Positions 1 to 64,000 of a DNA stretch of 64,000 bases are shown one piece after another; the first letter of the stretch is position 1, and every line of letters starts with the position of its first letter. The notes beneath the pieces are model-generated. The model was given only the letters and a program-made list of their open reading frames with translations. It ran no database searches and was not told the DNA's origin. The DNA lies in IMG/VR virus record IMGVR_UViG_3300029651_000001, positions 22,512 to 86,511 of that record; one strand, given 5' to 3'. The DNA is from a virus. The position numbers and the translations under genes were made by a program.

Positions 1-49
1 TCCGCCATTTGCATTACTTCCAGGATGTCTTTGGTGTTTATGCTCACTG

Positions 50-331
50 TTACTCTCCCGCCCAGCTCGATAGGTTGGCCGTCGGCTTGATGACGACGAC
101 CTTACGGGCCGGGACGTCGATCTGGGCGCCGGTCTGCGGGTTGCGAGCTTTCCGGGCCGGCCGCTCCTTTACACGTAAGGTGAAGAGGTTGCGCAGGTAG
201 ATGCTGTCGCCGGCATCAACCGCCTGCTCGATGGTTCTCTCCAGGGCATCCACGACGTCGTGGACAGCCGACCTGGTTAGCCCTGTGTAGGTGTTCTGGT
301 GGACTTTTTCGATCAGTTCTTTCTTGTTCAT
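50..331 (-). CDS. HU/IHF-family histone-like DNA-binding protein
   Basis: 93 aa. Starts MNKKELIEKV and carries the beta-arm motif RKARNPQTGAQIDVPARKVVVIKP typical of HU. Confidence 0.9.
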   Translation of the reverse strand: MNKKELIEKVHQNTYTGLTRSAVHDVVDALERTIEQAVDAGDSIYLRNLFTLRVKERPARKARNPQTGAQIDVPARKVVVIKPTANLSSWAGE

Positions 332-455
332 ATAAGCTCCAAAGGGTTAAGGTCCTCCCACAAAGAAGGCCCCCGACAACAGGGGCCAAGAGGAGGAGAA
401 CTATGCGCGGAAAACAGTCTAAATGTAGGGTGTTATAATTTGCTAGCTGGCTACC

Positions 456-674
456 TCACAGGTTTACTACTTGTTTGTTAGATACTCCACAAAGTAATTG
501 AATTGAGTCGTCCGTAAGGGATTCCATCCAGGTTCGCCCGGATTTAAGTGCTTGCCCCCGTGCCGAGAAAGACCATTTTGACTCAGCCAATCGAAGCTCC
601 TGACCCTCAACCGCGGCGAGTACGACGAACCGGTATCGGTTACGTTCAGTGTTGCGTTCGGCGATCAACCTCAT
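456..674 (-). CDS. hypothetical protein
   Basis: ORF track frame. ATG at 674 is preceded by TTTTGGAGGAG. Confidence 0.5.
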   Translation of the reverse strand: MRLIAERNTERNRYRFVVLAAVEGQELRLAESKWSFSARGQALKSGRTWMESLTDDSIQLLCGVSNKQVVNL

Positions 675-834
675 GGCAGTCTCCTCCAAAACACGGTCAC
701 GAATATACCGACCACCCCGACAGATTGAAGAAAAAGGACCTTCATGATTTGAATCAGATCCATGCCGCTGCGTTCCAGTAGCGTGCTGCTCACAAACAAG
801 CAGACCACCCCAAGGATGAACAGGATTAACCTCA

Positions 835-1611
835 TTACAGCGACTCCTTCATCTTCTCGGCCAGAACGAACAATGCTTTGTTCAGCCGGCGATCCTCATC
901 GATCGATGTGATCGGACGAGAGCGAGTGCGCCGGCCCTTCTCGGAAAAGGTACGGACACCTCCCTTGATCAGATTCTCCTGGACCCGGTTCATTGTGGTC
1001 CACAAGTCGTTGCCGTAATCATCCCGGCGGCGGGGCCGTAGGAGCCCCTCGATCGTGGCGGGGTTCGGCTTGTTGTCTGCGTCCTTCAACACCCAGGCGG
1101 CCTCCGCAAAGGCTCGCTGTTGCTGGGGTCGTAGCTCAATAGCCCGCATCTCTTGGGAGAGTTCCGCGACTTTCGGGAGGTCCTCGACCACGGTGAACAC
1201 GCCCTCGATCACGTCATCCATGGTATGGCCAGTGTGTCGCACCCGGTGTGAGGCAACCATCGAATCCGGAACACACATCTGGTTCGAGCAGATGCACCGG
1301 AACAGGCCGCCCTCGAAGATCCAGGCGGAAGCGCCGTCGTGGGAATTGATGAGGGAAATCTCGCCGATAATGTCGCCCTCCTCGAGCCGGTGATCGTGGC
1401 TACGCAGGGTGACGCGGTGCTTCATGTACCCGCGGCGATTTGCGTCTCGGGCTTTCGTTTGATACGCCCGGACCGGGTAGAACCCTTGCTTCTCCAATGC
1501 CTGCAGCACTTGCAAGGTGGAGAACTGAACGTATTTCTCGGAAAGGTTCGGGGCGTGGGTCGTGGTGGCGACGGACGGGGCTTTGCTTACGACTTGGTCT
1601 AAGGTCAACAT
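835..1611 (-). CDS. DUF932-family phage/plasmid protein
   Basis: Contains the LINSHDGASAW motif, and its size is typical of DUF932. ATG at 1611 lies 8 nt after the leader CCCTTTGGAGAC. Confidence 0.8.
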   Translation of the reverse strand: MLTLDQVVSKAPSVATTTHAPNLSEKYVQFSTLQVLQALEKQGFYPVRAYQTKARDANRRGYMKHRVTLRSHDHRLEEGDIIGEISLINSHDGASAWIFEGGLFRCICSNQMCVPDSMVASHRVRHTGHTMDDVIEGVFTVVEDLPKVAELSQEMRAIELRPQQQRAFAEAAWVLKDADNKPNPATIEGLLRPRRRDDYGNDLWTTMNRVQENLIKGGVRTFSEKGRRTRSRPITSIDEDRRLNKALFVLAEKMKESL

Positions 1612-1671
1612 AGGTTTTGTCTCCAAAGGGTAAATACAAGGAGGGCGCCGATGCTGCGGCGCCTTCGTGGG

Positions 1672-1914
1672 TTAAGATTTAAGGGCCTTCACCTCCATCA
1701 AAATCGCTTTGAAATCCTCGACGGCCAGGCGCAGGTCCATCTCAGTGCCGTGAGTGCTGCACAACCTCTCCGGATTCGCCCAACCTCTCCCTTTTGGGCA
1801 ACCCTCCCTCGACGAAGACAACTCCCTTGCCTCGACTACCCGCCTAAGGCGGTTGTACTGGCTGTCCAACTCTTCCATGAGTTTCTTGTGTCTGATTTTG
1901 GTCAGTACGGGCAT
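1672..1914 (-). CDS. hypothetical protein
   Basis: 80-aa ORF starting directly after the stop of the upstream gene. Confidence 0.6.
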   Translation of the reverse strand: MPVLTKIRHKKLMEELDSQYNRLRRVVEARELSSSREGCPKGRGWANPERLCSTHGTEMDLRLAVEDFKAILMEVKALKS

Positions 1915-1916
1915 AC

Positions 1917-2174
1917 TTACCTCGTCTCTGGTCCGCTGAAACCGATGCTAGGCTCCCGGTGCTGACGGGGCGGAGTGCGGAGTACGTGCTGTTTCTCCTC
2001 GGGCTCCGGATCCTTCGTAGCCCGGTACACGCCGTAACTGGTGAAGAACCCGCCCAAAGCCTCGATCGATTCGTCCAGGTGTCGAACTAAGAACTCCCGG
2101 CCGAAGTAGAAACCTCCGCCAGCGCCGATGAGGAAAACGAGGGTGAGCTTGGTAAACTCGGTTATGTCGATCAT
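1917..2174 (-). CDS. small membrane protein
   Basis: Hydrophobic segment LTLVFLIGAGGGFYF. Leader motif lies upstream of the ATG at 2174. Confidence 0.65.
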   Translation of the reverse strand: MIDITEFTKLTLVFLIGAGGGFYFGREFLVRHLDESIEALGGFFTSYGVYRATKDPEPEEKQHVLRTPPRQHREPSIGFSGPETR

Positions 2175-2211
2175 GCTTGTCTCCAAAGGTTGTGGTGATT
2201 AGCTCAGCAAA

Positions 2212-2478
2212 TTAAGTACCCGTCCTTAACAGCTCCTCGCTGCGATCGATCACCTCGACCTCGCCTGTGGTCTGTATCCAAACCTTTGCGCCGCAAGAGA
2301 GTGGGTTATCCGGCCGGTAAACGACTCGCGCCGCCTCCTTGCCGTCCTGTCCGTAGATGACCACCTCGTGGCCATAGGCGTTAGTCTTGCCTTGCTTGAC
2401 GGTCACCACCGGGAAGCGGAAGCCGTTCCTTGCGTTGGCTTTGATACGATGCTGGTTGACGTGGATGATCGATTTCAT
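2212..2478 (-). CDS. hypothetical protein
   Basis: Internal ATG at 2478 follows the leader AACCCTTTGGAGACC. The longer N-terminal extension in the track overlaps the upstream gene. Confidence 0.7.
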   Translation of the reverse strand: MKSIIHVNQHRIKANARNGFRFPVVTVKQGKTNAYGHEVVIYGQDGKEAARVVYRPDNPLSCGAKVWIQTTGEVEVIDRSEELLRTGT

Positions 2479-2498
2479 AAGGTCTCCAAAGGGTTGAG

Positions 2499-2990
2499 TT
2501 ATCTCATGTCCTTGCGATGAGCAAAGCAAGGGTTCAGGCTTGCGTTGTTCGGATATGCTTTGGTTGACTGCCCTGTCTTTAGGCATGTCCCGTAGCACAC
2601 CCATTTCCCGTTCTCCTTGCGTTGGAAAAAGCCACAGTCATTACAATCCGCGTCTATCTTCTGGCACTCGTAGGCTTCTTGGGCCTGTCCAGTCGACTTG
2701 CACTCCTTGTGACAAGGAGACTGGAAGGCCCACCAGTATGACGTCGTGGTGTCGAACGTCTTATCCGTGAGTGGTCCATTACAGAACCTGCACGTTTTGC
2801 TCGGACTGAGGTGCTTCAGCAAGAGGTAGGCCCGTAGGTACCGGTCTGGACTTGGGTCTAGTTCGGCTACCTCCAGTCTCTGGCCGGACAGAAGCGCCAG
2901 CTTCATGTCCTTTTCGGAGATGGGCAAAGGTCCTTCGAAGCCCAGGCTGAGGTGTTTTAGAAGTTGTCTATCTCGTTTGTCATTACTCAT
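2499..2990 (-). CDS. Cys-rich (zinc-binding-like) hypothetical protein
   Basis: Several CxxC-type cysteine pairs. Its ATG overlaps the upstream stop (ATGAGTAA). Confidence 0.65.
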   Translation of the reverse strand: MSNDKRDRQLLKHLSLGFEGPLPISEKDMKLALLSGQRLEVAELDPSPDRYLRAYLLLKHLSPSKTCRFCNGPLTDKTFDTTTSYWWAFQSPCHKECKSTGQAQEAYECQKIDADCNDCGFFQRKENGKWVCYGTCLKTGQSTKAYPNNASLNPCFAHRKDMR

Positions 2991-3135
2991 GGTCTTTCTC
3001 AAATACGAACGCCCCGCACTCCGGGCACTCCAGATCGGAGAACTGGTCGCCGGCTTCGTGGCGCAAATGGGCATCTTTTGCGGGGTTGGGGTCGGTTCCT
3101 TCCCAGGCGCAGTTTTGGCAAGCGTAAGTAATCAT
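2983..3135 (-). CDS. 50-aa zinc-ribbon mini-protein
   Basis: Hand translation gives MITYACQNCAWEG...ECPECGAFVFEKDHE. ATGA overlap at its start and an ATGAGTAA overlap with the downstream gene's start at its 3' end. Below the ORF-track length cut-off. Confidence 0.5.
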   Translation of the reverse strand: MITYACQNCAWEGTDPNPAKDAHLRHEAGDQFSDLECPECGAFVFEKDHE

Positions 3136-3641
3136 AAGGCATCCCTTGCCTCGAACTCAGTCCAGGACTTGAACACGCGTCCGCTCAAGTGAGTCCTCTT
3201 GAACCGGTAAACCTCTCCGTGCTGGGACAATCCGTATTGCCTTTTCCGATTGGTGACCTGAAGACCTGTAGGTTTGAGCCTGGGCTTGAGCTCGACGATG
3301 TCACCCTCCTCGAACTTAGTGTTCCGAGCGGCGTGATACCTCCTAACTCTCTCCCGCCACTCCTCGCTCGCCACCGGAACCATGTCGAGGTAGGAGAGCG
3401 GGCAGGTGTAATAGTAGGGGTGCATCGATTCACACATGTCCTTGTAACCCCATCGGCAATGTTCAGGGTGCCTCGACGCCTTACTGAGCAAGTAGCAGCC
3501 GATGAACCTGTCTTTGACTCCTTGTTCTACTGTCCACAAGGTGTTGCCGACTGTGCAGTGGGCGTAGACGGTGGCGCCGTTCCCTTCGACGAGGTGTCTG
3601 ATTAGGTCCTTACGAGTGGGTTCACAGAATAGCCAGCCCAT
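3132..3641 (-). CDS. hypothetical protein
   Basis: ATG at 3641 (MGWLFCEPTRKD...) immediately follows the upstream stop. The upstream part of the track ORF looks non-coding. Confidence 0.7.
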   Translation of the reverse strand: MGWLFCEPTRKDLIRHLVEGNGATVYAHCTVGNTLWTVEQGVKDRFIGCYLLSKASRHPEHCRWGYKDMCESMHPYYYTCPLSYLDMVPVASEEWRERVRRYHAARNTKFEEGDIVELKPRLKPTGLQVTNRKRQYGLSQHGEVYRFKRTHLSGRVFKSWTEFEARDAL

Positions 3642-3643
3642 AG

Positions 3644-3946
3644 TTATGTTCTCCCCTTGGCTTCTGCCAAAGCTTCTGCCACCATGTCGGCAAAATAATC
3701 GTCCTTGTACTTGGTGTAGAACTCTTCGGATGTCTTGTAACAGCAGCACCCGAGGTAGGCAGTACCGAGTTCCTTGCCATCCATCCAAGCAGACACCTTG
3801 GCGCGGAACCAGGCTAAATCTGTAATCTTCCGGTAGTCCTTTTCAGACCAGCCGCACTCCTTGATGAAGTGGTGGCGCATGGAAGTGTCTTCAGGCTCGG
3901 CCTCGAAACAGATGATGAAGCCATCTCGCTCAAATAGTGGGATCAT
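3644..3946 (-). CDS. hypothetical protein
   Basis: ATG at 3946 follows the leader TACCCTTTGGAGAA. Confidence 0.7.
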   Translation of the reverse strand: MIPLFERDGFIICFEAEPEDTSMRHHFIKECGWSEKDYRKITDLAWFRAKVSAWMDGKELGTAYLGCCCYKTSEEFYTKYKDDYFADMVAEALAEAKGRT

Positions 3947-4071
3947 AGGTTTTCTCCAAAGGGTAAATACAGGCTCCGTATGCTGCGGAGCCAAGAGTTA
4001 CTTCCGCCGCCGCAGCCAACGGCGCAGGACTCGGAACAAGGAGAGGTAAAAGTTAAGAATCCAACTGTGCA

Positions 4072-4401
4072 TCAGTCCTCTTCGAAGGCGGTGTGCCCAA
4101 TAACCAACGCCGCGGTCGTCCTCAACCCTCGCTCAAGCTCCTCGATCCGATCCAGCAACTTAAGCACGGTGGCAGGGTTGAAGGTGGCGATGTGTTTAGC
4201 GTTCACTTCCGCCGGCTCAATGTGTACGTGAATAGCCTCCGCGTGCCACGTCTTTCTACCGTGATACAGATACTCCACATCGATCGTCTGGGTAGGTAGG
4301 TCTGCTTCCTCCCCTGCAGGCAGGAGTTCTCCGAGTTTCCATTCACCTTGGTTCGCCGCCTCGGCGATGCGCCGAAGCCTCGCTAAATTCAATTCAGTCA
4401 T
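4072..4401 (-). CDS. Ead/Ea22-like protein (paralog A)
   Basis: Motifs AEAANQGEW and NAKHIATFNPATVLKLLDRIEELE. Confidence 0.7.
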   Translation of the reverse strand: MTELNLARLRRIAEAANQGEWKLGELLPAGEEADLPTQTIDVEYLYHGRKTWHAEAIHVHIEPAEVNAKHIATFNPATVLKLLDRIEELERGLRTTAALVIGHTAFEED

Positions 4402-4445
4402 TCTTTTGCCTCATGTTCTTCGATGGACTCAATCTCGTGCTTTGC

Positions 4446-4631
4446 CTACATTGCCGCACCGTCTGCACTGCGCCTAGACGTTAGATCAACACGAACCTGG
4501 TCTCCTTTCTCGATCCGCCACCCGTATGGGAACGGCTCCATCGCCTCCAAGTAAGTGATCTTTACCAACCAGCCCTTATGGCTGAACTCCTGTGCAACCA
4601 TATACGTCATCCCATTATCCAATTCGCTCAC
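4446..4631 (-). CDS. hypothetical protein
   Basis: GTG at 4631 overlaps the upstream stop (GTGA). The N-terminal part of the track ORF is Arg-rich and unlikely to be coding. Confidence 0.45.
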   Translation of the reverse strand: MSELDNGMTYMVAQEFSHKGWLVKITYLEAMEPFPYGWRIEKGDQVRVDLTSRRSADGAAM

Positions 4632-4936
4632 GGCTTGTCTCCCCATTCCAAGCAGTCGTCGATGTTCGCCCGCAAGTCGTAGCCGTTCTCCCGCTCGAAG
4701 TTCCTGGCGAGCCAAACGTCGCCCAGGCGGGAGGCGCCGGTCACCCGGTAACGCTCGCCCTGGTAGGTGCAGAAGAGCTTGAACTGCTTCATCCAAGGTC
4801 TGAAGTACGACTGGAACACCGCGTTCAGCCGCATGTGAAACAGAACGAAACGGGCGTAGTTCTCCTCGTGGGAGTAGTTGTCGATCCAGTCGTCGACGTG
4901 GGTCGGACTAGTAGATAAGGCGGATTCCGTTGTCAT
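4628..4936 (-). CDS. hypothetical protein
   Basis: 102-aa ORF in the operon frame. Confidence 0.65.
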   Translation of the reverse strand: MTTESALSTSPTHVDDWIDNYSHEENYARFVLFHMRLNAVFQSYFRPWMKQFKLFCTYQGERYRVTGASRLGDVWLARNFERENGYDLRANIDDCLEWGDKP

Positions 4937-5216
4937 CTTCTTCCTCGCTGGTAACTAAATCAGGTTCAAACACATCAACAACTTCGAAACTTTCCGGGCT
5001 GATCTCCACATGAGTGATCGGCCATCCTTTAGCCTCGGCATAGGCGTTGATCTCGATCTCGGTGGGAGCAAGGTCCTCTATGACCTGCTCCGGATCGAAC
5101 TGCCTTTCCTTCACTAGATTGTTGGCGATCTTCTCGGCTTGTTCCAAACTGTCCGCCTCAACCTCTATCTCGATGCCGACGGCAGCGCTGGCTTCGAAAT
5201 GGACTCGGTACTTCAT
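4908..5216 (-). CDS. acidic hypothetical protein
   Basis: 102-aa ORF rich in Glu and Asp. Confidence 0.7.
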   Translation of the reverse strand: MKYRVHFEASAAVGIEIEVEADSLEQAEKIANNLVKERQFDPEQVIEDLAPTEIEINAYAEAKGWPITHVEISPESFEVVDVFEPDLVTSEEEDDNGIRLIY

Positions 5217-5220
5217 ACCT

Positions 5221-5568
5221 TTACTCCGATGCTTTTAACCGGTCATCCCAACAACATTCGCCTATCCATTCGTCTTGGTGGAGGTGCGCGGTTTCTGGGC
5301 TCGCTATTTCGCCGCAGAGGCTGCACTTGACAGTTCCACAACCTTGGTCGAGTGGGATTGACGGCATCGGGCTTACGTCAGGCTCATAAGCGTCAGGGAT
5401 AGCCACTTCGTCGGGATGTATTTTGTACATCCAATCGATTAAACAAGATTGCTCGCCGGTATACTTCTGCATCTGTTCCGTTAGAAGCGCGGAGATCCCG
5501 TCACAAGCGCTGTCCTCGTCCTCGGCGTCAATTAGGAGCTGAACAACCGCGGTATAGGCTTTCTTCAT
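5221..5568 (-). CDS. Cys-containing hypothetical protein
   Basis: Start MKKAYTAVV. C-terminal motif CSLCGE...ECC. Confidence 0.65.
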   Translation of the reverse strand: MKKAYTAVVQLLIDAEDEDSACDGISALLTEQMQKYTGEQSCLIDWMYKIHPDEVAIPDAYEPDVSPMPSIPLDQGCGTVKCSLCGEIASPETAHLHQDEWIGECCWDDRLKASE

Positions 5569-5710
5569 CTTCCACCTCACTCACATGAATTTCTAACTCA
5601 CCCAACGCGGCCTCGATCCGGCCGCGCAGGATCTCCCGCGCCTCGTCTTCGGACGAGGCCTCGATTTCGTCCTCGAAGTTGTCTTCGAGGTAGCAATAGA
5701 ACTTAGCCAT
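5528..5710 (-). CDS. acidic hypothetical protein
   Basis: Start MAKFYCYLEDNFEDE. Confidence 0.55.
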   Translation of the reverse strand: MAKFYCYLEDNFEDEIEASSEDEAREILRGRIEAALGELEIHVSEVEDEESLYRGCSAPN

Positions 5711-5723
5711 TACTACTTCACTT

Positions 5724-6002
5724 TCAAGTCGGTCCAGCAGCAGCATTCTTCATTCTTTCCTGAAGTTTCCCGGCCTCCAGCAGCCACTGGCCGGGCGAGT
5801 GTCTCGTCACGATCTCCTCGAACTCCAGCGGGGCTTCGTCCATGACGAAATACCAGAGTTCCGAGAACCTCTGATGGACTTTGACATCTAGCCGTAGCTG
5901 CTTTAACTCTCGGATCGCGTCGTCGAAGAGTTGATCCGGCCGCTCGTCGATTATTGGGAAGCTGGCTTTGGCCACTTCCAACCTTTCCAGGATGTCTTTC
6001 AT
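5724..6002 (-). CDS. hypothetical protein
   Basis: 92-aa ORF with an ATGA-type junction to the upstream gene. Confidence 0.7.
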   Translation of the reverse strand: MKDILERLEVAKASFPIIDERPDQLFDDAIRELKQLRLDVKVHQRFSELWYFVMDEAPLEFEEIVTRHSPGQWLLEAGKLQERMKNAAAGPT

Positions 6003-6373
6003 GTCCTCACCTCTGTCCCCTTAGGCAGTAACGGGCAGTCAACACGCTGTATTTTTCCTGTGAACCGGGTGTTTCCATTCTTGAACCGTTTGTACTTACC
6101 AACGAAGCGGTAAACGCCGACCTCGGAGCAAGGCCCGTTGTTCCTGATCTGATCCCACATGAAATCCTGCCTGTCCGCAAAGTATCTTGGTCCTTCCCCG
6201 AAGGTGGGAAAGTCACTCTCAATCACTACCATATCCCCATGTTGGCCGTAGATGAACAGAAACGCGCCTTCATGCTCTGTCCCTGGTTCGGCTTCGAGGT
6301 GCCCAAAGGTCGCGTGCATGACCTGGGCTTTGTGTCTCGATTCCGATTCGACGAATGCGTCTGCTAAACTCAT
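5999..6373 (-). CDS. hypothetical protein
   Basis: 124-aa ORF. Confidence 0.7.
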   Translation of the reverse strand: MSLADAFVESESRHKAQVMHATFGHLEAEPGTEHEGAFLFIYGQHGDMVVIESDFPTFGEGPRYFADRQDFMWDQIRNNGPCSEVGVYRFVGKYKRFKNGNTRFTGKIQRVDCPLLPKGTEVRT

Positions 6374-6714
6374 ACTTTCACTCCCAGCTTCTCAAGTACT
6401 GCCCTCGCTCGATCCCTGGCCTCATAGTCGTAGTCCCGCTTGTCCTCTTCGTCCGCGATCTCTATCCAGTTTTCGAGGCAGGACGTGACCTGGGCGAGGA
6501 CCTCAGCGGCTTCGATGAGGTCGGGGAGGGCGTTGCGCATCTCAGCAACCAAGTCCAGGTTGGCTTGTCCGTCCTTAACCGCTCGTCTGTCCCCGTGAAA
6601 AGGTTCGAGGATGTAGTCCATGCCCCCTGGCGCGGGGACGGCGACTACAGCCCCGGTGGAAATCCATTCGCCCGGGGTTGCTTTGGCAAGCAGATCTTTT
6701 AATCGTTGGAGCAT
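6370..6714 (-). CDS. Ead/Ea22-like protein (paralog B)
   Basis: Motifs LLAKATPGEW and NALPDLIEAAEVL. Confidence 0.75.
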   Translation of the reverse strand: MLQRLKDLLAKATPGEWISTGAVVAVPAPGGMDYILEPFHGDRRAVKDGQANLDLVAEMRNALPDLIEAAEVLAQVTSCLENWIEIADEEDKRDYDYEARDRARAVLEKLGVKV

Positions 6715-7040
6715 TCGATTTCTCCTTTGAGCTTTTCCAGAATTTTCGAAACCACGTCGCCAGCTAACATACCTTGCGCCGTTTCTAAGAACTTCTCCCG
6801 ATCCTCATCCAGGTATGCCCCCCGCAAGATGTGCAGAGCCTCAGCGGCTTCGATGAGGTCGGGCATGAGGTTATGGGCGAGAACAATGAATTCCGTATCA
6901 GCCGAGTACTCTTTCAGTTCCCGCCCATAGTTGGTCCGACAAACTACAATCCCGTCGGCATCCGTGACATAAACCTCGGAGGCCTTTTCCCATTCCCCTG
7001 GCGTTGCTCTGGAAAGGGCATCTTTCAATCGGTGGAGCAT
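6699..7040 (-). CDS. Ead/Ea22-like protein (paralog C)
   Basis: Start MLHRLKDALSRATPGEW and motif NLMPDLIEAAEAL. Confidence 0.75.
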   Translation of the reverse strand: MLHRLKDALSRATPGEWEKASEVYVTDADGIVVCRTNYGRELKEYSADTEFIVLAHNLMPDLIEAAEALHILRGAYLDEDREKFLETAQGMLAGDVVSKILEKLKGEIECSND

Positions 7041-7423
7041 TTCTCTGCCTCCAGTTTGGATAACGCATCCCGCACCCTGCGAATGAGAGGCTGAGCTTCT
7101 CTGATCGGAAGTCGATCCCCAATGTGGGCAGACGAGAACTCGACCCAAGCTTGCATTGCCTCGATGGCTTCGATCAGATTCGGCATGCTGTTGTGGGCGG
7201 TGGTGATGAATTCGGCGTCACCGCGGTGAAACTCGAATAGGTCATGGTTTGTAGTTACGTACCTGTCCTTTACTTGTATGCTAGTGAATGGGCGTGCCTC
7301 GTACTCAGCACGGTTCTCTTCACTCAACTCCCAGATTGGCCCGTCGAAATCCTCGTGTTGCCTGCACGGTTTCCACTCCCCCGGCGTTGCCGCGGCGAGC
7401 GCGGCTTTCAGTTTCTCTAGCAT
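7025..7423 (-). CDS. Ead/Ea22-like protein (paralog D)
   Basis: Start MLEKLKAALAAATPGEW and motif NSMPNLIEAIEAM. Confidence 0.75.
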   Translation of the reverse strand: MLEKLKAALAAATPGEWKPCRQHEDFDGPIWELSEENRAEYEARPFTSIQVKDRYVTTNHDLFEFHRGDAEFITTAHNSMPNLIEAIEAMQAWVEFSSAHIGDRLPIREAQPLIRRVRDALSKLEAEKCSTD

Positions 7424-7623
7424 TCGTCGGTCTCCTCTCGAGCTGATTCGATGTAGTCCAGAATTTCCCCAATGGTCTTGTGTTGGAAATCCGGGTATTC
7501 AAAAGCAGGGATCAGTACACTCAGCGCGTCTTGTAGAAACTCGTCCTCGTCGTATACATCGGAAAGCACTTCGCCCAATCCATAGTGGTAGTAAATGTAT
7601 TTCTCAGCACGGTAGGGACTCAC
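7417..7623 (-). CDS. hypothetical protein
   Basis: 68-aa ORF overlapping both neighbours by a few nt. Confidence 0.6.
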   Translation of the reverse strand: MSPYRAEKYIYYHYGLGEVLSDVYDEDEFLQDALSVLIPAFEYPDFQHKTIGEILDYIESAREETDEC

Positions 7624-7958
7624 GAGCTACTCCCGACCACTTTGGCCAGCGCAGATAAACACTTGGCGTGAATCGCGTCCGCATCCTCCATTGTGAGAGC
7701 AGTGCGTCCGTCGATACGCTTGATTGCCTGCAGCGCCTCGATCAACTCCCTCACCACTCCATCCTCCAACGCCTCGGTCGGGATGCCCTCGCAGGCGTTG
7801 ACGCAGGCGACAATGCGGCGGGCGCTGGCCTCCTGAATCTCCGGCAGGAACTCGTCATTGTGTGTCAGGTAGAAAACCCACCCTTTATCATTTCCGATGA
7901 GGGTTATGTTTGCGTCCGGGTGGCTTTTGACGTGCCACGGTTCGGGCGGGTAGCTCAT
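7620..7958 (-). CDS. Ead/Ea22-like protein (paralog E, divergent)
   Basis: N-terminal PPEPWHV motif. Same size class and position as the other paralogs. Confidence 0.6.
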   Translation of the reverse strand: MSYPPEPWHVKSHPDANITLIGNDKGWVFYLTHNDEFLPEIQEASARRIVACVNACEGIPTEALEDGVVRELIEALQAIKRIDGRTALTMEDADAIHAKCLSALAKVVGSSS

Positions 7959-8302
7959 GCCTGGTCTCCTTTCAATCTAGATACAAACTCTCTGGCTGTA
8001 GCCATGGTCAGGGCCGGTATGATGTAAGCCGTGGTCCCGGCAGGTCCCTTCATGCTTATGCTTCGAGTGATGCACTCAAGGATATCGAGCAGGTCAGGTG
8101 CCGCCTCGATCAACTTTTGATTCCGTTCGCTCCGTTCCTCTGCGACCTTAGCCCTGCGGTCGCCCTCCTCGTCGGAGATTTCGTAACCATCAAAGACCCA
8201 GTGCCGCTGCTCACGGTTGGCTTCGAGGATGGTGTAGGCACCCTCGGTGTCGGGGTGGTGGACGACGGTCCAGGGACCGGGTGTGTGTGTGTCATTCGCC
8301 AT
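7955..8302 (-). CDS. Ead/Ea22-like protein (paralog F)
   Basis: Motifs THTPGPWTV and LIEAAPDLLDILE. Leader motif upstream. Confidence 0.7.
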   Translation of the reverse strand: MANDTHTPGPWTVVHHPDTEGAYTILEANREQRHWVFDGYEISDEEGDRRAKVAEERSERNQKLIEAAPDLLDILECITRSISMKGPAGTTAYIIPALTMATAREFVSRLKGDQA

Positions 8303-8371
8303 AATGTGTCTCCAAAGGGTGCGACGCCGTTTTGCGACGGCGCCGCAGGGTCAACTCCGGTCTCTGTGGGT

Positions 8372-8764
8372 TTACCCCTTGAGGGCGGCGATGCGGGCCT
8401 CGAGTTCTTCGACGCTGAGGTCCTTCAACGCTTCGTCCTTCTTGTGTTCCAGGACTTCCACCAGGCGCCCCAGTTCGGCCCTGCGCTGAGACGCGGCTTT
8501 CGCCTCTTCGCGCTCCTTGAGCTTGACGGCGATGATATGTTTCAAGATGTCCAGCTTGAGGGACAGCTCCTCGGACACCGGGCTTTTCTCGGTCACGAAG
8601 CTTTCCTCGGCCGACTCTTTCAGCTGAGCGTTGACGCCCTTCGCCACGATATCCAAGTCGAATCCGGTCTTGGACTGGAGTGGCAGATCCCACAGCTGTT
8701 CTGTGGATAAATCCCCGCGGATGCTGGAGAAACGGAGTTTCAAACGTGTAGCTTTTTCGAACAT
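8372..8764 (-). CDS. coiled-coil hypothetical protein, partner of the 660-aa ORF
   Basis: 130-aa ORF starting 10 nt after the stop of the 660-aa gene. Confidence 0.75.
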   Translation of the reverse strand: MFEKATRLKLRFSSIRGDLSTEQLWDLPLQSKTGFDLDIVAKGVNAQLKESAEESFVTEKSPVSEELSLKLDILKHIIAVKLKEREEAKAASQRRAELGRLVEVLEHKKDEALKDLSVEELEARIAALKG

Positions 8765-8773
8765 GTACCTACC

Positions 8774-10753
8774 TCAGAAAAGGATATTGAAAAGACGGGT
8801 GCTGTTTTCGGTGACCACCCGAACCGTCACCGTTTCCCGCTTGGTGGAGGAAAATCCCAAGCCAGCCAACTGCTCATCCGTGACAGGGCACTTGGTCTTA
8901 TCACCCAGGACCTCGAATACCTTGCGGTGCTTTTCCAGAGGACCTGCCAGGAATTCGTTGTAGATTCCCCGAAGCGGTTGGTCGGCCTTGCATCCTTCCA
9001 GGATGAAGAACCAATGCTTGTTGCCGACCGCGCTATCCCCCCAGTAATTGGGACTGAACAGAACGGTGCGGACCTTGACGAACTTCTCCGTGGGGATTCC
9101 CCACACTTTCTTCGAGATTCCTTCTCCGTTCAGCTTGGGGTGAATTCGCGCCTCCACGATGACACCATCCCTGACCACAAACGTGCCCACCTCCACGTTC
9201 CCCACCACACGGTGCGGATAGGTGTACTGCTTGACCCCATTACCGTCAGCGATCTCGGCAATGAAGCCCACGTCAGACGTTTCCCGGTTGGTGTACTGAT
9301 TGACATACACCTGATATACCCCATCCTTCGGTGCCTTGAACGCCACATTTTCAACCGGTTCTCGAGAGGTACCGCAGCCAGCATTCATGTCCACATCCAG
9401 CTTGCCGCTCTTGTTGGCGTAGTAGATGTGATTTCCATTGGGTTCCACCACATGAATGTCCAGATCGTCATAGTTGAACCAGGCCAGACTGAAGCGGAGT
9501 TTGGCGTCCACGTTGCCCCCAGCCTTCTTAACCTTTTCCGTGATACTGTCCGTCACGTTGCCGTTGTAAGACCAGGCAAAGCCGTTGTCCCACTTGAACA
9601 GCCGGCCGGAGTCGGTGTGTACCGGAGCCGTCACCGCGACCAGATTAGGGGTGTGCAAGTTCTTGAACAGAATGCTCATCTCCTTGGCGTTGGGCAGGAC
9701 TTCAGCCATGAACGCTTCGATGGTGACGTCCGCGGCCTGAGCGGTGTTGCCCGGCTTTCGCTCAACGGCTGCAGCCATCAGCAGATCCGCAACCCCACCC
9801 TTCATCATGGGGCGGACGGACCCATCCACCCAGAGAACGTCGTTGACGCTCACGTCGGAGATGGTCGCCAGCCTCCGCTCCAAGGCGGATTCAAGCCCCA
9901 AGCTTTCGATCGTTTCCATGGCTTGCTTGACCATGGCCGGTGTGATCAGCGCCGTCGTACGCTTGTAGTTCGCAGGCGCCACCTTGGTTTCGAAGGAACG
10001 GACAGCAGTTTCAAGGTCGACACCGTCCGACAGATCCGTGACGAGGGTGCCAATGACTGTATTGCGGAACCGCGCCGCCCGGCGAGTATAGTTGCTTGCG
10101 ATGAACAGCCGTCGTTCGGCCGGTTCCAAAGCCTTGTAGGTCCGCAAGCACTCAGCGAACTCCTTCAACGCCGGCAGATGTTCCTCGCCTCGGTACAAGC
10201 TCCCAGCGGCAATCAAGTCGAGGACCGTGTTGGCTGCCTCGACAGTCAACTCCTCCAACCCTCGCTCGAACACGGCCATAGTTGTGGCAGCTTCGCCCAC
10301 ATCCCGGTCGGGGGTACGGGTAAAATGCCGGTCGGCGATCCGACCATGGAAATGGTTCCAGATTTTGGTCTGGCCATCGACCACTTGTGGGGTCGCCGCC
10401 GCACCGTACTGCCGCTCCTTGGTACGGAAGACAGAGACGATAGGCTGGGCCAGGACATGCTCATGCAAGGCTTTGGAAACGACGTCATACGGGTGCTCCA
10501 ATCCGCTTACGTCCCAGAGCGTCTCTACCTTGCCGTCGACGATGGCAACTACTCCGCCCAGGTGTTTGATGAAGTTCCGGCAGCAGGAGCAGTCGTGTTC
10601 CGTATTCGTCCGATAGATCGGGTTTGTTCCTGCCGGAAAGGCGGCAAGATAGATGTCCCAAAGCTTGCTGGAATCGACCACGAAGAGCTCGTGGGCGGAC
10701 AGCTGGGCGAAGCGGGCGGCGGTCTTCTCGGCAAAGGGTTTGAAGTTTGGCAT
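8774..10753 (-). CDS. large conserved-looking early protein of unknown function
   Basis: 660 aa from the ATG at 10753 (SD AAAGGAGAC). N-terminal HDCSCCRNF motif. Central LDIHVVEPNG...LDVDMNAG block resembles the YfaP/DUF2135 type of fold. Confidence 0.85.
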   Translation of the reverse strand: MPNFKPFAEKTAARFAQLSAHELFVVDSSKLWDIYLAAFPAGTNPIYRTNTEHDCSCCRNFIKHLGGVVAIVDGKVETLWDVSGLEHPYDVVSKALHEHVLAQPIVSVFRTKERQYGAAATPQVVDGQTKIWNHFHGRIADRHFTRTPDRDVGEAATTMAVFERGLEELTVEAANTVLDLIAAGSLYRGEEHLPALKEFAECLRTYKALEPAERRLFIASNYTRRAARFRNTVIGTLVTDLSDGVDLETAVRSFETKVAPANYKRTTALITPAMVKQAMETIESLGLESALERRLATISDVSVNDVLWVDGSVRPMMKGGVADLLMAAAVERKPGNTAQAADVTIEAFMAEVLPNAKEMSILFKNLHTPNLVAVTAPVHTDSGRLFKWDNGFAWSYNGNVTDSITEKVKKAGGNVDAKLRFSLAWFNYDDLDIHVVEPNGNHIYYANKSGKLDVDMNAGCGTSREPVENVAFKAPKDGVYQVYVNQYTNRETSDVGFIAEIADGNGVKQYTYPHRVVGNVEVGTFVVRDGVIVEARIHPKLNGEGISKKVWGIPTEKFVKVRTVLFSPNYWGDSAVGNKHWFFILEGCKADQPLRGIYNEFLAGPLEKHRKVFEVLGDKTKCPVTDEQLAGLGFSSTKRETVTVRVVTENSTRLFNILF

Positions 10754-10784
10754 CGGGTCTCCTTTGAAAGGCGTTTCTTGATAG

Positions 10785-11105
10785 TTAGGAAGGGTCACTG
10801 TCGAGCTCCTTCAGAAACTCACGGATTACGGCTCGAGCTTTCTCCATGTTCTCGAGGACTTGTCTGTAGTCAGTGATGATTTCTGCCATCGCCGCTTCCT
10901 CTGCTGCTCGCATCTGCCGCAACAGTCTCAGCATCTCGGGCGCCGCTGCAAGCAGTCTGCCCGTCGCTTGGATTTCCGGCTCGTTAACCTCTCCGTAGAC
11001 AGTGGCTATGCGACCGTAAGGGTCATGGATCTCTAGGTTGTCGCTATCGTTCTCCCCTTCGCCGGGCTGGAGAAGTTGGTATGGGCCATCTATGGGTTTG
11101 CTCAT
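10785..11105 (-). CDS. Ead/Ea22-like protein (paralog G)
   Basis: Motif LLAAAPEMLRLLRQM and C-terminal FLKELDSDPS. Confidence 0.7.
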   Translation of the reverse strand: MSKPIDGPYQLLQPGEGENDSDNLEIHDPYGRIATVYGEVNEPEIQATGRLLAAAPEMLRLLRQMRAAEEAAMAEIITDYRQVLENMEKARAVIREFLKELDSDPS

Positions 11106-11123
11106 ACGTTGTCTCCTTAGGGT

Positions 11124-11336
11124 TTATGCAAACACTCGATAAGTGCAGGTCCGGTTATCCACCAGCGTCTTGCAAAGGACGTGTCCTTTAGACAAGTAGG
11201 TGGTGACTCCCAGGCCGTCCGGGTTCGTTCCCTCGTGCTGGTACTCGCCGGTCCATCCCTTGGAACGGAGCCACGCGGCGAAGTCGTGGTCGCCTTTGAA
11301 GTGGGTTTCTTTGAGGTTAGGAGGGATCATCGTCAA
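11124..11336 (-). CDS. hypothetical protein
   Basis: 70-aa ORF. Confidence 0.6.
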   Translation of the reverse strand: MTMIPPNLKETHFKGDHDFAAWLRSKGWTGEYQHEGTNPDGLGVTTYLSKGHVLCKTLVDNRTCTYRVFA

Positions 11337-11652
11337 TCTCCTTCAGGAAGTCGCTGATCTCCGCGTGTGCCTTGTCGCGGGCTTCGACCGCTAGTACGGA
11401 TTCCCGATGCGTGCAAAAGTAAGGCAGGTCACGAAGATGCGTGACAGCGTTATCCAGCCGCCGCAAGAGTTCCAGCATCCTCGGCGCCGCGGCGAACAGG
11501 CGGGCGAGGGCCATCTCGTCTACCGCTTCGAGGTGGTCGTGAACAGTAGCGACGATATCGTCGTTCTCGTCGTAAATGTCGACCATACCGTTAAGACTTT
11601 TGCGAACTGGGTAGGCAAATCGGTATTTACCGCCGATCACGACCTCAGTCAT
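11317..11652 (-). CDS. Ead/Ea22-like protein (paralog H)
   Basis: Motif LFAAAPRMLELLRRL and C-terminal FLKEIDDDPS. Confidence 0.7.
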   Translation of the reverse strand: MTEVVIGGKYRFAYPVRKSLNGMVDIYDENDDIVATVHDHLEAVDEMALARLFAAAPRMLELLRRLDNAVTHLRDLPYFCTHRESVLAVEARDKAHAEISDFLKEIDDDPS

Positions 11653-11986
11653 TGTCGATCTCCTTCAACAGCTCACCGATCTCGATATGCACCTTGTCGT
11701 GCTCGTCGAGCGCGGCTTCGTAAGTGGTTTTGTCGTAGCACTCCGGAGCCAGCAAGGCGTAGAGGGTGGCGTCGGCCTTGTGTTGTCGGCGCAGGAGGTT
11801 GAGCATCCTTGTCGATTCCTTTGCTAGCTGTGCGGATATCTCCGCGCTTTCCGAAACCAAAAACATCCAGCTTGGAATCTCGAAGTGTTCGAGCGCCGCT
11901 TGCACCCTGCTGAAGGGGTTATTCTCCTCCGGGATGTCGGAGTTCTCGGGTTGGTAGTCGTCAGGGATTGTCAGTAGGATTTGCAT
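11645..11986 (-). CDS. Ead/Ea22-like protein (paralog I, divergent)
   Basis: Motif TRMLNLLRRQ and C-terminal LLKEIDND. Confidence 0.6.
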   Translation of the reverse strand: MQILLTIPDDYQPENSDIPEENNPFSRVQAALEHFEIPSWMFLVSESAEISAQLAKESTRMLNLLRRQHKADATLYALLAPECYDKTTYEAALDEHDKVHIEIGELLKEIDND

Positions 11987-12367
11987 CTAAAGGTCCTCAC
12001 TCTTGTAGGGTTGAACATGCCGGCAGCCGCAGTTCAAGCAGTCGTCGTCGCACATGGCGGTCCAAACATCCGGCCATTCGAAGCCACACTTGGGGCACTT
12101 GTAGTAGTTCAGAAACTTTCGCTCTTTCTCGTCCGCCGGCTCGTCGTCGACCGCGGCCAACTTGATCGCATCGATAGGCTCCTGTCCTTCGTATGGGTTG
12201 TAGTCCAGGGATACCTCAGCCGTAGCCGGCTGGTCATCCAGCATCCCGAAATTCGCGTCCGCGCAATTGAAGAGTTCGGCCAACTTGCGCTTACCCTCCT
12301 CGACGCTATCGGCGCGGACCCGCATCGAGCAAGAGAGGATCAGGTCGAACAGGTATTCATGACTCAT
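11987..12367 (-). CDS. hypothetical protein with C-terminal zinc ribbon
   Basis: Cysteine motif CPKCG...CDDDCLNCGC. Start MSHEYLFD overlaps the upstream stop. Confidence 0.7.
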   Translation of the reverse strand: MSHEYLFDLILSCSMRVRADSVEEGKRKLAELFNCADANFGMLDDQPATAEVSLDYNPYEGQEPIDAIKLAAVDDEPADEKERKFLNYYKCPKCGFEWPDVWTAMCDDDCLNCGCRHVQPYKSEDL

Positions 12368-12635
12368 CGTCTTCCTCCTCGTTAAGGTCGTCTTCCTCGG
12401 CATACTCAACACACTCGAGGTCGCAAGAAGCTCGGAGCAGCTCCTCGACCACAGAGTAAAAGTCCGGATGGTCCACCAGGCTGGCCGGTGCCTCCACGAT
12501 CTCCGAAGTCCGGTAGGCGTCCGCTGCGCAGTCGATTCGATCCTGCTCGGCGGCCTCTAGCGTGTCCCAAGCGTGGACGTAGAGCTCGCTGGAAGTCCCA
12601 CCTTCTTGAACCAACAGATAAACCTTGTCACTCAT
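12357..12635 (-). CDS. acidic hypothetical protein
   Basis: Start MSDKVYLL at an ATGAGTGA junction. Confidence 0.65.
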   Translation of the reverse strand: MSDKVYLLVQEGGTSSELYVHAWDTLEAAEQDRIDCAADAYRTSEIVEAPASLVDHPDFYSVVEELLRASCDLECVEYAEEDDLNEEEDDES

Positions 12636-12843
12636 CGTCTTCTCCCATTCTGAAATCAAATACGGTCCCGTCGTGGTGACATTCCATGCACTCGATCAGG
12701 GAGTCCTCGTCCCAGACCACGTCTTCGTGATCACCGGTGCCGCTATCGTAAACTTCGAAGTACGTCTTGCACTCGATCTTGAACGGGCCTTCGCTCCCGC
12801 ACTTGGGGCAGGCCATGCCTTCTAGGCAGTTGGTGTTAGCCAT
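12628..12843 (-). CDS. zinc-ribbon mini-protein
   Basis: Start MANTNCLEGMACPKCG and motif ECMECHH. Confidence 0.65.
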   Translation of the reverse strand: MANTNCLEGMACPKCGSEGPFKIECKTYFEVYDSGTGDHEDVVWDEDSLIECMECHHDGTVFDFRMGEDDE

Positions 12844-13036
12844 GCTTTTCCCCTTCTGGCAACACATCCAGCCAGTCTGAAAAACGTTCGTACTTCTCCG
12901 GCCGCTTCTCGATCAGAAGCCTCAACTCTCGCCGGGTTAATCCGTTCTTCACCATGTCGAGGAAGGCCAGATTAAGTTCAGCGATCTTCCTCTGCTCTAG
13001 ATAGAAAATCTGAAGTTGGGTAGGTGGGTTAAACAT
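12836..13036 (-). CDS. hypothetical protein
   Basis: 66-aa ORF. Confidence 0.6.
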   Translation of the reverse strand: MFNPPTQLQIFYLEQRKIAELNLAFLDMVKNGLTRRELRLLIEKRPEKYERFSDWLDVLPEGEKHG

Positions 13037-13045
13037 TGGATGCTC

Positions 13046-13309
13046 CTAAACTTCTTTCAGACGCACATACTTCACCCTCAGCGCAATCACGCCAGGATTC
13101 CCCTCCTTAACGACAACGCCGTCCTTGATCCGCCCGATGTACAGTACTCTGGGGCCATTGCCCCAACGCCGGGTTAGCTCCTTTTGCAAGGAAGCCACGG
13201 AATCGTAACCGCCTCCTTCGGGATACGAGGCGGATCTCTTGAGGAACTCAATCCTACGAGTCCGGGTGTTGTAAAACCTGTCGAAAATCCTGACATCCAG
13301 CCTAGCCAT
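13046..13309 (-). CDS. hypothetical protein
   Basis: Start MARLDVRIF after TTTGGGAGACCCCGA. The upstream part of the track ORF is Arg/Thr-rich and unlikely to be coding. Confidence 0.6.
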   Translation of the reverse strand: MARLDVRIFDRFYNTRTRRIEFLKRSASYPEGGGYDSVASLQKELTRRWGNGPRVLYIGRIKDGVVVKEGNPGVIALRVKYVRLKEV

Positions 13310-13478
13310 TCGGGGTCTCCCAAACTTTGCGTAAGTAAAACTCGTTCCGGTAGTAGTCCAGCCCCGACACCAGGACAATCGACACTGACGTCGCCTTGTC
13401 CGGGATCGGGTTGTTGTAGATGTAGGCATGTCCGTCCTTGATCTCGATCGTTGTTCTTTCCTTACGGTGAGTCCTCAA
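13302..13478 (-). CDS. possible small ORF (TTG start)
   Basis: Hand translation gives ...TIEIKDGHAYIYNNPIPDKATSVSIVLVSGLDYYRNEFYLRKVWETPNG. Its stop overlaps the next ATG. The start is uncertain. Confidence 0.3.
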   Translation of the reverse strand: MRTHRKERTTIEIKDGHAYIYNNPIPDKATSVSIVLVSGLDYYRNEFYLRKVWETPNG

Positions 13479-13689
13479 TAAACTCCGGCGGGATCACTAC
13501 GCCGTAGTGATAAGCGTCGAACCAGATAAGGGAGTCGGGCGGGAAGATCTCTTTCGGAAGAGACCTCAAGAAATAACACCCGGCCGTTCCTCCTTCGGTG
13601 ATCTTGGAGCATAAAAGCCCCGCCGGCAGGGTAAGCTCCCCATATTCCCGAAAGTTAACCTTCGTCTCAGCCTTCAGTCTTGCAACCAT
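13462..13689 (-). CDS. hypothetical protein
   Basis: 75 aa. Leader motif upstream. Confidence 0.65.
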   Translation of the reverse strand: MVARLKAETKVNFREYGELTLPAGLLCSKITEGGTAGCYFLRSLPKEIFPPDSLIWFDAYHYGVVIPPEFIEDSP

Positions 13690-13704
13690 GTGTTCTCCAA
13701 AGGG

Positions 13705-13971
13705 TTAGTGAACCGTAACGGACTCAAATCCGTCGACATGACTCCGCGTCATGTCGAGCAGCATGTTCGCGAAGCTGATCCAGTCCTGTAGGTTGTCCGG
13801 GCGACCTCTCAAGCGCTGCAAGTGCAAGTAGAGCTTGGCCTGCAGGTTGCAAAGGATCGACAGCTTCAGGAGGATCTCGTCCGCGGGACTCTTAGCCAGG
13901 TCCTTGGTTTCTTTGGTTAGGAGAGCGCCGAGCTGGTCGGCGATCTCCTCGGGTTTGTTGAGGTTTGTCAT
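13705..13971 (-). CDS. hypothetical protein
   Basis: Start MTNLNKPEEI. Confidence 0.6.
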   Translation of the reverse strand: MTNLNKPEEIADQLGALLTKETKDLAKSPADEILLKLSILCNLQAKLYLHLQRLRGRPDNLQDWISFANMLLDMTRSHVDGFESVTVH

Positions 13972-14225
13972 TGGTCCTCGCTTTCGCCTTCTCTCAGGCG
14001 CCATAGTTCACCAGCGATGTCGAACGGGTCGCTACAGTCGATTCCTTCCGCTAAGCAAGGGTTGTTAGGAAGATCGTCATAGATGTCTTCTTTCCTGTCG
14101 GATCTGGATAGTCCCGCTGACTCCATAATCATCCGACGGGTTGTCAGAAGCTCGTCTTCGTGGAATACGGATGTGGTCCAGCCTTCCGCTGTGATGTCGA
14201 TCGTTACTCGGGTTGGTGTCTTCAC
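13968..14225 (-). CDS. hypothetical protein
   Basis: GTG start in a GTGA overlap with the upstream ORF. Confidence 0.6.
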   Translation of the reverse strand: MKTPTRVTIDITAEGWTTSVFHEDELLTTRRMIMESAGLSRSDRKEDIYDDLPNNPCLAEGIDCSDPFDIAGELWRLREGESEDQ

Positions 14226-14383
14226 GCTGCCTCCTCGATGGACTTGTCTAAGGTCAGGTCCTTAAGCTTCTCTTCCCTCTCGGCCTGCTGTCGGCGGAGG
14301 CGTTCCTCCGGCGTAAGGTCGTCGGCCAAGTGGCGGGCGCAATCAAGGACTACGGGGTCAGGAAGTTCAGGAAGTTCCGGCAT
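14222..14383 (-). CDS. 53-aa hypothetical protein
   Basis: Hand translation gives MPELPELPDPVVLDCARHLADDLTPEERLRRQQAEREEKLKDLTLDKSIEEAA. SD is TTGGAGGGTGAAG. Confidence 0.5.
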   Translation of the reverse strand: MPELPELPDPVVLDCARHLADDLTPEERLRRQQAEREEKLKDLTLDKSIEEAA

Positions 14384-14399
14384 CTTCACCCTCCAAGAG

Positions 14400-14723
14400 T
14401 TATCTGTGCGGCCTGATAAGCACCGCGATCTGCGCGATCTCTCGGGTGTTCTCGATATCGCGGATACCTTTGTCGTCAGCGATCCGGCTGCCGATGACTT
14501 CGCCGATGGCGCCGTGAAGGCCCTCCTGGTCGCTGTTGGCCCAGGCGCGATTGATGATGATGTGCGCCCAGTAGTTACCGTCGCTGGTACGGGCGACCTC
14601 GATCGCGCCCCCCGGGAATTCGATGATGTGCTCCGCTGACTCGGGCTTTTTGGCCTTGTCGCCGAAGAGTTCGATGCGCTTGGGGGCGCGTTTGAATTGG
14701 TACAGTTTGGCTGTGGCGGCCAT
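14400..14723 (-). CDS. hypothetical protein
   Basis: Start MAATAKLYQF after the leader motif. Confidence 0.7.
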   Translation of the reverse strand: MAATAKLYQFKRAPKRIELFGDKAKKPESAEHIIEFPGGAIEVARTSDGNYWAHIIINRAWANSDQEGLHGAIGEVIGSRIADDKGIRDIENTREIAQIAVLIRPHR

Positions 14724-14740
14724 GGTTGTCTCCAAAGGGA

Positions 14741-14998
14741 TCATTGAGCGGGACAGGGTTCCGGGTTCCAAAGGACGTAGTACACGCTCACCACGTCACG
14801 TAATCCTCGCAACTTGCGAACGGCTTCTTCGATGTCGTCCTTGGTGTGGTGGGGTTCCCAGAAAAGGGTGAAGTCGGCGCCGGCCCGACTGGCTAACTTA
14901 GAGGTGAAGTAAACGCCGTTGACACACTCGTGATTCCTGACTGCCCAGCAGTATTCGCGCCGGTAGAAGGCTTCGTCGAAGGTTTTAATTTCCCGCAT
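14741..14998 (-). CDS. hypothetical protein
   Basis: Start MREIKTFDEAF. Confidence 0.6.
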   Translation of the reverse strand: MREIKTFDEAFYRREYCWAVRNHECVNGVYFTSKLASRAGADFTLFWEPHHTKDDIEEAVRKLRGLRDVVSVYYVLWNPEPCPAQ

Positions 14999-15362
14999 GA
15001 TTGACCTCGAGTGCTGTCTCCCAAGCCTGGAAGTCGTTGGCGAAAGATTCACTGGCGTCCATGGAAACGTAATCGTCGCCCTGCATGCCCATCTCCGAGT
15101 AGCCTAGCCAACCTTTGCAAGGTATTCCTTGCTCTTCGAAGTGCTGTAGGACTTCTTTGAGGAATTCTGGATCGGTGTGGATGAGGCCGTCGGTGGCTGT
15201 GTCCCAGGTGGTTGGGTCAAAGAACAGGCGCAGCTCGGCGGCGATGAACTCCCCGTCCTCTTTGTACACGTCGAGTTCCAGGCCCGTGATGTGAACGGTT
15301 GTTTGCTTGGTGGACCAGTAGCCGGTTCCGTCAGTACGGAACCAAAGGTTGGTTGCGATCAT
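14985..15362 (-). CDS. hypothetical protein
   Basis: 125 aa. Preceded by the leader motif and a family-A palindrome. Confidence 0.7.
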   Translation of the reverse strand: MIATNLWFRTDGTGYWSTKQTTVHITGLELDVYKEDGEFIAAELRLFFDPTTWDTATDGLIHTDPEFLKEVLQHFEEQGIPCKGWLGYSEMGMQGDDYVSMDASESFANDFQAWETALEVNHAGN

Positions 15363-15422
15363 GGGTTGACCTCCAAAGGGTTAAGTACATGTCCTTGGCG
15401 CCGCGTGCTGGCGGCGCCCAAC

Positions 15423-15728
15423 CTACTTAATAATCTCGGTTTCGACGTCTTCCTCCCACTCCTCGTATTTAATGGGCGCATCCTTACCTTGCTCACCCTG
15501 AACGCAAGTCTCCGTCCAAGCGGCATATCCGAGCCCTTCGATATACAAACTCGTGGGTGGGCAGTGGCAGGCTAGCTGCTGCGCCACGTACTCGAACAAG
15601 GCGTCCGGATGGCTGTCCAGCTTGAACATGTAAGACTCAAACTCCGCCCTATACTCAGGCGTCAGGAGGTGGTCGGGAATATCAATCTCGTATTCCCGTT
15701 CGGTGATGACTCTGACTTTCTTCTTCAT
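15423..15728 (-). CDS. hypothetical protein
   Basis: Start MKKKVRVITE. Confidence 0.65.
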   Translation of the reverse strand: MKKKVRVITEREYEIDIPDHLLTPEYRAEFESYMFKLDSHPDALFEYVAQQLACHCPPTSLYIEGLGYAAWTETCVQGEQGKDAPIKYEEWEEDVETEIIK

Positions 15729-15922
15729 GCCGGCAACTCCCCATGTCGTACCCAATACACCAACTCTCCCCCAGACAGGGAGTCCGCAGTCAGTGATTGG
15801 GTGTTGTCATCGGGCACGTAGCCGTGCCTGTCCAGGTAGTCCGACTTGGCGGACTCGATGGTGTACTGGTCGAGGCTGTAGACCTCAACGCCATTAGGTC
15901 CGGTTACTCTTAACAGTTTCAT
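15725..15922 (-). CDS. hypothetical protein
   Basis: 65 aa with an ATGA-type junction. Confidence 0.6.
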   Translation of the reverse strand: MKLLRVTGPNGVEVYSLDQYTIESAKSDYLDRHGYVPDDNTQSLTADSLSGGELVYWVRHGELPA

Positions 15923-16089
15923 GTTGTTCTCTTCGTTCTAGCTCGTTGTTCCGCAAGATAGCTCTGCACCGCCTTCTCCGGCGTCGACATCCAATGCCAG
16001 CCGTCCGGATGTTTGAAGAGCTCTTGCCCGGTCACCTCCCCACGCTTGGTGAGGAGGTCGTAGGTTTGGCCTTTGTAGTCGAAGGTCAT
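15919..16089 (-). CDS. hypothetical protein
   Basis: Start MTFDYKGQTYD in an ATGA overlap with the upstream gene. Confidence 0.55.
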   Translation of the reverse strand: MTFDYKGQTYDLLTKRGEVTGQELFKHPDGWHWMSTPEKAVQSYLAEQRARTKRTT

Positions 16090-16538
16090 GCTGTATCCCA
16101 GGGCGCGTGTTTCCACATGTCGAGATCCCTTATGATGCCTTCGGCGAGGTCTCGCCGAATCTCCATCAGCTCCTTGTACGTCCGGCACCGCGGCACATCT
16201 CCTTCCGCGCACTGATACAATAAACAGTCCATGGCCTTGTACCAGTCCGTCTTTAGGGTTGGCGATGGGTCGTGAAGTAAAGAAATGAATTCGAACTTGA
16301 AGTCATCCAGAGGAATTCCGTCGGATTCCACTGTCCCTCGGCCGTAGCGCTGGTCCACGGCCTCGGAGTTCATGGCGAACAACCGCTTGCCGAGTTCGGT
16401 TAAGGCTTCTTCTTGCTGCGTAACGGAGTCGGTCGGAACAAAAACCTCGGCAAGGGTGAAAGCTTTCCAGTTCTTAGCCTGAACGATGTCTTGCAGGACG
16501 CGACACATGGTTGCGTCTGAGACGATGAATGCTGACAT
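16086..16538 (-). CDS. hypothetical protein
   Basis: Start MSAFIVSDATM after the leader motif. The long Arg/Pro-rich N-terminus in the track was rejected. Confidence 0.7.
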   Translation of the reverse strand: MSAFIVSDATMCRVLQDIVQAKNWKAFTLAEVFVPTDSVTQQEEALTELGKRLFAMNSEAVDQRYGRGTVESDGIPLDDFKFEFISLLHDPSPTLKTDWYKAMDCLLYQCAEGDVPRCRTYKELMEIRRDLAEGIIRDLDMWKHAPWDTA

Positions 16539-16587
16539 GCAATTTCTCCAAAGGGTTAGACTGCTTGTGCTGGGCGCCGCTAGCCGA

Positions 16588-16887
16588 CTACGTGGCGTTC
16601 TCGTTGCCGTGCTTCTTCGGCGGCCACTCCGGCTCCACCCATCCGGGATGCACGCCGATCTTCTCGGCGATCGAGTCAACGTCAGACCAGATCTGAACGG
16701 TGTGGTCGTTATCCGCGGGGTACGCCACGACGTCGGTGTTCTCGGCCAGCTCCGCAAACTTCTGGGGAGTGAAATTCAACCGGTGCCACAGAGCGCGGAC
16801 GTCGTCCGGATTCTCGAGTACGATCTCGAGGCGGATAGGGTTTTCAGGGGTGGGTGCGTGAATGGTGGATACGATTGCTGATTTCAT
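16588..16887 (-). CDS. hypothetical protein
   Basis: 99 aa. Leader motif upstream. Confidence 0.7.
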   Translation of the reverse strand: MKSAIVSTIHAPTPENPIRLEIVLENPDDVRALWHRLNFTPQKFAELAENTDVVAYPADNDHTVQIWSDVDSIAEKIGVHPGWVEPEWPPKKHGNENAT

Positions 16888-16929
16888 ATTGTCTCCAAAG
16901 GGTTGAAGGCGCCTGTGCTGGGCGCCGGA

Positions 16930-17169
16930 TCAAAAGCGTCGAAGGTTCTTGTATTCGCGGGAGATTCTCTCACCTCGTATAAAGTCGTCCGCCAGATTCT
17001 CCAGGGCCACGCCGAACAGGAGGCCTCGGCTGTGGTTGTCTGGATCGATTGCGCCCGAATCAAGCAGGCGCTTGACCTCTGCTAAGAACTGGTCTTTGAT
17101 TTCTTCAGCCCGCTTCCGGGCAAGGAGTTGAGTCTCTTCCCGATAGGTTAGATTGGGTCTCCAAACCAT
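16930..17169 (-). CDS. hypothetical protein
   Basis: 79-aa ORF. Confidence 0.6.
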   Translation of the reverse strand: MVWRPNLTYREETQLLARKRAEEIKDQFLAEVKRLLDSGAIDPDNHSRGLLFGVALENLADDFIRGERISREYKNLRRF

Positions 17170-17178
17170 TGCAGTCCT

Positions 17179-17448
17179 CTAGGCTACGGTCAGAGACTCG
17201 ACATCCTTGATGATGTCGTACTGTTGTACGAAGACGCTGTACTCTTCCCAGTCGATCCTGTCCTCGTGGATGACTATAGCGACCTTGTGTATCCCGCTCC
17301 CTGTGAGGTTCAAGGTCCTTAGAATCACAAGGCGATTCATGGCTACGTCCGCAACGCCTTTACGCTGCGCTATGACAAGGCGTCCGCCCGGCGGCAGGCT
17401 GCTCACTGCTTCTTTAATCTTTGGTAAAGAAAGTTCTATTGGGTGCAT
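17179..17448 (-). CDS. hypothetical protein
   Basis: Start MHPIELSLPK after the leader motif. Confidence 0.65.
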   Translation of the reverse strand: MHPIELSLPKIKEAVSSLPPGGRLVIAQRKGVADVAMNRLVILRTLNLTGSGIHKVAIVIHEDRIDWEEYSVFVQQYDIIKDVESLTVA

Positions 17449-17469
17449 ATTCGTCTCCAAAGGGTTGGT

Positions 17470-17646
17470 CTAGTGTTGTTCAAACATATCTACAAGCTTT
17501 CGCAACTGTTTTTTACGATCGTTGGACAACGACTGGGCAGCCCATATGCTGTCACTACAAAGTAGGTCAACGAGATCGTCGGCTGTGATACGTTCTTCGT
17601 CGAGCTCGTTGTCGAGATCGATCTTTACGGTGAGGGTAGTAGCCAT
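17470..17646 (-). CDS. hypothetical protein
   Basis: Start MATTLTVKIDL. Confidence 0.55.
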   Translation of the reverse strand: MATTLTVKIDLDNELDEERITADDLVDLLCSDSIWAAQSLSNDRKKQLRKLVDMFEQH

Positions 17647-17650
17647 AAAG

Positions 17651-18058
17651 TCACACCTTCTCGTAAATGTGGAAACAGAGCGCTTCATCTATCTCAGGCT
17701 CATCGTAAAGGTACTCACACTGCGGATCCTGACTGCCGATATACTCGCCCCACTTGTGCCAGCGCCAGCCGCCTTCCGGTGGTTGGTCGTCCTTGCGGAT
17801 ACGGGTAAGCGTAACGACAAACTGTCTGTCGCTATTCTCCAACTCGGGACATTTCTCGAGGAGGTTATCCAGGTTGTCGCAGACGCCGTAAGGGCCGACC
17901 GTAGTTTCGGGCCAGCTGTCGTAGTCGCGTAAAAAGTGGCTTCCGCCGAAGTGGTGTATCTCGTACACGCCTGGTCGTAGCTCCTGTCCAGGTTTTCCCT
18001 CAGCCAGTGCGTACAAGATAGGGTCGAGGGATAACGCGCGTGGTTCGCTGATTAGCAT
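17651..18058 (-). CDS. hypothetical protein
   Basis: 135 aa. Leader variant AACCTTTGGAGAC upstream. Confidence 0.7.
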   Translation of the reverse strand: MLISEPRALSLDPILYALAEGKPGQELRPGVYEIHHFGGSHFLRDYDSWPETTVGPYGVCDNLDNLLEKCPELENSDRQFVVTLTRIRKDDQPPEGGWRWHKWGEYIGSQDPQCEYLYDEPEIDEALCFHIYEKV

Positions 18059-18187
18059 TCCTGTGTCTCCAAAGGTTAAGAAAAATCACACCGGTCGATC
18101 CGATCCATCAGGCACATCTCGAATGCCAACGGGTGACCGGGTTGGTGGTTTGCCGGATTTCGTCGACGATGCCCTGGGAGGTTTTCC

Positions 18188-18436
18188 TCACCATAACCTC
18201 CGCCACAGCCTCTTCCACCAAGGCACCTTACGCATAGCCTCCCGGATCGGGGTCGTCATCCGTCGCCACAAATAATCGAACTCCAGCATCTCGTCCAGGT
18301 CACCGCCAACTGCGACCCAAGCAGAATCCCTGTAGACAAGAGGTTTACTAAGGAACCGGACATTCGCGGCTTTGACTACTTCTTGCAAGTCTCCTAGTCG
18401 ACCCGCGTCGACTCTGAAATACCTTGAAATCACCAC
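18188..18436 (-). CDS. hypothetical protein
   Basis: 82-aa ORF. Confidence 0.55.
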   Translation of the reverse strand: MVISRYFRVDAGRLGDLQEVVKAANVRFLSKPLVYRDSAWVAVGGDLDEMLEFDYLWRRMTTPIREAMRKVPWWKRLWRRLW

Positions 18437-18846
18437 ACCCTCCTATAAAGGGTGCACAAGTCATACGGTGCGGCGCCTTCGGTGACCCAGATCTCGTCGT
18501 ACTCGCCATCCGTAGTGACCACGATTGCTCCGGCAAGGCTCCCCATGTCAGGGGCGTATTGGTTCCGGAGTTCGTCGAGGGTGCTGCTGTCGGTGACCAA
18601 GGTACCCTGCAAGGCATCAAGGTATCTGTGGCTGGTCGGGAACAACTTGTTTCTCAGCCGGAAGATACAACCATCCATACTTCTGATGGTGTTCTCAGCC
18701 GTGCTAAGGTCTTCCTTGAGCTCACCAAGGGTTTCCTGCTCCTCATCGAGCCATGCCTCGATTCGCTCGGCCAACAGTTTAGCGAGCGGGTTGTCGTGGG
18801 CGTCCAGGGCAAGGGTGATGAGTTCGTCGGTGGTGAGGTGATTCAT
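18430..18846 (-). CDS. hypothetical protein
   Basis: 138-aa ORF. Confidence 0.65.
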   Translation of the reverse strand: MNHLTTDELITLALDAHDNPLAKLLAERIEAWLDEEQETLGELKEDLSTAENTIRSMDGCIFRLRNKLFPTSHRYLDALQGTLVTDSSTLDELRNQYAPDMGSLAGAIVVTTDGEYDEIWVTEGAAPYDLCTLYRRVW

Positions 18847-19049
18847 CTCACTCCTCCGGTGTTGATCAACACGAACTGCCCGTCACGGTATTCTGTGTGG
18901 CACACCACTCGTAGGTTTATGTCCAGTAAAGACCCGCCACCGTTGCGGGCAGCGGCGCACTCAACCAGCTCCTGCTTGGCAGACTTAAGGCCCTTGGCGT
19001 GGGCGTGTCGGCAGATGCCGTCGTACCAGCTGATAAAGAAAGTTTTCAT
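18843..19049 (-). CDS. hypothetical protein
   Basis: Start MKTFFISWYDG after the leader variant CCACCTTTGGGAA. Confidence 0.55.
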   Translation of the reverse strand: MKTFFISWYDGICRHAHAKGLKSAKQELVECAAARNGGGSLLDINLRVVCHTEYRDGQFVLINTGGVR

Positions 19050-19299
19050 CGATTCGGTTCCCAAAGGTGGTTTATGTGAGCAAATCCTGCAATACCATTG
19101 AGGCGTGCTCGATAGCATCTTCGAGTGTGGGAAAGTGGATCATCGTCGTCCCTCCCTTCTGGCTGGGCTCTCCCGATGGCTTCCAGTAAATCCCGTTTAG
19201 CTTAAGGGAAACCCCTCTAGCTACCGGTATGACCACTCCAACTTCCACCCCCCTTGTACTTCAGGTAGTAGATACCATTAGGCGAACGCCGTTTGGTTA

Positions 19300-19665
19300 T
19301 CATGACGGCAGCTCCGGCAGATCGATCTCGTCGCCGTATTTGCTGGCGACGAAGCAGCGCATGGCGGCAATGAGGGGTGTAGAACCACTTTGCACGCAAA
19401 CCCAAGAGTCACTCGGAAACGCTCGCCACTCAGCTTCGCCCCAAGTGTTCTTAGACATCTTGGCAGCTTCGCGAATACGGACGATTGCGATGCCTTGCTG
19501 CTCGATGATCGGTCCACCGAACATCCACTCTGTGGAGTATCGGAACGGGGCTGGTAGGTACAAGTTACCTGCTTTAAGGACACGCCCTTCAACGGCCCAC
19601 CCTTCCCACAGAGCGACAGCCAGATCTAGGTAAACACCTTCAAGGTCGCAGACTCTGTGTTTCAT
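19300..19665 (-). CDS. NinX/DUF2591-like protein
   Basis: Motifs LDLAVALWEGW and YSTEWMFGGPIIEQQGIAI. Confidence 0.7.
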   Translation of the reverse strand: MKHRVCDLEGVYLDLAVALWEGWAVEGRVLKAGNLYLPAPFRYSTEWMFGGPIIEQQGIAIVRIREAAKMSKNTWGEAEWRAFPSDSWVCVQSGSTPLIAAMRCFVASKYGDEIDLPELPS

Positions 19666-19668
19666 GTC

Positions 19669-19854
19669 TTATTCCTCCTCGATCCTGACGCTTTCACCCT
19701 GGCACAGCGCCATGTAGACCTGCCGCCAGCCGATGAGGAGGGCGCTGTAGGTGGTGTACCCTAGGTGATCTCGCTCAAACTCAGTCTGCTTCTCAATAGC
19801 TAGACGCAGTGCGGCCTTGAGGTTTGATCGCTTCATGGTTACGGGTTTGGACAT
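19669..19854 (-). CDS. hypothetical protein
   Basis: Start MSKPVTMKRS after GGGAGGAG. Confidence 0.55.
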   Translation of the reverse strand: MSKPVTMKRSNLKAALRLAIEKQTEFERDHLGYTTYSALLIGWRQVYMALCQGESVRIEEE

Positions 19855-19858
19855 CGGA

Positions 19859-20227
19859 TTACTCCTCCCACTCGACCGGGACCGTGGCGACATGGCCAAC
19901 ATCTACCTCGGCTAAGGCATCTTCCTCAGTGGGGTATACAGCTCCGGCAAACGGGTTCAGTTCACTAGCGGCTTTATATATGTTGATCCACCCCCGCTTC
20001 TTGACGGGGGCCATGACGAGGTCATGGTTCGATTTTCTATTTGTGAGGTATCTCCCTTCGGGAGTGTAAGTATATATACCCTCGTCCCCGTCCACGGGAT
20101 TAAGGACGAGGGCTACTATCGGGTATCGGGTTGTCGCTCGGTCAAAGCAAAGGATCCGAGCCGGGTCACCGTTTCGGGTTTGTACCGGGGCGCCGGCTAG
20201 GGCTGCTTCAAGATCAAGAGGCTTCAT
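19859..20227 (-). CDS. hypothetical protein, paralog of the C-terminal half of 21462..22040
   Basis: Start MKPLDLEAALAGAPV and motif DLVMAPVKKRGW. Leader motif upstream. Confidence 0.65.
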   Translation of the reverse strand: MKPLDLEAALAGAPVQTRNGDPARILCFDRATTRYPIVALVLNPVDGDEGIYTYTPEGRYLTNRKSNHDLVMAPVKKRGWINIYKAASELNPFAGAVYPTEEDALAEVDVGHVATVPVEWEE

Positions 20228-20355
20228 GGTTACCCTCCAAAGGGTTGTTTACTGATCTTTATGTCCTTGGGTCGGTGGGACCAGGCTGTGACCCTACGGC
20301 CGATGCTTGTTGACTGCGCAAACGGTGCGCAGCCAAAGGTTCCTTAACCGTTTGA

Positions 20356-20658
20356 TCATGAGTGAAAGCTCCACTCGCAGGGCTTAAGCTCATCTTCGCC
20401 CGGCAGGCTGCCGCGGTAGACGGCGCCCAAGGTGAATCGGTGGACGGATTGGGTGCTGGTGTAACCGGCGACGAACTCCATCTGCCGTTTGTTGAAGTAA
20501 ATGGAGACCCTGTCGTAGGCGTCCGGGCAGAAAGTGGCAAGCCGGCCGATCGCCTGCTGCATCTTGAGTATGCCGTCGGCGCCGTACAGCCTGTAGAGTT
20601 CGGCCTCAGTGTTCTGGAGGTCGGTGGGGTCGACGTGGAATTCAATCGTTCTCGACAT
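20356..20658 (-). CDS. hypothetical protein
   Basis: Start MSRTIEFHVD after the leader motif and a family-A palindrome. Confidence 0.65.
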   Translation of the reverse strand: MSRTIEFHVDPTDLQNTEAELYRLYGADGILKMQQAIGRLATFCPDAYDRVSIYFNKRQMEFVAGYTSTQSVHRFTLGAVYRGSLPGEDELKPCEWSFHS

Positions 20659-20722
20659 GGTTTGCTCCAAAGGGTTTAAGTACAGGTCCTTAACGCGGAC
20701 CAGACGGTTAACTCAACAGGTG

Positions 20723-21058
20723 CTACCGGCCACCAGCTTGGGTGTCTTCAAAAGGGTCAGATTCCTGCTTGCTTTCGCTGGCCCTCATCTTTTCCGCCAC
20801 ATAGTGAAGCGCTATCAATCCACAAGTCAGCAGCCCTTCGACCGGGTCCGTTTTCTCTTTCCAGCTAGGGTAAGCGCTGGAAATGTCGTAAAGTCGACCC
20901 CGCATCATAACAAGCTGGTCGCTAATGTCCTCGATAATCTGGCTCAGGGGTTTACGGAAATCCGTGCCGTAAACCGGACGTTCTCTTGCCTTTTCTGCCA
21001 ATTTCCGCAGACCTTCCTGAGTCCATCTACCGCATTCGCTGCAGTGTTCTTCTGACAT
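20723..21058 (-). CDS. hypothetical protein
   Basis: Start MSEEHCSECGRW. Confidence 0.6.
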   Translation of the reverse strand: MSEEHCSECGRWTQEGLRKLAEKARERPVYGTDFRKPLSQIIEDISDQLVMMRGRLYDISSAYPSWKEKTDPVEGLLTCGLIALHYVAEKMRASESKQESDPFEDTQAGGR

Positions 21059-21072
21059 AAGTTTCTCCGTGG

Positions 21073-21216
21073 TTAGAGTTTGGGGATACCAAAGATCGCC
21101 GCGGCTAACAAAAACCAACCCCAATCAGGGCTCCCGCGGTGGGCCAACACGCCTGACGTCACGACACATGTCAGGGTGATGACAACTTGGGAGAGAATAT
21201 GGATTGTTTCAAGCAT
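21073..21216 (-). CDS. 47-aa two-helix membrane mini-protein
   Basis: Hand translation gives MLETIHILSQVVITLTCVVTSGVLAHRGSPDWGWFLLAAAIFGIPKL. SD is GGAGTACTA. Confidence 0.4.
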   Translation of the reverse strand: MLETIHILSQVVITLTCVVTSGVLAHRGSPDWGWFLLAAAIFGIPKL

Positions 21217-21259
21217 TAGTACTCCTCTATGAAGCCCGCCCAGATCACTAACTTGATTG

Positions 21260-21472
21260 TTATGTCTCGCATAGCCTCGGGGCCCTCTTCAGCCGTCTTG
21301 CCTTCTTCGCCTTGCGTCGCTCCTCGGCCACGGCCAGGGCACGTTTGTCAGCCTCGGGGTCCTGCTTCTTAGGTAGCGCACGAGGCTGAGGCTGCGGGAG
21401 AGCCAGATCCAGTAGGCCGGGCCGCAGCGTGGCAAGAAGCCCCAGAGCAAGCAACGGGCTTCTACTTTTCAT
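21260..21472 (-). CDS. possible secreted basic protein
   Basis: Signal-like start MKSRSPLLALGLLATL followed by a Lys/Arg-rich tail. Confidence 0.4.
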   Translation of the reverse strand: MKSRSPLLALGLLATLRPGLLDLALPQPQPRALPKKQDPEADKRALAVAEERRKAKKARRLKRAPRLCET

Positions 21473-22040
21473 CCAGCACCTCCGTGCAATGCATTGCAAG
21501 GACTTCATAGGCTACCTGGCTTAGCTCATGCTCCATGCTCTCTTTGCTTTCGAAAATACCAGTCGTGAACACATATCCCATCTTGTCCCGATACAAGGCG
21601 TAGTGAACCTTCCTGATCTTCGGTTTCATGTAAAGAAAAGGTTCACCGAGACAGCCGTAGCCTTGCGCAGAGAGTGCGTGAACTCCCCCGGTATTGAGGT
21701 TAATCGTCACTACGCGGAATGCTGGACGCGCTTCCGTAACATAGGCAACGAATTTATGCTCGCTGCCGTCAGTGTCCACGGCCAGCTGGCCGGCCTTGAA
21801 AGCCTCCAAATTAAAAGGAATTCTGTTCACGTTTTCAGTCTCCAAAGGGTTGCGCAGGATTTTTAATTCCTCGGTAGGTCCGTATAACGCCATGGCCGGC
21901 TCGCCACCATTACCGTAATCCGTATACACCTTGAGCAGTCCATCTTGGGTTCTCACCACCCGGACGACCCGCTCGTTGTGTTTGGGGCCTCGATGACCAA
22001 TCCAATCACCAGGCATGAGGTCCTTAGCCTCAATCTTCAT
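21462..22040 (-). CDS. hypothetical two-domain protein with an in-frame internal leader motif
   Basis: 192 aa. An in-frame AACCCTTTGGAGAC plus GTG at 21830 precedes the C-terminal domain. Confidence 0.7.
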   Translation of the reverse strand: MKIEAKDLMPGDWIGHRGPKHNERVVRVVRTQDGLLKVYTDYGNGGEPAMALYGPTEELKILRNPLETENVNRIPFNLEAFKAGQLAVDTDGSEHKFVAYVTEARPAFRVVTINLNTGGVHALSAQGYGCLGEPFLYMKPKIRKVHYALYRDKMGYVFTTGIFESKESMEHELSQVAYEVLAMHCTEVLDEK

Positions 22041-22671
22041 TTTTAGCCCTCCAAAGGGTAATCAGGCCTGCAAGGATGAGGGTTGTAGTGGACGGCTCCG
22101 GCAGTTCACGGGTCTCTCTGTCCGGCGCCGCCTCCCTCACCTGTAGCCGGGTGATGTTCCCGCACACCCGAGGTACGGCGATGATGTACTCGCCCAGCCA
22201 GTACACCTCGGCTCGCTCGTAATGCAAGTCCTTGAAATTGGTTCGGGTTCCGTAACACATGCTGTTGCCGAACGCCATCGAATAGGTGGGAACATACCAA
22301 TGGTGGGTGTCTCTGACGCCTGCATTGCTGAACACCGCCTCGTCATCGGAATCCTTACGCTTGATCCGGTCGGTCAAAACCTTGGCGGAGTCCGTGTCTA
22401 CGCCGAGGGTCCGCAAGGCGGAGTAGATATCCCCCGTGAATGGGTGGCTGCCAGGATTGCCCCATTTGCAGCCGTAGCGGAGTTGAAGCGGCCTGTATTC
22501 CGGCTCCCTGATCGGTTCTACCAAATCGGCTGCGTTGCCCAGATCCGTAACACCGGTGGAGTCCGGAGTTGAGGGGGCGATTGTGACGGTCGTGATCGCC
22601 GCCGACAGCGGCAATGAAAAACACAAGCTCCCGACGATGAACCCTCGCCAGAATCTCGACGGTCTTTTCAT
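22030..22671 (-). CDS. exported PEP-CTERM-anchored protein
   Basis: N-terminal signal peptide MKRPSRFWRGFIVGSLCFSLPLSAA. C-terminal LPEPSTTTLILAGLITLWRAKNED has the PEP motif, a TM helix and a basic cluster. Confidence 0.8.
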   Translation of the reverse strand: MKRPSRFWRGFIVGSLCFSLPLSAAITTVTIAPSTPDSTGVTDLGNAADLVEPIREPEYRPLQLRYGCKWGNPGSHPFTGDIYSALRTLGVDTDSAKVLTDRIKRKDSDDEAVFSNAGVRDTHHWYVPTYSMAFGNSMCYGTRTNFKDLHYERAEVYWLGEYIIAVPRVCGNITRLQVREAAPDRETRELPEPSTTTLILAGLITLWRAKNED

Positions 22672-22716
22672 AGGAGGTCTCCAAAGGGTAAGTACATGTC
22701 CTTAAGGATTGAAGGA

Positions 22717-22745
22717 CATCGGCCGTGGTGAGAACACGGCCGATG
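22717..22745 (-). terminator. 11-bp GC-rich hairpin, possible end of the tmRNA transcription unit
   Basis: CATCGGCCGTG-7 nt-CACGGCCGATG. On the RNA strand it is followed by TCCTTCAATCCTT, which is only moderately U-rich. Confidence 0.35.
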
Positions 22746-22959
22746 GCTTGCCGGATAAGCTCCGGCGGGCTCTTGTTGCTGGACTTGTACGGCTTACAGC
22801 TCCCGTTTGGTTGTACCTTGATTTCCCCCTAATGCTTGCGGGCTGCAGGGTTTGTGCATCTTGGGTGCGCGAATTCCCATGTCCGGACGCAGTCCCAAGT
22901 AGCAATCAAAGCATTACCATCCAACCAATAATGGCTAGGTCGCAGCTCCCCGGATCGTG

Positions 22960-23370
22960 TCTGTTACCGGATAAGCTCCGGCGGGCTGTTGTCGCCAACG
23001 ACTGCGATTCGGTTGCCCGGCTTCTGTTCTCAAGCGCCGGGCAGGCTCGGCTTTAGGCGGCTGCCTTCAGCGGGGCATACGTATCATCGTTTGCCTTTGT
23101 GGTTTTGCGCGGTTAACGCCCGTCGCCTTTCGTGCTGCCATCTCTGCTTTGCTGCCCCGTCGAAACCTGGCTGGCCCATCAGAAGAAGGCTGTTAGAGCG
23201 TGCAGTAGGAGTCGAACCTTCTTTTGGTGGACCAGGCCGGAATTGAACCGGCGTCCGAGACAACTCCACTTCGATGGAGTTACAGCAATTCGGCGCCCAA
23301 TCTATTCGGCAGACTCCCACTGGACTAGGAGCGCATACTGCCGGCATCCCTACAGGGCGGCCAGGTCTGC
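22960..23370 (-). ncRNA. ssrA: circularly permuted (two-piece) tmRNA gene; outer boundaries approximate
   Basis: Acceptor piece ends TCGGACGCCGGTTCAATTCCGGCCTGGTCCACCA, with its 3' A at 23225. A 47-nt spacer follows. Coding piece starts GGGCCAGCCAGGTTTCGACGGGG at 23177. GGGCCAG pairs with CTGGTCC including a G3:U pair. Tag frame GCAAACGATGATACGTATGCCCCGCTGAAGGCAGCCGCCTAA lies at 23094..23053. Confidence 0.85.
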
Positions 23371-23495
23371 CTTATTGTGAAATCGGTAATATCCCTACAA
23401 AGTCCGTGTCTTCTCGTTCTCCAATTAGGGCGACCCCGTCCGGGCGTAATACATCCAGCTAGGATTAAAAATACCGGCGAGGTCGCGGAACACAT

Positions 23496-23522
23496 AATAA
23501 AAAAGCCGGCGTTGAGCCGGCT
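23496..23522 (-). terminator. rho-independent terminator
   Basis: AGCCGGC-GTTGA-GCCGGCT stem-loop, followed on the minus strand by TTTTTATT. Confidence 0.75.
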
Positions 23523-23546
23523 ATGGGGTCAGTTCACAAGGTTTGG

Positions 23547-23786
23547 CTAGCCGTGTGAGCTACACCACCGTTTCGATACGAAATATCCAATCTGGTGGCT
23601 GACTACCCGGTAAACACCTTGCCCAAACCAGCCCTGACTGGGGACACCGTGCTTCTTCCGGCCGTAGATGTCGGCCGCCGGCACTCCGAAGACCCACACG
23701 GCCATGGGCGTCAGGTCGCCTCCGCAAGCGGGGGCCAGGGCTAGGGCGATCGAGAGGTAAAGGGTTAAGGTGATTGTTGATGTCAT
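23547..23786 (-). CDS. small exported/membrane protein
   Basis: Start MTSTITLTLYLSIALALAPACGG after the leader motif. Confidence 0.6.
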   Translation of the reverse strand: MTSTITLTLYLSIALALAPACGGDLTPMAVWVFGVPAADIYGRKKHGVPSQGWFGQGVYRVVSHQIGYFVSKRWCSSHG

Positions 23787-23870
23787 ATGATCTCCAAAGG
23801 GTTGAGGTTGTACATCCTTGTCGGCCGTCCTTGGCCGCATCCTTAAGTACTTGTCCTTAAACTTTCCAGG

Positions 23871-24176
23871 TCAAGGCTGGAACCCGCTTAATGCGTTCTT
23901 CTGACCCTTCAGGAACTGCTGCTCCAACAAGGATCTGAGTTCCTGCTCGGTCAGGATGAAGATGTCTCCGTCCAGTTCGATGAGGCTACCCGCCATTTTC
24001 ACGGTTATCGGCTCGTCGTCGGCAAGGATCAGGTGAGCCAGCTCGTGAGCCAGCTCGTCTTTCAGATAACGGATCGCGTCATCCATGGTGCCGTATCGCG
24101 GGTCTTTCATGTAGGTTTGCTTTGCTCGGAAGCGCCTCTTCGGCAACTCGTTGGCGTCGAATATCTTGTCAAACAT
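23871..24176 (-). CDS. hypothetical protein
   Basis: Start MFDKIFDANEL after the leader variant TACCTTTGGAGAG. Confidence 0.65.
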   Translation of the reverse strand: MFDKIFDANELPKRRFRAKQTYMKDPRYGTMDDAIRYLKDELAHELAHLILADDEPITVKMAGSLIELDGDIFILTEQELRSLLEQQFLKGQKNALSGFQP

Positions 24177-24256
24177 CTTTACCTCTCCAAAGGTAGGACA
24201 TAAACGTCCATAAGGACAAGGGATTGAGGACGTGTACTTAATCAATGAATCCTGAA

Positions 24257-24445
24257 TTAAACGTCATGTTCGGAGAGCCGCTGATATTCGAGGTCGAACC
24301 ATTTCCACCAAATCGATCTCTCGGGCTCTGTTTTATATGGGTTTTCGTCGGCGCTTTGCTCTTGACCGGGACATTGATAATACCGACGAGCTGCTTGAAC
24401 AGCTTCAAGGGCGATTTTGTTTTCGTTCTGCTTATCGATGCTCAT
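24257..24445 (-). CDS. hypothetical protein
   Basis: 62-aa ORF. Confidence 0.5.
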   Translation of the reverse strand: MSIDKQNENKIALEAVQAARRYYQCPGQEQSADENPYKTEPERSIWWKWFDLEYQRLSEHDV

Positions 24446-24457
24446 TATTGTGCCCCG

Positions 24458-24649
24458 TTAGCGTGTCCTTCGGGGTGGCCGTTCGTCGATCTCAATACCT
24501 CGCCGTGCTGCTTCCAGCAATGCCAGCTGTGCGTAAGCCTTGCGGCCGGCGGCGGATTCCTTCTCGTAAACGCCGCGGACTTGGGCATCCGTACAGGTTT
24601 TGACGTAAAGCGTGAACTCGAGTCGATCTCGTTTGGTCATTGATTTCAC
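24458..24649 (-). CDS. hypothetical protein
   Basis: 63-aa ORF. An alternative start MTKRDRLEF lies at codon 4. Confidence 0.5.
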   Translation of the reverse strand: MKSMTKRDRLEFTLYVKTCTDAQVRGVYEKESAAGRKAYAQLALLEAARRGIEIDERPPRRTR

Positions 24650-24672
24650 CTTGATGTGTGGGTTGACGTTGT

Positions 24673-25347
24673 TCAGGGTTCCTCTGCAAGAAGGCTCAAT
24701 CGCTCCGCTTCGATCTCTTCGTCGGTCAGGTCGACGGGCTGGATCTTGCTGGCGAGGGCGGACAAGTCTTCCGTATGTTCCGTGAAGTTCTGCGGCGGCT
24801 GGCCTGCTCGCAAGGTGGCAAGGTAAGGGATTATGAAATGGTCCAGCGTGGATTTCATGATCTCTTTGGCCGCGTTTTGTAAGTGTATGGTTAACTTTTC
24901 GGCAATGATGCTTTCGGCTTCCGTGACTAGACTCCTCAGCAGTGTCGCTTCCGCTGTCTCTCGAACCTCAAAGACGGGCATTCCCGCCCGACCAAAGACC
25001 ACCCATTCGTCCGACAGGTCCAAACCAAACCGAGTACGCCGGTTGTTTCGGCTGTAAATCGACGTAATCGACAGGTTGTACTTCTGGACCCACTCGTCAA
25101 TAGGCCAAGTAATACCTCGAATAGTGAACGTCAGCACGGACTTACGAGTCCGGCGATCCCTAGGCTGCCCGTAGTCCGTATGACAGCGACAGCGGAACCG
25201 TCCTTGGTTCCACAAGGATGTGGAAATCGAGCGTAATCCCTCACAGGAATTACACATAGCAAGCCAGTGTTTCCCTCTTCTTCCCTCGGGTCCGTGAGAT
25301 GTCCCAATGACTTTGTACCCATTCTTAGTGTCGCCGATCTTTGGCAT
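24673..25347 (-). CDS. first gene of the leftward early operon; N-terminal Cys cluster, unknown function
   Basis: 224 aa with motif WLAMCNSCEG...FRCRCH. Lies directly downstream of the AT-rich intergenic region. Confidence 0.75.
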   Translation of the reverse strand: MPKIGDTKNGYKVIGTSHGPEGRRGKHWLAMCNSCEGLRSISTSLWNQGRFRCRCHTDYGQPRDRRTRKSVLTFTIRGITWPIDEWVQKYNLSITSIYSRNNRRTRFGLDLSDEWVVFGRAGMPVFEVRETAEATLLRSLVTEAESIIAEKLTIHLQNAAKEIMKSTLDHFIIPYLATLRAGQPPQNFTEHTEDLSALASKIQPVDLTDEEIEAERLSLLAEEP

Positions 25348-25913
25348 ACCATCACCTGTAAAAACTAAATAAGGCAGGAGTTCTACGCAAAATGGCGTAG
25401 ATTTAGTTTGATATTGTTAGTTTAAGTTTGATTTTGCGTCCGCGCAACAAAATCATTCTGCCATAACCCGTATGTACAAGAGAGTCGGGTATGATTCTGT
25501 CCATGCCAATCTGTGTGTACTTGCAACAGAAACGCTCGTTCAATAACTGAGATCATAGCCGGGTTTATTTGTCAATACATGCGCGCAAAAAGCATGTATA
25601 ACTTATGTACAACGCAGTTGGCCAGAAATTTTAGATTTTTGGGCGGCGATGTACAAAAAGTATAGCTACGGGGTCGTTAGTATTGCTGCCAGCGTTTTGA
25701 CGCGGTGTTGAGGAAAATCAATGGTATACCTGGGAGACTTTGACGCTGTGCAGCGTAAAGCAAGGTTTTAAGTCTTTTTCGATATTAGAAAATGCTAATG
25801 CGCTTCCTAAAACAACTTTCGCTCGCAGCAGCGAACCAGCAGGCGCGATTTACGCCCAATGAATTTTTCGACTTTGCTCCTCAAAATAAAAAAACTAACA
25901 ATACTTCAATAAT
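25348..25913. promoter_or_regulatory. AT-rich non-coding control region (candidate early promoter/operator or origin)
   Basis: No credible ORF. ATGTACAA occurs at 25472, 25605 and 25649. Palindrome ATACATGC-N9-GCATGTAT lies at 25575..25599. AACTAAAT...ATTTAGTT hairpin lies near 25365-25410. AGTTTGAT direct repeats are present. Confidence 0.6.
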
Positions 25914-26180
25914 CTATACATTAGAAGGCATGTTCTTTGCATCCTTATGATTTACGTTTAGAATCAAAGGGTTAGACCACTCTTGCCAAGTCCATACCTC
26001 TCCTTGCTGGACCACCCAACCCATTCCTGACTCGCCTTGTTCCTGGATAAACACGATTGCAAACTTCTCCCCAAGCTTCCTTGCCTGGGACACAGCGACA
26101 TCCCACCCCTCAACCACCCTCCCCAGCAACACCACCTCTTCTTGCAGCTCCACGCCGACCCTTACTTCATACCGACGCAT
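25914..26180 (-). CDS. hypothetical protein
   Basis: Start MRRYEVRVGV after AGAGAGGCAATT. Confidence 0.5.
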   Translation of the reverse strand: MRRYEVRVGVELQEEVVLLGRVVEGWDVAVSQARKLGEKFAIVFIQEQGESGMGWVVQQGEVWTWQEWSNPLILNVNHKDAKNMPSNV

Positions 26181-26347
26181 AATTGCCTCTCTTGCTGCCG
26201 GGCCACCAACTCCGCCTTGACTTCCGACATTTCCGCGGCCAATAAATCCCTCTCCACGCCTGGCGTCATCTTTGACAGCTGCCGTACCAACATCGACAGC
26301 GTCACCGTCAACACCTTCGTATCCTGACAAAGCCCCTCATTACTCAT
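26162..26347 (-). CDS. hypothetical protein
   Basis: 61 aa with an ATGA junction to the upstream gene. Confidence 0.45.
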   Translation of the reverse strand: MSNEGLCQDTKVLTVTLSMLVRQLSKMTPGVERDLLAAEMSEVKAELVARQQERQLCVGMK

Positions 26348-26556
26348 GCGAATAACCTCCCGACAGCGTTGTCTACGTCCTTGCGAGCTGCCAGCTCCCG
26401 CTTCAAGATCCGTATGGCTAGATTACAATCTAGCCTTACATTACCCGGATTCAAACGATCTCTGAGGATCTCCAGTTCGAGCAGACGTGCTCGGATTTGT
26501 TGCTCACTTGCTGTGTCGGCGAAGCGGGTGACATTCTTGATAAATTCTTCAGGCAT
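26344..26556 (-). CDS. hypothetical protein, paralog of 26754..26963
   Basis: Start MPEEFIKNVT after a family-A palindrome and the leader motif. Confidence 0.6.
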   Translation of the reverse strand: MPEEFIKNVTRFADTASEQQIRARLLELEILRDRLNPGNVRLDCNLAIRILKRELAARKDVDNAVGRLFA

Positions 26557-26585
26557 GACACATCTCCAAAGGGTAATGACAACCT

Positions 26586-26606
26586 CAAGGACAGCCGTCC
26601 TTAAGG
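26586..26606. promoter_or_regulatory. family-A palindrome
   Basis: CAAGGAC-AGCC-GTCCTTAAGG. Confidence 0.5.
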
Positions 26607-26608
26607 CA

Positions 26609-26635
26609 TGAAAAAAGCCGGCGATCAGCCGGCTT
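26609..26635 (-). terminator. rho-independent terminator
   Basis: AAGCCGGC-GATCA-GCCGGCTT stem-loop, followed on the minus strand by a T-run. Confidence 0.7.
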
Positions 26636-26753
26636 GCATCCATACAGCGTCAGCGACGCTGTGCAATACACATGTGTATTCGGTTTGCAGTTTTACGTGC
26701 CCCAAACCGGAAAAGACACGCTTAAGGACAACTGTCCCTAAGGTGTTACAGCG

Positions 26754-26963
26754 TCACTGACGCTGTTCATCCTTACGGTCGGCCGCGTAGCGGCTAGCCA
26801 ATTCCTTCTTTAACACTTCGACGGCGTGCTGCGCTGCCGCACGCGTACCGTCGTTCTCGCCGTGCTCGGCGAGAATGGCCAAAGCCACCAATTGAGCGAG
26901 GATGGTTTCCTCGCTTGCCTTGGAGGCAAGGAGGTCCACCCATTGGCAGAAATGTGTGGGCAT
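26754..26963 (-). CDS. hypothetical protein, paralog of 26344..26556
   Basis: Start MPTHFCQWVD. Its stop codon lies inside a family-B palindrome. Confidence 0.6.
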   Translation of the reverse strand: MPTHFCQWVDLLASKASEETILAQLVALAILAEHGENDGTRAAAQHAVEVLKKELASRYAADRKDEQRQ

Positions 26964-27032
26964 TTCAGGTTTCTCCAAGGACAGTATTCTTATGACTGAC
27001 GCTGTCAAGACAGCGTCGATGGGTTCGCATCC

Positions 27033-27052
27033 TTAAGGACGGCTGTCCTTAA
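27033..27052. promoter_or_regulatory. family-A palindrome (perfect 8+4+8)
   Basis: TTAAGGAC-GGCT-GTCCTTAA. Confidence 0.55.
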
Positions 27053-27297
27053 TGAGCGACGGCTCCCCCGCAATAGCCGCAGTCGCCGTGGCGTGTGCGG
27101 TCCCCGCCGTCGGGGCACTCACACCGGCGGGGCATAGGGGCAGGCAGCATCTCCCAAGTCACCCACTCCGCCCCTTGCGGGGCGTTTTCGAGTGTGTAAC
27201 GAGCAGCATCCTTGCCGGTCAGTTCCCCGTCGTGCTGAACGAGGAATGATCCTTGGTCGCAAAAGGCATCCCAGCCCCAGTAGACTCGGTACAACAT
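27049..27297 (-). CDS. hypothetical protein with C-terminal Cys cluster
   Basis: Start MLYRVYWGWD and motif CECPDGG...CGYCGG. Leader variant upstream. Confidence 0.6.
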   Translation of the reverse strand: MLYRVYWGWDAFCDQGSFLVQHDGELTGKDAARYTLENAPQGAEWVTWEMLPAPMPRRCECPDGGDRTRHGDCGYCGGAVAH

Positions 27298-27392
27298 AGG
27301 GATTCTCCAAAGGTAGGACAGCGTCAGCATTCATACGGCTGACGCTGTAGGGCTAAAAGGCCCCGAGTACAGGCGTACTCGGGGAGCGGGAA

Positions 27393-27686
27393 CTAGTCCC
27401 GCATGTCGAAGATGTGTAGGGCTTTCGCCTCGAACTGAGGCGGAGCCCCTTCCGGGGCTCGGTTGGCGTTCTCGAAGACGCCAACCATGAATGAGGAGGA
27501 CAGCCGCATAGCAGCGGCCGGATGGACTACGACGACGCCCTCGAAGGCGCCGCGCTCGTAAACCCACGATGGGCTTACGGTGAATGCGTCGGCGTCGCCG
27601 ACGCCGACCAGCTCGATCCCTTGCTCTGCGGCAAGGGATATCTGTTCGTGGGTGGGAGTGTGACGGCTGATAAATGCAAATCTCAT
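27393..27686 (-). CDS. hypothetical protein
   Basis: Start MRFAFISRHTPT after CGGAGATCC. Confidence 0.65.
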   Translation of the reverse strand: MRFAFISRHTPTHEQISLAAEQGIELVGVGDADAFTVSPSWVYERGAFEGVVVVHPAAAMRLSSSFMVGVFENANRAPEGAPPQFEAKALHIFDMRD

Positions 27687-27924
27687 TGTATGGATCTCCG
27701 ATGAAAGTACAGCGCCCACGTTTACCACATTGCCGCCCTGGGCGCGTAGGGCGGCAAGCTTGCCGACTACCCTACGGGCGGGTAGTCAGCGTCGGTAACT
27801 TCTGTGACGTCTAAGAACTCGACGATCATGGCGGTTCTCCAGGGGTTGAGGGAAACAGCGTCAATGACGCTGTCCCGGTCGAAGAAAGTAGGCACTAATT
27901 CCTTGTGCCGAGTGTGGGGTGTCC

Positions 27925-28245
27925 TTAGAATATACGGGTGACACCTTTGGCTTTGGGCGTCTCGCCCTGCCAAAAGACGACCTTGAGCCGCGGATAGTGC
28001 TGATCGCGGTACTTGATCGCGGTCTGAAACGGCGTGTTTTTATCGAATTCAATCCGAACGTCGCCGAATTCATCCTGAAGCGTTAAGGACCTGTACTTAA
28101 GCCAGCGTGTCTTTGCCGCGAGGTCATCCAATTCCGAGCCAGTGAATCCCTGGCCCAGGATCGGGCGAATCCGGCCGCGGCTGTCCACACGTTCGCCAAA
28201 CGCACGGCGGCGCCCATGGTGGGAATGGGGGGAATCTTCGTGCAT
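27925..28245 (-). CDS. hypothetical protein
   Basis: Start MHEDSPHSHHG after AATGGAGTC. Confidence 0.6.
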   Translation of the reverse strand: MHEDSPHSHHGRRRAFGERVDSRGRIRPILGQGFTGSELDDLAAKTRWLKYRSLTLQDEFGDVRIEFDKNTPFQTAIKYRDQHYPRLKVVFWQGETPKAKGVTRIF

Positions 28246-28264
28246 GGTTGACTCCATTTGAGTG

Positions 28265-28327
28265 CTAAGGACATGTCCCTAGCGGGTTAGGGACATGTCC
28301 TTAACAGCGCCGTCCTTGGCGCTGTCC
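28265..28327. promoter_or_regulatory. cluster of three palindromes
   Basis: CTAAGGACATGTCCCTAG at 28265..28282. TTAGGGACATGTCCTTAA at 28287..28304. ACAGCGCC-GTCCTT-GGCGCTGT at 28305..28326. Confidence 0.55.
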
Positions 28328-28330
28328 AGG

Positions 28331-29035
28331 TTATGCGCGGCGACGTCTCGGCTGAGTTGCCTTTTCCAGTTCAGCCACTAGAGTGGCGTTCATTGCCTTC
28401 AGGTTTTCGATTTCCTGATAAGCTGCAATCAGCTCTTCAACCATTTTGGCTTTGTCGCTATCGAGTGCCGCAACCTGATCACGAAGTTGCCTGTTTTCCT
28501 TAAGCACTTCCTGTATTTTGGCATTGGCGCTGTCGAGCCGTTCCTTCGCTGACTTTTCCCGCTCTTCCGGGTTAGGTTGACTTGCCCCAATGGCGGCCGC
28601 TTCTGCTGTCTGTGCAGGTGTTTCGTTCGCTTCAGGTGCAGGCAACCGCTTTGCACGTCCAGCGACAACACCCGCTTTACCTTCGCCACTGATACCGAAG
28701 GTTTTACCTTCGGGCAGTGACAAGGTGAACTGTCCACGTTTCCACCATTGCAAGACGCGTTCACGGACACGCCTAAGCGCTTCGGGTGAGTTGCGCTCAC
28801 TGTCTACGATCGCCTGCAGCACAGTGATCTTTTCTTCGTCCGTGCTGCGGGCACGGACAGCTGCAAGCGCTTTGCCTTCGTAGCTAGCTGCTTTCTGGTA
28901 CGCAGCAACAGCGAAGTCTTTCGCCTCATCGACTGTCAATGCTTGCAAGTCGTCAAAGCTGGCTTTTTCCAAGTCAACGGCCAGAATGAGTTCGCCAGAA
29001 ACAGCGCCAGTGTTTAAGTCTTTGTTTTCGCTCAT
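28331..29035 (-). CDS. coiled-coil protein, first leftward gene at the divergent switch region
   Basis: 234 aa with C-terminal heptad-like sequence and an RRRRA end. Confidence 0.75.
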   Translation of the reverse strand: MSENKDLNTGAVSGELILAVDLEKASFDDLQALTVDEAKDFAVAAYQKAASYEGKALAAVRARSTDEEKITVLQAIVDSERNSPEALRRVRERVLQWWKRGQFTLSLPEGKTFGISGEGKAGVVAGRAKRLPAPEANETPAQTAEAAAIGASQPNPEEREKSAKERLDSANAKIQEVLKENRQLRDQVAALDSDKAKMVEELIAAYQEIENLKAMNATLVAELEKATQPRRRRA

Positions 29036-29054
29036 CGTTTTATCTCCGAAAGTG

Positions 29055-29112
29055 TTAAGTACATGTCCCTAAGCGGGACTCGTTAAGTACACGTCCTTAA
29101 GGACGCTGTCCT
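29055..29112. promoter_or_regulatory. cluster of three family-A palindromes in the divergent intergenic region
   Basis: TTAAGTACATGTCCCTAAG, TTAAGTACACGTCCTTAA and the overlapping TTAAGGACGCTGTCCT. Confidence 0.55.
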
Positions 29113-29328
29113 CAGTAGGCGCACCCTTCCCGTGCCGGTCAGAACCAGCTCGACGGGGTGCGCCGTACTATTAAAGAGCAACCCGGCCGGGGTGCTATCT
29201 CAGCAAGCCCGCAGGGTGACAATAGTATTGACCCTGGCCATGACTTTTACTAGGGTGAGAATGGGCCTATATATAGCCCCACCCCACAAATTTTTGCCAA
29301 TCCGAAACCTATCCATTACAATTACTAC

Positions 29329-29703
29329 ATGGTCAAAGACACCATCACCAAACAAACCTCCACCGGCCTCGTCTACCAAGCCCGTCTCCGGGATCGGAAG
29401 ACCCGCCGGATCACTTATCTTGGGGTGTGCCACACCCGCGAGGAGCTCGATGCTCTCTACTCCTCCGCCTTATCGGCCCACAAAACAGGGCAACCTTTGC
29501 CGACCAAAACCAACAAGGTCAAAGTCGGTGACGCTGTCCTGACTCGAACCCAGTGGTACCAGGTCCTCAAGGTCTGCCAGCAAGCCGTTTACCAGGCTGC
29601 CGCTCGCCGCAACCTCTCCGTCGAAGAGGAAATATCCCGCCGGGCGAGCCTCCTAGATCCACCCCTTCTTGCCGAAAGAGTGAAAATCGTCTCGAATCCC
29701 TGA
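29329..29703 (+). CDS. AP2/ERF-like DNA-binding protein, first rightward gene
   Basis: Motif GLVYQARLRDRKTRRITYLGVCHTREELDALY resembles the AP2 beta-sheet/helix pattern. Confidence 0.65.
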   Translation: MVKDTITKQTSTGLVYQARLRDRKTRRITYLGVCHTREELDALYSSALSAHKTGQPLPTKTNKVKVGDAVLTRTQWYQVLKVCQQAVYQAAARRNLSVEEEISRRASLLDPPLLAERVKIVSNP

Positions 29704-29816
29704 GTCACCTCACAAATATCCCCACTCCTTGTGAGAACTCCCTCTATCTTCTAAATCTCCACTTCCACTAACCTATTGCCGTCCCTTCCTTCCTGGGGAC
29801 GATGGGTGCTTCCCCT

Positions 29817-29847
29817 GGCCCGCCGAACCTCGGCGGGCCTCTTTTTA
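29817..29847 (+). terminator. rho-independent terminator
   Basis: GGCCCGCCGA-ACC-TCGGCGGGCC followed by TCTTTTTA. Confidence 0.7.
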
Positions 29848-29918
29848 AGTATCCGACGACACGCAGCACCGTGTTTCAGGGAAACCAGGACGTAGCCCAT
29901 GGACGGGCAGGCTCACGG

Positions 29919-30398
29919 ATGAGCCGACACCACCTTTGGAGGCCGCTTCTGTTAAACAACCCCAATGGCGTCAACCTTGACGAGCTGATCGATTTCCTGA
30001 TCACCAGGAAACAATTCCTGCGGCCGGAACAACTTCAGCGTCTTCAGATTGCGTTTCCCGCGCCTAACGACCCTACACCCCCTCCCGTCACTCGCTTTGG
30101 CTCTGAGTTCGATCTCCTCGAGGAGATCCAGACCCAGATTAACGCTGTGCAGATTCTGCGCGACCGGGTGATTCAGGACGGTGAACTGGCGGAAGGAGTT
30201 TCGGTGCGAGATGCCAAGGAGGCGTTGTCTGCGGCAACCTCGCTGATCACCACGTTGAACAAGGTCTACCAGGAGATCGTCAACGCCAACCGGCTGCGGC
30301 AGGTTGAGCTGGCTACGGTGGAAGTCATCAAGGAGTTCCCGGAGGTGCACGCACATTTCTTTCCCTTGTTGAAAGCCAGACTGGAAAGCCTTGAGTAA
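29919..30398 (+). CDS. hypothetical protein (possible small terminase subunit; start uncertain)
   Basis: Helical protein of about 160 aa at the head of the late operon. The track N-terminus overlaps the terminator, so the later ATG was chosen. Confidence 0.45.
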   Translation: MSRHHLWRPLLLNNPNGVNLDELIDFLITRKQFLRPEQLQRLQIAFPAPNDPTPPPVTRFGSEFDLLEEIQTQINAVQILRDRVIQDGELAEGVSVRDAKEALSAATSLITTLNKVYQEIVNANRLRQVELATVEVIKEFPEVHAHFFPLLKARLESLE

Positions 30399-30403
30399 CA
30401 CCT

Positions 30404-30640
30404 ATGAATTTCAACCCAATCCACCTTTACTTCGAGAAACCGGACAACTGGCAGCTTGGTTCCCGGACCGGCTGGATTCACTGGCGGGCCTGCTTGGATG
30501 CCGAACAAGCTGTCAAGGTCGCCCGTGATGTCGTCAAGAGAGACGTATTGAAAGGCACGACCAGGTACAAGCTGGTGGACAAGCGCTCCGGCGAAGAGAT
30601 TGTGCGGAGTGTAGACACGCTGAAGGACATCGCGGTATGA
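30404..30640 (+). CDS. hypothetical protein
   Basis: 78-aa ORF. Confidence 0.6.
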   Translation: MNFNPIHLYFEKPDNWQLGSRTGWIHWRACLDAEQAVKVARDVVKRDVLKGTTRYKLVDKRSGEEIVRSVDTLKDIAV

Positions 30641-30864
30641 ACACATTGACGTCTGTCGGGATGCTTGAAAGACCCGCTTCCCAGTTCGTTCTCACCGGTT
30701 TCTCCAGACCCATCATGGCCGGCAAGCAGCTGGCGTACCACCAAGGTCAGGCTTATGCCCTGCCGAACGACGAGTACTGGATGTTCAAAAACCTGTTCCC
30801 GGACGTCGTTTTCAACCTGACCCACAACAAACTGTCGGCAGCAATAGCCAGGGAGATGCGATGA
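30637..30864 (+). CDS. hypothetical protein
   Basis: 75 aa with ATGA junctions on both sides. Confidence 0.6.
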   Translation: MNTLTSVGMLERPASQFVLTGFSRPIMAGKQLAYHQGQAYALPNDEYWMFKNLFPDVVFNLTHNKLSAAIAREMR

Positions 30865-31406
30865 GCGCCTTCGATCTATTGTCCCCGGAGATTTTGAGCT
30901 CGATCGACAGGTTCGCCGGCCCCGATCTGCCGCTCGACATGGTACGAGCCATGACTGTAGTCGAGTCCGGCGGCAACCCCTTCGCCTGGAGAACCGAGCC
31001 GAAGTATCGTTACTTGTGGAATAACGCTGCAAATACGCCGTTCAGGCCGCTAACGACGGCGGAGATCCTTTCCGAGATCGCACCTACCGACTTTTCCGTG
31101 CCGAAAGAGCTCAATTCTTCCCGGAATACCGAGTGGTGGGGGCAACAAGCATCGTGGGGGCCTCTTCAAATCATGGGCGCCGTCGCCCGTGAGTACGGTT
31201 TCAGGGGGCATTTCCCCCAACTTTGCACGGCCGAGGGCGTGAAATACGCCTGTCTGCACCTGAAGCGGCTGAGAAAGCGATTTTTGGCAGTTTTTGGGTG
31301 GGATGGGGTGATTTCCGCCTACAACCAGGGTTACCCGACGATGGTTGGAGCCAAGTTTAAGAACCAGAAGTACGTCGACAAGGTGTTAAAGCTGTGGCGT
31401 GGATGA
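30861..31406 (+). CDS. endolysin, SLT-type lytic transglycosylase
   Basis: Motifs VVESGGNPFAW, GPLQIMG and SAYNQGY. Confidence 0.85.
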   Translation: MSAFDLLSPEILSSIDRFAGPDLPLDMVRAMTVVESGGNPFAWRTEPKYRYLWNNAANTPFRPLTTAEILSEIAPTDFSVPKELNSSRNTEWWGQQASWGPLQIMGAVAREYGFRGHFPQLCTAEGVKYACLHLKRLRKRFLAVFGWDGVISAYNQGYPTMVGAKFKNQKYVDKVLKLWRG

Positions 31407-31570
31407 AATCTCGACTGAAAGTTAGCAGGGAAACCCAATTTTGGTGCTGGTTCGCCCTTTCTTGCCTGCTCGGGCTGCTCTCCAAGTCGGTCGGCGGACC
31501 CTTGAACGACTCCTTGGCCTGGAGTTTCTCTTTTTCTGCGGCAGTTATCGCGTTTTGGAGGTGCCGGTGA
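31403..31570 (+). CDS. 55-aa membrane protein (holin/spanin candidate)
   Basis: Hand translation gives MKSRLKVSRETQFWCWFALSCLLGLLSK...FSFSAAVIAFWRCR. ATGA junction with the endolysin gene. Confidence 0.5.
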   Translation: MKSRLKVSRETQFWCWFALSCLLGLLSKSVGGPLNDSLAWSFSFSAAVIAFWRCR

Positions 31571-31836
31571 TGTCAAAGGCGTGGTGGGAAGACTTTAGGG
31601 AATGGCTGAAGTGGTGTGTCGCCGGCGAGGAGCTGCGGAAGTTGGAACAGTACCGGACAACTGTCTGCACGTACCGGATGTGGTTGGCTGAGTTCAAGGA
31701 CATTTCTACGGTTTTGGACAATTTGAATGCTGAGGTCGAAGGTGGTGGATACCTAAACGCAAGCTCACCGCCTGGAGAGCAAGGTCCGTGGGAAATAGCT
31801 AGCCTCAGGGAAGTTGTGAGGTCAATCAGATGTTGA
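31570..31836 (+). CDS. hypothetical protein (lysis-cassette position)
   Basis: Start MSKAWWEDFREW in a TGATG junction. Confidence 0.55.
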   Translation: MSKAWWEDFREWLKWCVAGEELRKLEQYRTTVCTYRMWLAEFKDISTVLDNLNAEVEGGGYLNASSPPGEQGPWEIASLREVVRSIRC

Positions 31837-32003
31837 AGTGGCTCAGGGAGGCTTTTTGTTGGCACGAGCTGCGCTTTGTAAACCGACTGCGGCTGGTCAG
31901 GAAAAACAATTGGCTGGAGAGCGTCCCGGTTACCGAGCTGTGCTGTTGGAAGTGCGGCGCGGATGAGCAGAGGCTGCTCTCGTTATGGGGATTTTGGGCC
32001 TGA
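31830..32003 (+). CDS. 57-aa Cys-containing protein
   Basis: Hand translation gives MLKWLREAFCWHELRF...CCWKCGADEQRLLSLWGFWA. TGATG junction with the terminase gene. Confidence 0.45.
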   Translation: MLKWLREAFCWHELRFVNRLRLVRKNNWLESVPVTELCCWKCGADEQRLLSLWGFWA

Positions 32004-33790
32004 TGCACCCTCTTGTCGTTGAGTACTTTGATCGTATCCACGACGCTGTCCTTGAAACGTCTAGCCTGAGTCGCGTTTCGGACTGGATGACGAAGCGGAC
32101 CTTCCTGAACGGGAAACCTTTTAGCTTCAAGGATCACGAGTACCAGATCGAGATCGTCAATACCCAGCACCCGAACTCTTGTTGTATCAAGCCGTCCCAG
32201 GTAGGTATGTCGGAGGCGGAATACCGGATGACTCTTGGGTTGCTGGACATGACGCCCGATAGCGTTGCCCTGCTCCTCATGCCTACCGTCCACGAGGCTC
32301 AGCGTCAGGTCAAGAGCCGTATTGATCCGATCATCCAGGGCTCGAAACACTTGAATTCCAGATTGAATCCTGGAAGTGACTCGGCCAGCTTCAAAATGAT
32401 CGGAACTAGTCAGCTCCATGTTGGAGGGACTTACGGCAAGGCGATCATTTCTATCCCTTGCTCTATGGTAATCGTCGATGAACGGGATTTCTGCAACCCA
32501 GAAGCGTTGATCACCGCGGAGTCCCGCTTGTCGCATGCGCCGCATGTCGACGAAAAGACCGGTCTCCGTGGATTTCGGCGGGAATTTTCGACGCCGACGG
32601 CGTCAGGCATAGGGGTATCGGAATCGTTCGAGCAGTCGGATCAGAAGCGCCGGCTAGTCAAATGCAAGCGCTGTGGTCATTGGTTTTGGCCTAATCTGTT
32701 GGTCCACGGGGTGATCCCAGGGTTCGACCGGAGTCTGGAGGACATCACCTACCTGGATGTCCGGGCGTTGGAAGCCAAAGGGCAGATCGCTAATGCCAAA
32801 ATCCTTTGCGAAAAGTGCCACAACCCGATTACCAAAGAGAATTTGGGGCCGGAGTACCGGGAGTGGGTGGCGGCCCACCCAGAACGGTATCTGGTGGAGG
32901 GGTTCGCGGTAAGTCCGTTTGATTTGCCGGAGTACCACACGGCCCCGACCTTGTTGCGGAAGTTGATCAAGTTCAAGAACGAGTTCGGCCACTGGAAGAA
33001 CTTCACGCTGGGGCTGTCCCACGACGACGCCAGTAACTCTATCCTCGACGAGGTCGTCGAGGAAAACACTGTAATCAAGCCGATCCCTCCGGACGTGGCG
33101 GAGGCGATGAAGCTGCACGGCTGCATTGCCGGGCTCGACGTTGGTAAAACGTCGTGGCTGACGATCGGCAAGGTGGTCGGCCGGAAGGTCCACATCCTGT
33201 GGGTCGAACAGATCCGGCTTCGAGGCGAGAACGGCGACGGCCTGAAGGAGCATGTCATCAAGCGGCTCAAGCAGTATGGCGTCATCCGCTTCGTATCTGA
33301 CGCCCTACCTTACACCGACACGATTCTTAGTATTCGAGACGCGATGCCGGACCAGTTGGTGTACCCCTGCATGTACACCTTGACCGACAAGAAACTGCCG
33401 GCATACGTCCCCAAGGAAACGGAGGGAGAGCGTCAGGTGGACGCCAACCGAACCAAGACGTTGAACCGGGTGGCCAAGCGGGTGAATGGTGGTGAGGTCC
33501 TGTTTCCGATGATGGACGAGATGGAAACCGTTCGGGACCATTTTCAAGGGATGAAGCGGGTGGATCAGACCGACGACCACGGCGAGGTCGAGCAAAACTG
33601 GGTCAAAGGCAGCCGGGACGACCACTACTTTCACGCAGCCAATTACTTGCTGATCGCGGCGGACATGATGGAGGAGTACTACGGGGACTGGGCGCCGGTG
33701 CCTTCGATCACGCAGATCGAGGTCGGTAAAAAAGCAATAGTTGACAAACCGCCCTTGTTCTTGAGGCCGGCCTCCACTAAGATACTGTAA
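32003..33790 (+). CDS. terminase large subunit (GpA-like)
   Basis: About 595 aa. Motifs KPSQVGMSEAEY (Walker-A-like region of the GpA family) and IVDERD. Sits upstream of the portal gene. Confidence 0.85.
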   Translation: MHPLVVEYFDRIHDAVLETSSLSRVSDWMTKRTFLNGKPFSFKDHEYQIEIVNTQHPNSCCIKPSQVGMSEAEYRMTLGLLDMTPDSVALLLMPTVHEAQRQVKSRIDPIIQGSKHLNSRLNPGSDSASFKMIGTSQLHVGGTYGKAIISIPCSMVIVDERDFCNPEALITAESRLSHAPHVDEKTGLRGFRREFSTPTASGIGVSESFEQSDQKRRLVKCKRCGHWFWPNLLVHGVIPGFDRSLEDITYLDVRALEAKGQIANAKILCEKCHNPITKENLGPEYREWVAAHPERYLVEGFAVSPFDLPEYHTAPTLLRKLIKFKNEFGHWKNFTLGLSHDDASNSILDEVVEENTVIKPIPPDVAEAMKLHGCIAGLDVGKTSWLTIGKVVGRKVHILWVEQIRLRGENGDGLKEHVIKRLKQYGVIRFVSDALPYTDTILSIRDAMPDQLVYPCMYTLTDKKLPAYVPKETEGERQVDANRTKTLNRVAKRVNGGEVLFPMMDEMETVRDHFQGMKRVDQTDDHGEVEQNWVKGSRDDHYFHAANYLLIAADMMEEYYGDWAPVPSITQIEVGKKAIVDKPPLFLRPASTKIL

Positions 33791-33975
33791 TGTTGCTGGT
33801 ACGCACGGACGAGGGTCAGCACACCCTCGCCCGCACTTCCGGTATTTCTGACAACGGGGGACCGACTGAACCCCGCCCTTTGGAGACCTTATGATCATCC
33901 AGTCAGGCTTTCAGGGTATGAGACATCTCACAAAAAGTCAACCTTTGACGTGAGCTACCTCACAAGGATTCGTGA

Positions 33976-35448
33976 ATGGCAGCTCCGAAAAGGACTTCTA
34001 AAGGGTCTGTAGACCCTATAAAGCTTCCTAACTCCCTTATTAAAGGGGTCAGGACGGCGACCCCGGCGTCAGGAAAGGATGCCGATTCGTCTATTTCCAA
34101 CACACTGACTTCGGCCTTCAACAGGTCGATTACAGATCTCCGCACCCTCGAGGATAAAGAGGCATTGCGCCTGCTTGCTCGAGCCTACGGAGATGTCTCG
34201 ACAGCAGTCTGGTCTACCTTGAGCCTGGCGAACACGCCGTTGAAGGTGCTGGCCTACGACAGCCAACATCAGATCAGCTTCGACGGCACGATGCTGACCA
34301 AGACGATCCTGACTCGGATGAATTACACGTCGGACTACACCAAAGGGTTCGACGATCGGCCGTCTCTGGAAGGGATCAAAAACTCTCTTCTGAGAGACAT
34401 CCTTCTGGCGGGCGCGTGCGGGGGAGAGTTGGTTCTCGATGAACAACGCCTCCCCAACCAATTCAGAGTCACATCAACCAAGACTCTTAAGTTCAAGACC
34501 GGTACCAAACGGAGTGGTACGTCCTACAACATTGTGCCAGTGCAGAAAGTAGGCTCTGACGAAGTCATACTTAGTTTCCCCACCTTTTTCTATGAGGCTT
34601 TGGATCAGGATCCGGAGTCCGCGTACGCGTTCTCGCCTCTTGAGCCGGCACTGAATTCGGCTCCGCAGTACACGGAGTTGCTGGAGGATGTTCGCCGAGT
34701 GGTCCGGCGGTCCGGACATTCCCGCCTAGTGGTCAAACTGATCACTGAACAGATCATTAAATCTGCACCGCCGGAATACAAAGGTGACCCGGACAAGATG
34801 CAGACCTGGATGACCACGCTGCGGGACCAGATTAAGGAGGAACTGGAGAACCTGAGCCCGGAAACGGCGTTGGTGTTGTTCGATACGCTGGAGGCCGACT
34901 ATCTCAATTCCCAGATTGGCGGACAGTCAGAGTATGGGCCGTTGGTCGAAACTTTTGACGGGGTTCAGTCCACAGCACTCAAGACACCTCCCTCGGTTCT
35001 GGGCAAACGGATGGGGGGGTCCCAGAACGTCTCATCCACTGAGTCGCTGCTTTTCATCAAGACCGCATCAAGAATCCAACCCCCTGTCGCTGCGGTGCTA
35101 TCTAGGGCGATGACCCTAGCCGTCCGGCTCTACGGGTTCGACGGGTACGTGATGGTCTCATTTGACCCAATCGATTTGCGGCCGGAGCACGAGCTCGAAG
35201 CCTTCAAGCAAATGAAACAGCAGAGGGTGTTGGAGCTCTTGTCACTCGGGTTCCTGACTGACGACGAGGCCGCGGAGGAGTTGCGCACCGGGATGAGAGC
35301 CCCGGGAGCGCCCAAGTTGAGCGGGACATTCTTCTACCAAAACCAAGGATTAGGAGCCCCTCCCAACCCAAACGGGGACCCCGCTAAGCGGGCGTTAACC
35401 GGCGACTCTCCGAAGTCCAGCGGAGGTCGGGACAATGCACAAAGGTGA
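33976..35448 (+). CDS. portal protein
   Basis: 490 aa, located between the terminase and the S49 protease. Confidence 0.75.
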   Translation: MAAPKRTSKGSVDPIKLPNSLIKGVRTATPASGKDADSSISNTLTSAFNRSITDLRTLEDKEALRLLARAYGDVSTAVWSTLSLANTPLKVLAYDSQHQISFDGTMLTKTILTRMNYTSDYTKGFDDRPSLEGIKNSLLRDILLAGACGGELVLDEQRLPNQFRVTSTKTLKFKTGTKRSGTSYNIVPVQKVGSDEVILSFPTFFYEALDQDPESAYAFSPLEPALNSAPQYTELLEDVRRVVRRSGHSRLVVKLITEQIIKSAPPEYKGDPDKMQTWMTTLRDQIKEELENLSPETALVLFDTLEADYLNSQIGGQSEYGPLVETFDGVQSTALKTPPSVLGKRMGGSQNVSSTESLLFIKTASRIQPPVAAVLSRAMTLAVRLYGFDGYVMVSFDPIDLRPEHELEAFKQMKQQRVLELLSLGFLTDDEAAEELRTGMRAPGAPKLSGTFFYQNQGLGAPPNPNGDPAKRALTGDSPKSSGGRDNAQR

Positions 35449-35710
35449 CATCGAGTGGCATAGCGGCGTTCTCCGTGTCTTCGCCCCTGGCAAGAGCAAA
35501 CAAAACCGAGACCACTATGTCTGGTGTTGCACAGTCCAGCGGGTAGGAGACACCGCAATCCTGTCCGGGGTGCTCGAAGCTCCAAGCGCGACCATCAGAA
35601 AGGCAGGAATACAAGCCCTTGCCTCGCAAGGTGTAAGGTTCGTTGAGTGGGAACGCTGGGAACCGGGGTCCAGCGAACCGAGAAAGAAAATCAGAGTAAG
35701 AATTGCATGA
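35435..35710 (+). CDS. hypothetical protein
   Basis: 91-aa ORF. Confidence 0.5.
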   Translation: MHKGDIEWHSGVLRVFAPGKSKQNRDHYVWCCTVQRVGDTAILSGVLEAPSATIRKAGIQALASQGVRFVEWERWEPGSSEPRKKIRVRIA

Positions 35711-36018
35711 TGGATCAGTTCACCACCACAGAACCTTCGATAAAAACTTGGATAGGACTGATTAGTACAGTCGCACTATCCGCGGCAGGTTCCGCCATCG
35801 CTGCGATAAAGTGGACAGTTAATAAGTACATACAGAAGATCGAAGCCACTGAGACCAAGATAACCGAGCTGCAGAGAACATACGTCTCCCGCACCGAACT
35901 AGAGTCTTACCTCGCCAAGCTGGAATCCCGCCTGGAGACGCAGACGGTGTCTGGTTTCAACTCCATGCATCGGCGCCTAGACGAGCTCTATCAAACGCTG
36001 TTGAACAGCTCCAAGTAA
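35707..36018 (+). CDS. membrane-anchored coiled-coil protein
   Basis: TM segment WIGLISTVALSAAGSAIAAI followed by coiled-coil sequence. Confidence 0.6.
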   Translation: MMDQFTTTEPSIKTWIGLISTVALSAAGSAIAAIKWTVNKYIQKIEATETKITELQRTYVSRTELESYLAKLESRLETQTVSGFNSMHRRLDELYQTLLNSSK

Positions 36019-36075
36019 CATCTGAATTACTAGCTTGTATCGTCCCTGCTACAGTGATATAACATTGTCAGCTCA

Positions 36076-37488
36076 ATGTCAGGGATCGACATGCACCGCT
36101 TCGAACTATGGATGGGGAATTCCGCCTCGCTGGATGACTATATCCAGCGCATTCAGGCTGTTTCCAAGGGGCTTTACGCCTACTCTGATGACGATAGCCC
36201 GGATCCGGTCTATTTCGACCTACAAGGCAACCTCGGCATCGTTCCCATTAAGGGGTCGTTGACCAACAGCGACGCCTGGTACAACCGGTTCCTTGGCCTC
36301 ACCTCTTACACCCAAATCCGCAATGCCTTGATCGAGGCGTCTCAACACCCGGACGTCGAGACCATTCTCATGACGGTCGACTCGGGAGGAGGCTCTGCCT
36401 CCGGCGTTTCCGATCTCGGTCAACTCATCAAGCTGATCAATGCCGACGTCAAGCCGGTAGTCGCACACACCAGTGGCACGATGGCTTCCGCCGCGTATTG
36501 GCTTGGCGCTTCGGCCGGCAAGGTTTACGCCTCGGACACCGCGGCCGTCGGCAGTGTTGGCGTTATCGCCGTCCACATGGACATCTCGAAGTCGCTGCAG
36601 CAGGACGGCATCAAAGCCACAGTGTTCCGCGCTGGGGACTACAAGGCGCTCGCCAACCCGTACGAACCCTTGTCCGACCGGGCCAAGGCGCAGATGCAGA
36701 GCCAGCTTGACACCCTGTACAGCATTTTTGTCGACCACGTCGCAGACGCTCGAGGCGTGAGCGCGGCCTACGTCAAGGAGCACATGGCCGACGGCAAGGA
36801 GTTCATTGGCAAGGACGCCAAAGACGCTGGGCTGGTGGACGAAATCCTGTCCCTCGATCAGCTCGTTCAGAAATTGCAGGCCGAGAAGCCTGCTGACTCA
36901 CGATACAAGGAGGTATCCGTGGCACAGAAATCCCGCAAATTGACCGATAAGACGGTGGCTGCGATTGCAGCCGGCGTCGACGTGAAGACCGCTCTGGAAC
37001 AAGCGCCGGAAAGCGAAACGGAGACGACCGAGACGCGTACAGACCCTACCCCCGAGGCGAATACCGAGCTCCCCGCAACGGACCCCACGCCTGCGGCTGA
37101 GGACTCCGAGCCCAAGACTTCTCAGGACCAGGCGCCCCTCGTCAATTATCTGCAAACCCAATTGGACGCCAAGACCAGCGAGCTTGTCGATCTGAAGGCT
37201 GCCAACAAGCAGCTGGAAGCTCAGCTGGCCGGTTACAAGGCCAATGAACCTGAGCTCTGCAAGATCGTGGCGCAGTACACCAACAAGATGCAGATCGCTT
37301 TAGGTGGCATAGCCGTGGATCTATCCAAGCTGCCGGCCGACACCTTGCTGGCACAGTGCGCTCAGGTCCAGGAAACCTTCAACAAAACCTTCCCGGTTGG
37401 GGGCGTAACGGCGACCCCGTCCATGGAGGAATCCCCGACAGCCGAAGCGGACCCCGCCAAGCTCAGAGCCGTTAAGCTGAAGAAATAA
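36076..37488 (+). CDS. S49-family head maturation protease fused to a scaffold-like C-terminus
   Basis: Motifs VDSGGGSASG and GTMASAAYWLG. The C-terminal half is acidic and coiled-coil. An alternative start lies at 36091. Confidence 0.85.
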   Translation: MSGIDMHRFELWMGNSASLDDYIQRIQAVSKGLYAYSDDDSPDPVYFDLQGNLGIVPIKGSLTNSDAWYNRFLGLTSYTQIRNALIEASQHPDVETILMTVDSGGGSASGVSDLGQLIKLINADVKPVVAHTSGTMASAAYWLGASAGKVYASDTAAVGSVGVIAVHMDISKSLQQDGIKATVFRAGDYKALANPYEPLSDRAKAQMQSQLDTLYSIFVDHVADARGVSAAYVKEHMADGKEFIGKDAKDAGLVDEILSLDQLVQKLQAEKPADSRYKEVSVAQKSRKLTDKTVAAIAAGVDVKTALEQAPESETETTETRTDPTPEANTELPATDPTPAAEDSEPKTSQDQAPLVNYLQTQLDAKTSELVDLKAANKQLEAQLAGYKANEPELCKIVAQYTNKMQIALGGIAVDLSKLPADTLLAQCAQVQETFNKTFPVGGVTATPSMEESPTAEADPAKLRAVKLKK

Positions 37489-37514
37489 CTCTTGCGTAAC
37501 AAGGAGGTTCGCAG

Positions 37515-37958
37515 ATGACCACGTTTGCTTTTACCGAGTTAGTGCCCACCGAGAAGGTGCTTTCCACCGCCTTAGGTCCGGACGCCAACACCAAGTTTGC
37601 CGACGCGGATGTCGGCAAGGCTGTGAAGTTGGGTACTGCCAACAACTATGTCGCAGTCGTCGCCGACGACGAGATCGAGGGCTTTGTGACTTCGATCGAG
37701 CCGTTCACCGTGAATAGTGGGTTTTCGTTTGGAGGTGTCGTCGTCTCTGGCCGGGTCACGGCCGAAGTTGGCGCCAACCAGGGCGTGACCCCAATGGCCG
37801 TGGGCGACTACGTCGTCGCCGACACCCCGGTGGCCTTGGGCACCGCGGGCAAAGCGAAGGTGAAAACCGGTGCGCCGTCGAAATATCTCTGGCGGTGCGT
37901 CCGGATCATCTCCGGCACCGGAGCAGCGGGCAGCACCGTCCTGCTCGAAAGAACTTAA
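37515..37958 (+). CDS. head decoration/cement-like protein (DUF2190-like)
   Basis: 147 aa, Gly/Val-rich beta protein between the protease and the major capsid gene. SD is AAGGAGG. Confidence 0.65.
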   Translation: MTTFAFTELVPTEKVLSTALGPDANTKFADADVGKAVKLGTANNYVAVVADDEIEGFVTSIEPFTVNSGFSFGGVVVSGRVTAEVGANQGVTPMAVGDYVVADTPVALGTAGKAKVKTGAPSKYLWRCVRIISGTGAAGSTVLLERT

Positions 37959-37990
37959 TTTATCTCATCGGGCAAGGAGGCCTTACAGAG

Positions 37991-39181
37991 ATGCCACAAA
38001 TCAGAGACCGAGAAGGAAAAGTCCAGGAAGTCGACGTGACCCTGGAGGACTACAGGGGGGCCGTTGACTCGGGGATGAGTTTCCCGGCGTACCTCAAAAC
38101 CAAATTCAAGACCGACGAGGAGAAGTACGGGACACCGTTCGAGCAAATGCTGGCCTCCAGCGGCTTCTTCTTGCGAGAAGACCGGGCCTCCGGCATCCGT
38201 CCGCCGACCGTGAAGCAGATGCTGGAGTACAACGGCAACTCGATCAGCATGGGCCCGCTGGTCCGTCCGGACGGTTCGCAGGCGCTGACCATTACGGGTC
38301 GACTGCTGTTCGCGACGACCGTGATGGAATTGGTGGAAAGCGCTCTACTGGAAGACACCAGCTCGTATGCGGCCATGTGGAACCGGCTCATTGCCGTAAC
38401 TACGTCGGTGGACACGCCTCGGGTGGACATTCCGATCATCACGTCGACCGGGCCGCGTGCTGACCGTAGTCAGCCGATCGCTCAGTTGGCGACGCCGCCC
38501 AACATGACCAGCATCACGCTTAGCTCGAAGAGCTATCGGATGCCGACGTTCTCGATCGGTCTCGAAATTTCGTACGAGGCGCAAGCAGCGGTGACACTGG
38601 ATCTGGTCAACATCATCCTGAAGCAGCAAGCTGAAGGCGAGCGGATGGCGTTGATCGACGAGGCGATCAAAAGGCTGGTCGACGGCGACACCGACTGGGG
38701 TTTGTCGGCGCTGTCCGCAGACCTGATCACCGCGTACGACAGTACCATTAACACCAACGGCAAGATGACCCAGGAGGCATGGGTCAAGTGGCTGCGCTCG
38801 GATCGGCGTCGCAAGACCATCAATTGGGTGATCGGAGACCTGAACGCTTATCTGGCTGTTGAAGGTCGCGAGAACCGCCCGACGGTCACTAACAACAAGG
38901 GCACCGACGAGCGGATCAACTCCGTACCGGTCTTGGCCGATATCGGGTTGCCGCAGCAGGTCAACTTCTTCGACATCGACACCGATATCCTCGGCGCCAA
39001 TACGATCGTCGGCGTGGATACCTCCAAGGCGATTCGCAAATGGGTATACACGGGGGCGGAGTATGAGGCTATCGAGCAGTTCGTGCTGCGTAAAGCTACT
39101 GCGCTTCGCATCGACTGGTCCGAAGCCTACGGCCGAATCTTCGACGAAGCCTTCAAGAAGACCACGCTGACTACTTCTTAA
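37991..39181 (+). CDS. major capsid protein
   Basis: 396 aa. SD is CAAGGAGG. Identified by position, and it is followed by a strong terminator. Confidence 0.75.
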   Translation: MPQIRDREGKVQEVDVTLEDYRGAVDSGMSFPAYLKTKFKTDEEKYGTPFEQMLASSGFFLREDRASGIRPPTVKQMLEYNGNSISMGPLVRPDGSQALTITGRLLFATTVMELVESALLEDTSSYAAMWNRLIAVTTSVDTPRVDIPIITSTGPRADRSQPIAQLATPPNMTSITLSSKSYRMPTFSIGLEISYEAQAAVTLDLVNIILKQQAEGERMALIDEAIKRLVDGDTDWGLSALSADLITAYDSTINTNGKMTQEAWVKWLRSDRRRKTINWVIGDLNAYLAVEGRENRPTVTNNKGTDERINSVPVLADIGLPQQVNFFDIDTDILGANTIVGVDTSKAIRKWVYTGAEYEAIEQFVLRKATALRIDWSEAYGRIFDEAFKKTTLTTS

Positions 39182-39187
39182 CCGATG

Positions 39188-39218
39188 GGCCGGGGCTAAG
39201 AACCCCGGCCTAATTTTG
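39188..39218 (+). terminator. rho-independent terminator after the capsid gene
   Basis: GGCCGGGG-7 nt-CCCCGGCC followed by TAATTTTG. Confidence 0.7.
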
Positions 39219-39219
39219 C

Positions 39220-39420
39220 TTGATGAGTGACTCGATTTCTCAACTTCGCGCCAGGCTACAGGAGCCATCTACTCGTATCGGGATTGTGTTTCTCGTTGGA
39301 CTGCTGGGGCACAAGATCTCGATCGAATGGACGCAGAACGCCATCGACGCGTTTTTGCTCATCCTGTCCCTGTATGAAATTTGGCGCAAAGAGCACGCAC
39401 ACAAGGAGAACCCCCCGTGA
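39220..39420 (+). CDS. small membrane protein
   Basis: Hydrophobic segments IGIVFLVGLLG and AFLLILSLY. Confidence 0.5.
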   Translation: MMSDSISQLRARLQEPSTRIGIVFLVGLLGHKISIEWTQNAIDAFLLILSLYEIWRKEHAHKENPP

Positions 39421-39920
39421 GACGGACACTTAACGTACTTTTGTTTACTGGGTTAGCGGCGTTTTCGTCGATTAGCCACCCGGCAGCTCTTTCCGATTAC
39501 CTGGAAAACAAACTTGTCGACTATTTGCTGCGAGGCCAAGCCTATTCGGCTCCGGCATCTGTTTATGTCACCTTGGCCACTACTTCCGGCAGTGATGCGG
39601 CTTGTGGCACCGAGGTCTCCGGAGGTAGCTTCGCACGGGTTGAGGTCACCAGTTCGCTTTCGAACTGGGCAGGCACTCAGTCCGCGGGGTCTACTACAGT
39701 ATCCAGCGGCACCGGTGGTACGACGTCGAATAACGCGGCTATCACCTTCCCGGCGCCGACGGCGAACTGGGGTCAGGTGACCGAGTTTTGCGTTTTCGAT
39801 GCAGCAACAGATGGCAACCTCTTGTTTCGATCAGCACTAACTACCCCGAAGACGATAAACAACGGGGACGCGGCCCCGAGCTTCGCGATCGGAGCGCTCA
39901 CGTTCCAGATCGATAATTGA
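39417..39920 (+). CDS. virion-module protein with signal-peptide-like N-terminus
   Basis: GTG start in a GTGA overlap. Start MRRTLNVLLFTGLAAFSSISHPAA. The body carries NNAAITFPAPTANWGQVTEF. Confidence 0.65.
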   Translation: MRRTLNVLLFTGLAAFSSISHPAALSDYLENKLVDYLLRGQAYSAPASVYVTLATTSGSDAACGTEVSGGSFARVEVTSSLSNWAGTQSAGSTTVSSGTGGTTSNNAAITFPAPTANWGQVTEFCVFDAATDGNLLFRSALTTPKTINNGDAAPSFAIGALTFQIDN

Positions 39921-39929
39921 GGAGACGTC

Positions 39930-40352
39930 ATGACTCGCTTACTGTTGGCTTATTTAGCTGCCACGGCATTGCTGTCGGGTTGCGCAGGATTCGGCCGCAC
40001 TGAGGCGCTCGGCCTCACTCAGGCACTGCTTGCCGCTATCCCTCAAGACGCCATCACTCAAGGCACCTTCCTGACTGGCACTTTGGCGGATTCAGGCTCG
40101 TTCGAGACGGCTGTGGCGCCGGTGAAGACCAGGCTGGCTGTCGTTCGCCGGTCAGCTGCCAAGGCCGTGAGAGAGAAACGCATCAACATGGCGACAGCTA
40201 AAGAGATCTTGAGGCTGTCCGACAAAGCGGACGCCAAGATCAACCTCGCCTGGTCCGACAAGCAGGGCACCCTCGCGGCCAAGCTAGCCCTTGCGGATGC
40301 CGAAGCGCTGTTGGATCAGGCCGATACTTTGCTGGAAGGAACACGTAAATGA
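39930..40352 (+). CDS. lipoprotein
   Basis: Lipobox LLSGC after MTRLLLAYLAATA. Confidence 0.7.
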   Translation: MTRLLLAYLAATALLSGCAGFGRTEALGLTQALLAAIPQDAITQGTFLTGTLADSGSFETAVAPVKTRLAVVRRSAAKAVREKRINMATAKEILRLSDKADAKINLAWSDKQGTLAAKLALADAEALLDQADTLLEGTRK

Positions 40353-40513
40353 AAGTGGATGTTGCACTGAGGCTGTCGGCAGCCTTGCTAGAGGCTGCGG
40401 AGAAGGCTATCAAGAAAGGTCAGAACGAGTTCGATCTGATGGAAGCCTTGTCAGATGAAGCCGCGTCCGCCCGTGCGGACTTGGTCGAAGCTATCCAGGA
40501 AGCGCAGCCGTAA
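40349..40513 (+). CDS. 54-aa helical protein
   Basis: Hand translation gives MKVDVALRLSAALLEAAEKAIKKGQNEF... with an AATGA junction. Confidence 0.45.
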   Translation: MKVDVALRLSAALLEAAEKAIKKGQNEFDLMEALSDEAASARADLVEAIQEAQP

Positions 40514-40599
40514 TCCTTTTGTCTCGTCTGACACTGACGATCGAACTGGGTTGCGTGTTCCGTTGAGAGGTTTGTCCGAGGGCGTGACGAGTATGGGTC

Positions 40600-41040
40600 A
40601 TGGACTACCAGGCACTTAAAACTGAAATCGAAACCGGACCGCTGTCAGCCGAGATCGCGCCGTATCTTGCAAATGGCAACTTGGACGGCGTGCTCGGTGT
40701 ACTCAACGATCTCCGGTTTTCTCGAGTCGCAGACACATATGTTAATGCGCGGCGGCTGATGTCGTTGCTCGGTGCCGCCGAAGCTGTCGTGATCCTCGAC
40801 AAGCTTGATGCGGCCAAGGCCAGCGATGCGCGGCTCAAGTGGGCGATGAACTTCATGGTTAACGGCGGAGTTAACTTGGGGGATCCAGAAACCCGGCTAG
40901 CATTAGAAGACCTGGCGTTGTCGGGAGTGCTTACGAACGAAGAACGCGACACACTTAAAGCATTGGCGGAAGTGCCTGCGAGCCGAGCCGAACTGCTGTT
41001 CGGCCGACGACTTACTTTGCCTGACTTGTGGAGGCTTTGA
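40600..41040 (+). CDS. hypothetical virion-module protein
   Basis: 146-aa ORF. Confidence 0.65.
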   Translation: MDYQALKTEIETGPLSAEIAPYLANGNLDGVLGVLNDLRFSRVADTYVNARRLMSLLGAAEAVVILDKLDAAKASDARLKWAMNFMVNGGVNLGDPETRLALEDLALSGVLTNEERDTLKALAEVPASRAELLFGRRLTLPDLWRL

Positions 41041-41041
41041 A

Positions 41042-41437
41042 GTGACTGCTTTAGCCGCCAATTGGCGCATTCAAATTAAAAATTCAACCGGCGCCACGTC
41101 TGGAGCTGTGTCGGTCAAAGGCAAGCGCTGGGTACCCGGCAGCTCCGGGGAGATAAATTTCGAGGACAGCGAACAGACGTTCGCTTCCGACACGACAATT
41201 GCGTCCGGCGCATATCTCTCAGGCTCGTCAATCAGTAACGACGGTGTGGGAGAAGGGTATCACGGCGTCCAACTGTCAATTTCAATTACAAATGGATCGA
41301 GCGCCGGCAACTACGAGTTGTATTTGCAGCACTCGTCTGATGGTGGCACAACCTGGCCCGATGCTGGTGAGGGTGAGCTGATCGGCGTGGTAAATGTCGG
41401 CGCGAGCGCCACGAAAAAGACGAGCTTAGTTATTTAA
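41042..41437 (+). CDS. hypothetical virion-module protein
   Basis: 131 aa with a GTG start. Confidence 0.6.
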   Translation: MTALAANWRIQIKNSTGATSGAVSVKGKRWVPGSSGEINFEDSEQTFASDTTIASGAYLSGSSISNDGVGEGYHGVQLSISITNGSSAGNYELYLQHSSDGGTTWPDAGEGELIGVVNVGASATKKTSLVI

Positions 41438-43362
41438 TGTCGGTGATCACCCTTCCAAGCCGCAAGATCCGACTACGGGATTTCAAGCCGGATTTTCCGG
41501 TTCGGGCAAAGCCCAAGCTGGATCTGCTGTTTTGGCCTGGATCCCCTGTCGATCTCGCTCGCCGGCAACCAGTTGTCCACGGGGCAAATGGCCAGTCAGC
41601 AGTAACTGATGAGGGTCGCGCTTGGCGAGTAGCCTCCGGATCGGACGCCCATGTGTACATCGATTCCGCGATATCCGGATCCGTCCCAGCGACCTATTTG
41701 GCTGTTATCAGGTTCAACACCCTCACGGGCACGACGTTCAGTGGGATCAGCGCTAACAACAGCGGAGCAGTGATTGTATCCCAGCGCGAGGTAGATGCTG
41801 ACAGGTCACTAACATTTTGCGTGTCCAATAATGCCACATCCGGCAGCGCCGTCATGGGGTTATGGTTCGGGTTGGACTCCGTTGGTAACGCGAGGGGCAG
41901 AAAAGGGGGGACGGCGATCACGACCGGGCGCTGGTATCACGTGGCTGGCACATTCGATCCAGCAGTTGGATTCCCTAACGGATGTCATGTTTATGTAGAT
42001 GGCAACCTGGATGATGCGGCAACATCCAACATCGGTACAGCCACGACATTCAGTGGCAGCCGCACGCGGCTAGGTGCCCACCATTTGTGGCCGAATACTG
42101 CGGATGATGACGCGGATATTGAAATCTCATATATAGCTAGACTACCGGTGGCACTGAGCGCTTCGGAAATTGCAAAATGGCATGTTGACCCATTCGGCTA
42201 TGTGGTTGAGCCTCTCCGCCGCCGCATCTTTGTCATGCTCGATGTAGGGGGTGGCGCCGCGGAGCTTACCAGTGCGGCGTCAAGTCAAGCTGAGAGCTCT
42301 GGCAGCATCACTGCAGCCATCCCTTTATTATCCGCAGCCGCTTCCGTAACCACAGCATCCGGTGATCTCACCGCCTCTATCCCTCTGTCCGCGGTAGCTG
42401 CAATGCTGTCAACTGGCAGCGGCGCACTTACCGCCCAGATTAAGCTGTCCGCGGCCTCAGTAGTTCAAGCTTTGGCTTCGGCTGGTTTGGATCTGTCTAC
42501 CCTGTTCAGCGGGAATGTCCAGGCTGAAGCTGTTGCCACCGGACAGTTGTCCACATCAATACTTCTGTCTGCCAATGCCTTGACTCAAATCTCCGCGTCC
42601 GGAGCTTTCGAGAGCTCCTCAGCTGCATTGGTCGGGAACGCAGAAACCCAGACGTCCGCGTCGGCCAATCTCTCTATCCAGATCAAACTTTCCGGTGCTG
42701 CGATTGCTGAGTCCCTGCTTTCGGGTGGTCTCGCCACCACCATCCCACTGGCTACTGAAGCCCTCAGTAGAGCAGTCTCGGCAGGACAAATCCAGACTAC
42801 CAGCCATCTAGCCGGAGGTGCTGCCAACGACGTTACCGTGTCCGGCGACCTGACTGCGCCTGGCGATACGTCGATGTATGGGCAAGCCTCTGGATTGACG
42901 CAAACAACAGGCCAACTGACGACCGCCATTTTGACAGGCTCCGCAGCTCTTGCCCTGTCCTCCAGTTCCGGATCCCTGACCACGTTGATTCCCTTAAGTG
43001 GGGCGTCCGTGGCCTTGGCTGCCGGCGGCGGCGATCTGACCGCGACGATAGCCTTGTCAGCATCGGTGCTAGCCCAAGCTCTCGCGACTGGCCAACTAGA
43101 CTCAGACGCTGCTGAACTTTTCAGCGGAGTAACCTCCGAGGTGCAAAGTTTAGGGGAGCTTACAACGTACATCCGATTGAACACCCAGGCCCTCGTGCAG
43201 GCTTATGTTGCGGGACAGATGACCACCGGTATCCCCTTCTCAACATTAGCCAAAGCGTCGTCCACCGCCACCGCGTTACTTGCTGGCACCGGCTTGGGTC
43301 GAGGGTATAATGCGAGTATCGAGAATGTGACACCGGCAAGGACGCTAGAGCGTGTACATTAG
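41437..43362 (+). CDS. LamG/concanavalin-like domain protein with a long Ala/Ser/Thr tandem-repeat tail
   Basis: Motif GRWYHVAGTFD...CHVYVDGNLDD. Then about 17 degenerate repeats of roughly 20 aa, of the form SGxLTTxIxLSAxAxxxA. Confidence 0.8.
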   Translation: MSVITLPSRKIRLRDFKPDFPVRAKPKLDLLFWPGSPVDLARRQPVVHGANGQSAVTDEGRAWRVASGSDAHVYIDSAISGSVPATYLAVIRFNTLTGTTFSGISANNSGAVIVSQREVDADRSLTFCVSNNATSGSAVMGLWFGLDSVGNARGRKGGTAITTGRWYHVAGTFDPAVGFPNGCHVYVDGNLDDAATSNIGTATTFSGSRTRLGAHHLWPNTADDDADIEISYIARLPVALSASEIAKWHVDPFGYVVEPLRRRIFVMLDVGGGAAELTSAASSQAESSGSITAAIPLLSAAASVTTASGDLTASIPLSAVAAMLSTGSGALTAQIKLSAASVVQALASAGLDLSTLFSGNVQAEAVATGQLSTSILLSANALTQISASGAFESSSAALVGNAETQTSASANLSIQIKLSGAAIAESLLSGGLATTIPLATEALSRAVSAGQIQTTSHLAGGAANDVTVSGDLTAPGDTSMYGQASGLTQTTGQLTTAILTGSAALALSSSSGSLTTLIPLSGASVALAAGGGDLTATIALSASVLAQALATGQLDSDAAELFSGVTSEVQSLGELTTYIRLNTQALVQAYVAGQMTTGIPFSTLAKASSTATALLAGTGLGRGYNASIENVTPARTLERVH

Positions 43363-43657
43363 TTTCGTCATCCCTTCTGGGTTCGGAAACACCTCCGAAA
43401 TCCGCCTGAAATTGGGCGCCAGCATTATTGATCACACGCAAATCACTCGCGCTCAGTTGGTCGTTGATCGCACAATTGTGCTCGACAGCGAGACTGCACC
43501 CGACTTGTTCGACCGGACTCAAACAGACCGACTCATCCTTCGTTTGGGTGCAGCCGGGCTAGCCTTAGGTCATCACACTGCCAAGTTGATTACCTACGAC
43601 GGTACAAACCCCTTGGGCGTGTTGTGGAACACACCCATTCGACTAATCGTTATCTAA
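43352..43657 (+). CDS. hypothetical protein
   Basis: 101-aa ORF. Confidence 0.55.
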   Translation: MYISFVIPSGFGNTSEIRLKLGASIIDHTQITRAQLVVDRTIVLDSETAPDLFDRTQTDRLILRLGAAGLALGHHTAKLITYDGTNPLGVLWNTPIRLIVI

Positions 43658-43667
43658 GGAGAGATGT

Positions 43668-43907
43668 ATGAGTGCTACAGGGACTACCAAAGCCGCGGAA
43701 GGATCCAAGACGTCCGCAGCGCCACCCATGGCAAACGATAAGCCGAAGAAGCCTGAACCCAAAACAATCCGGCTGGTCACCACGTGTGACTTGTTGGAGC
43801 CTATCGGGAAGACGTGGTTTCGTGCCGGACAACCAGTTGCGGTCGATAAAATCACCGGGTGGATGCAGTCCCAAATCAACGCCCACTTGATGGAAGTCGT
43901 TGAATGA
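43668..43907 (+). CDS. hypothetical protein
   Basis: 79 aa. SD is TAAGGAGAG. Confidence 0.6.
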   Translation: MSATGTTKAAEGSKTSAAPPMANDKPKKPEPKTIRLVTTCDLLEPIGKTWFRAGQPVAVDKITGWMQSQINAHLMEVVE

Positions 43908-44365
43908 TCGAAGTCCTTTACACGGACACCGACCGGATCCGAGAGGCCTTACAGATCACGGTAGAAGACCTGGCTGACGAGCGATTCAGCAAAGGCACCC
44001 TGGAGCTGGATTTGATGCTGGATCTTGATGACTGGATCCCGACCCACGCTACGATTTACGCAGCGGGGTTGGGGGCCCCTACGCAAGTTCAGCTTAAGCA
44101 ACACCATCTGCTGGTCGCCTACAGTACCTATTTCTGTGCTGATCAGACACTCCACACCGGCCCTCTGTCGATGCCGCAGAACATCAGCGACGGCAAGAAC
44201 ACTATTGAGCGGCTTGACGACCGGCAGAGGCTTGTGGAGTTCATTGCCGGGCGCATGGCCAAGTACAAGAATCTGCTGACTGAGGCAGTGACTGGCTCTG
44301 CTGTGGCCCGTGGCGGCCACCTTATCGGTGTAGGGTCCGCTTACGATCCGGTAACGGGGGCTTAA
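43904..44365 (+). CDS. head-tail connector candidate
   Basis: 153 aa. Called from its position between the head and tail modules. Confidence 0.6.
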   Translation: MIEVLYTDTDRIREALQITVEDLADERFSKGTLELDLMLDLDDWIPTHATIYAAGLGAPTQVQLKQHHLLVAYSTYFCADQTLHTGPLSMPQNISDGKNTIERLDDRQRLVEFIAGRMAKYKNLLTEAVTGSAVARGGHLIGVGSAYDPVTGA

Positions 44366-44943
44366 TGAACCTTAAAGGTGCCGCCAGTTATTTCGCCAGA
44401 ACCCAGATCGACGGTTGGAACGGGTCGGATTGGGATTTAGACATAGCTCGCGGTGCTTATCTTCCGTTTGATCGATTCATTTCGGAGCGAGAATTTGGGA
44501 ACAAGCGTCGGCACTTACTGTGCAACCCTGACTCGTCCATTCCCGAGGATTACAAAGTCGTCCGGTTGAACGACGAAATCTTCCTGCTCGGTGTCCGTAA
44601 CGACGACAGGCAGGGCAGCGTTTACAGTCATGTTTTCTTGCTCCACCGCGCCCCATTTCAAGCAGACTTGATGGAGTACACGAAAACCACAGCGGCTTCC
44701 GGGGTCGCAGGGTCGGCTGTGAAGACGTCGGTTGGGGTTTACCATTGCGATGCCGAACGCATGAGCTACATGAATTCACGAGAGTTCGACGCTATGCGGT
44801 TCTCCGAGATGCAAATCCTGCTGCCGTCGAACTGCCCGGCCACCATCGAGCACGAGCTGAAAATCGGCGATTACTTTTATGAGGTAGAGGAAGTGTTCCC
44901 TTCCTCTGGGTTTGTCGCCTGCCGAGCGGTGAGAAAGAAATGA
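44365..44943 (+). CDS. head-tail connector/tail completion candidate
   Basis: 192 aa with an ATGA junction. Confidence 0.6.
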   Translation: MNLKGAASYFARTQIDGWNGSDWDLDIARGAYLPFDRFISEREFGNKRRHLLCNPDSSIPEDYKVVRLNDEIFLLGVRNDDRQGSVYSHVFLLHRAPFQADLMEYTKTTAASGVAGSAVKTSVGVYHCDAERMSYMNSREFDAMRFSEMQILLPSNCPATIEHELKIGDYFYEVEEVFPSSGFVACRAVRKK

Positions 44944-45389
44944 GCTACGAAATCTTCCCCCTCGCCGTCAAATCCACCATCGACAAGCTCGCCATAGGCT
45001 TGGCGGACAGCGAGTCCCTAGCATACATCGATATTGACGGAGTGCTCTTAGAGGCTGCGCTCGTGGAGTCAGACCAACCGGCCCTAGGTTGGAGTCTGTC
45101 CACAATGGCCGACTCCCCCATGGACCCGATGTATTACCTGGAATTCGAGATCGGGGGTATCACAGCGATCGACCCGGCACAGTACAAGGCCTTAGATATC
45201 GTCGGTTTGACGCGCAGCGTGTTTAAGCCAGGCACGGACATCCCCGTCTTCGACTACAGCGGGGAGGTCGCAGGCGTCGAGCAACTGGGTATCATCCACG
45301 TTACTTGGTCTGGAGTAGCACCAAAACAATTCGATCGAGCCGCCGGCCTTCGCATGGCAACCGTTCAGGCTCGTGCCTTGAGGTTTTAA
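44940..45389 (+). CDS. tail completion candidate
   Basis: 149 aa with an ATGA junction. Confidence 0.6.
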   Translation: MSYEIFPLAVKSTIDKLAIGLADSESLAYIDIDGVLLEAALVESDQPALGWSLSTMADSPMDPMYYLEFEIGGITAIDPAQYKALDIVGLTRSVFKPGTDIPVFDYSGEVAGVEQLGIIHVTWSGVAPKQFDRAAGLRMATVQARALRF

Positions 45390-45390
45390 G

Positions 45391-46239
45391 TTGGCCAGGG
45401 CCAGCGTACGGACATGGGTCAGGAACAGGTCGGATATCCGGATTGCTGTTCGCGCATTGACAAGGGAAAAGGCCGAATATCTTGCCCTTGCCAAGGAAAT
45501 CCAGATCAGCAAATTCATGGCCGGGTATTTTTCCAACACCTTGTTGGCTGTCAGAGACATACTCGACAACCCTGGTATTCCAGTGACTTCCGGGCAGGGG
45601 AAAGGACTGAGGTTCGCCGCTCGCCGGCCGACTCAGGTCAGAATACCAAAGGCAGGTAAGCTGCTGAGTGTCGGAGGACAACAAACCAAGGCATCCCAGC
45701 AATTTGCTGTTGAACAAACAGCTGTGGTCACCGTGGCGTCCGGACTGTACGAACGTTTCCGCTGGAAGCCGCTTACGAAACGGTGGATCATGACCGGCGC
45801 CAGGCAAGGCTTGCGCTCTCGTGTCTACTGGAAGAAGACAGGTAAACTCGCGTCCGTTTACCGGGGAAACTTGCCTCACGCCCTGTCTGTGGCCCGCAAC
45901 AGCGTGAATTACGGCCGAAGTGCAACCAAGCTCGGAGATGCCGCGATTACCCAGGAAATTCGAGTTGGTAGACTAGGCTCCAAGGCAACCGCGAAGAATG
46001 CTGTTGTGGTTCGCTTAAACCTTAAGAGACCTAAGCTGAGCCAGGTGTTCGACGACATCCTGGCCTCTCCGTTTTTCTCCGAGGAGCTGGACATGGCGAG
46101 ACCACCGAACGTCCCGTTCGGACTGTATAGCGTGGTTGACATAAATAGGCTACGCTATCCCGAGTATCATAGACCCTGGATACGTAGATTTGCTATGATG
46201 ATGGGGCGCAGGATGCGCTCCGATCTGAAAAAGTTATAG
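45391..46239 (+). CDS. basic hypothetical virion protein (TTG start)
   Basis: 282-aa ORF immediately after the upstream stop. Confidence 0.55.
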   Translation: MARASVRTWVRNRSDIRIAVRALTREKAEYLALAKEIQISKFMAGYFSNTLLAVRDILDNPGIPVTSGQGKGLRFAARRPTQVRIPKAGKLLSVGGQQTKASQQFAVEQTAVVTVASGLYERFRWKPLTKRWIMTGARQGLRSRVYWKKTGKLASVYRGNLPHALSVARNSVNYGRSATKLGDAAITQEIRVGRLGSKATAKNAVVVRLNLKRPKLSQVFDDILASPFFSEELDMARPPNVPFGLYSVVDINRLRYPEYHRPWIRRFAMMMGRRMRSDLKKL

Positions 46240-46278
46240 CTTTTTCACTCACCTAACTTCGTCAAGGAGGACGATGTA

Positions 46279-47103
46279 ATGGCACTAGGATCCCCTAAAA
46301 CCCGTCAGTTCCGAATCGGCACCTTTGAGGTCCGAATCGGCCCCATGTCCAGCGCCGGACGACTGAGCGCCGCGCACTCGATCGGTATCCTCGATCAGGT
46401 CACTTTGAACATTGAACAGACGTCGGTGGACCTCTTGGGAGGTTTCCCACAGAAGATCATTGATACCGCGCTGACGTCGCAGGCATCCAGCATCTCTGCG
46501 ACGTTGCGAGAGTACAGCCGACGCAATTTGAACGTCATGCTCGGTAACGCGGTAGCTGATTATGATTCTACTGATACCAAATCCACTGTCGACACCACCG
46601 CCCCGATTGCTGCTGATGCAACAAGTATCACACTGACGGACGCCACCGGGTTTGCTGAGGACGACATTATCGTCATATTCGAAGTCGGCAAACCGGAGTC
46701 GGTCACGGTCTCCAAGATCGACAGCATTGCTGCCAACGTACTTACCCTGGTTACCGGGCTGGGCACCGTCGCCGCATTCGCCGCAGGCGCCAACGTGGTT
46801 TGCTACAAATCCCCGGCCGTGGCCATCGGCGGTTTGTCCGACGTCAACTACTTTGCAGTCCAGCTGCTGCAGGTGGAGCGAGGTACCAGCCGTCCGATGG
46901 GTTTCAACTTCTGGAAGGCCGCGATCGGCGGGAATGTTTCCGTCGGCGCATCCCCAACGGAGTTCTCGTCCACCGAAATGACTTTGAAACTGCTCGAGCC
47001 GGCCGCCAGCGAATACGCCACCGGCGGCGATCTGGAGCACCTGGCAGGAGTTATCCCGAGCTACCCCACTGGCATGCTGTTCATGTCGTCCGACGCGGCT
47101 TAA
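46279..47103 (+). CDS. major tail protein
   Basis: 274 aa. SD is CAAGGAGG. Lies upstream of the chaperone and tape measure genes and is followed by a terminator. Confidence 0.7.
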   Translation: MALGSPKTRQFRIGTFEVRIGPMSSAGRLSAAHSIGILDQVTLNIEQTSVDLLGGFPQKIIDTALTSQASSISATLREYSRRNLNVMLGNAVADYDSTDTKSTVDTTAPIAADATSITLTDATGFAEDDIIVIFEVGKPESVTVSKIDSIAANVLTLVTGLGTVAAFAAGANVVCYKSPAVAIGGLSDVNYFAVQLLQVERGTSRPMGFNFWKAAIGGNVSVGASPTEFSSTEMTLKLLEPAASEYATGGDLEHLAGVIPSYPTGMLFMSSDAA

Positions 47104-47148
47104 CTGCGAGGCCGCTTTTGGCGGCCGGTCCGGACTTACCAGGGACCT

Positions 47149-47177
47149 CTGGCCGCCTTCGGGCGGCCAGCTTTTAT
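47149..47177 (+). terminator. rho-independent terminator after the major tail gene
   Basis: CTGGCCGCC-TTCG-GGCGGCCAG followed by CTTTTAT. Confidence 0.75.
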
Positions 47178-47188
47178 CGAGGCATTGA

Positions 47189-47749
47189 ATGGGTTCCATA
47201 TTCAACAAGGCACACCGTCCTTTTGCCATACCATTACTTGCCTTCGAACGATTTTCAGAGCTTCGTCAGCAGCTTACAAATGAAGCCAAAGTCCTTGAAT
47301 CCGTAGTAATACCAACCCTTGTCGAGTGCTGCAGCATAGTCGATCCGACCGAGCAAGACATCGAATACTTCCTCGAACGTCTGGAGCGTGTAGGAAAGGA
47401 GGCCAACTCCTTGTCAGATGCTCCAAAACCGTCTTCCGCTAGGACACTCGGGTCAGCGTACGCCGGCGCCCTACGGAAACTGGATACTGCTGGACTGATT
47501 CTCTATATGTGCGCCTATGACTTCAATAAGGCGAACTACGTATATACCAAATTAGATCGGGACATCGCCCTTGAAATGGTCGACTCGTTCCTCGAACTGA
47601 AAGCCCAGGAGAACAACCTGCTGTTCGAATCATGCCTGTACGGTTTTGGTGGCAAGTACACCACTGATGGCGAAGCCGAAGTGGTGGACCTGGATCTCAG
47701 CAACGACAACGATATCGCCCAACTCGCACAGATCTTCGCCAGGCATTAA
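47189..47749 (+). CDS. tail assembly chaperone candidate
   Basis: 186 aa, acidic, directly upstream of the tape measure gene. Confidence 0.55.
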   Translation: MGSIFNKAHRPFAIPLLAFERFSELRQQLTNEAKVLESVVIPTLVECCSIVDPTEQDIEYFLERLERVGKEANSLSDAPKPSSARTLGSAYAGALRKLDTAGLILYMCAYDFNKANYVYTKLDRDIALEMVDSFLELKAQENNLLFESCLYGFGGKYTTDGEAEVVDLDLSNDNDIAQLAQIFARH

Positions 47750-47760
47750 AGGAGCCAAGG

Positions 47761-50700
47761 ATGGCTGACAAAATTCAGTTAGACGCGATCGTCGACTACG
47801 TCATCAAAGCCGGTGAGGTCGTAAACCCGGCTGAGTCCCAGAAAGAATTTGACAAACTGGCTGCCGCTCTTGCCAAGCAGCTCAAGATCCAGCCGATCGG
47901 CCTGGACATCGACGTCGACCCAAATCTAAAGTTTTCCCCTCAGCAGCTGGCCGGGTTTCGCAGACAGGTACAGAACCTGAACAACTCCCTGGCCAGGGCA
48001 TTTTTCAGCGGCGATGCCAATGACCTGGAGTTAGCCGACAGGTTAAGGAAACAGTTTGGGAACCTGACCAATCAACAGGCGCATAACGTCAAGAAGTTCC
48101 TCGACAGCGTCCTGTCTGCGTATAACACGCCCGCCACCCGTGAATTTTCCAAGAAGCAAAGGGAAGTATTGTCCAAAGTGCTCGGAGGCACATCCGTCCT
48201 GGACCTTACCGAGTACGAGCGCAGGCTGGCCAAGGAAGCGTCAGCGATCCAAAAGGCCCAGGGACGAGTTCTCCGGAAGGTTTTGCAGGCGTTCAAGTCT
48301 GTAGTTCCGCAGCAAGGGGCCGCTGAGGCTCCGTCCGAGCTTTCCAGGATTCAGACCCTCTTGCTTCCTCAGTTGGAGACATCCATCCAGGAGTCGGATA
48401 AGGCTGTCCGCAGACTGGACAAACTGCTGGATGCTGATCGCGCCTCCGAAGCCAAAAGGTTACAGGACTTGCGGACCCGTCGAGGGACCAATCAGTTGGA
48501 GGTCTCCGCTGCAAAACAGGCGGAGAGAGAAGATAAACAGTTTGCCGACCGGCTGGCTGCTGAGCGCAGAAGGGACGCAGCTCTCCGGGTTAAGGACGTC
48601 CAGCGCGAGCGAGCGTTGTCGTTCCTGACCGGCGCCGCCGGCCGTGAATTGGAAACAGTTGGGGGAGACGTTGCACGGGCCGGCAAAGATTTCGACTTCA
48701 GACTCGTCAGAAGAGCACTCAATTCAAGGATCCAGCAGCAACTGCGTGCGGCTGAGGAAGCAATCACCGAAGCCGCGGCACAGGACGCCTTTACTAATGT
48801 TCGATCTTTAGAGGACCTCAAGCAAAAGCTGGACGAACGCCGCCGCGAAGTCCAAGGCACCACGCTAGGACGCTCGCTCACCAAGAAGAGGCAACTTGCT
48901 GAGGAGTCCTCGCAGTTCGCCGATAGGTTACTCGGACAGGGAAGGTTAGAGACCCTTGATGACCCTACCAGAAAGGCTATCAAGGACGCTCTGAGCCGGG
49001 CCGTCGCCTCGTCCCGTGCGTACCGGGAGGCTGCGGCCGGCAGCAAGGATTCCATCGAGGCGGAGAAACTTTATCTGTCCTTGTTGGAAAAGGAGATCAA
49101 GTTTAAGCGGGAGCTGAAAGCGATCGAGTCTGCCAGACAGCAGGCAGCGCCTCGCGCAGACCGAACCCGGATTGACCAGAAGCTTGCTGACCTCCGAGCA
49201 TTAGGCGCCCAGCGCGGACGAGGTGGACGAGCCATCGAATCTGTCGGCGGCGTGTCCAACGTGTTGGACCTCCCCAAGGATACTTACGAAGACGCCCTGG
49301 TTTTTCTGAAGAGCGAACAGCAGCGTATCCAGAGGCGAATCAAAGACAGCGATGCCGGCACTGGCCCCCGCCTCACCCCTTCCGAGATCAGTGATCTGAA
49401 CCGGCAGTTCGCGGAGCAAGCGGTCGCCATCAAAAAGGTCAACGCCGAGCTCCGGGGCAACGTCGGCATCTGGCATCAGGCCTCCCTGGCTGTCCGAGCA
49501 TTCTTCCGCTACGCGATCCTGTATGGATCAGGCTTCGCCTTGTTGGAGGGCATCCGCCGGCTCACCGGGGAGGTGTTCAACCTAGAGGAGTCCCTGAAAG
49601 GTATTCAGGCTGTAGCCCAAGCCACAGCTGAGGACATGCGGAGTATCGAGTCCGCTATCAAGCAGACGGCGACTACCACTCAGTTCTCCGTACAGGAAAT
49701 CGCGGAGGCGACGCAGACTTTAGCACAAGCCGGTGTTGAGGCGGCCGACATCCCGAAAGCTATCGAAAACGTAGCGTTATTCGCGGGAGCCACCAAGAGC
49801 TCCTTGCAGACAGCCGCGGACGTCATAGCCTCTTTACGGATGGTGTTTTCCGACCTATCGGACCGCACATTAGCGGACCAGCTGACCAACGCTGTCAACA
49901 TCTCCAGGCTGACCGCAGAAGATCTGAAGGTCCTCATCAGCTTACAGGCGCAGACCGCCAAGTCGTTTGGACTGAGTTCGAAGCAAATTCTTGGGCTCGA
50001 TGCGACTTTGTCTAACATTGGTATCAAGCCGTCGACAATCGCGACTGGATCCCGAGAAGCCCTGATTGAGATCTTGTCTCCGGACGAGAAGACGATCAAA
50101 GCTCTGATCCCGCTCTATCAGAAGACGTTCAATCGGATTCTGACCGGGCGGGAGATTCGCCAGAGGTTCCTGGACTTCCAGAAGGAAGAGAACCCTTTAC
50201 TGGCGGCGTTACAGGAGTACCGGAGGTTGGGTATTGGCGGAGGGGGCCCCAACACTGACGCTTTCCGAGGCGTCCTGGAGCGGCGAGCGGAGAACGTGTT
50301 TCTTCCCTTGCTGGACTCTCTCGACATCCTCGAGCGAAACATCACCCAGGTGTCCAGGGCGGGTGCCGCGGCCGAGGGGTCCGAGACCCAGATGGAAGCC
50401 GCCAACAACCAGATCCGTCGGTTCGGTCAGACGATCCTGACTCTGACTCACACCATCGTCAGCGATGGTCTGCCCGTCGTCAGCCGGTTTTTCAAATCTT
50501 TGGCGGACGGGGCGAAATCGCTGCAGGACAGGATTGTCGACCGCAAGGCAACTCTGGGGGAAGACACGTCCAGAGCTGCACTGTCCGGTCTGGGCGCAGG
50601 CCTTCTGACATATCTGCTTTCCCCGGGCACACGTCTGGCTCGGGGAGCGTTGGGAGTGGTTGGAGGTATCGCAGGGACGTTGGGATCCTTGACTGCGTCT

Positions 50701-53235
50701 CCGGACAACCGAAATGCCAGATACTTGTCGGAGCTGAGTGGCATCGCTGGCGTGGGTATCGCTGCCGTGGGTGGAGCAATAGCCGGATTCCAAGGCTTCC
50801 TGACACTGGTTAAGGGCTTCGCCACCAAGTTCTCCGGAGCATTGAAGGTCATCTCCACCGCGTCGTCCTGGTCGCCCCTCGGGCGACTCATCACCCTGTT
50901 ATCCTTGGGATTGGCTGCTGGCAAAGGGATCTACGACCGGTTCGTCCCCGGCAATTCATCCCTGGAAACACGCCTGCAAGGTCTGGAGGAGCAACGGGCG
51001 AGCCGTCAGCAGCGGGTAGACGATGTTCGTCAGCAGTTCGCCCCGTTCTCCGCAGATACTCAGGGAGGCCCTGCTGAAGAGGCCAGACAGTTGGCTGATC
51101 AGCTGTACGGTAAGGGGTTGGACGATCTTTCCTTTCAGCTACTTCAAAAGAGACTGGGCACGATCAAACAGAACCTGCTGGACGAGCTTAAGCGGATCTC
51201 CAGCCGTCAGGCGTCAGGCCAGGATCTGGACGAGTCGGAAGAGGCAAAACTCAAGGAGTTTGAAAGGCTTTACGGCTCAGAGCTGTTCTCCGGTGCCTTG
51301 CCATCTACTGTCGAAGGCGCCAAAGCGTTCGTCACATCCCTGCAAAGCTTTTACGCTGGGCTGGAGGAGCGCGGACAAGAGATTGTAGCCGGTCAGGGGG
51401 ACCTCGAGGCCCTGACGGACAAAATCAAGGCGATTAACGCTGAAAGCCAGATACGCCTGGCTTCCACGGACATGACATCACTCCTGATTAGTATTCAGGA
51501 TGCGGCGGTTAATGGCCAGGAGGAAATCCTTGAAGAACTGCGCATCCAGATCAACAAGGCGATCTACATACTGATCAGTCAGGGCAAGGACTCGCTGAAG
51601 AACGTCGACTACGTGCGTCTGTTGAACCTGAGAGATACGGTAGAGCCTGCCATCGAACAGGCTGAGCGGCGGTCCAGGGAGATTGCCCAGGACAAAGATA
51701 GGCTCCAGGCTCTCCGGGAGCGTACTGCTCAAGCTCAGGATCAGGAAGGGGATAAGGATCTTGGCGCGAAGGAGATCGACCGTCTCGACAAGATCCTGGA
51801 AACCAAGCGACGGGTTGTAGATGAACAGATAGCCGTAGCCAAGGATGAGCAGGATCAGGAGAGACTGAGAGCCCTGATTCTGGAGCGTGCCGGCGTCGAG
51901 GAAGCTATTAACCGCTTGTTGACGAAGAAGGCTCAGCTCGAAGGGGTCATCACGGACGACCTGATTCAGCAGGAGGCCGAGCTGCGTCGCAAGCAAAACG
52001 AAGAGCATTCGAAGCGGCTGATCCTTGAGCAGGGGGCTTCCAAGGAGATCGAGAAATCCAACAAGCAGCTCACAACCCAGCGCAACAAGCTGCAAAAGAT
52101 CAATGAGAGGCTGAGTAACGCCGAGCAGCGTTATCGAGAGTCGGTTGACAAACTGAACGAGGCCAGGGGGAAGCAGGCGGAATCCGCCAATTTCTTTGCG
52201 GATGCCAAGCGCGAGCTGTCGGGGCAGCAGATTACTCCGTCCGATCGTATCCGGGAGCTGCTGGATCGTGCGAGGAAACAGCTCAAGGGCGGAGCCTACG
52301 ACGAGGCCGAGTCATCTGCCCGCGGTGTCGTCGATTTCGTCAGATCCGGCGTGCAGGAGGGTACTATCTCCCAGTTCGATGCCGGTAGTGTCGTCGACGA
52401 GGCGGCCAAGATCGCCGCCGACTCTCAGAAAAGGAAAGTCGGTACGGCCGAGGAGCGGGCGATCAGGGACAGGAACGCCCTGATCCAGGTGCAGGCGGAT
52501 GCTGCGGCCGTACAAGCCAAGATCAACGAGCTGGAACGACGGATCGAAGATCTCGGAAAACTGAAGGTAAGCTTCGACCCTAAACAAGTCGATGCTGTGG
52601 CGGACCAGCTTCTGGCTCAACTGGATGCCAAGATTCAAGCACATCCCGTGCAGATCCAAGCTGTCGGCCCGGACGGCAAGCCTGTTGAAACGGAGACTCC
52701 TGGAGGAGGCTCACCGGAGACTGCAACCTCGGCACCGGTTACACCTGATGAGCAGTTCCCGAGGATCTTCAGTTACATCGATAAGTCTGGCCGGCGGGTT
52801 TTCTCTGATAAATCCACTCCCATCGAGAGTGGCCCGGCTTCGACCTTGCCGGACAGCTTGATCGATCGAGCCAACCAGGCGCTGCCTGAGATCACGTTCA
52901 GCAACCCGGCCAACGGGGTTGAGGGAATCTCTCTGGCCGACTCGGAGCGGTACAAGGAACGGCTGAGTCGGGGCGGCCCGAGATTCGGCAACATCTCGGC
53001 TCTGGCTGAACGGGCGGCTCGGATTCAGCCGCCGGACGTGACCGTCCCCAATATCTCTTTACCGGCGACGAGTCCCGCTTCGATCTTGTCCCAGGCAGCT
53101 GAGCAGATGTCCAACAAGACTCCGGTGAACTTGTACATCGGTGGCGAGAAGGTCCCCGTCTTGGCCGATAGTAATGCAGCTGATACACTGCAACGACTAC
53201 TTTCACTCCAAGCGCTCAAGGAAGGGCGACGCTGA
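47761..53235 (+). CDS. tail tape measure protein
   Basis: 1824 aa. Long coiled-coil stretches and a central Gly-rich hydrophobic block (GIAGVGIAAVGGAIAGFQGFL). Confidence 0.9.
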   Translation: MADKIQLDAIVDYVIKAGEVVNPAESQKEFDKLAAALAKQLKIQPIGLDIDVDPNLKFSPQQLAGFRRQVQNLNNSLARAFFSGDANDLELADRLRKQFGNLTNQQAHNVKKFLDSVLSAYNTPATREFSKKQREVLSKVLGGTSVLDLTEYERRLAKEASAIQKAQGRVLRKVLQAFKSVVPQQGAAEAPSELSRIQTLLLPQLETSIQESDKAVRRLDKLLDADRASEAKRLQDLRTRRGTNQLEVSAAKQAEREDKQFADRLAAERRRDAALRVKDVQRERALSFLTGAAGRELETVGGDVARAGKDFDFRLVRRALNSRIQQQLRAAEEAITEAAAQDAFTNVRSLEDLKQKLDERRREVQGTTLGRSLTKKRQLAEESSQFADRLLGQGRLETLDDPTRKAIKDALSRAVASSRAYREAAAGSKDSIEAEKLYLSLLEKEIKFKRELKAIESARQQAAPRADRTRIDQKLADLRALGAQRGRGGRAIESVGGVSNVLDLPKDTYEDALVFLKSEQQRIQRRIKDSDAGTGPRLTPSEISDLNRQFAEQAVAIKKVNAELRGNVGIWHQASLAVRAFFRYAILYGSGFALLEGIRRLTGEVFNLEESLKGIQAVAQATAEDMRSIESAIKQTATTTQFSVQEIAEATQTLAQAGVEAADIPKAIENVALFAGATKSSLQTAADVIASLRMVFSDLSDRTLADQLTNAVNISRLTAEDLKVLISLQAQTAKSFGLSSKQILGLDATLSNIGIKPSTIATGSREALIEILSPDEKTIKALIPLYQKTFNRILTGREIRQRFLDFQKEENPLLAALQEYRRLGIGGGGPNTDAFRGVLERRAENVFLPLLDSLDILERNITQVSRAGAAAEGSETQMEAANNQIRRFGQTILTLTHTIVSDGLPVVSRFFKSLADGAKSLQDRIVDRKATLGEDTSRAALSGLGAGLLTYLLSPGTRLARGALGVVGGIAGTLGSLTASPDNRNARYLSELSGIAGVGIAAVGGAIAGFQGFLTLVKGFATKFSGALKVISTASSWSPLGRLITLLSLGLAAGKGIYDRFVPGNSSLETRLQGLEEQRASRQQRVDDVRQQFAPFSADTQGGPAEEARQLADQLYGKGLDDLSFQLLQKRLGTIKQNLLDELKRISSRQASGQDLDESEEAKLKEFERLYGSELFSGALPSTVEGAKAFVTSLQSFYAGLEERGQEIVAGQGDLEALTDKIKAINAESQIRLASTDMTSLLISIQDAAVNGQEEILEELRIQINKAIYILISQGKDSLKNVDYVRLLNLRDTVEPAIEQAERRSREIAQDKDRLQALRERTAQAQDQEGDKDLGAKEIDRLDKILETKRRVVDEQIAVAKDEQDQERLRALILERAGVEEAINRLLTKKAQLEGVITDDLIQQEAELRRKQNEEHSKRLILEQGASKEIEKSNKQLTTQRNKLQKINERLSNAEQRYRESVDKLNEARGKQAESANFFADAKRELSGQQITPSDRIRELLDRARKQLKGGAYDEAESSARGVVDFVRSGVQEGTISQFDAGSVVDEAAKIAADSQKRKVGTAEERAIRDRNALIQVQADAAAVQAKINELERRIEDLGKLKVSFDPKQVDAVADQLLAQLDAKIQAHPVQIQAVGPDGKPVETETPGGGSPETATSAPVTPDEQFPRIFSYIDKSGRRVFSDKSTPIESGPASTLPDSLIDRANQALPEITFSNPANGVEGISLADSERYKERLSRGGPRFGNISALAERAARIQPPDVTVPNISLPATSPASILSQAAEQMSNKTPVNLYIGGEKVPVLADSNAADTLQRLLSLQALKEGRR

Positions 53236-53759
53236 TGGGATGGACAACACGCAATTTCGCTATCGGGACCGCGATCATCGAAGTTCCCCAGGCGCTCCAG
53301 TTTTCCCAGACCTACGAAGAGTTCGGCGGCGTCAACACGCTCCGCATGGCGGACGGATCGGCGGTTCGTCAATCCAACTGGTCCAAGCTTCGCACAACCT
53401 TGTCCGGGGAAGGGTTCGTCCCACCCGGACTTGCCGGTATCACCTGGAAAACTCAACAGACCTTGAAGTGCAGCATTGCACGAGCCATCCAATCCTCGAA
53501 CAACGTCATCGCCATACCGGCCGCCCGACGCACAGACGCTGGCTATGAAGTCAAGGGGTACGCCCTGAAGGATGGGATGTGGAGACCATCACCCGTCGAG
53601 GTTGTTTCCAACACAGCTACCGTGACCGCTGTTTCCGGGGCGGTTGCCTATATGGTCGAATATTTCCCGCAATTTACGGCGTTTATCGAGGCGCCTCAGA
53701 CCGACTTCAACCGGACGACTGGGACCTTTCGCTGGACGATCAATGCAGAGGAGATTTAA
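53235..53759 (+). CDS. distal tail protein candidate
   Basis: 174 aa with an ATGA junction to the tape measure gene. Confidence 0.6.
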   Translation: MGWTTRNFAIGTAIIEVPQALQFSQTYEEFGGVNTLRMADGSAVRQSNWSKLRTTLSGEGFVPPGLAGITWKTQQTLKCSIARAIQSSNNVIAIPAARRTDAGYEVKGYALKDGMWRPSPVEVVSNTATVTAVSGAVAYMVEYFPQFTAFIEAPQTDFNRTTGTFRWTINAEEI

Positions 53760-53762
53760 AAC

Positions 53763-54653
53763 GTGGCTTTGGTAATTCGGGACCGAGCAAAAGTACTGTC
53801 CACATCAACAGGCACCGGTGATTTTACCCTTGGAGCTGCCGTATCCGGCTTTCAGGAGTGGGCAGCGGCCGATGGGGATCAGGCATACTATGTCATCGCC
53901 GATTTTAATGGGAATTTTGAAGTCGGCTTCGGGGATATCATAGTCAGTGGAGGCACGACTCTCGTACGGACAACTGTGCTGGACGGATCAAATGGACCTG
54001 GCAACCTGGTGAACTTCCCTGCCGGTGACAAGCATGTGGGAATCAACATTCCGGCCCACACATATAAATCGATCGCTGTGGGTCCGCCTAATCCGTTCGT
54101 ATCCTTTACTTATCCGAAGGCAAGCGATGTGGGGGGTTTCGCTGTCGGGGATGGGGCATTTGCTGATGCCGGAAACGCAATAGCTATAGGGCCTCGATCT
54201 TACAGTCGACTCTTCGGCGAAATTGCAATGGGTAACGGGAACGCCCTTACTGGGGGGAGTGGTATAGCTCATCGCAGTTTTATCGGACTATCTAGTCTTA
54301 CGACCGATGCGACCCCCAGCACACTGCTTACAGCCGATTTAGGGGAGATAGACTTCTTAGCTGAAACAGCCTGCTTGATGGATATCTCTCTTGTCGCAAG
54401 GAATACGTCGGGTACGGAATCCAGGTTCTTCAGGGTTGAAGACCTAGGAATCCGCGTAGACGCTTCGAACCCTCCTGTCATTGTGGGTACTCCTACCCTC
54501 ACGTCGTTCGGGGACGCGGGCACAACCTCTTGGGCTTTGGACTCCCCAACCATAGTCGAAGGAGCCCTCAGGCTAACGGTGACCGGGGAAGCAGGAAAAA
54601 CCATTCACTGGTACGCCAGTGTGCAGGCCGTGTTTGTTGGTTACGTCGGGTAA
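53763..54653 (+). CDS. tail-tip protein
   Basis: 296 aa with a GTG start. Confidence 0.65.
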   Translation: MALVIRDRAKVLSTSTGTGDFTLGAAVSGFQEWAAADGDQAYYVIADFNGNFEVGFGDIIVSGGTTLVRTTVLDGSNGPGNLVNFPAGDKHVGINIPAHTYKSIAVGPPNPFVSFTYPKASDVGGFAVGDGAFADAGNAIAIGPRSYSRLFGEIAMGNGNALTGGSGIAHRSFIGLSSLTTDATPSTLLTADLGEIDFLAETACLMDISLVARNTSGTESRFFRVEDLGIRVDASNPPVIVGTPTLTSFGDAGTTSWALDSPTIVEGALRLTVTGEAGKTIHWYASVQAVFVGYVG

Positions 54654-54665
54654 CGTGTAGCCTAT

Positions 54666-57437
54666 ATGAGCATCCTGAACAACAGCATCGCGGAAGATGT
54701 TATCGCATCTACAGGAGGGGCCGATACCGACTCCGGCTTAACGGGCGCTGCCGTCAGTTCTGCGGAAGTAGTAGGTGAGCTAACCACTAGCATACCCCTT
54801 GCCGGCGATGCTCAGGCTCAAGTAGCTTCAGGACCCACGTCCCTGCACACGATCATTGGTGTCGAGACCTTCTCTGCCACGTTCGAACAGATTATTTACG
54901 AGTTCGGATCGATCACTGCCACGCTAGAGCAGCAGATTACTGCCGACGTCTATTCCCTCAAGGCCCAGATACAGCAAGTCGTTTACGAAGCCGGTACGAT
55001 ATCGACTACTGTCGAACAGCAGATTGTCGACTACGAGGTAGGCACACTATCAATAAGCCTGGAAATTCAGGTTTACACTACTGGTACGATTGCTATCACA
55101 GTCGAACAACAGATTTATGACCCTGACTCCCTCTTCCCCATAGCAGGGGACACCCAGCTCTGGGCTGTAAAGGTCTACTTAGAAGATATCGACGTCTCCG
55201 CCAGCATCACAGGTCTGGTCACGGTCGATGCTGAAGAAGGCTCCGCACGCATTGCCACTTTCGTTCTGAGGCCAACTTTTGGACCTATCTCGATAACCTC
55301 CTGGGTCAATAAGCCGGTCCGGATTGATTATCAGTTGGCGACGCCAGGCGGCACAGTGACTAGAGCTTTGTTCGTGGGCAGAGTGGATACACCGGAGTAC
55401 GACCCGAACACTCGACTGACCACTTTCAAGTGCTCGGACTTCTTGCAGAAGCGTTGGGAGCAGTCGTCGCGCAAGAAGATCCTGGCTGATCTCGGAGGGT
55501 ATTGGTCCAGCACCGTCTTCGACGAACATGCCAGCAACGTGGACTATGCCAATGACGTGCTCTCCACGATTCCAGCAAGTTATGACCTGACAGTCGACGG
55601 TGTCGGTAGGTTGACCTACTGGCACACAGCATCAGCGCAGGATTTTACGTTCTCCGAAGCACACATCATGGACAGATCGCTAACAGTCGAACTTGCATCG
55701 AGCCGGAGCGTGCTTAACCAGCTAGAACTTGAGGTAGGGTTCCGGTTTGACCGTATCCACGAACAACACCAACGATATTATTGGGACTTTTTCCTGTCAT
55801 CATTCAGTTTGAGCTGGAATGACGTAGGGGTTAACGGCATCCCTCTCCCGACCACTGGCATGATTCAGGACGCCATCAAAGGTGTGGATTGGCCGTTGGT
55901 AGGGGCGCCGGTGTTCTTTGCTCCACCTTCTTACACAGAGTATTACACAACAAGCTCGGACGGCTCGTTGAATGTCGGTTACCTGATTAACCCCCCGGGG
56001 CTCTGCATTGGGGCCAACTTCACCTTGGCCAAGCGCTGGGCGCAGCAGATCACAGAGCGCAGCCGATTCGTCGTGAAAGCTCCCCAAAGTATCGAGCAGA
56101 TGGGACTTGTTCGGGAGGAGCGGAGCTACGCCTACGAACCGGATCCCAGCTCACATCGCTTCTATAACGTCTTTGAAGAGACCTGGAACAAACCCTATGT
56201 CGAGGGTCGTGTCGGATCGGCTTCGGTCGTCAGCCAGCAGTTTGAGCCGGCCGATGCCGTCGCCGGGAGTTATGTCTGGTACCGTTACCCATTCCCATCC
56301 GCAGCAAACAGCACCGATTACGGCAAGTATGTGGACCTCGACGATATCCAGATCGTGAACCTTTTGCCCAGCCCTGAAACATTCTCAACATGGTCAGGGA
56401 GTGCTGGGGTAATCGATAACGTCGACATCAACCTCGACGGAGAAGCCAAGGGGGCCAAGTTGTTTGTCTATTCGGGCACGTACCGGGAGACATCTGTCAA
56501 TGTGGAATCTGCCGCCACGTATACAGCATCCGTTTATTTGAAGACGGACGCCGTGAACAGCGGTCGGACGACTTACTTGACCGCGTCGGATGATGACGGC
56601 GTCATGGAAGCCGTGGTATGTCATCTGTCCACTCAATGGGCGAGGTATAGCGTCACCCTCACTACAGGTCAAAACGCTGATACCCTTACGCTCAGGATTG
56701 GTGAGGGTGACGCCGCGGTTGTCTTCGCCGACCGGGCTATGGTCAACGAGGGCCCTCTCCTCGAATACACGTCCGGCACAGGTAAGTCCAGCCGACAGCT
56801 AGCCCAGGAGGCTATCGTCTGTGCTCAAGCACAGGCCAGGACATCGATTTTGGCGTCCCACCGGCAGAACTACGTACAATTCCAAACCACACTGAACCCC
56901 TTGCTGGAACGGTTCCACAAGATACGGATCGACACCGAGACTGTGCAGGCGACCGGCAAGGTAAAGCAGATCACACATGAGATGGACACCTTAAACGGGG
57001 CTGCTTTGACAACGGTTCGGTTGGCGATTAGTAAAGTGGTAGCTACATCCGTGCCGGATGAAACTGTTCTGTCCGCCCCAGCCAAAGCCGTGTCAGCTCC
57101 TGTCGTGCCGGATGCTGACGAAGCTTATTCAGTTGGCAGGTTAGGGACTTGGATAGGCTTCCTTGAGAACGAAGTGCCTGGCGCACCCTACGACTATGCG
57201 TCAGGAATCAATGGCACAGCATACTTGTCCCATGATCCGATCTATGGGTATATCGCCGATGCTACGTCTACCCGCTACAACTTCGACTTGAGCAAAACCT
57301 ACTATGGATATGGAGAACCTCGTTTCGTCATTGGGACTCCGGCGATCCACCGCAGTAACACCGACGAGATAATCCGATATAATCAAGACGAGGTGATCGT
57401 CGCCATTCCAGACGACGAGCTTGTGATGGCGGCCTAA
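54666..57437 (+). CDS. large tail-tip/host-specificity protein
   Basis: 923 aa with N-terminal repeats of the TxEQQI type. Confidence 0.75.
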   Translation: MSILNNSIAEDVIASTGGADTDSGLTGAAVSSAEVVGELTTSIPLAGDAQAQVASGPTSLHTIIGVETFSATFEQIIYEFGSITATLEQQITADVYSLKAQIQQVVYEAGTISTTVEQQIVDYEVGTLSISLEIQVYTTGTIAITVEQQIYDPDSLFPIAGDTQLWAVKVYLEDIDVSASITGLVTVDAEEGSARIATFVLRPTFGPISITSWVNKPVRIDYQLATPGGTVTRALFVGRVDTPEYDPNTRLTTFKCSDFLQKRWEQSSRKKILADLGGYWSSTVFDEHASNVDYANDVLSTIPASYDLTVDGVGRLTYWHTASAQDFTFSEAHIMDRSLTVELASSRSVLNQLELEVGFRFDRIHEQHQRYYWDFFLSSFSLSWNDVGVNGIPLPTTGMIQDAIKGVDWPLVGAPVFFAPPSYTEYYTTSSDGSLNVGYLINPPGLCIGANFTLAKRWAQQITERSRFVVKAPQSIEQMGLVREERSYAYEPDPSSHRFYNVFEETWNKPYVEGRVGSASVVSQQFEPADAVAGSYVWYRYPFPSAANSTDYGKYVDLDDIQIVNLLPSPETFSTWSGSAGVIDNVDINLDGEAKGAKLFVYSGTYRETSVNVESAATYTASVYLKTDAVNSGRTTYLTASDDDGVMEAVVCHLSTQWARYSVTLTTGQNADTLTLRIGEGDAAVVFADRAMVNEGPLLEYTSGTGKSSRQLAQEAIVCAQAQARTSILASHRQNYVQFQTTLNPLLERFHKIRIDTETVQATGKVKQITHEMDTLNGAALTTVRLAISKVVATSVPDETVLSAPAKAVSAPVVPDADEAYSVGRLGTWIGFLENEVPGAPYDYASGINGTAYLSHDPIYGYIADATSTRYNFDLSKTYYGYGEPRFVIGTPAIHRSNTDEIIRYNQDEVIVAIPDDELVMAA

Positions 57438-57451
57438 ACACGGAGGTTGAA

Positions 57452-57880
57452 GTGGCTCTATCTTTCAAACTGTATACGGACGCAGGGCTTACTACCCCTT
57501 TGGTGAGCAACCTGGTGTGCGCCCAGAAGGCCGACGGCAGTTCCGACCCCGTGGACAAGGTGGTTTATCTGGGGTCTACTACGGCAAATCGTAAAATTGA
57601 GGCAGACTCCAATCCTGGAGTGGATCAGATCGTGGTCAGCATCGTCGATGCAGCCCCCGGTTCCGGGCACCCGGCGACCGAGGTCAAGTTGGCAACTACT
57701 CTGCTAGGGTTGGGCTCGGCAACAGGAGGCGACCCCTTGAATCTGGGGACGTCAATCTTGTCTGGCGTTGAGAATGCTGTTCCTATCTATATTCGCGTGG
57801 ACGACACAACCGGTGTCGTAGGCACATCCACGGAATTGTCTATTGCCATTGCTGCTGTCCGAGAGACGGATACCGCGTAA
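57452..57880 (+). CDS. tail-tip accessory protein
   Basis: 142 aa with a GTG start after ACGGAGG. Confidence 0.6.
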   Translation: MALSFKLYTDAGLTTPLVSNLVCAQKADGSSDPVDKVVYLGSTTANRKIEADSNPGVDQIVVSIVDAAPGSGHPATEVKLATTLLGLGSATGGDPLNLGTSILSGVENAVPIYIRVDDTTGVVGTSTELSIAIAAVRETDTA

Positions 57881-58257
57881 TGACTGACGAGGTGAACAAG
57901 GCCTGGAAGGGCCGCACGGACGAAAGACTAGCCGATGAGATCAGCAAGCTCTCGTCCCCCGAGAAAAAGAAGAACCAGACCTTAGGCCCAGCACGGTCGA
58001 CAAAGTCGATCGAGGCCAGCATTGGGATAGGCAAATTAACTGTCGCAGACGTGGGGACTGGTTCCGGAAGTGGTGGAGGAATTGCACCCCCTCTGACTGA
58101 GGAGGATGTCTCCCAGCGGGTTTATTGGGATGACCAAGTCAGCACGTCTTCAGATGGGCTGTTCACCATTGAAGTCTCCCCGATACAATCGATCACGTTG
58201 ATGGATGCAAACGGCAACCCAGTGGTCATCAACTTTGCTGAACCTAACCTATTATGA
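57880..58257 (+). CDS. tail-tip accessory protein
   Basis: 125 aa with an ATGA junction. Confidence 0.6.
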   Translation: MTDEVNKAWKGRTDERLADEISKLSSPEKKKNQTLGPARSTKSIEASIGIGKLTVADVGTGSGSGGGIAPPLTEEDVSQRVYWDDQVSTSSDGLFTIEVSPIQSITLMDANGNPVVINFAEPNLL

Positions 58258-59957
58258 GTCACCCGGACATGAAGCGACAACTGGGAAAGCTTCAGGTATG
58301 GGGCAACCCACTGCACGGATTGGTTAAGGGAGGTAAGCTCTGGCTTCCGGAAACCACTCAGCCGGCGATTTCTGGCGGCAACTACTACCTAGCCAATGGT
58401 TTGCAATGCTTTTGGGACGCAGCGGAGGGTCGATATTACCTCCCTTGTGAGCAGCCTCATGGAGTGGTGTACTCCGAGTATGGTAGAGCTTTACGGCTTA
58501 AGCGCCCCGGCTGGACTGCGCCGAGCCGAACGGCTGGACAACTGGCTGAAGACGAGATCAACGGGTTCTCGTGGCGTCCAGAATCTATAATGTCAGGCGC
58601 CAGAGGGAAGATTTACCGGAAAGATACGTTTGGTTCGTGGGTATACTTTGCTAGTGATAACTCAAGGTGGTTGGTCAAGATTACGTCGGTTGCAGTTAAT
58701 TCTTCGGCCAACAACGCCACTATGGCCATCACGATGGTCCGGTTCGGGGAGTTTGGCAAAGCGCCGGAAAGTAAAAACTACACAATTGAATGGGAGGATA
58801 TTGGGGGGTCCTTCTCTCCACTGCCGTCCGGATGGGCCATAGTTAATGATTGGTTGTTGGAGGATTGCAAGTCGGATGGGTCCGTTGCAGTATTCTCTAT
58901 CCGTGCGAGATATGTAGGCTCAGATGTTTTCTGGCAATCCGGAGTTTCTTCCGACTTAAAGACCCACCAACGAGCAGCATCCCTTATATCCCTGACCATC
59001 GACTATAACTCTCTCAGTTCGGAGTTCTCGTTCACCCCATCAGTTCACTTGCCATACAGTTCCGTTAGAGGATCTAACACATTGTTGAACAATGGTAGTC
59101 AGGTAACCTATGACAAGATAGCAACTGTAGTCCCCAACGAGCAGTGGGTGCGAGGGCTAACGACCACCTACCAAAGATCAAGCTCAGTAACAGATATTGT
59201 GTTGGGCGGGTTTTTTGATGACAATGATGTTTTCCAGGTAGTTAAAGTCAACAGTGAATCCGCGATGAGCGGTGAAGGTTCGATGACCCCCTTACCCGAT
59301 GAAGCACCTAGTTGGAGTGGATCTGCGTCCTCCACTCACTCAGGCACATTTTCTCTCTCCTTATGGTTAAATGATGAAAATCTTTACTCAGTCCCGGTTA
59401 CCTATTCTGCCGAGGAGCATAAGGATTTTTCCTGGGCCGGGTTTGTTCCTGTCGGTACCACAATAGGTTCAGTAACAACCTCAAAAACTTGGAATGCTCT
59501 AGGTCAACAAGGCACTCTTGAAACTACTGACGTAGTTTCGGTTCTTGCATCTCCCGTTGGAACTTTCACTATAGGCGCAGGTCCAAATCCCCTCCCAGGC
59601 ATCATGCCTGATGTACAAGGTTTGTCTTTTAATGCTGGGTTTTCTTCTCCTGTGTCTACCTATGATGGGTGGATAGCCTTCGAGACTGGATCTAGTCAGC
59701 TTGATCGACAGGACATCATCCCGATTATCCTAAGACCATCTAACAAATTGTTCGTAATTGTTTTAGGTATCCTCACAACAACACTGAATAATGGGGCGCC
59801 TGTCGGATCCAGTGTGGAGTATATCTCTGCAATAGCTGTTCACCCGGCGGGGACGACCGAACTCCCTGGTCCATTTGATGCTCTCCCAGTCTATGGGTCA
59901 TACGACCCCTACACGCAGGAAGTAGCTGTAGGGACAGAGCCGATGTGTTTCGTGTGA
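58254..59957 (+). CDS. tail fibre/receptor-binding candidate
   Basis: 567 aa. Last gene of the late operon. Confidence 0.65.
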   Translation: MSHPDMKRQLGKLQVWGNPLHGLVKGGKLWLPETTQPAISGGNYYLANGLQCFWDAAEGRYYLPCEQPHGVVYSEYGRALRLKRPGWTAPSRTAGQLAEDEINGFSWRPESIMSGARGKIYRKDTFGSWVYFASDNSRWLVKITSVAVNSSANNATMAITMVRFGEFGKAPESKNYTIEWEDIGGSFSPLPSGWAIVNDWLLEDCKSDGSVAVFSIRARYVGSDVFWQSGVSSDLKTHQRAASLISLTIDYNSLSSEFSFTPSVHLPYSSVRGSNTLLNNGSQVTYDKIATVVPNEQWVRGLTTTYQRSSSVTDIVLGGFFDDNDVFQVVKVNSESAMSGEGSMTPLPDEAPSWSGSASSTHSGTFSLSLWLNDENLYSVPVTYSAEEHKDFSWAGFVPVGTTIGSVTTSKTWNALGQQGTLETTDVVSVLASPVGTFTIGAGPNPLPGIMPDVQGLSFNAGFSSPVSTYDGWIAFETGSSQLDRQDIIPIILRPSNKLFVIVLGILTTTLNNGAPVGSSVEYISAIAVHPAGTTELPGPFDALPVYGSYDPYTQEVAVGTEPMCFV

Positions 59958-59970
59958 GCGCGTAAAGCAC

Positions 59971-60561
59971 TTATTCCTTTCTGACTCTCCCTGCCGGCGT
60001 CATAGTCAAGGTTTTTGTGCTATGGGGCCACGTCATCGTCAGCGTGTACGATATGATCTCATTCGGAGCCCCGGATGTGGCTGACCCTGACATGTCGTAA
60101 CCGAGGGAATACGTCGTGGAGCCATCTGGCTTGGTCAAGGAAACCGCTGCTTTCGGCGCGTCCATCACTTTCAGTATTTCATCACACAAACCCTTCAGCT
60201 TTTTGGCCGCGTCACAGCTAGCGTCGTAATCGTAGGCTAGGTTGCGATTCACGTCGACGAAGGTCATAACCCCCTTACTCCAATCTGAACCACACTCCTT
60301 GCCAGGACTGTCGACAGCTACACTCTCGTCCGTGGCGCACAAAGCCACCACTTTTCCTCGCTTGATAGCTTCGGATCTTGCGAACGCAAGATGGGACAAC
60401 CAGCTGTTGACTTCGGCGGAGGCCCGGTTCCTTTGCAGCATGTCGTTGAATGACGGCACCCCAATGGTTAGTAAAATAGCCGACACAGCTATCGTTACCA
60501 TAAGCTCGATCAGTGTTACGCCCCTCATACGCACCCCTACAAAATGCCACAGGGTAAGCAT
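59971..60561 (-). CDS. FimT/GspH-family minor (pseudo)pilin with a prepilin leader
   Basis: Motif RG|VTLIELMVTIAVSAILLTIGVPSF is a type IV prepilin cleavage/methylation motif. Confidence 0.8.
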   Translation of the reverse strand: MLTLWHFVGVRMRGVTLIELMVTIAVSAILLTIGVPSFNDMLQRNRASAEVNSWLSHLAFARSEAIKRGKVVALCATDESVAVDSPGKECGSDWSKGVMTFVDVNRNLAYDYDASCDAAKKLKGLCDEILKVMDAPKAAVSLTKPDGSTTYSLGYDMSGSATSGAPNEIISYTLTMTWPHSTKTLTMTPAGRVRKE

Positions 60562-60678
60562 AGTTCATGTGACAAATTTGTGCCTTTGCACAATGCCACA
60601 CATGTATGTTAACGCCGGTGTTGCAACGGTCGGCCTGCGTTAACTCCTTGATTTAACTATACTTCACATTATGTAGGA

Positions 60679-60726
60679 GCATTCATAATGCGGGTGTCGG
60701 CGGTTCAAGTCCGCCCGTAGCTACCA
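60679..60726 (+). other. 3' fragment of a tRNA with CAU anticodon (Met or Ile2 type), candidate attP core
   Basis: GCA-TTCATAA-TGCGG-GTGTC-GGCGG-TTCAAGT-CCGCC-CGTAGCT-A-CCA. No matching 5' acceptor, D arm or full anticodon stem lies upstream. Confidence 0.7.
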
Positions 60727-60742
60727 AGTTTTTCAACGACTT

Positions 60743-60771
60743 AGGCCCACTTTATGTGGGCCTTTCTTTTG
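60743..60771 (+). terminator. rho-independent terminator downstream of the tRNA fragment
   Basis: AGGCCCAC-TTTAT-GTGGGCCT followed by TTCTTTTG. Confidence 0.7.
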
Positions 60772-60813
60772 TGGTTGTACCATTTTTGTGCTATTTCCTC
60801 CTTTTTAGTCCCC

Positions 60814-61005
60814 ATGACCCATCGGGACGAAGAAAGCATCTTCGATGCCCAAAGTCTTCCTCTCCCAAAAGGCGTCAGGAATGAAGTCGATGTTTGCGAG
60901 GAGCTTTCCATGAACTATGTCGACTACCTCGTGGCACCGGGCAAAGGTCCTACCCACCCCGATGCCTTGAAGCTCACCGTTGACGACCTTGTGGAGTTGA
61001 TCTAA
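60814..61005 (+). CDS. doubtful small ORF
   Basis: Start MTHRDEESIF with no clear SD. An equally long antisense ORF (60805..61017) exists, so strand and reality are unresolved. Confidence 0.25.
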   Translation: MTHRDEESIFDAQSLPLPKGVRNEVDVCEELSMNYVDYLVAPGKGPTHPDALKLTVDDLVELI

Positions 61006-61013
61006 GTCGGTAA

Positions 61014-62123
61014 TCAACGCACTCTCCTATTCAAATTGATCAGCGTCAGCTCCGGCGCCTGATCCCGCTCACACAGTTTCTCGACGGCGTTGATTAAATT
61101 CCGTATCTCGGCAGCCGAGTAGTGTGTGGTGATCCGGCCGGACTTGTGCCCCATAAGATCCTGCCGATCCTCGAGACTCACTTCAGCCGATCGGAGTCGT
61201 CTTCCGAACGTGTGGCGAAGATTGTGAGGACCCGACAATACAAGCTTCCCCGTAGGCAACCCGGCCTCTCGCCAGGCTTGTCGCCAAGCCCTGTTGTTCA
61301 TCCTATCCAACCGACTCCCTTTGTAAGGGAAGACGTAAGTTTCATCGATTCCTCGTTGAGCTTCGATCACCGATCTCGCCACTTTATTTAAAGGGACGAT
61401 GCGCTCCACCGCCTTTCCCTCCTGCCCTTTGACGACCCATTCCGGCAAGATGAAGACCGAGGTGCCGAGCGTCGGGAGTTTCTCCTCCCACTCCCAGCGA
61501 AGCTGGCAGATTTCCTGCTCCCGGCACCCGGTATTCACCGCGAACAAAGCCATGTTCGCCAGATACTCCGGCAGCAACTTGAAGAGCTTCCCTTGCTCCT
61601 CCCATGACAAGGGGTAAGGTCTTCGTTTAGGTCCTACTACATTGATGATCTTCGGGGCTGTTTCCAACCACGTCTTGCCGGTCAGCTCATCTCGCCAGAG
61701 GGTCGCCGCCAGGTTCAGGATGTTCCTGACAACGGCGAGGTCCCGGTTTATCGTACCGGCGGCAATCCCGGCCGCCCTCCTGTCCTTGATGAACTGGGAT
61801 AGGGAGCCCATATGGACCTGTTCCAAAGTGAGTTTATTCAAATACTCGTCCAACAAGGTGATCGAGACTGCGTCGCGATCGATACTCTTCTTTCTAGCCT
61901 CCTCCAGATACTTCACTGCAGCCTGTACCCACGTCCTTGTGGGGCGAACACCGTGAACTACCTGACGTTCGATCTCGGCGAGCCGCCTTGCGAGGTAAGC
62001 TTCCGCCCTTTCGATCTCGCGTTCGCCAGTGCTTTCTCTAAGCGGTCCATATCCTTTGACGTTCTTTCGGACATGCCAGATGTTACCGCGGAGGGTAAGA
62101 CCCGGGGTTTTTCTCTTTGACAT
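61014..62123 (-). CDS. int: tyrosine recombinase (phage integrase)
   Basis: 369 aa with motifs NTGCREQE, HNLRHTFGRRL and LMGHKSGRITTHY. Confidence 0.92.
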   Translation of the reverse strand: MSKRKTPGLTLRGNIWHVRKNVKGYGPLRESTGEREIERAEAYLARRLAEIERQVVHGVRPTRTWVQAAVKYLEEARKKSIDRDAVSITLLDEYLNKLTLEQVHMGSLSQFIKDRRAAGIAAGTINRDLAVVRNILNLAATLWRDELTGKTWLETAPKIINVVGPKRRPYPLSWEEQGKLFKLLPEYLANMALFAVNTGCREQEICQLRWEWEEKLPTLGTSVFILPEWVVKGQEGKAVERIVPLNKVARSVIEAQRGIDETYVFPYKGSRLDRMNNRAWRQAWREAGLPTGKLVLSGPHNLRHTFGRRLRSAEVSLEDRQDLMGHKSGRITTHYSAAEIRNLINAVEKLCERDQAPELTLINLNRRVR

Positions 62124-62353
62124 TTGTCGTCTCCTTCATCATTTGCAGCTTCAGGAGGCCGACCGTTGCGCCTCTTATGATCGTCGGCCCATTCGTTGAG
62201 TTCAAGTAGGTCGAACCGGACGCCGATTTCGCCGATGCGGATCTCGGTCAGCTTGGGCCGGACCACAGCGTTGAAAAAGTTTCTGTTGACGGACAGGTAA
62301 TGACACGCCTGAACCGTCCGCATGAACCGCGGGGGAAAGGATAGGTCTGCCAT
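61958..62353 (-). CDS. excisionase/AlpA-like HTH protein
   Basis: Motif RTVQACHYLSVNRNFFNAVVRPKLTEIRIGEIGVRFDLLELNEW. Leader motif upstream. Its 3' end overlaps int. Confidence 0.65.
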   Translation of the reverse strand: MADLSFPPRFMRTVQACHYLSVNRNFFNAVVRPKLTEIRIGEIGVRFDLLELNEWADDHKRRNGRPPEAANDEGDDKCQREKPRVLPSAVTSGMSERTSKDMDRLEKALANARSKGRKLTSQGGSPRSNVR

Positions 62354-62372
62354 AAGGTCTCCAAAGGGTTGA

Positions 62373-62570
62373 CTAGATGTTGTCTTCTGGAAAGAGATCC
62401 CGGCGCCGAATCCCTCGGGCCAACAACCCCAACCTAACCTTGTTCATGGCTTCCTTCTCTATTTGCTCGACACGGCACCGGCTGATGCCCAACTCTTGGG
62501 CAATCTCGCGGTAAAGGGCGCCGTCTTTGTTGGAGTGATCTGGTAAATCAGAGGCGTTCTGTTCGGACAT
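62373..62570 (-). CDS. sigma-70 region-4-like HTH mini-protein
   Basis: Motif YREIAQELGISRCRVEQIEKEAMNKVR. Leader motif upstream. Confidence 0.7.
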   Translation of the reverse strand: MSEQNASDLPDHSNKDGALYREIAQELGISRCRVEQIEKEAMNKVRLGLLARGIRRRDLFPEDNI

Positions 62571-62748
62571 TGGTTGGCTCCAAAGGGGTCAGAATATGGA
62601 CGCACCGATACCGGATCCTCCCAGTCACCTCCTTGTAGGCTTCAGCCCGGTCGCAGTGCGGTTCGTATTTGTCGTAAATTCGATAGATTGGATCGTGGCC
62701 GGATTTCCAATCCGGCTCGACAAGCTCCTGGATGGTGTCAGCTAACAC
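62548..62748 (-). CDS. hypothetical protein (GTG start uncertain)
   Basis: The ORF frame is continuous between its neighbours. Confidence 0.35.
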   Translation of the reverse strand: MLADTIQELVEPDWKSGHDPIYRIYDKYEPHCDRAEAYKEVTGRIRYRCVHILTPLEPTNVRTERL

Positions 62749-62980
62749 GGTTCTGCCACCTATCCAAAGGTGCTGTGCATTTACACTCCCGGCACCGGGC
62801 AATCGCCTTGGCCGGATTGTTCCGGTCGCCGCAGAACTGAACCTGCGGCGACTGGCACAAGGGGCAAGGGAGTGGCTTGGGCCAGGTTCCCGGGAATAGT
62901 TTTTCCCGCAGCGCCTCCACAGAGGAGGCGACCCGAATGTGTTGCTCGAGCTGGGTGCAAAGTTGTTCGAAGGTGCTCAT
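62738..62980 (-). CDS. zinc-ribbon protein, Lar-like restriction-alleviation candidate
   Basis: Motif CPLCQ...CRECKCTAPLDRWQNR. ATGA junction with the upstream gene. Confidence 0.45.
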   Translation of the reverse strand: MSTFEQLCTQLEQHIRVASSVEALREKLFPGTWPKPLPCPLCQSPQVQFCGDRNNPAKAIARCRECKCTAPLDRWQNRVS

Positions 62981-63576
62981 GCGGCCTTCTTTAACCCAGC
63001 TTCTGCTCGCTCCCATTGAGTCACGACAAACCGGCCGAACGGTCCTTTGCACGCCGGCCGGAAATCCCCTAGGCCGACTCGCTTGCCGGCATCGTCCACG
63101 ATCTGACGGAGCAGGCTTGCCGACATGAAGTCGTCATCTAGTTCCAACGTGAAGCTCAGTTGCCAGTCATTGAAGATCGGCCGGTGAGCCAGAATTCTGC
63201 CGCCAGTGCTTGGGATGCGGACGGCGCGGGTGTCGACCATCCAACCTTCCTTCGAGATGATCGGGATCTCTACCTCGCTGATCGCGACGCAAGCCGGAAT
63301 CAGCGAGCTTTTCTGGGTGGTGATCTTGGACTTACCGGCCTTGTGAAAAGCTCCGCCTGCGATGATACAGGCAAAGACGTTCGGGGAAGGAACGATCAAG
63401 GTTTCTCCGTCCACCGACCAGTACAGCTTCTTTTCGGCCTGTGCCTTGGGTGAGCCTTTCTCATTGCCGACGACAGCCGTCCGGGTCCCGGACGTCGCCG
63501 ACATGGCAGCTTCGTCGGTGAAGCGGTTCAGGATCAGCGGGGAAATACCTTCGATACGTATAGTAAAGTCGACCAT
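62977..63576 (-). CDS. hypothetical protein
   Basis: 199 aa. Leader motif upstream. C-terminal Gly-rich motif GLGDFRPACKGPFGRF. No family recognised. Confidence 0.7.
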   Translation of the reverse strand: MVDFTIRIEGISPLILNRFTDEAAMSATSGTRTAVVGNEKGSPKAQAEKKLYWSVDGETLIVPSPNVFACIIAGGAFHKAGKSKITTQKSSLIPACVAISEVEIPIISKEGWMVDTRAVRIPSTGGRILAHRPIFNDWQLSFTLELDDDFMSASLLRQIVDDAGKRVGLGDFRPACKGPFGRFVVTQWERAEAGLKKAA

Positions 63577-63659
63577 TTCAATCTCCAAAGGGTTAAGTTG
63601 CCTTGCTATTTGGTGAAGTGCTCACCAGAACTGCCCTCTCAAGAGAGGGCAGCCTACTG

Positions 63660-63740
63660 ATTACTCCGCCCTTGCCTCGCAGAGCCTTGCCACGCCGTAC
63701 CTTGCCTAGCCATACCTAGCCACGCCATGCCTAGCCATGC
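63660..63740. repeat. cluster of degenerate 10-12 bp iterons
   Basis: Successive units CCTTGCCTCGC, CCTTGCCACGC, CCTTGCCTAGC, CCTAGCCACGC, CATGCCTAGC. Confidence 0.6.
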
Positions 63741-64000
63741 AGGGCCCGACCTTGCGGAGTTGGTACCGAAGTACCGGAAAAACCACTCTTCCGAATGGTT
63801 AATCCGCTACTACCGTAGCCCTTGCCCTGCATTGCCTCGCCCTACCCAGCCATGCCTAGCCATGCCTAGCCGGGCAGGGCCCGACCTTGCGGAGTTGGTA
63901 CCGAAGTACCGGAAAAACCACTCTTCCGAATGGTTAATCCGCTACTACCGTAGCCCTTGCCCTGCATTGCCTCGCCCTACCCAGCCCTGCCTAGCCATGC
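63741..64000. repeat. 135-bp tandem direct repeat, at least 1.9 copies, truncated by the window end
   Basis: AGGGCCCGACCTTGCGGAGTTGGTACCGAAGTACCGGAAAAACC... starts at 63741 and again at 63876. Each unit carries the GGTAC-CGAA-GTACC palindrome. Confidence 0.85.

Follow-up and report, generated by a model that had tools for sequence, protein, structure and literature searches.

A phage-borne minor pilin of the FimT/FimU family coupled to a variable tail-fibre gene in a Methylocaldum phage: a candidate for receptor replacement

The pilin gene and its position beside the attachment site

The window, meaning the whole 64,000-nt stretch of DNA that was analysed, covers the final 64 kb of a virus contig of 86,511 bp, which starts and ends inside a 135-bp tandem repeat. 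The phage is temperate and siphovirus-like, and about 86.5 kb long. A leftward gene at 59971–60561 (minus strand; ORF of 196 aa as annotated) was identified by profile and fold as a prepilin gene of the GspH/FimT/FimU family, and it was the sole prepilin-like gene in the phage. Its stop region is 13 bp from the stop of a rightward, convergent gene for a 567-aa protein (58254–59957, plus strand). This is the last tail gene, presumed to encode the distal fibre or receptor-binding protein, and it is hypervariable between lineages. The first-pass annotation had placed a leftward gene 13 bp from the end of the rightward late operon and about 120 bp from an att-like site. Both distances held when measured (13 and 117 bp), and the tRNA-like site proved to be a real tRNA-Met 3′ end.

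The att core (60679–60726, plus strand) is made up of the final 48 nt at the 3′ end of tRNA-Met(CAU) and reaches from the anticodon stem as far as the CCA. In a 185,579-species representative collection, a 44-nt piece of the core had exact matches in two genomes only, both Methylocaldum, and in both the match is the end of a full tRNA-Met gene with agreement at all 48 nt. A tyrosine integrase gene (61014–62123, minus strand) lies beside attP. Between the two is a 70-aa ORF (60805–61017, minus strand) that overlaps the integrase stop and is called on every contig; it had no family match. On the integrase side of attP, right after the tRNA-Met fragment, there is a phage-supplied terminator hairpin of 8 pairs with a T-run (60743–60763, plus strand), and integration would rebuild the tRNA-Met with this downstream terminator from the phage.

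At least 24 contigs, drawn from several metagenomes, encode the identical pilin protein. Most of these contigs carry the integrase, the 70-aa ORF, att and the pilin gene with phage DNA on both sides, which is the attP form, and two further contigs break inside the att core. One 93-kb contig (L002) is the integrated form, in which host DNA begins exactly after CCA and matches the sequence that follows tRNA-Met in Methylocaldum sp. GT1BB at 92% identity. The attP-form contigs and L002 together show that the phage integrates at tRNA-Met of Methylocaldum, and that the pilin gene is phage-borne and is the outermost gene on the attR side of the prophage, reading inward. The host flank of L002 (1080–6608) also contains a second, degenerate tRNA-Met 3′ end about 5.5 kb beyond attR, ParE and PIN toxin–antitoxin genes and integrase fragments, and it resembles the decayed remnant of an island that lies in tandem at this tRNA-Met.

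The position had also been described as that of a classic moron. The opposite strand and the place beside att agree with this description, but the composition is ordinary, and a scan of the pilin gene's strand found no consensus sigma-70 promoter and no terminator. The GC content of the gene was 0.530 compared to a phage mean of 0.555 (z −0.9), with z values of −0.1 for GC3 and −0.6 for codon usage. The comparison with the rest of the phage that had been proposed at first pass thus spoke against a compositionally foreign gene and gave no sign of a recent foreign origin.

The pilin gene is preceded by a non-coding leader that is also its putative promoter region (60562–60678, minus strand). This leader is conserved in part in the related phage lineage B described below, and it contains a TATAGT −10-like hexamer at 60656–60661. 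A perfect 16-bp palindrome, TTGTGC-CTTT-GCACAA, lies at 60578–60593, 17–32 bp upstream of the annotated start, with a half-site spacing akin to that of Crp/Fnr-type sites. Apart from one site with a single mismatch at 34532, TTGTGC-N4-GCACAA is unique in the window, and because it is not repeated elsewhere we do not call it an operator. A separate leader motif, CCTTTGGAGA, had 29 sites in the window at no more than one mismatch, compared to 5 expected. Nearly all of them lie in the left 27 kb and in the operon close to the integrase, on the minus strand of the leftward, early genes. The window scan that gave these 29 sites found none at the pilin gene, which would fit a separate control of this gene.

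Prepilin signal, family and fold

The N-terminus of the pilin reads MRG/VTLIELMVTIAVSAILLTIGVP and is a class III signal in which Gly occupies −1, Glu +5 and Pro +22. Cutting after G14 (annotated numbering) leaves a mature protein of 182 aa that starts with V15. The prepilin peptidase site and the mature start are encoded at 60505–60522 (minus strand) as G(−1)/V(+1) T L I E(+5), where N_methyl matches. The pilin has the basic leader, the Gly, the hydrophobic residue at +1, the Glu at +5 and the hydrophobic helix of about 20 residues that characterise type IV prepilins, and E19, L20 and P36 were invariant in a family alignment of 107 sequences. The annotated start, ATG 60561, gives a 14-aa leader and lacks a Shine–Dalgarno sequence. 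ATG 60528 has GGGG five bases upstream, and the ATGs of two related phage pilin genes align with GTG 60534. This alignment and the upstream GGGG favour a short leader of 5 aa (GTG 60534) or 3 aa (ATG 60528), and one of these two codons is probably the true start. A 185-aa form called from ATG 60528 is also present in the protein collection, and the mature pilin is identical whichever start is used.

The first-pass annotation had assigned the gene to the GspH/FimT family from its N-terminal motif and had proposed Pfam profiles as a check. The two N-terminal strings quoted for the ORF were correct, the cleavage motif is intact, and both profiles were matched above their cut-offs, N_methyl (PF07963) with 25.1 bits against 21.2 and GspH (PF12019) with 38.8 bits against 21. 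The NCBIfam prepilin model IV_pilin_GFxxxE (TIGR02532) was matched as well, with 25 bits against a cut-off of 16.3. An AlphaFold2 model built with 107 homologues had a pLDDT of 90.5 and a pTM of 0.80, and it confidently predicts a complete pilin fold with a FimU/EpsH-type two-sheet globular domain. When the model was compared to solved structures with Foldseek, the best and only significant matches were to FimU of Pseudomonas aeruginosa (4IPU/4IPV; E ~1e-6, TM 0.68–0.70), followed by Vibrio cholerae EpsH (2QV8; E 2e-2). FimU also ranked first against the profile of the pilin family (2.3e-12). A Foldseek search of viral predicted structures gave no significant match, and no close relatives of the pilin were found in the collections of virus contigs and genome contigs. 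In a search of 5.8 billion sequences, the next-best proteins were cellular, named FimT and at most 43% identical over most of the length.

The pilin shares an ARSEA-type helix and the first Cys pair with FimU of P. aeruginosa PAO1. It differs from FimU in having only 16% identity in the structural alignment, in lacking a disulphide of the C127–C158 type and in not heading a pilVWXY1E operon. Two GspH/FimT paralogues are encoded in each of the two Methylocaldum genomes, and in GT1BB both stand ahead of a pilV-type gene. One paralogue is of a FimT type (L014 in GT1BB and L013/P0122 in a MAG). It is one of the nearest relatives that the phage pilin has, with 39–40% identity over 140–159 aa in the globular domain. 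The other, of a FimU type (L015 and L016), aligns with the phage pilin over the N-terminal helix only. By these alignments, the phage pilin appears to be nearest to the FimT-type paralogue of the host and not to the FimU type.

The Pfam family that the pilin belongs to is named GspH and EpsH was the second structural match, so the protein could in principle mimic a pseudopilin of type II secretion (GspH) and act on the secretion system rather than on pili. The type II pseudopilus had indeed been listed as a possible target at first pass. However, the pilin reached only 26 bits with the GspH equivalog TIGR01708, which has a cut-off of 80, and 15.7 bits with the XpsH model, which has a cut-off of 160. 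FimT is the name given to the best homologues, the paralogues in the host that come closest stand before pilV-like genes at the head of pilV-type operons, and the structural match to FimU is far better than that to EpsH (E 1e-6 compared to 2e-2). We therefore regard an action on type II secretion as extremely unlikely.

A variable block of fibre and pilin genes in related phages

Of the 98 ORFs taken as genes, the one for the 567-aa fibre ranks second-lowest in GC content (0.496), and its GC3 (0.491) is very low as well. The protein had no Pfam or PHROG match and no recognisable domain, and past about 170 residues it could not be aligned with its positional homologues in two related lineages, B and C, the phage of the window being lineage A. 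It looks like a swapped receptor-binding module.

The comparison of fibre and pilin rests on these three lineages. In lineage B (L025; IMG/VR 3300020131_000074), the J-like protein, orf142 and orf125 were 78%, 76% and 63% identical to those of lineage A, and the fibre was 33% identical over the first 170 residues only. The lineage B pilin gene (179 aa, with GspH and N_methyl matches) is convergent with the fibre gene, and its product is 35% identical to the lineage A pilin. The att region of this lineage is followed by Methylocaldum-like host DNA, and the integrase beside att is intact with 335 aa. In lineage C (L029), orf142 was 70% identical and the fibre was unalignable. The lineage C pilin gene (172 aa, again with GspH and N_methyl matches) is convergent with the fibre gene and does not lie beside att. 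The pilin genes of B and C each overlap the fibre stop by 4 nt, compared to the gap of 13 bp in A. Among the three lineages, the identities were 46–78% for the J-like protein and 59–76% for orf142, compared to 35–49% for the pilin and 33% (N-terminal part) or none for the fibre. Judged by these identities, the pilin and the fibre are far more diverged than the neighbouring tail genes (46–78%). As far as gene order tells, the conserved feature is the linkage of the pilin gene to the fibre gene and not its closeness to att.

At the nucleotide level, similarity between A and B ends at 58055 and resumes at 60623, and fibre and pilin therefore form one variable block. This block (58056–60622, no strand assigned) had no detectable nucleotide similarity between the two lineages and holds the fibre gene, the pilin gene and the immediate upstream region of the latter. 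It is flanked by tail genes with 68–72% nucleotide identity on one side and by the att region with 84% on the other.

Six more distant relatives (orf142 identity of 63–68%), one of which is a Methylococcus mesophilus prophage, have no pilin gene. One distant relative carries another opposite-strand gene after the last tail gene (L034, 8722–9474, minus strand; 250 aa with a weak HTH_3 match), and this suggests that the slot is a general insertion point for accessory genes. A search for phage relatives by means of orf296 found none, and a metagenome scan with the J-like protein gave nothing beyond lineage B. An integrase-based search found one relative at 83%, with no pilin within the 600 bp that are present. 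Scanning IMG/VR with the pilin profile returned only lineage B, F10-like prophages and PilA-like genes. A tblastn search of phage GenBank records returned only matches to F10-like phages, confined to the N-terminal helix, and one to a large record named 'Acinetobacter phage MD-2021a', in which the match is annotated FimT. In a phylogeny of 68 sequences, the A and B phage pilins were not sisters in the best tree, but their monophyly was not rejected (p-AU 0.39), and neither was a clade with the Methylocaldum FimT type (p-AU 0.36). The tree is compatible both with one origin and with repeated capture of the phage pilins.

The pilin gene might be a neutral passenger, a host fimT copy that was gained long ago and is of no use to the phage, and this would agree with the more distant relatives that manage without it. 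Lineage A is nearly without polymorphism, so that selection on the pilin within this lineage is not measurable. We nevertheless consider a passenger very unlikely. The reading frame and all the pilin hallmarks are intact in three lineages despite 50–65% divergence, through which an unused gene would not stay intact, the gene is packed against the fibre gene with a 4-nt overlap or a 13-bp gap, and its GC content and codon usage are fully adapted to the phage.

Sequence peculiarities and a candidate function of the phage pilin

All the features associated with assembly, namely G−1, E+5, P22 and ARSEA, are present in the pilin, and the ARSEA helix motif is kept together with the first Cys pair (C75 and C90). 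Other positions are atypical. The residue at +1 is Val instead of Phe, and a near-invariant Trp at position 98 is replaced by Val. An insertion of about 13 residues compared to most relatives (60181–60243, minus strand) contains a second Cys pair, C116 and C126, and a short helix at 118–122. A comparable Cys-pair insertion was found in one Methylocaldum FimT-type paralogue, L013. At the C-terminus the protein ends in G-R-V-R-K-E (59974–59991, minus strand), which includes a GRxR motif. Since the pilin stops right after GRVRKE, it has no D-region disulphide; the C-terminal D-region Cys that it lacks is present in 99 of the 107 relatives. The host FimT-type copies keep the D-region Cys pair and head pilV operons, and L014 ends in GRLR. 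The phage pilin has neither the place at the head of an operon nor the D-region disulphide that mark a FimU.

A pilin with such deviations could be a dominant-negative poison that enters assembly and stalls priming, in which case lysogens would lose their pili and resist all pilus-dependent phages. The Val residues at +1 and at W98, the missing D-region Cys pair and the truncated C-terminus would all suit a poison. The same holds for the Pfam GspH score of 39 bits, which is far under the 82–85 bits of the host FimT-type copies, and over-expressed FimU has been reported to disrupt pilus assembly (PMC12952977). However, every residue that processing and packing are known to require is intact, the host FimU-type paralogue also has Val at +1, and the model is that of a complete and confident pilin fold. 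The loss of pili would also be costly, and a poison would not need to diversify along with the fibre. Taken with these points, poisoning of pilus assembly seems unlikely.

The C-terminus points in a different direction. The FimT of Legionella pneumophila is a DNA-receptor minor pilin with a GRxR motif whose two arginines are important when it binds DNA (Braus et al. 2022, PMC8897410). The phage pilin, which ends in PAGRVRKE, shows the same motif, and the two proteins also have in common the GspH/FimT fold family, the lack of a D-region disulphide and the fact that each is encoded by an orphan gene, apart from the genes of other minor pilins. The phage pilin may then manipulate DNA uptake by entering competence pili and blocking or altering DNA capture, and blocking would save the prophage from deletion by transformation with an empty site. 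It would further agree with manipulation of uptake that the nearest host paralogue is the GRLR-bearing FimT type, that the host encodes ComEC and that mobile elements are well documented to conflict with competence (PMC12378983). In contrast to the Legionella protein, ours is phage-encoded, and its motif is not kept in the sister lineages, which have GRAS (B) and GRMD (C) instead. The mature phage pilin is also not basic but mildly acidic, with a pI of 6.2 compared to 8.9 for the host GT1BB FimT, and an effect on uptake would leave the tight linkage to the fibre gene unexplained. We know of no natural transformation in Methylocaldum. On balance, an effect on DNA uptake is a rather doubtful explanation of the gene.

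The closest functional parallel comes from F10-like Pseudomonas prophages, which make a FimU-like protein, P-FimU, that becomes part of the pilus tip (Sztanko et al., Cell Rep 2026, PMC12952977). P-FimU leaves twitching intact and blocks the adsorption of tip-binding phages, and both P-FimU and the tail protein PTP4 are highly diverse and co-diversify (PMC12952977). The authors' searches of other phages found PilA-like proteins only (PMC12952977). Like the P-FimU of JBD68, F10 and LESphi2/3, phages of P. aeruginosa, the pilin described here is a prophage-encoded minor pilin of the GspH/FimT/FimU family with an intact prepilin signal, and both the pilin and a variable tail protein differ greatly from one related phage to the next. 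The same use is predicted for our pilin, replacement of a host tip subunit to exclude related phages. The two proteins differ in other respects. BLASTP aligned only residues 11–88, with 27% identity over 78 aa, and hhalign aligned 71 N-terminal columns. The similarity is thus confined to the N-terminal helix, which by sequence marks our pilin as an independent capture, and the analogy would be one of function and not of descent. The P-FimU gene is flanked by tail tube and chaperone genes, whereas ours follows the last fibre gene, reads from the opposite strand and, in lineages A and B, sits at attR. P-FimU has an extended C-terminus, and that of our pilin is truncated and lacks the D-region Cys. 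The nearest relative of our pilin is a host FimT-type paralogue and not FimU, and the phage differs too, with 86.5 kb, a tmRNA and a methanotroph host.

The gene encodes a phage-owned minor pilin of the FimT/FimU (GspH) family. We favour, at about even confidence, a reading in which this pilin replaces the receptor at the pilus tip as P-FimU does and excludes kin phages; exclusion by a prophage-supplied minor pilin had been suggested at first pass and now has an experimental precedent in P-FimU. In a lysogen, the prepilin would be inserted into the inner membrane and cut by the host PilD, and it would then take the position of the host FimT/FimU in the priming or tip complex of the type IV pili. 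The tip surface would change as a result, and phages of this group, for whose variable fibre it would be the binding site, could no longer adsorb. Superinfection would thus be excluded through replacement of the receptor, an effect demonstrated with the P-FimU of the F10-like Pseudomonas phages. This reading draws its support from the family and fold, the phage ownership, the PilD and the two fimT/U–pilV operons of the host, the co-variation of fibre and pilin in related phages, the P-FimU precedent and the lack of the CCTTTGGAGA leader. Against it, the fast variation of fibre and pilin could have separate causes, the more so as host minor pilins diverge fast too, and the six relatives with 63–68% identity in orf142 do without a pilin. 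The scan that found no consensus promoter, the fibre with no recognisable domain and the restriction of P-FimU similarity to the N-terminal helix also count against it. That pili serve as the receptor of this phage is a prediction of the reading; if receptor replacement is true, the phage group is predicted to adsorb to the tip of the type IV pilus.

Receptor replacement by a phage pilus subunit was described in 2026 and in one Pseudomonas phage group only. The present case would be an independent and non-orthologous one in phages of an environmental methanotroph, and the physical coupling of the pilin to the variable fibre suggests a general strategy in which fibre–pilin pairs may be inherited as a unit. 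In an extended form of the proposal, fibre and pilin would make up one exchangeable cassette of a receptor binder plus a receptor replacement, and the GRxR pilin of lineage A would also reprogramme the competence pilus, so that the lysogen would both exclude kin phages and refuse DNA that deletes the prophage. We consider this extended form quite unlikely.

On the host side, both Methylocaldum genomes encode PilD in addition to ComEC. Host minor pilins of either type were only 60–67% identical between the two genomes, compared to 88–92% for the flanking DNA, and the host minor pilins therefore also evolve fast. In GT1BB, L014 and L015 (at about 1.131 and 1.146 Mb of contig C2) head fimT/U–pilV operons that lie about 14 kb apart, with pilin-like matches between them.
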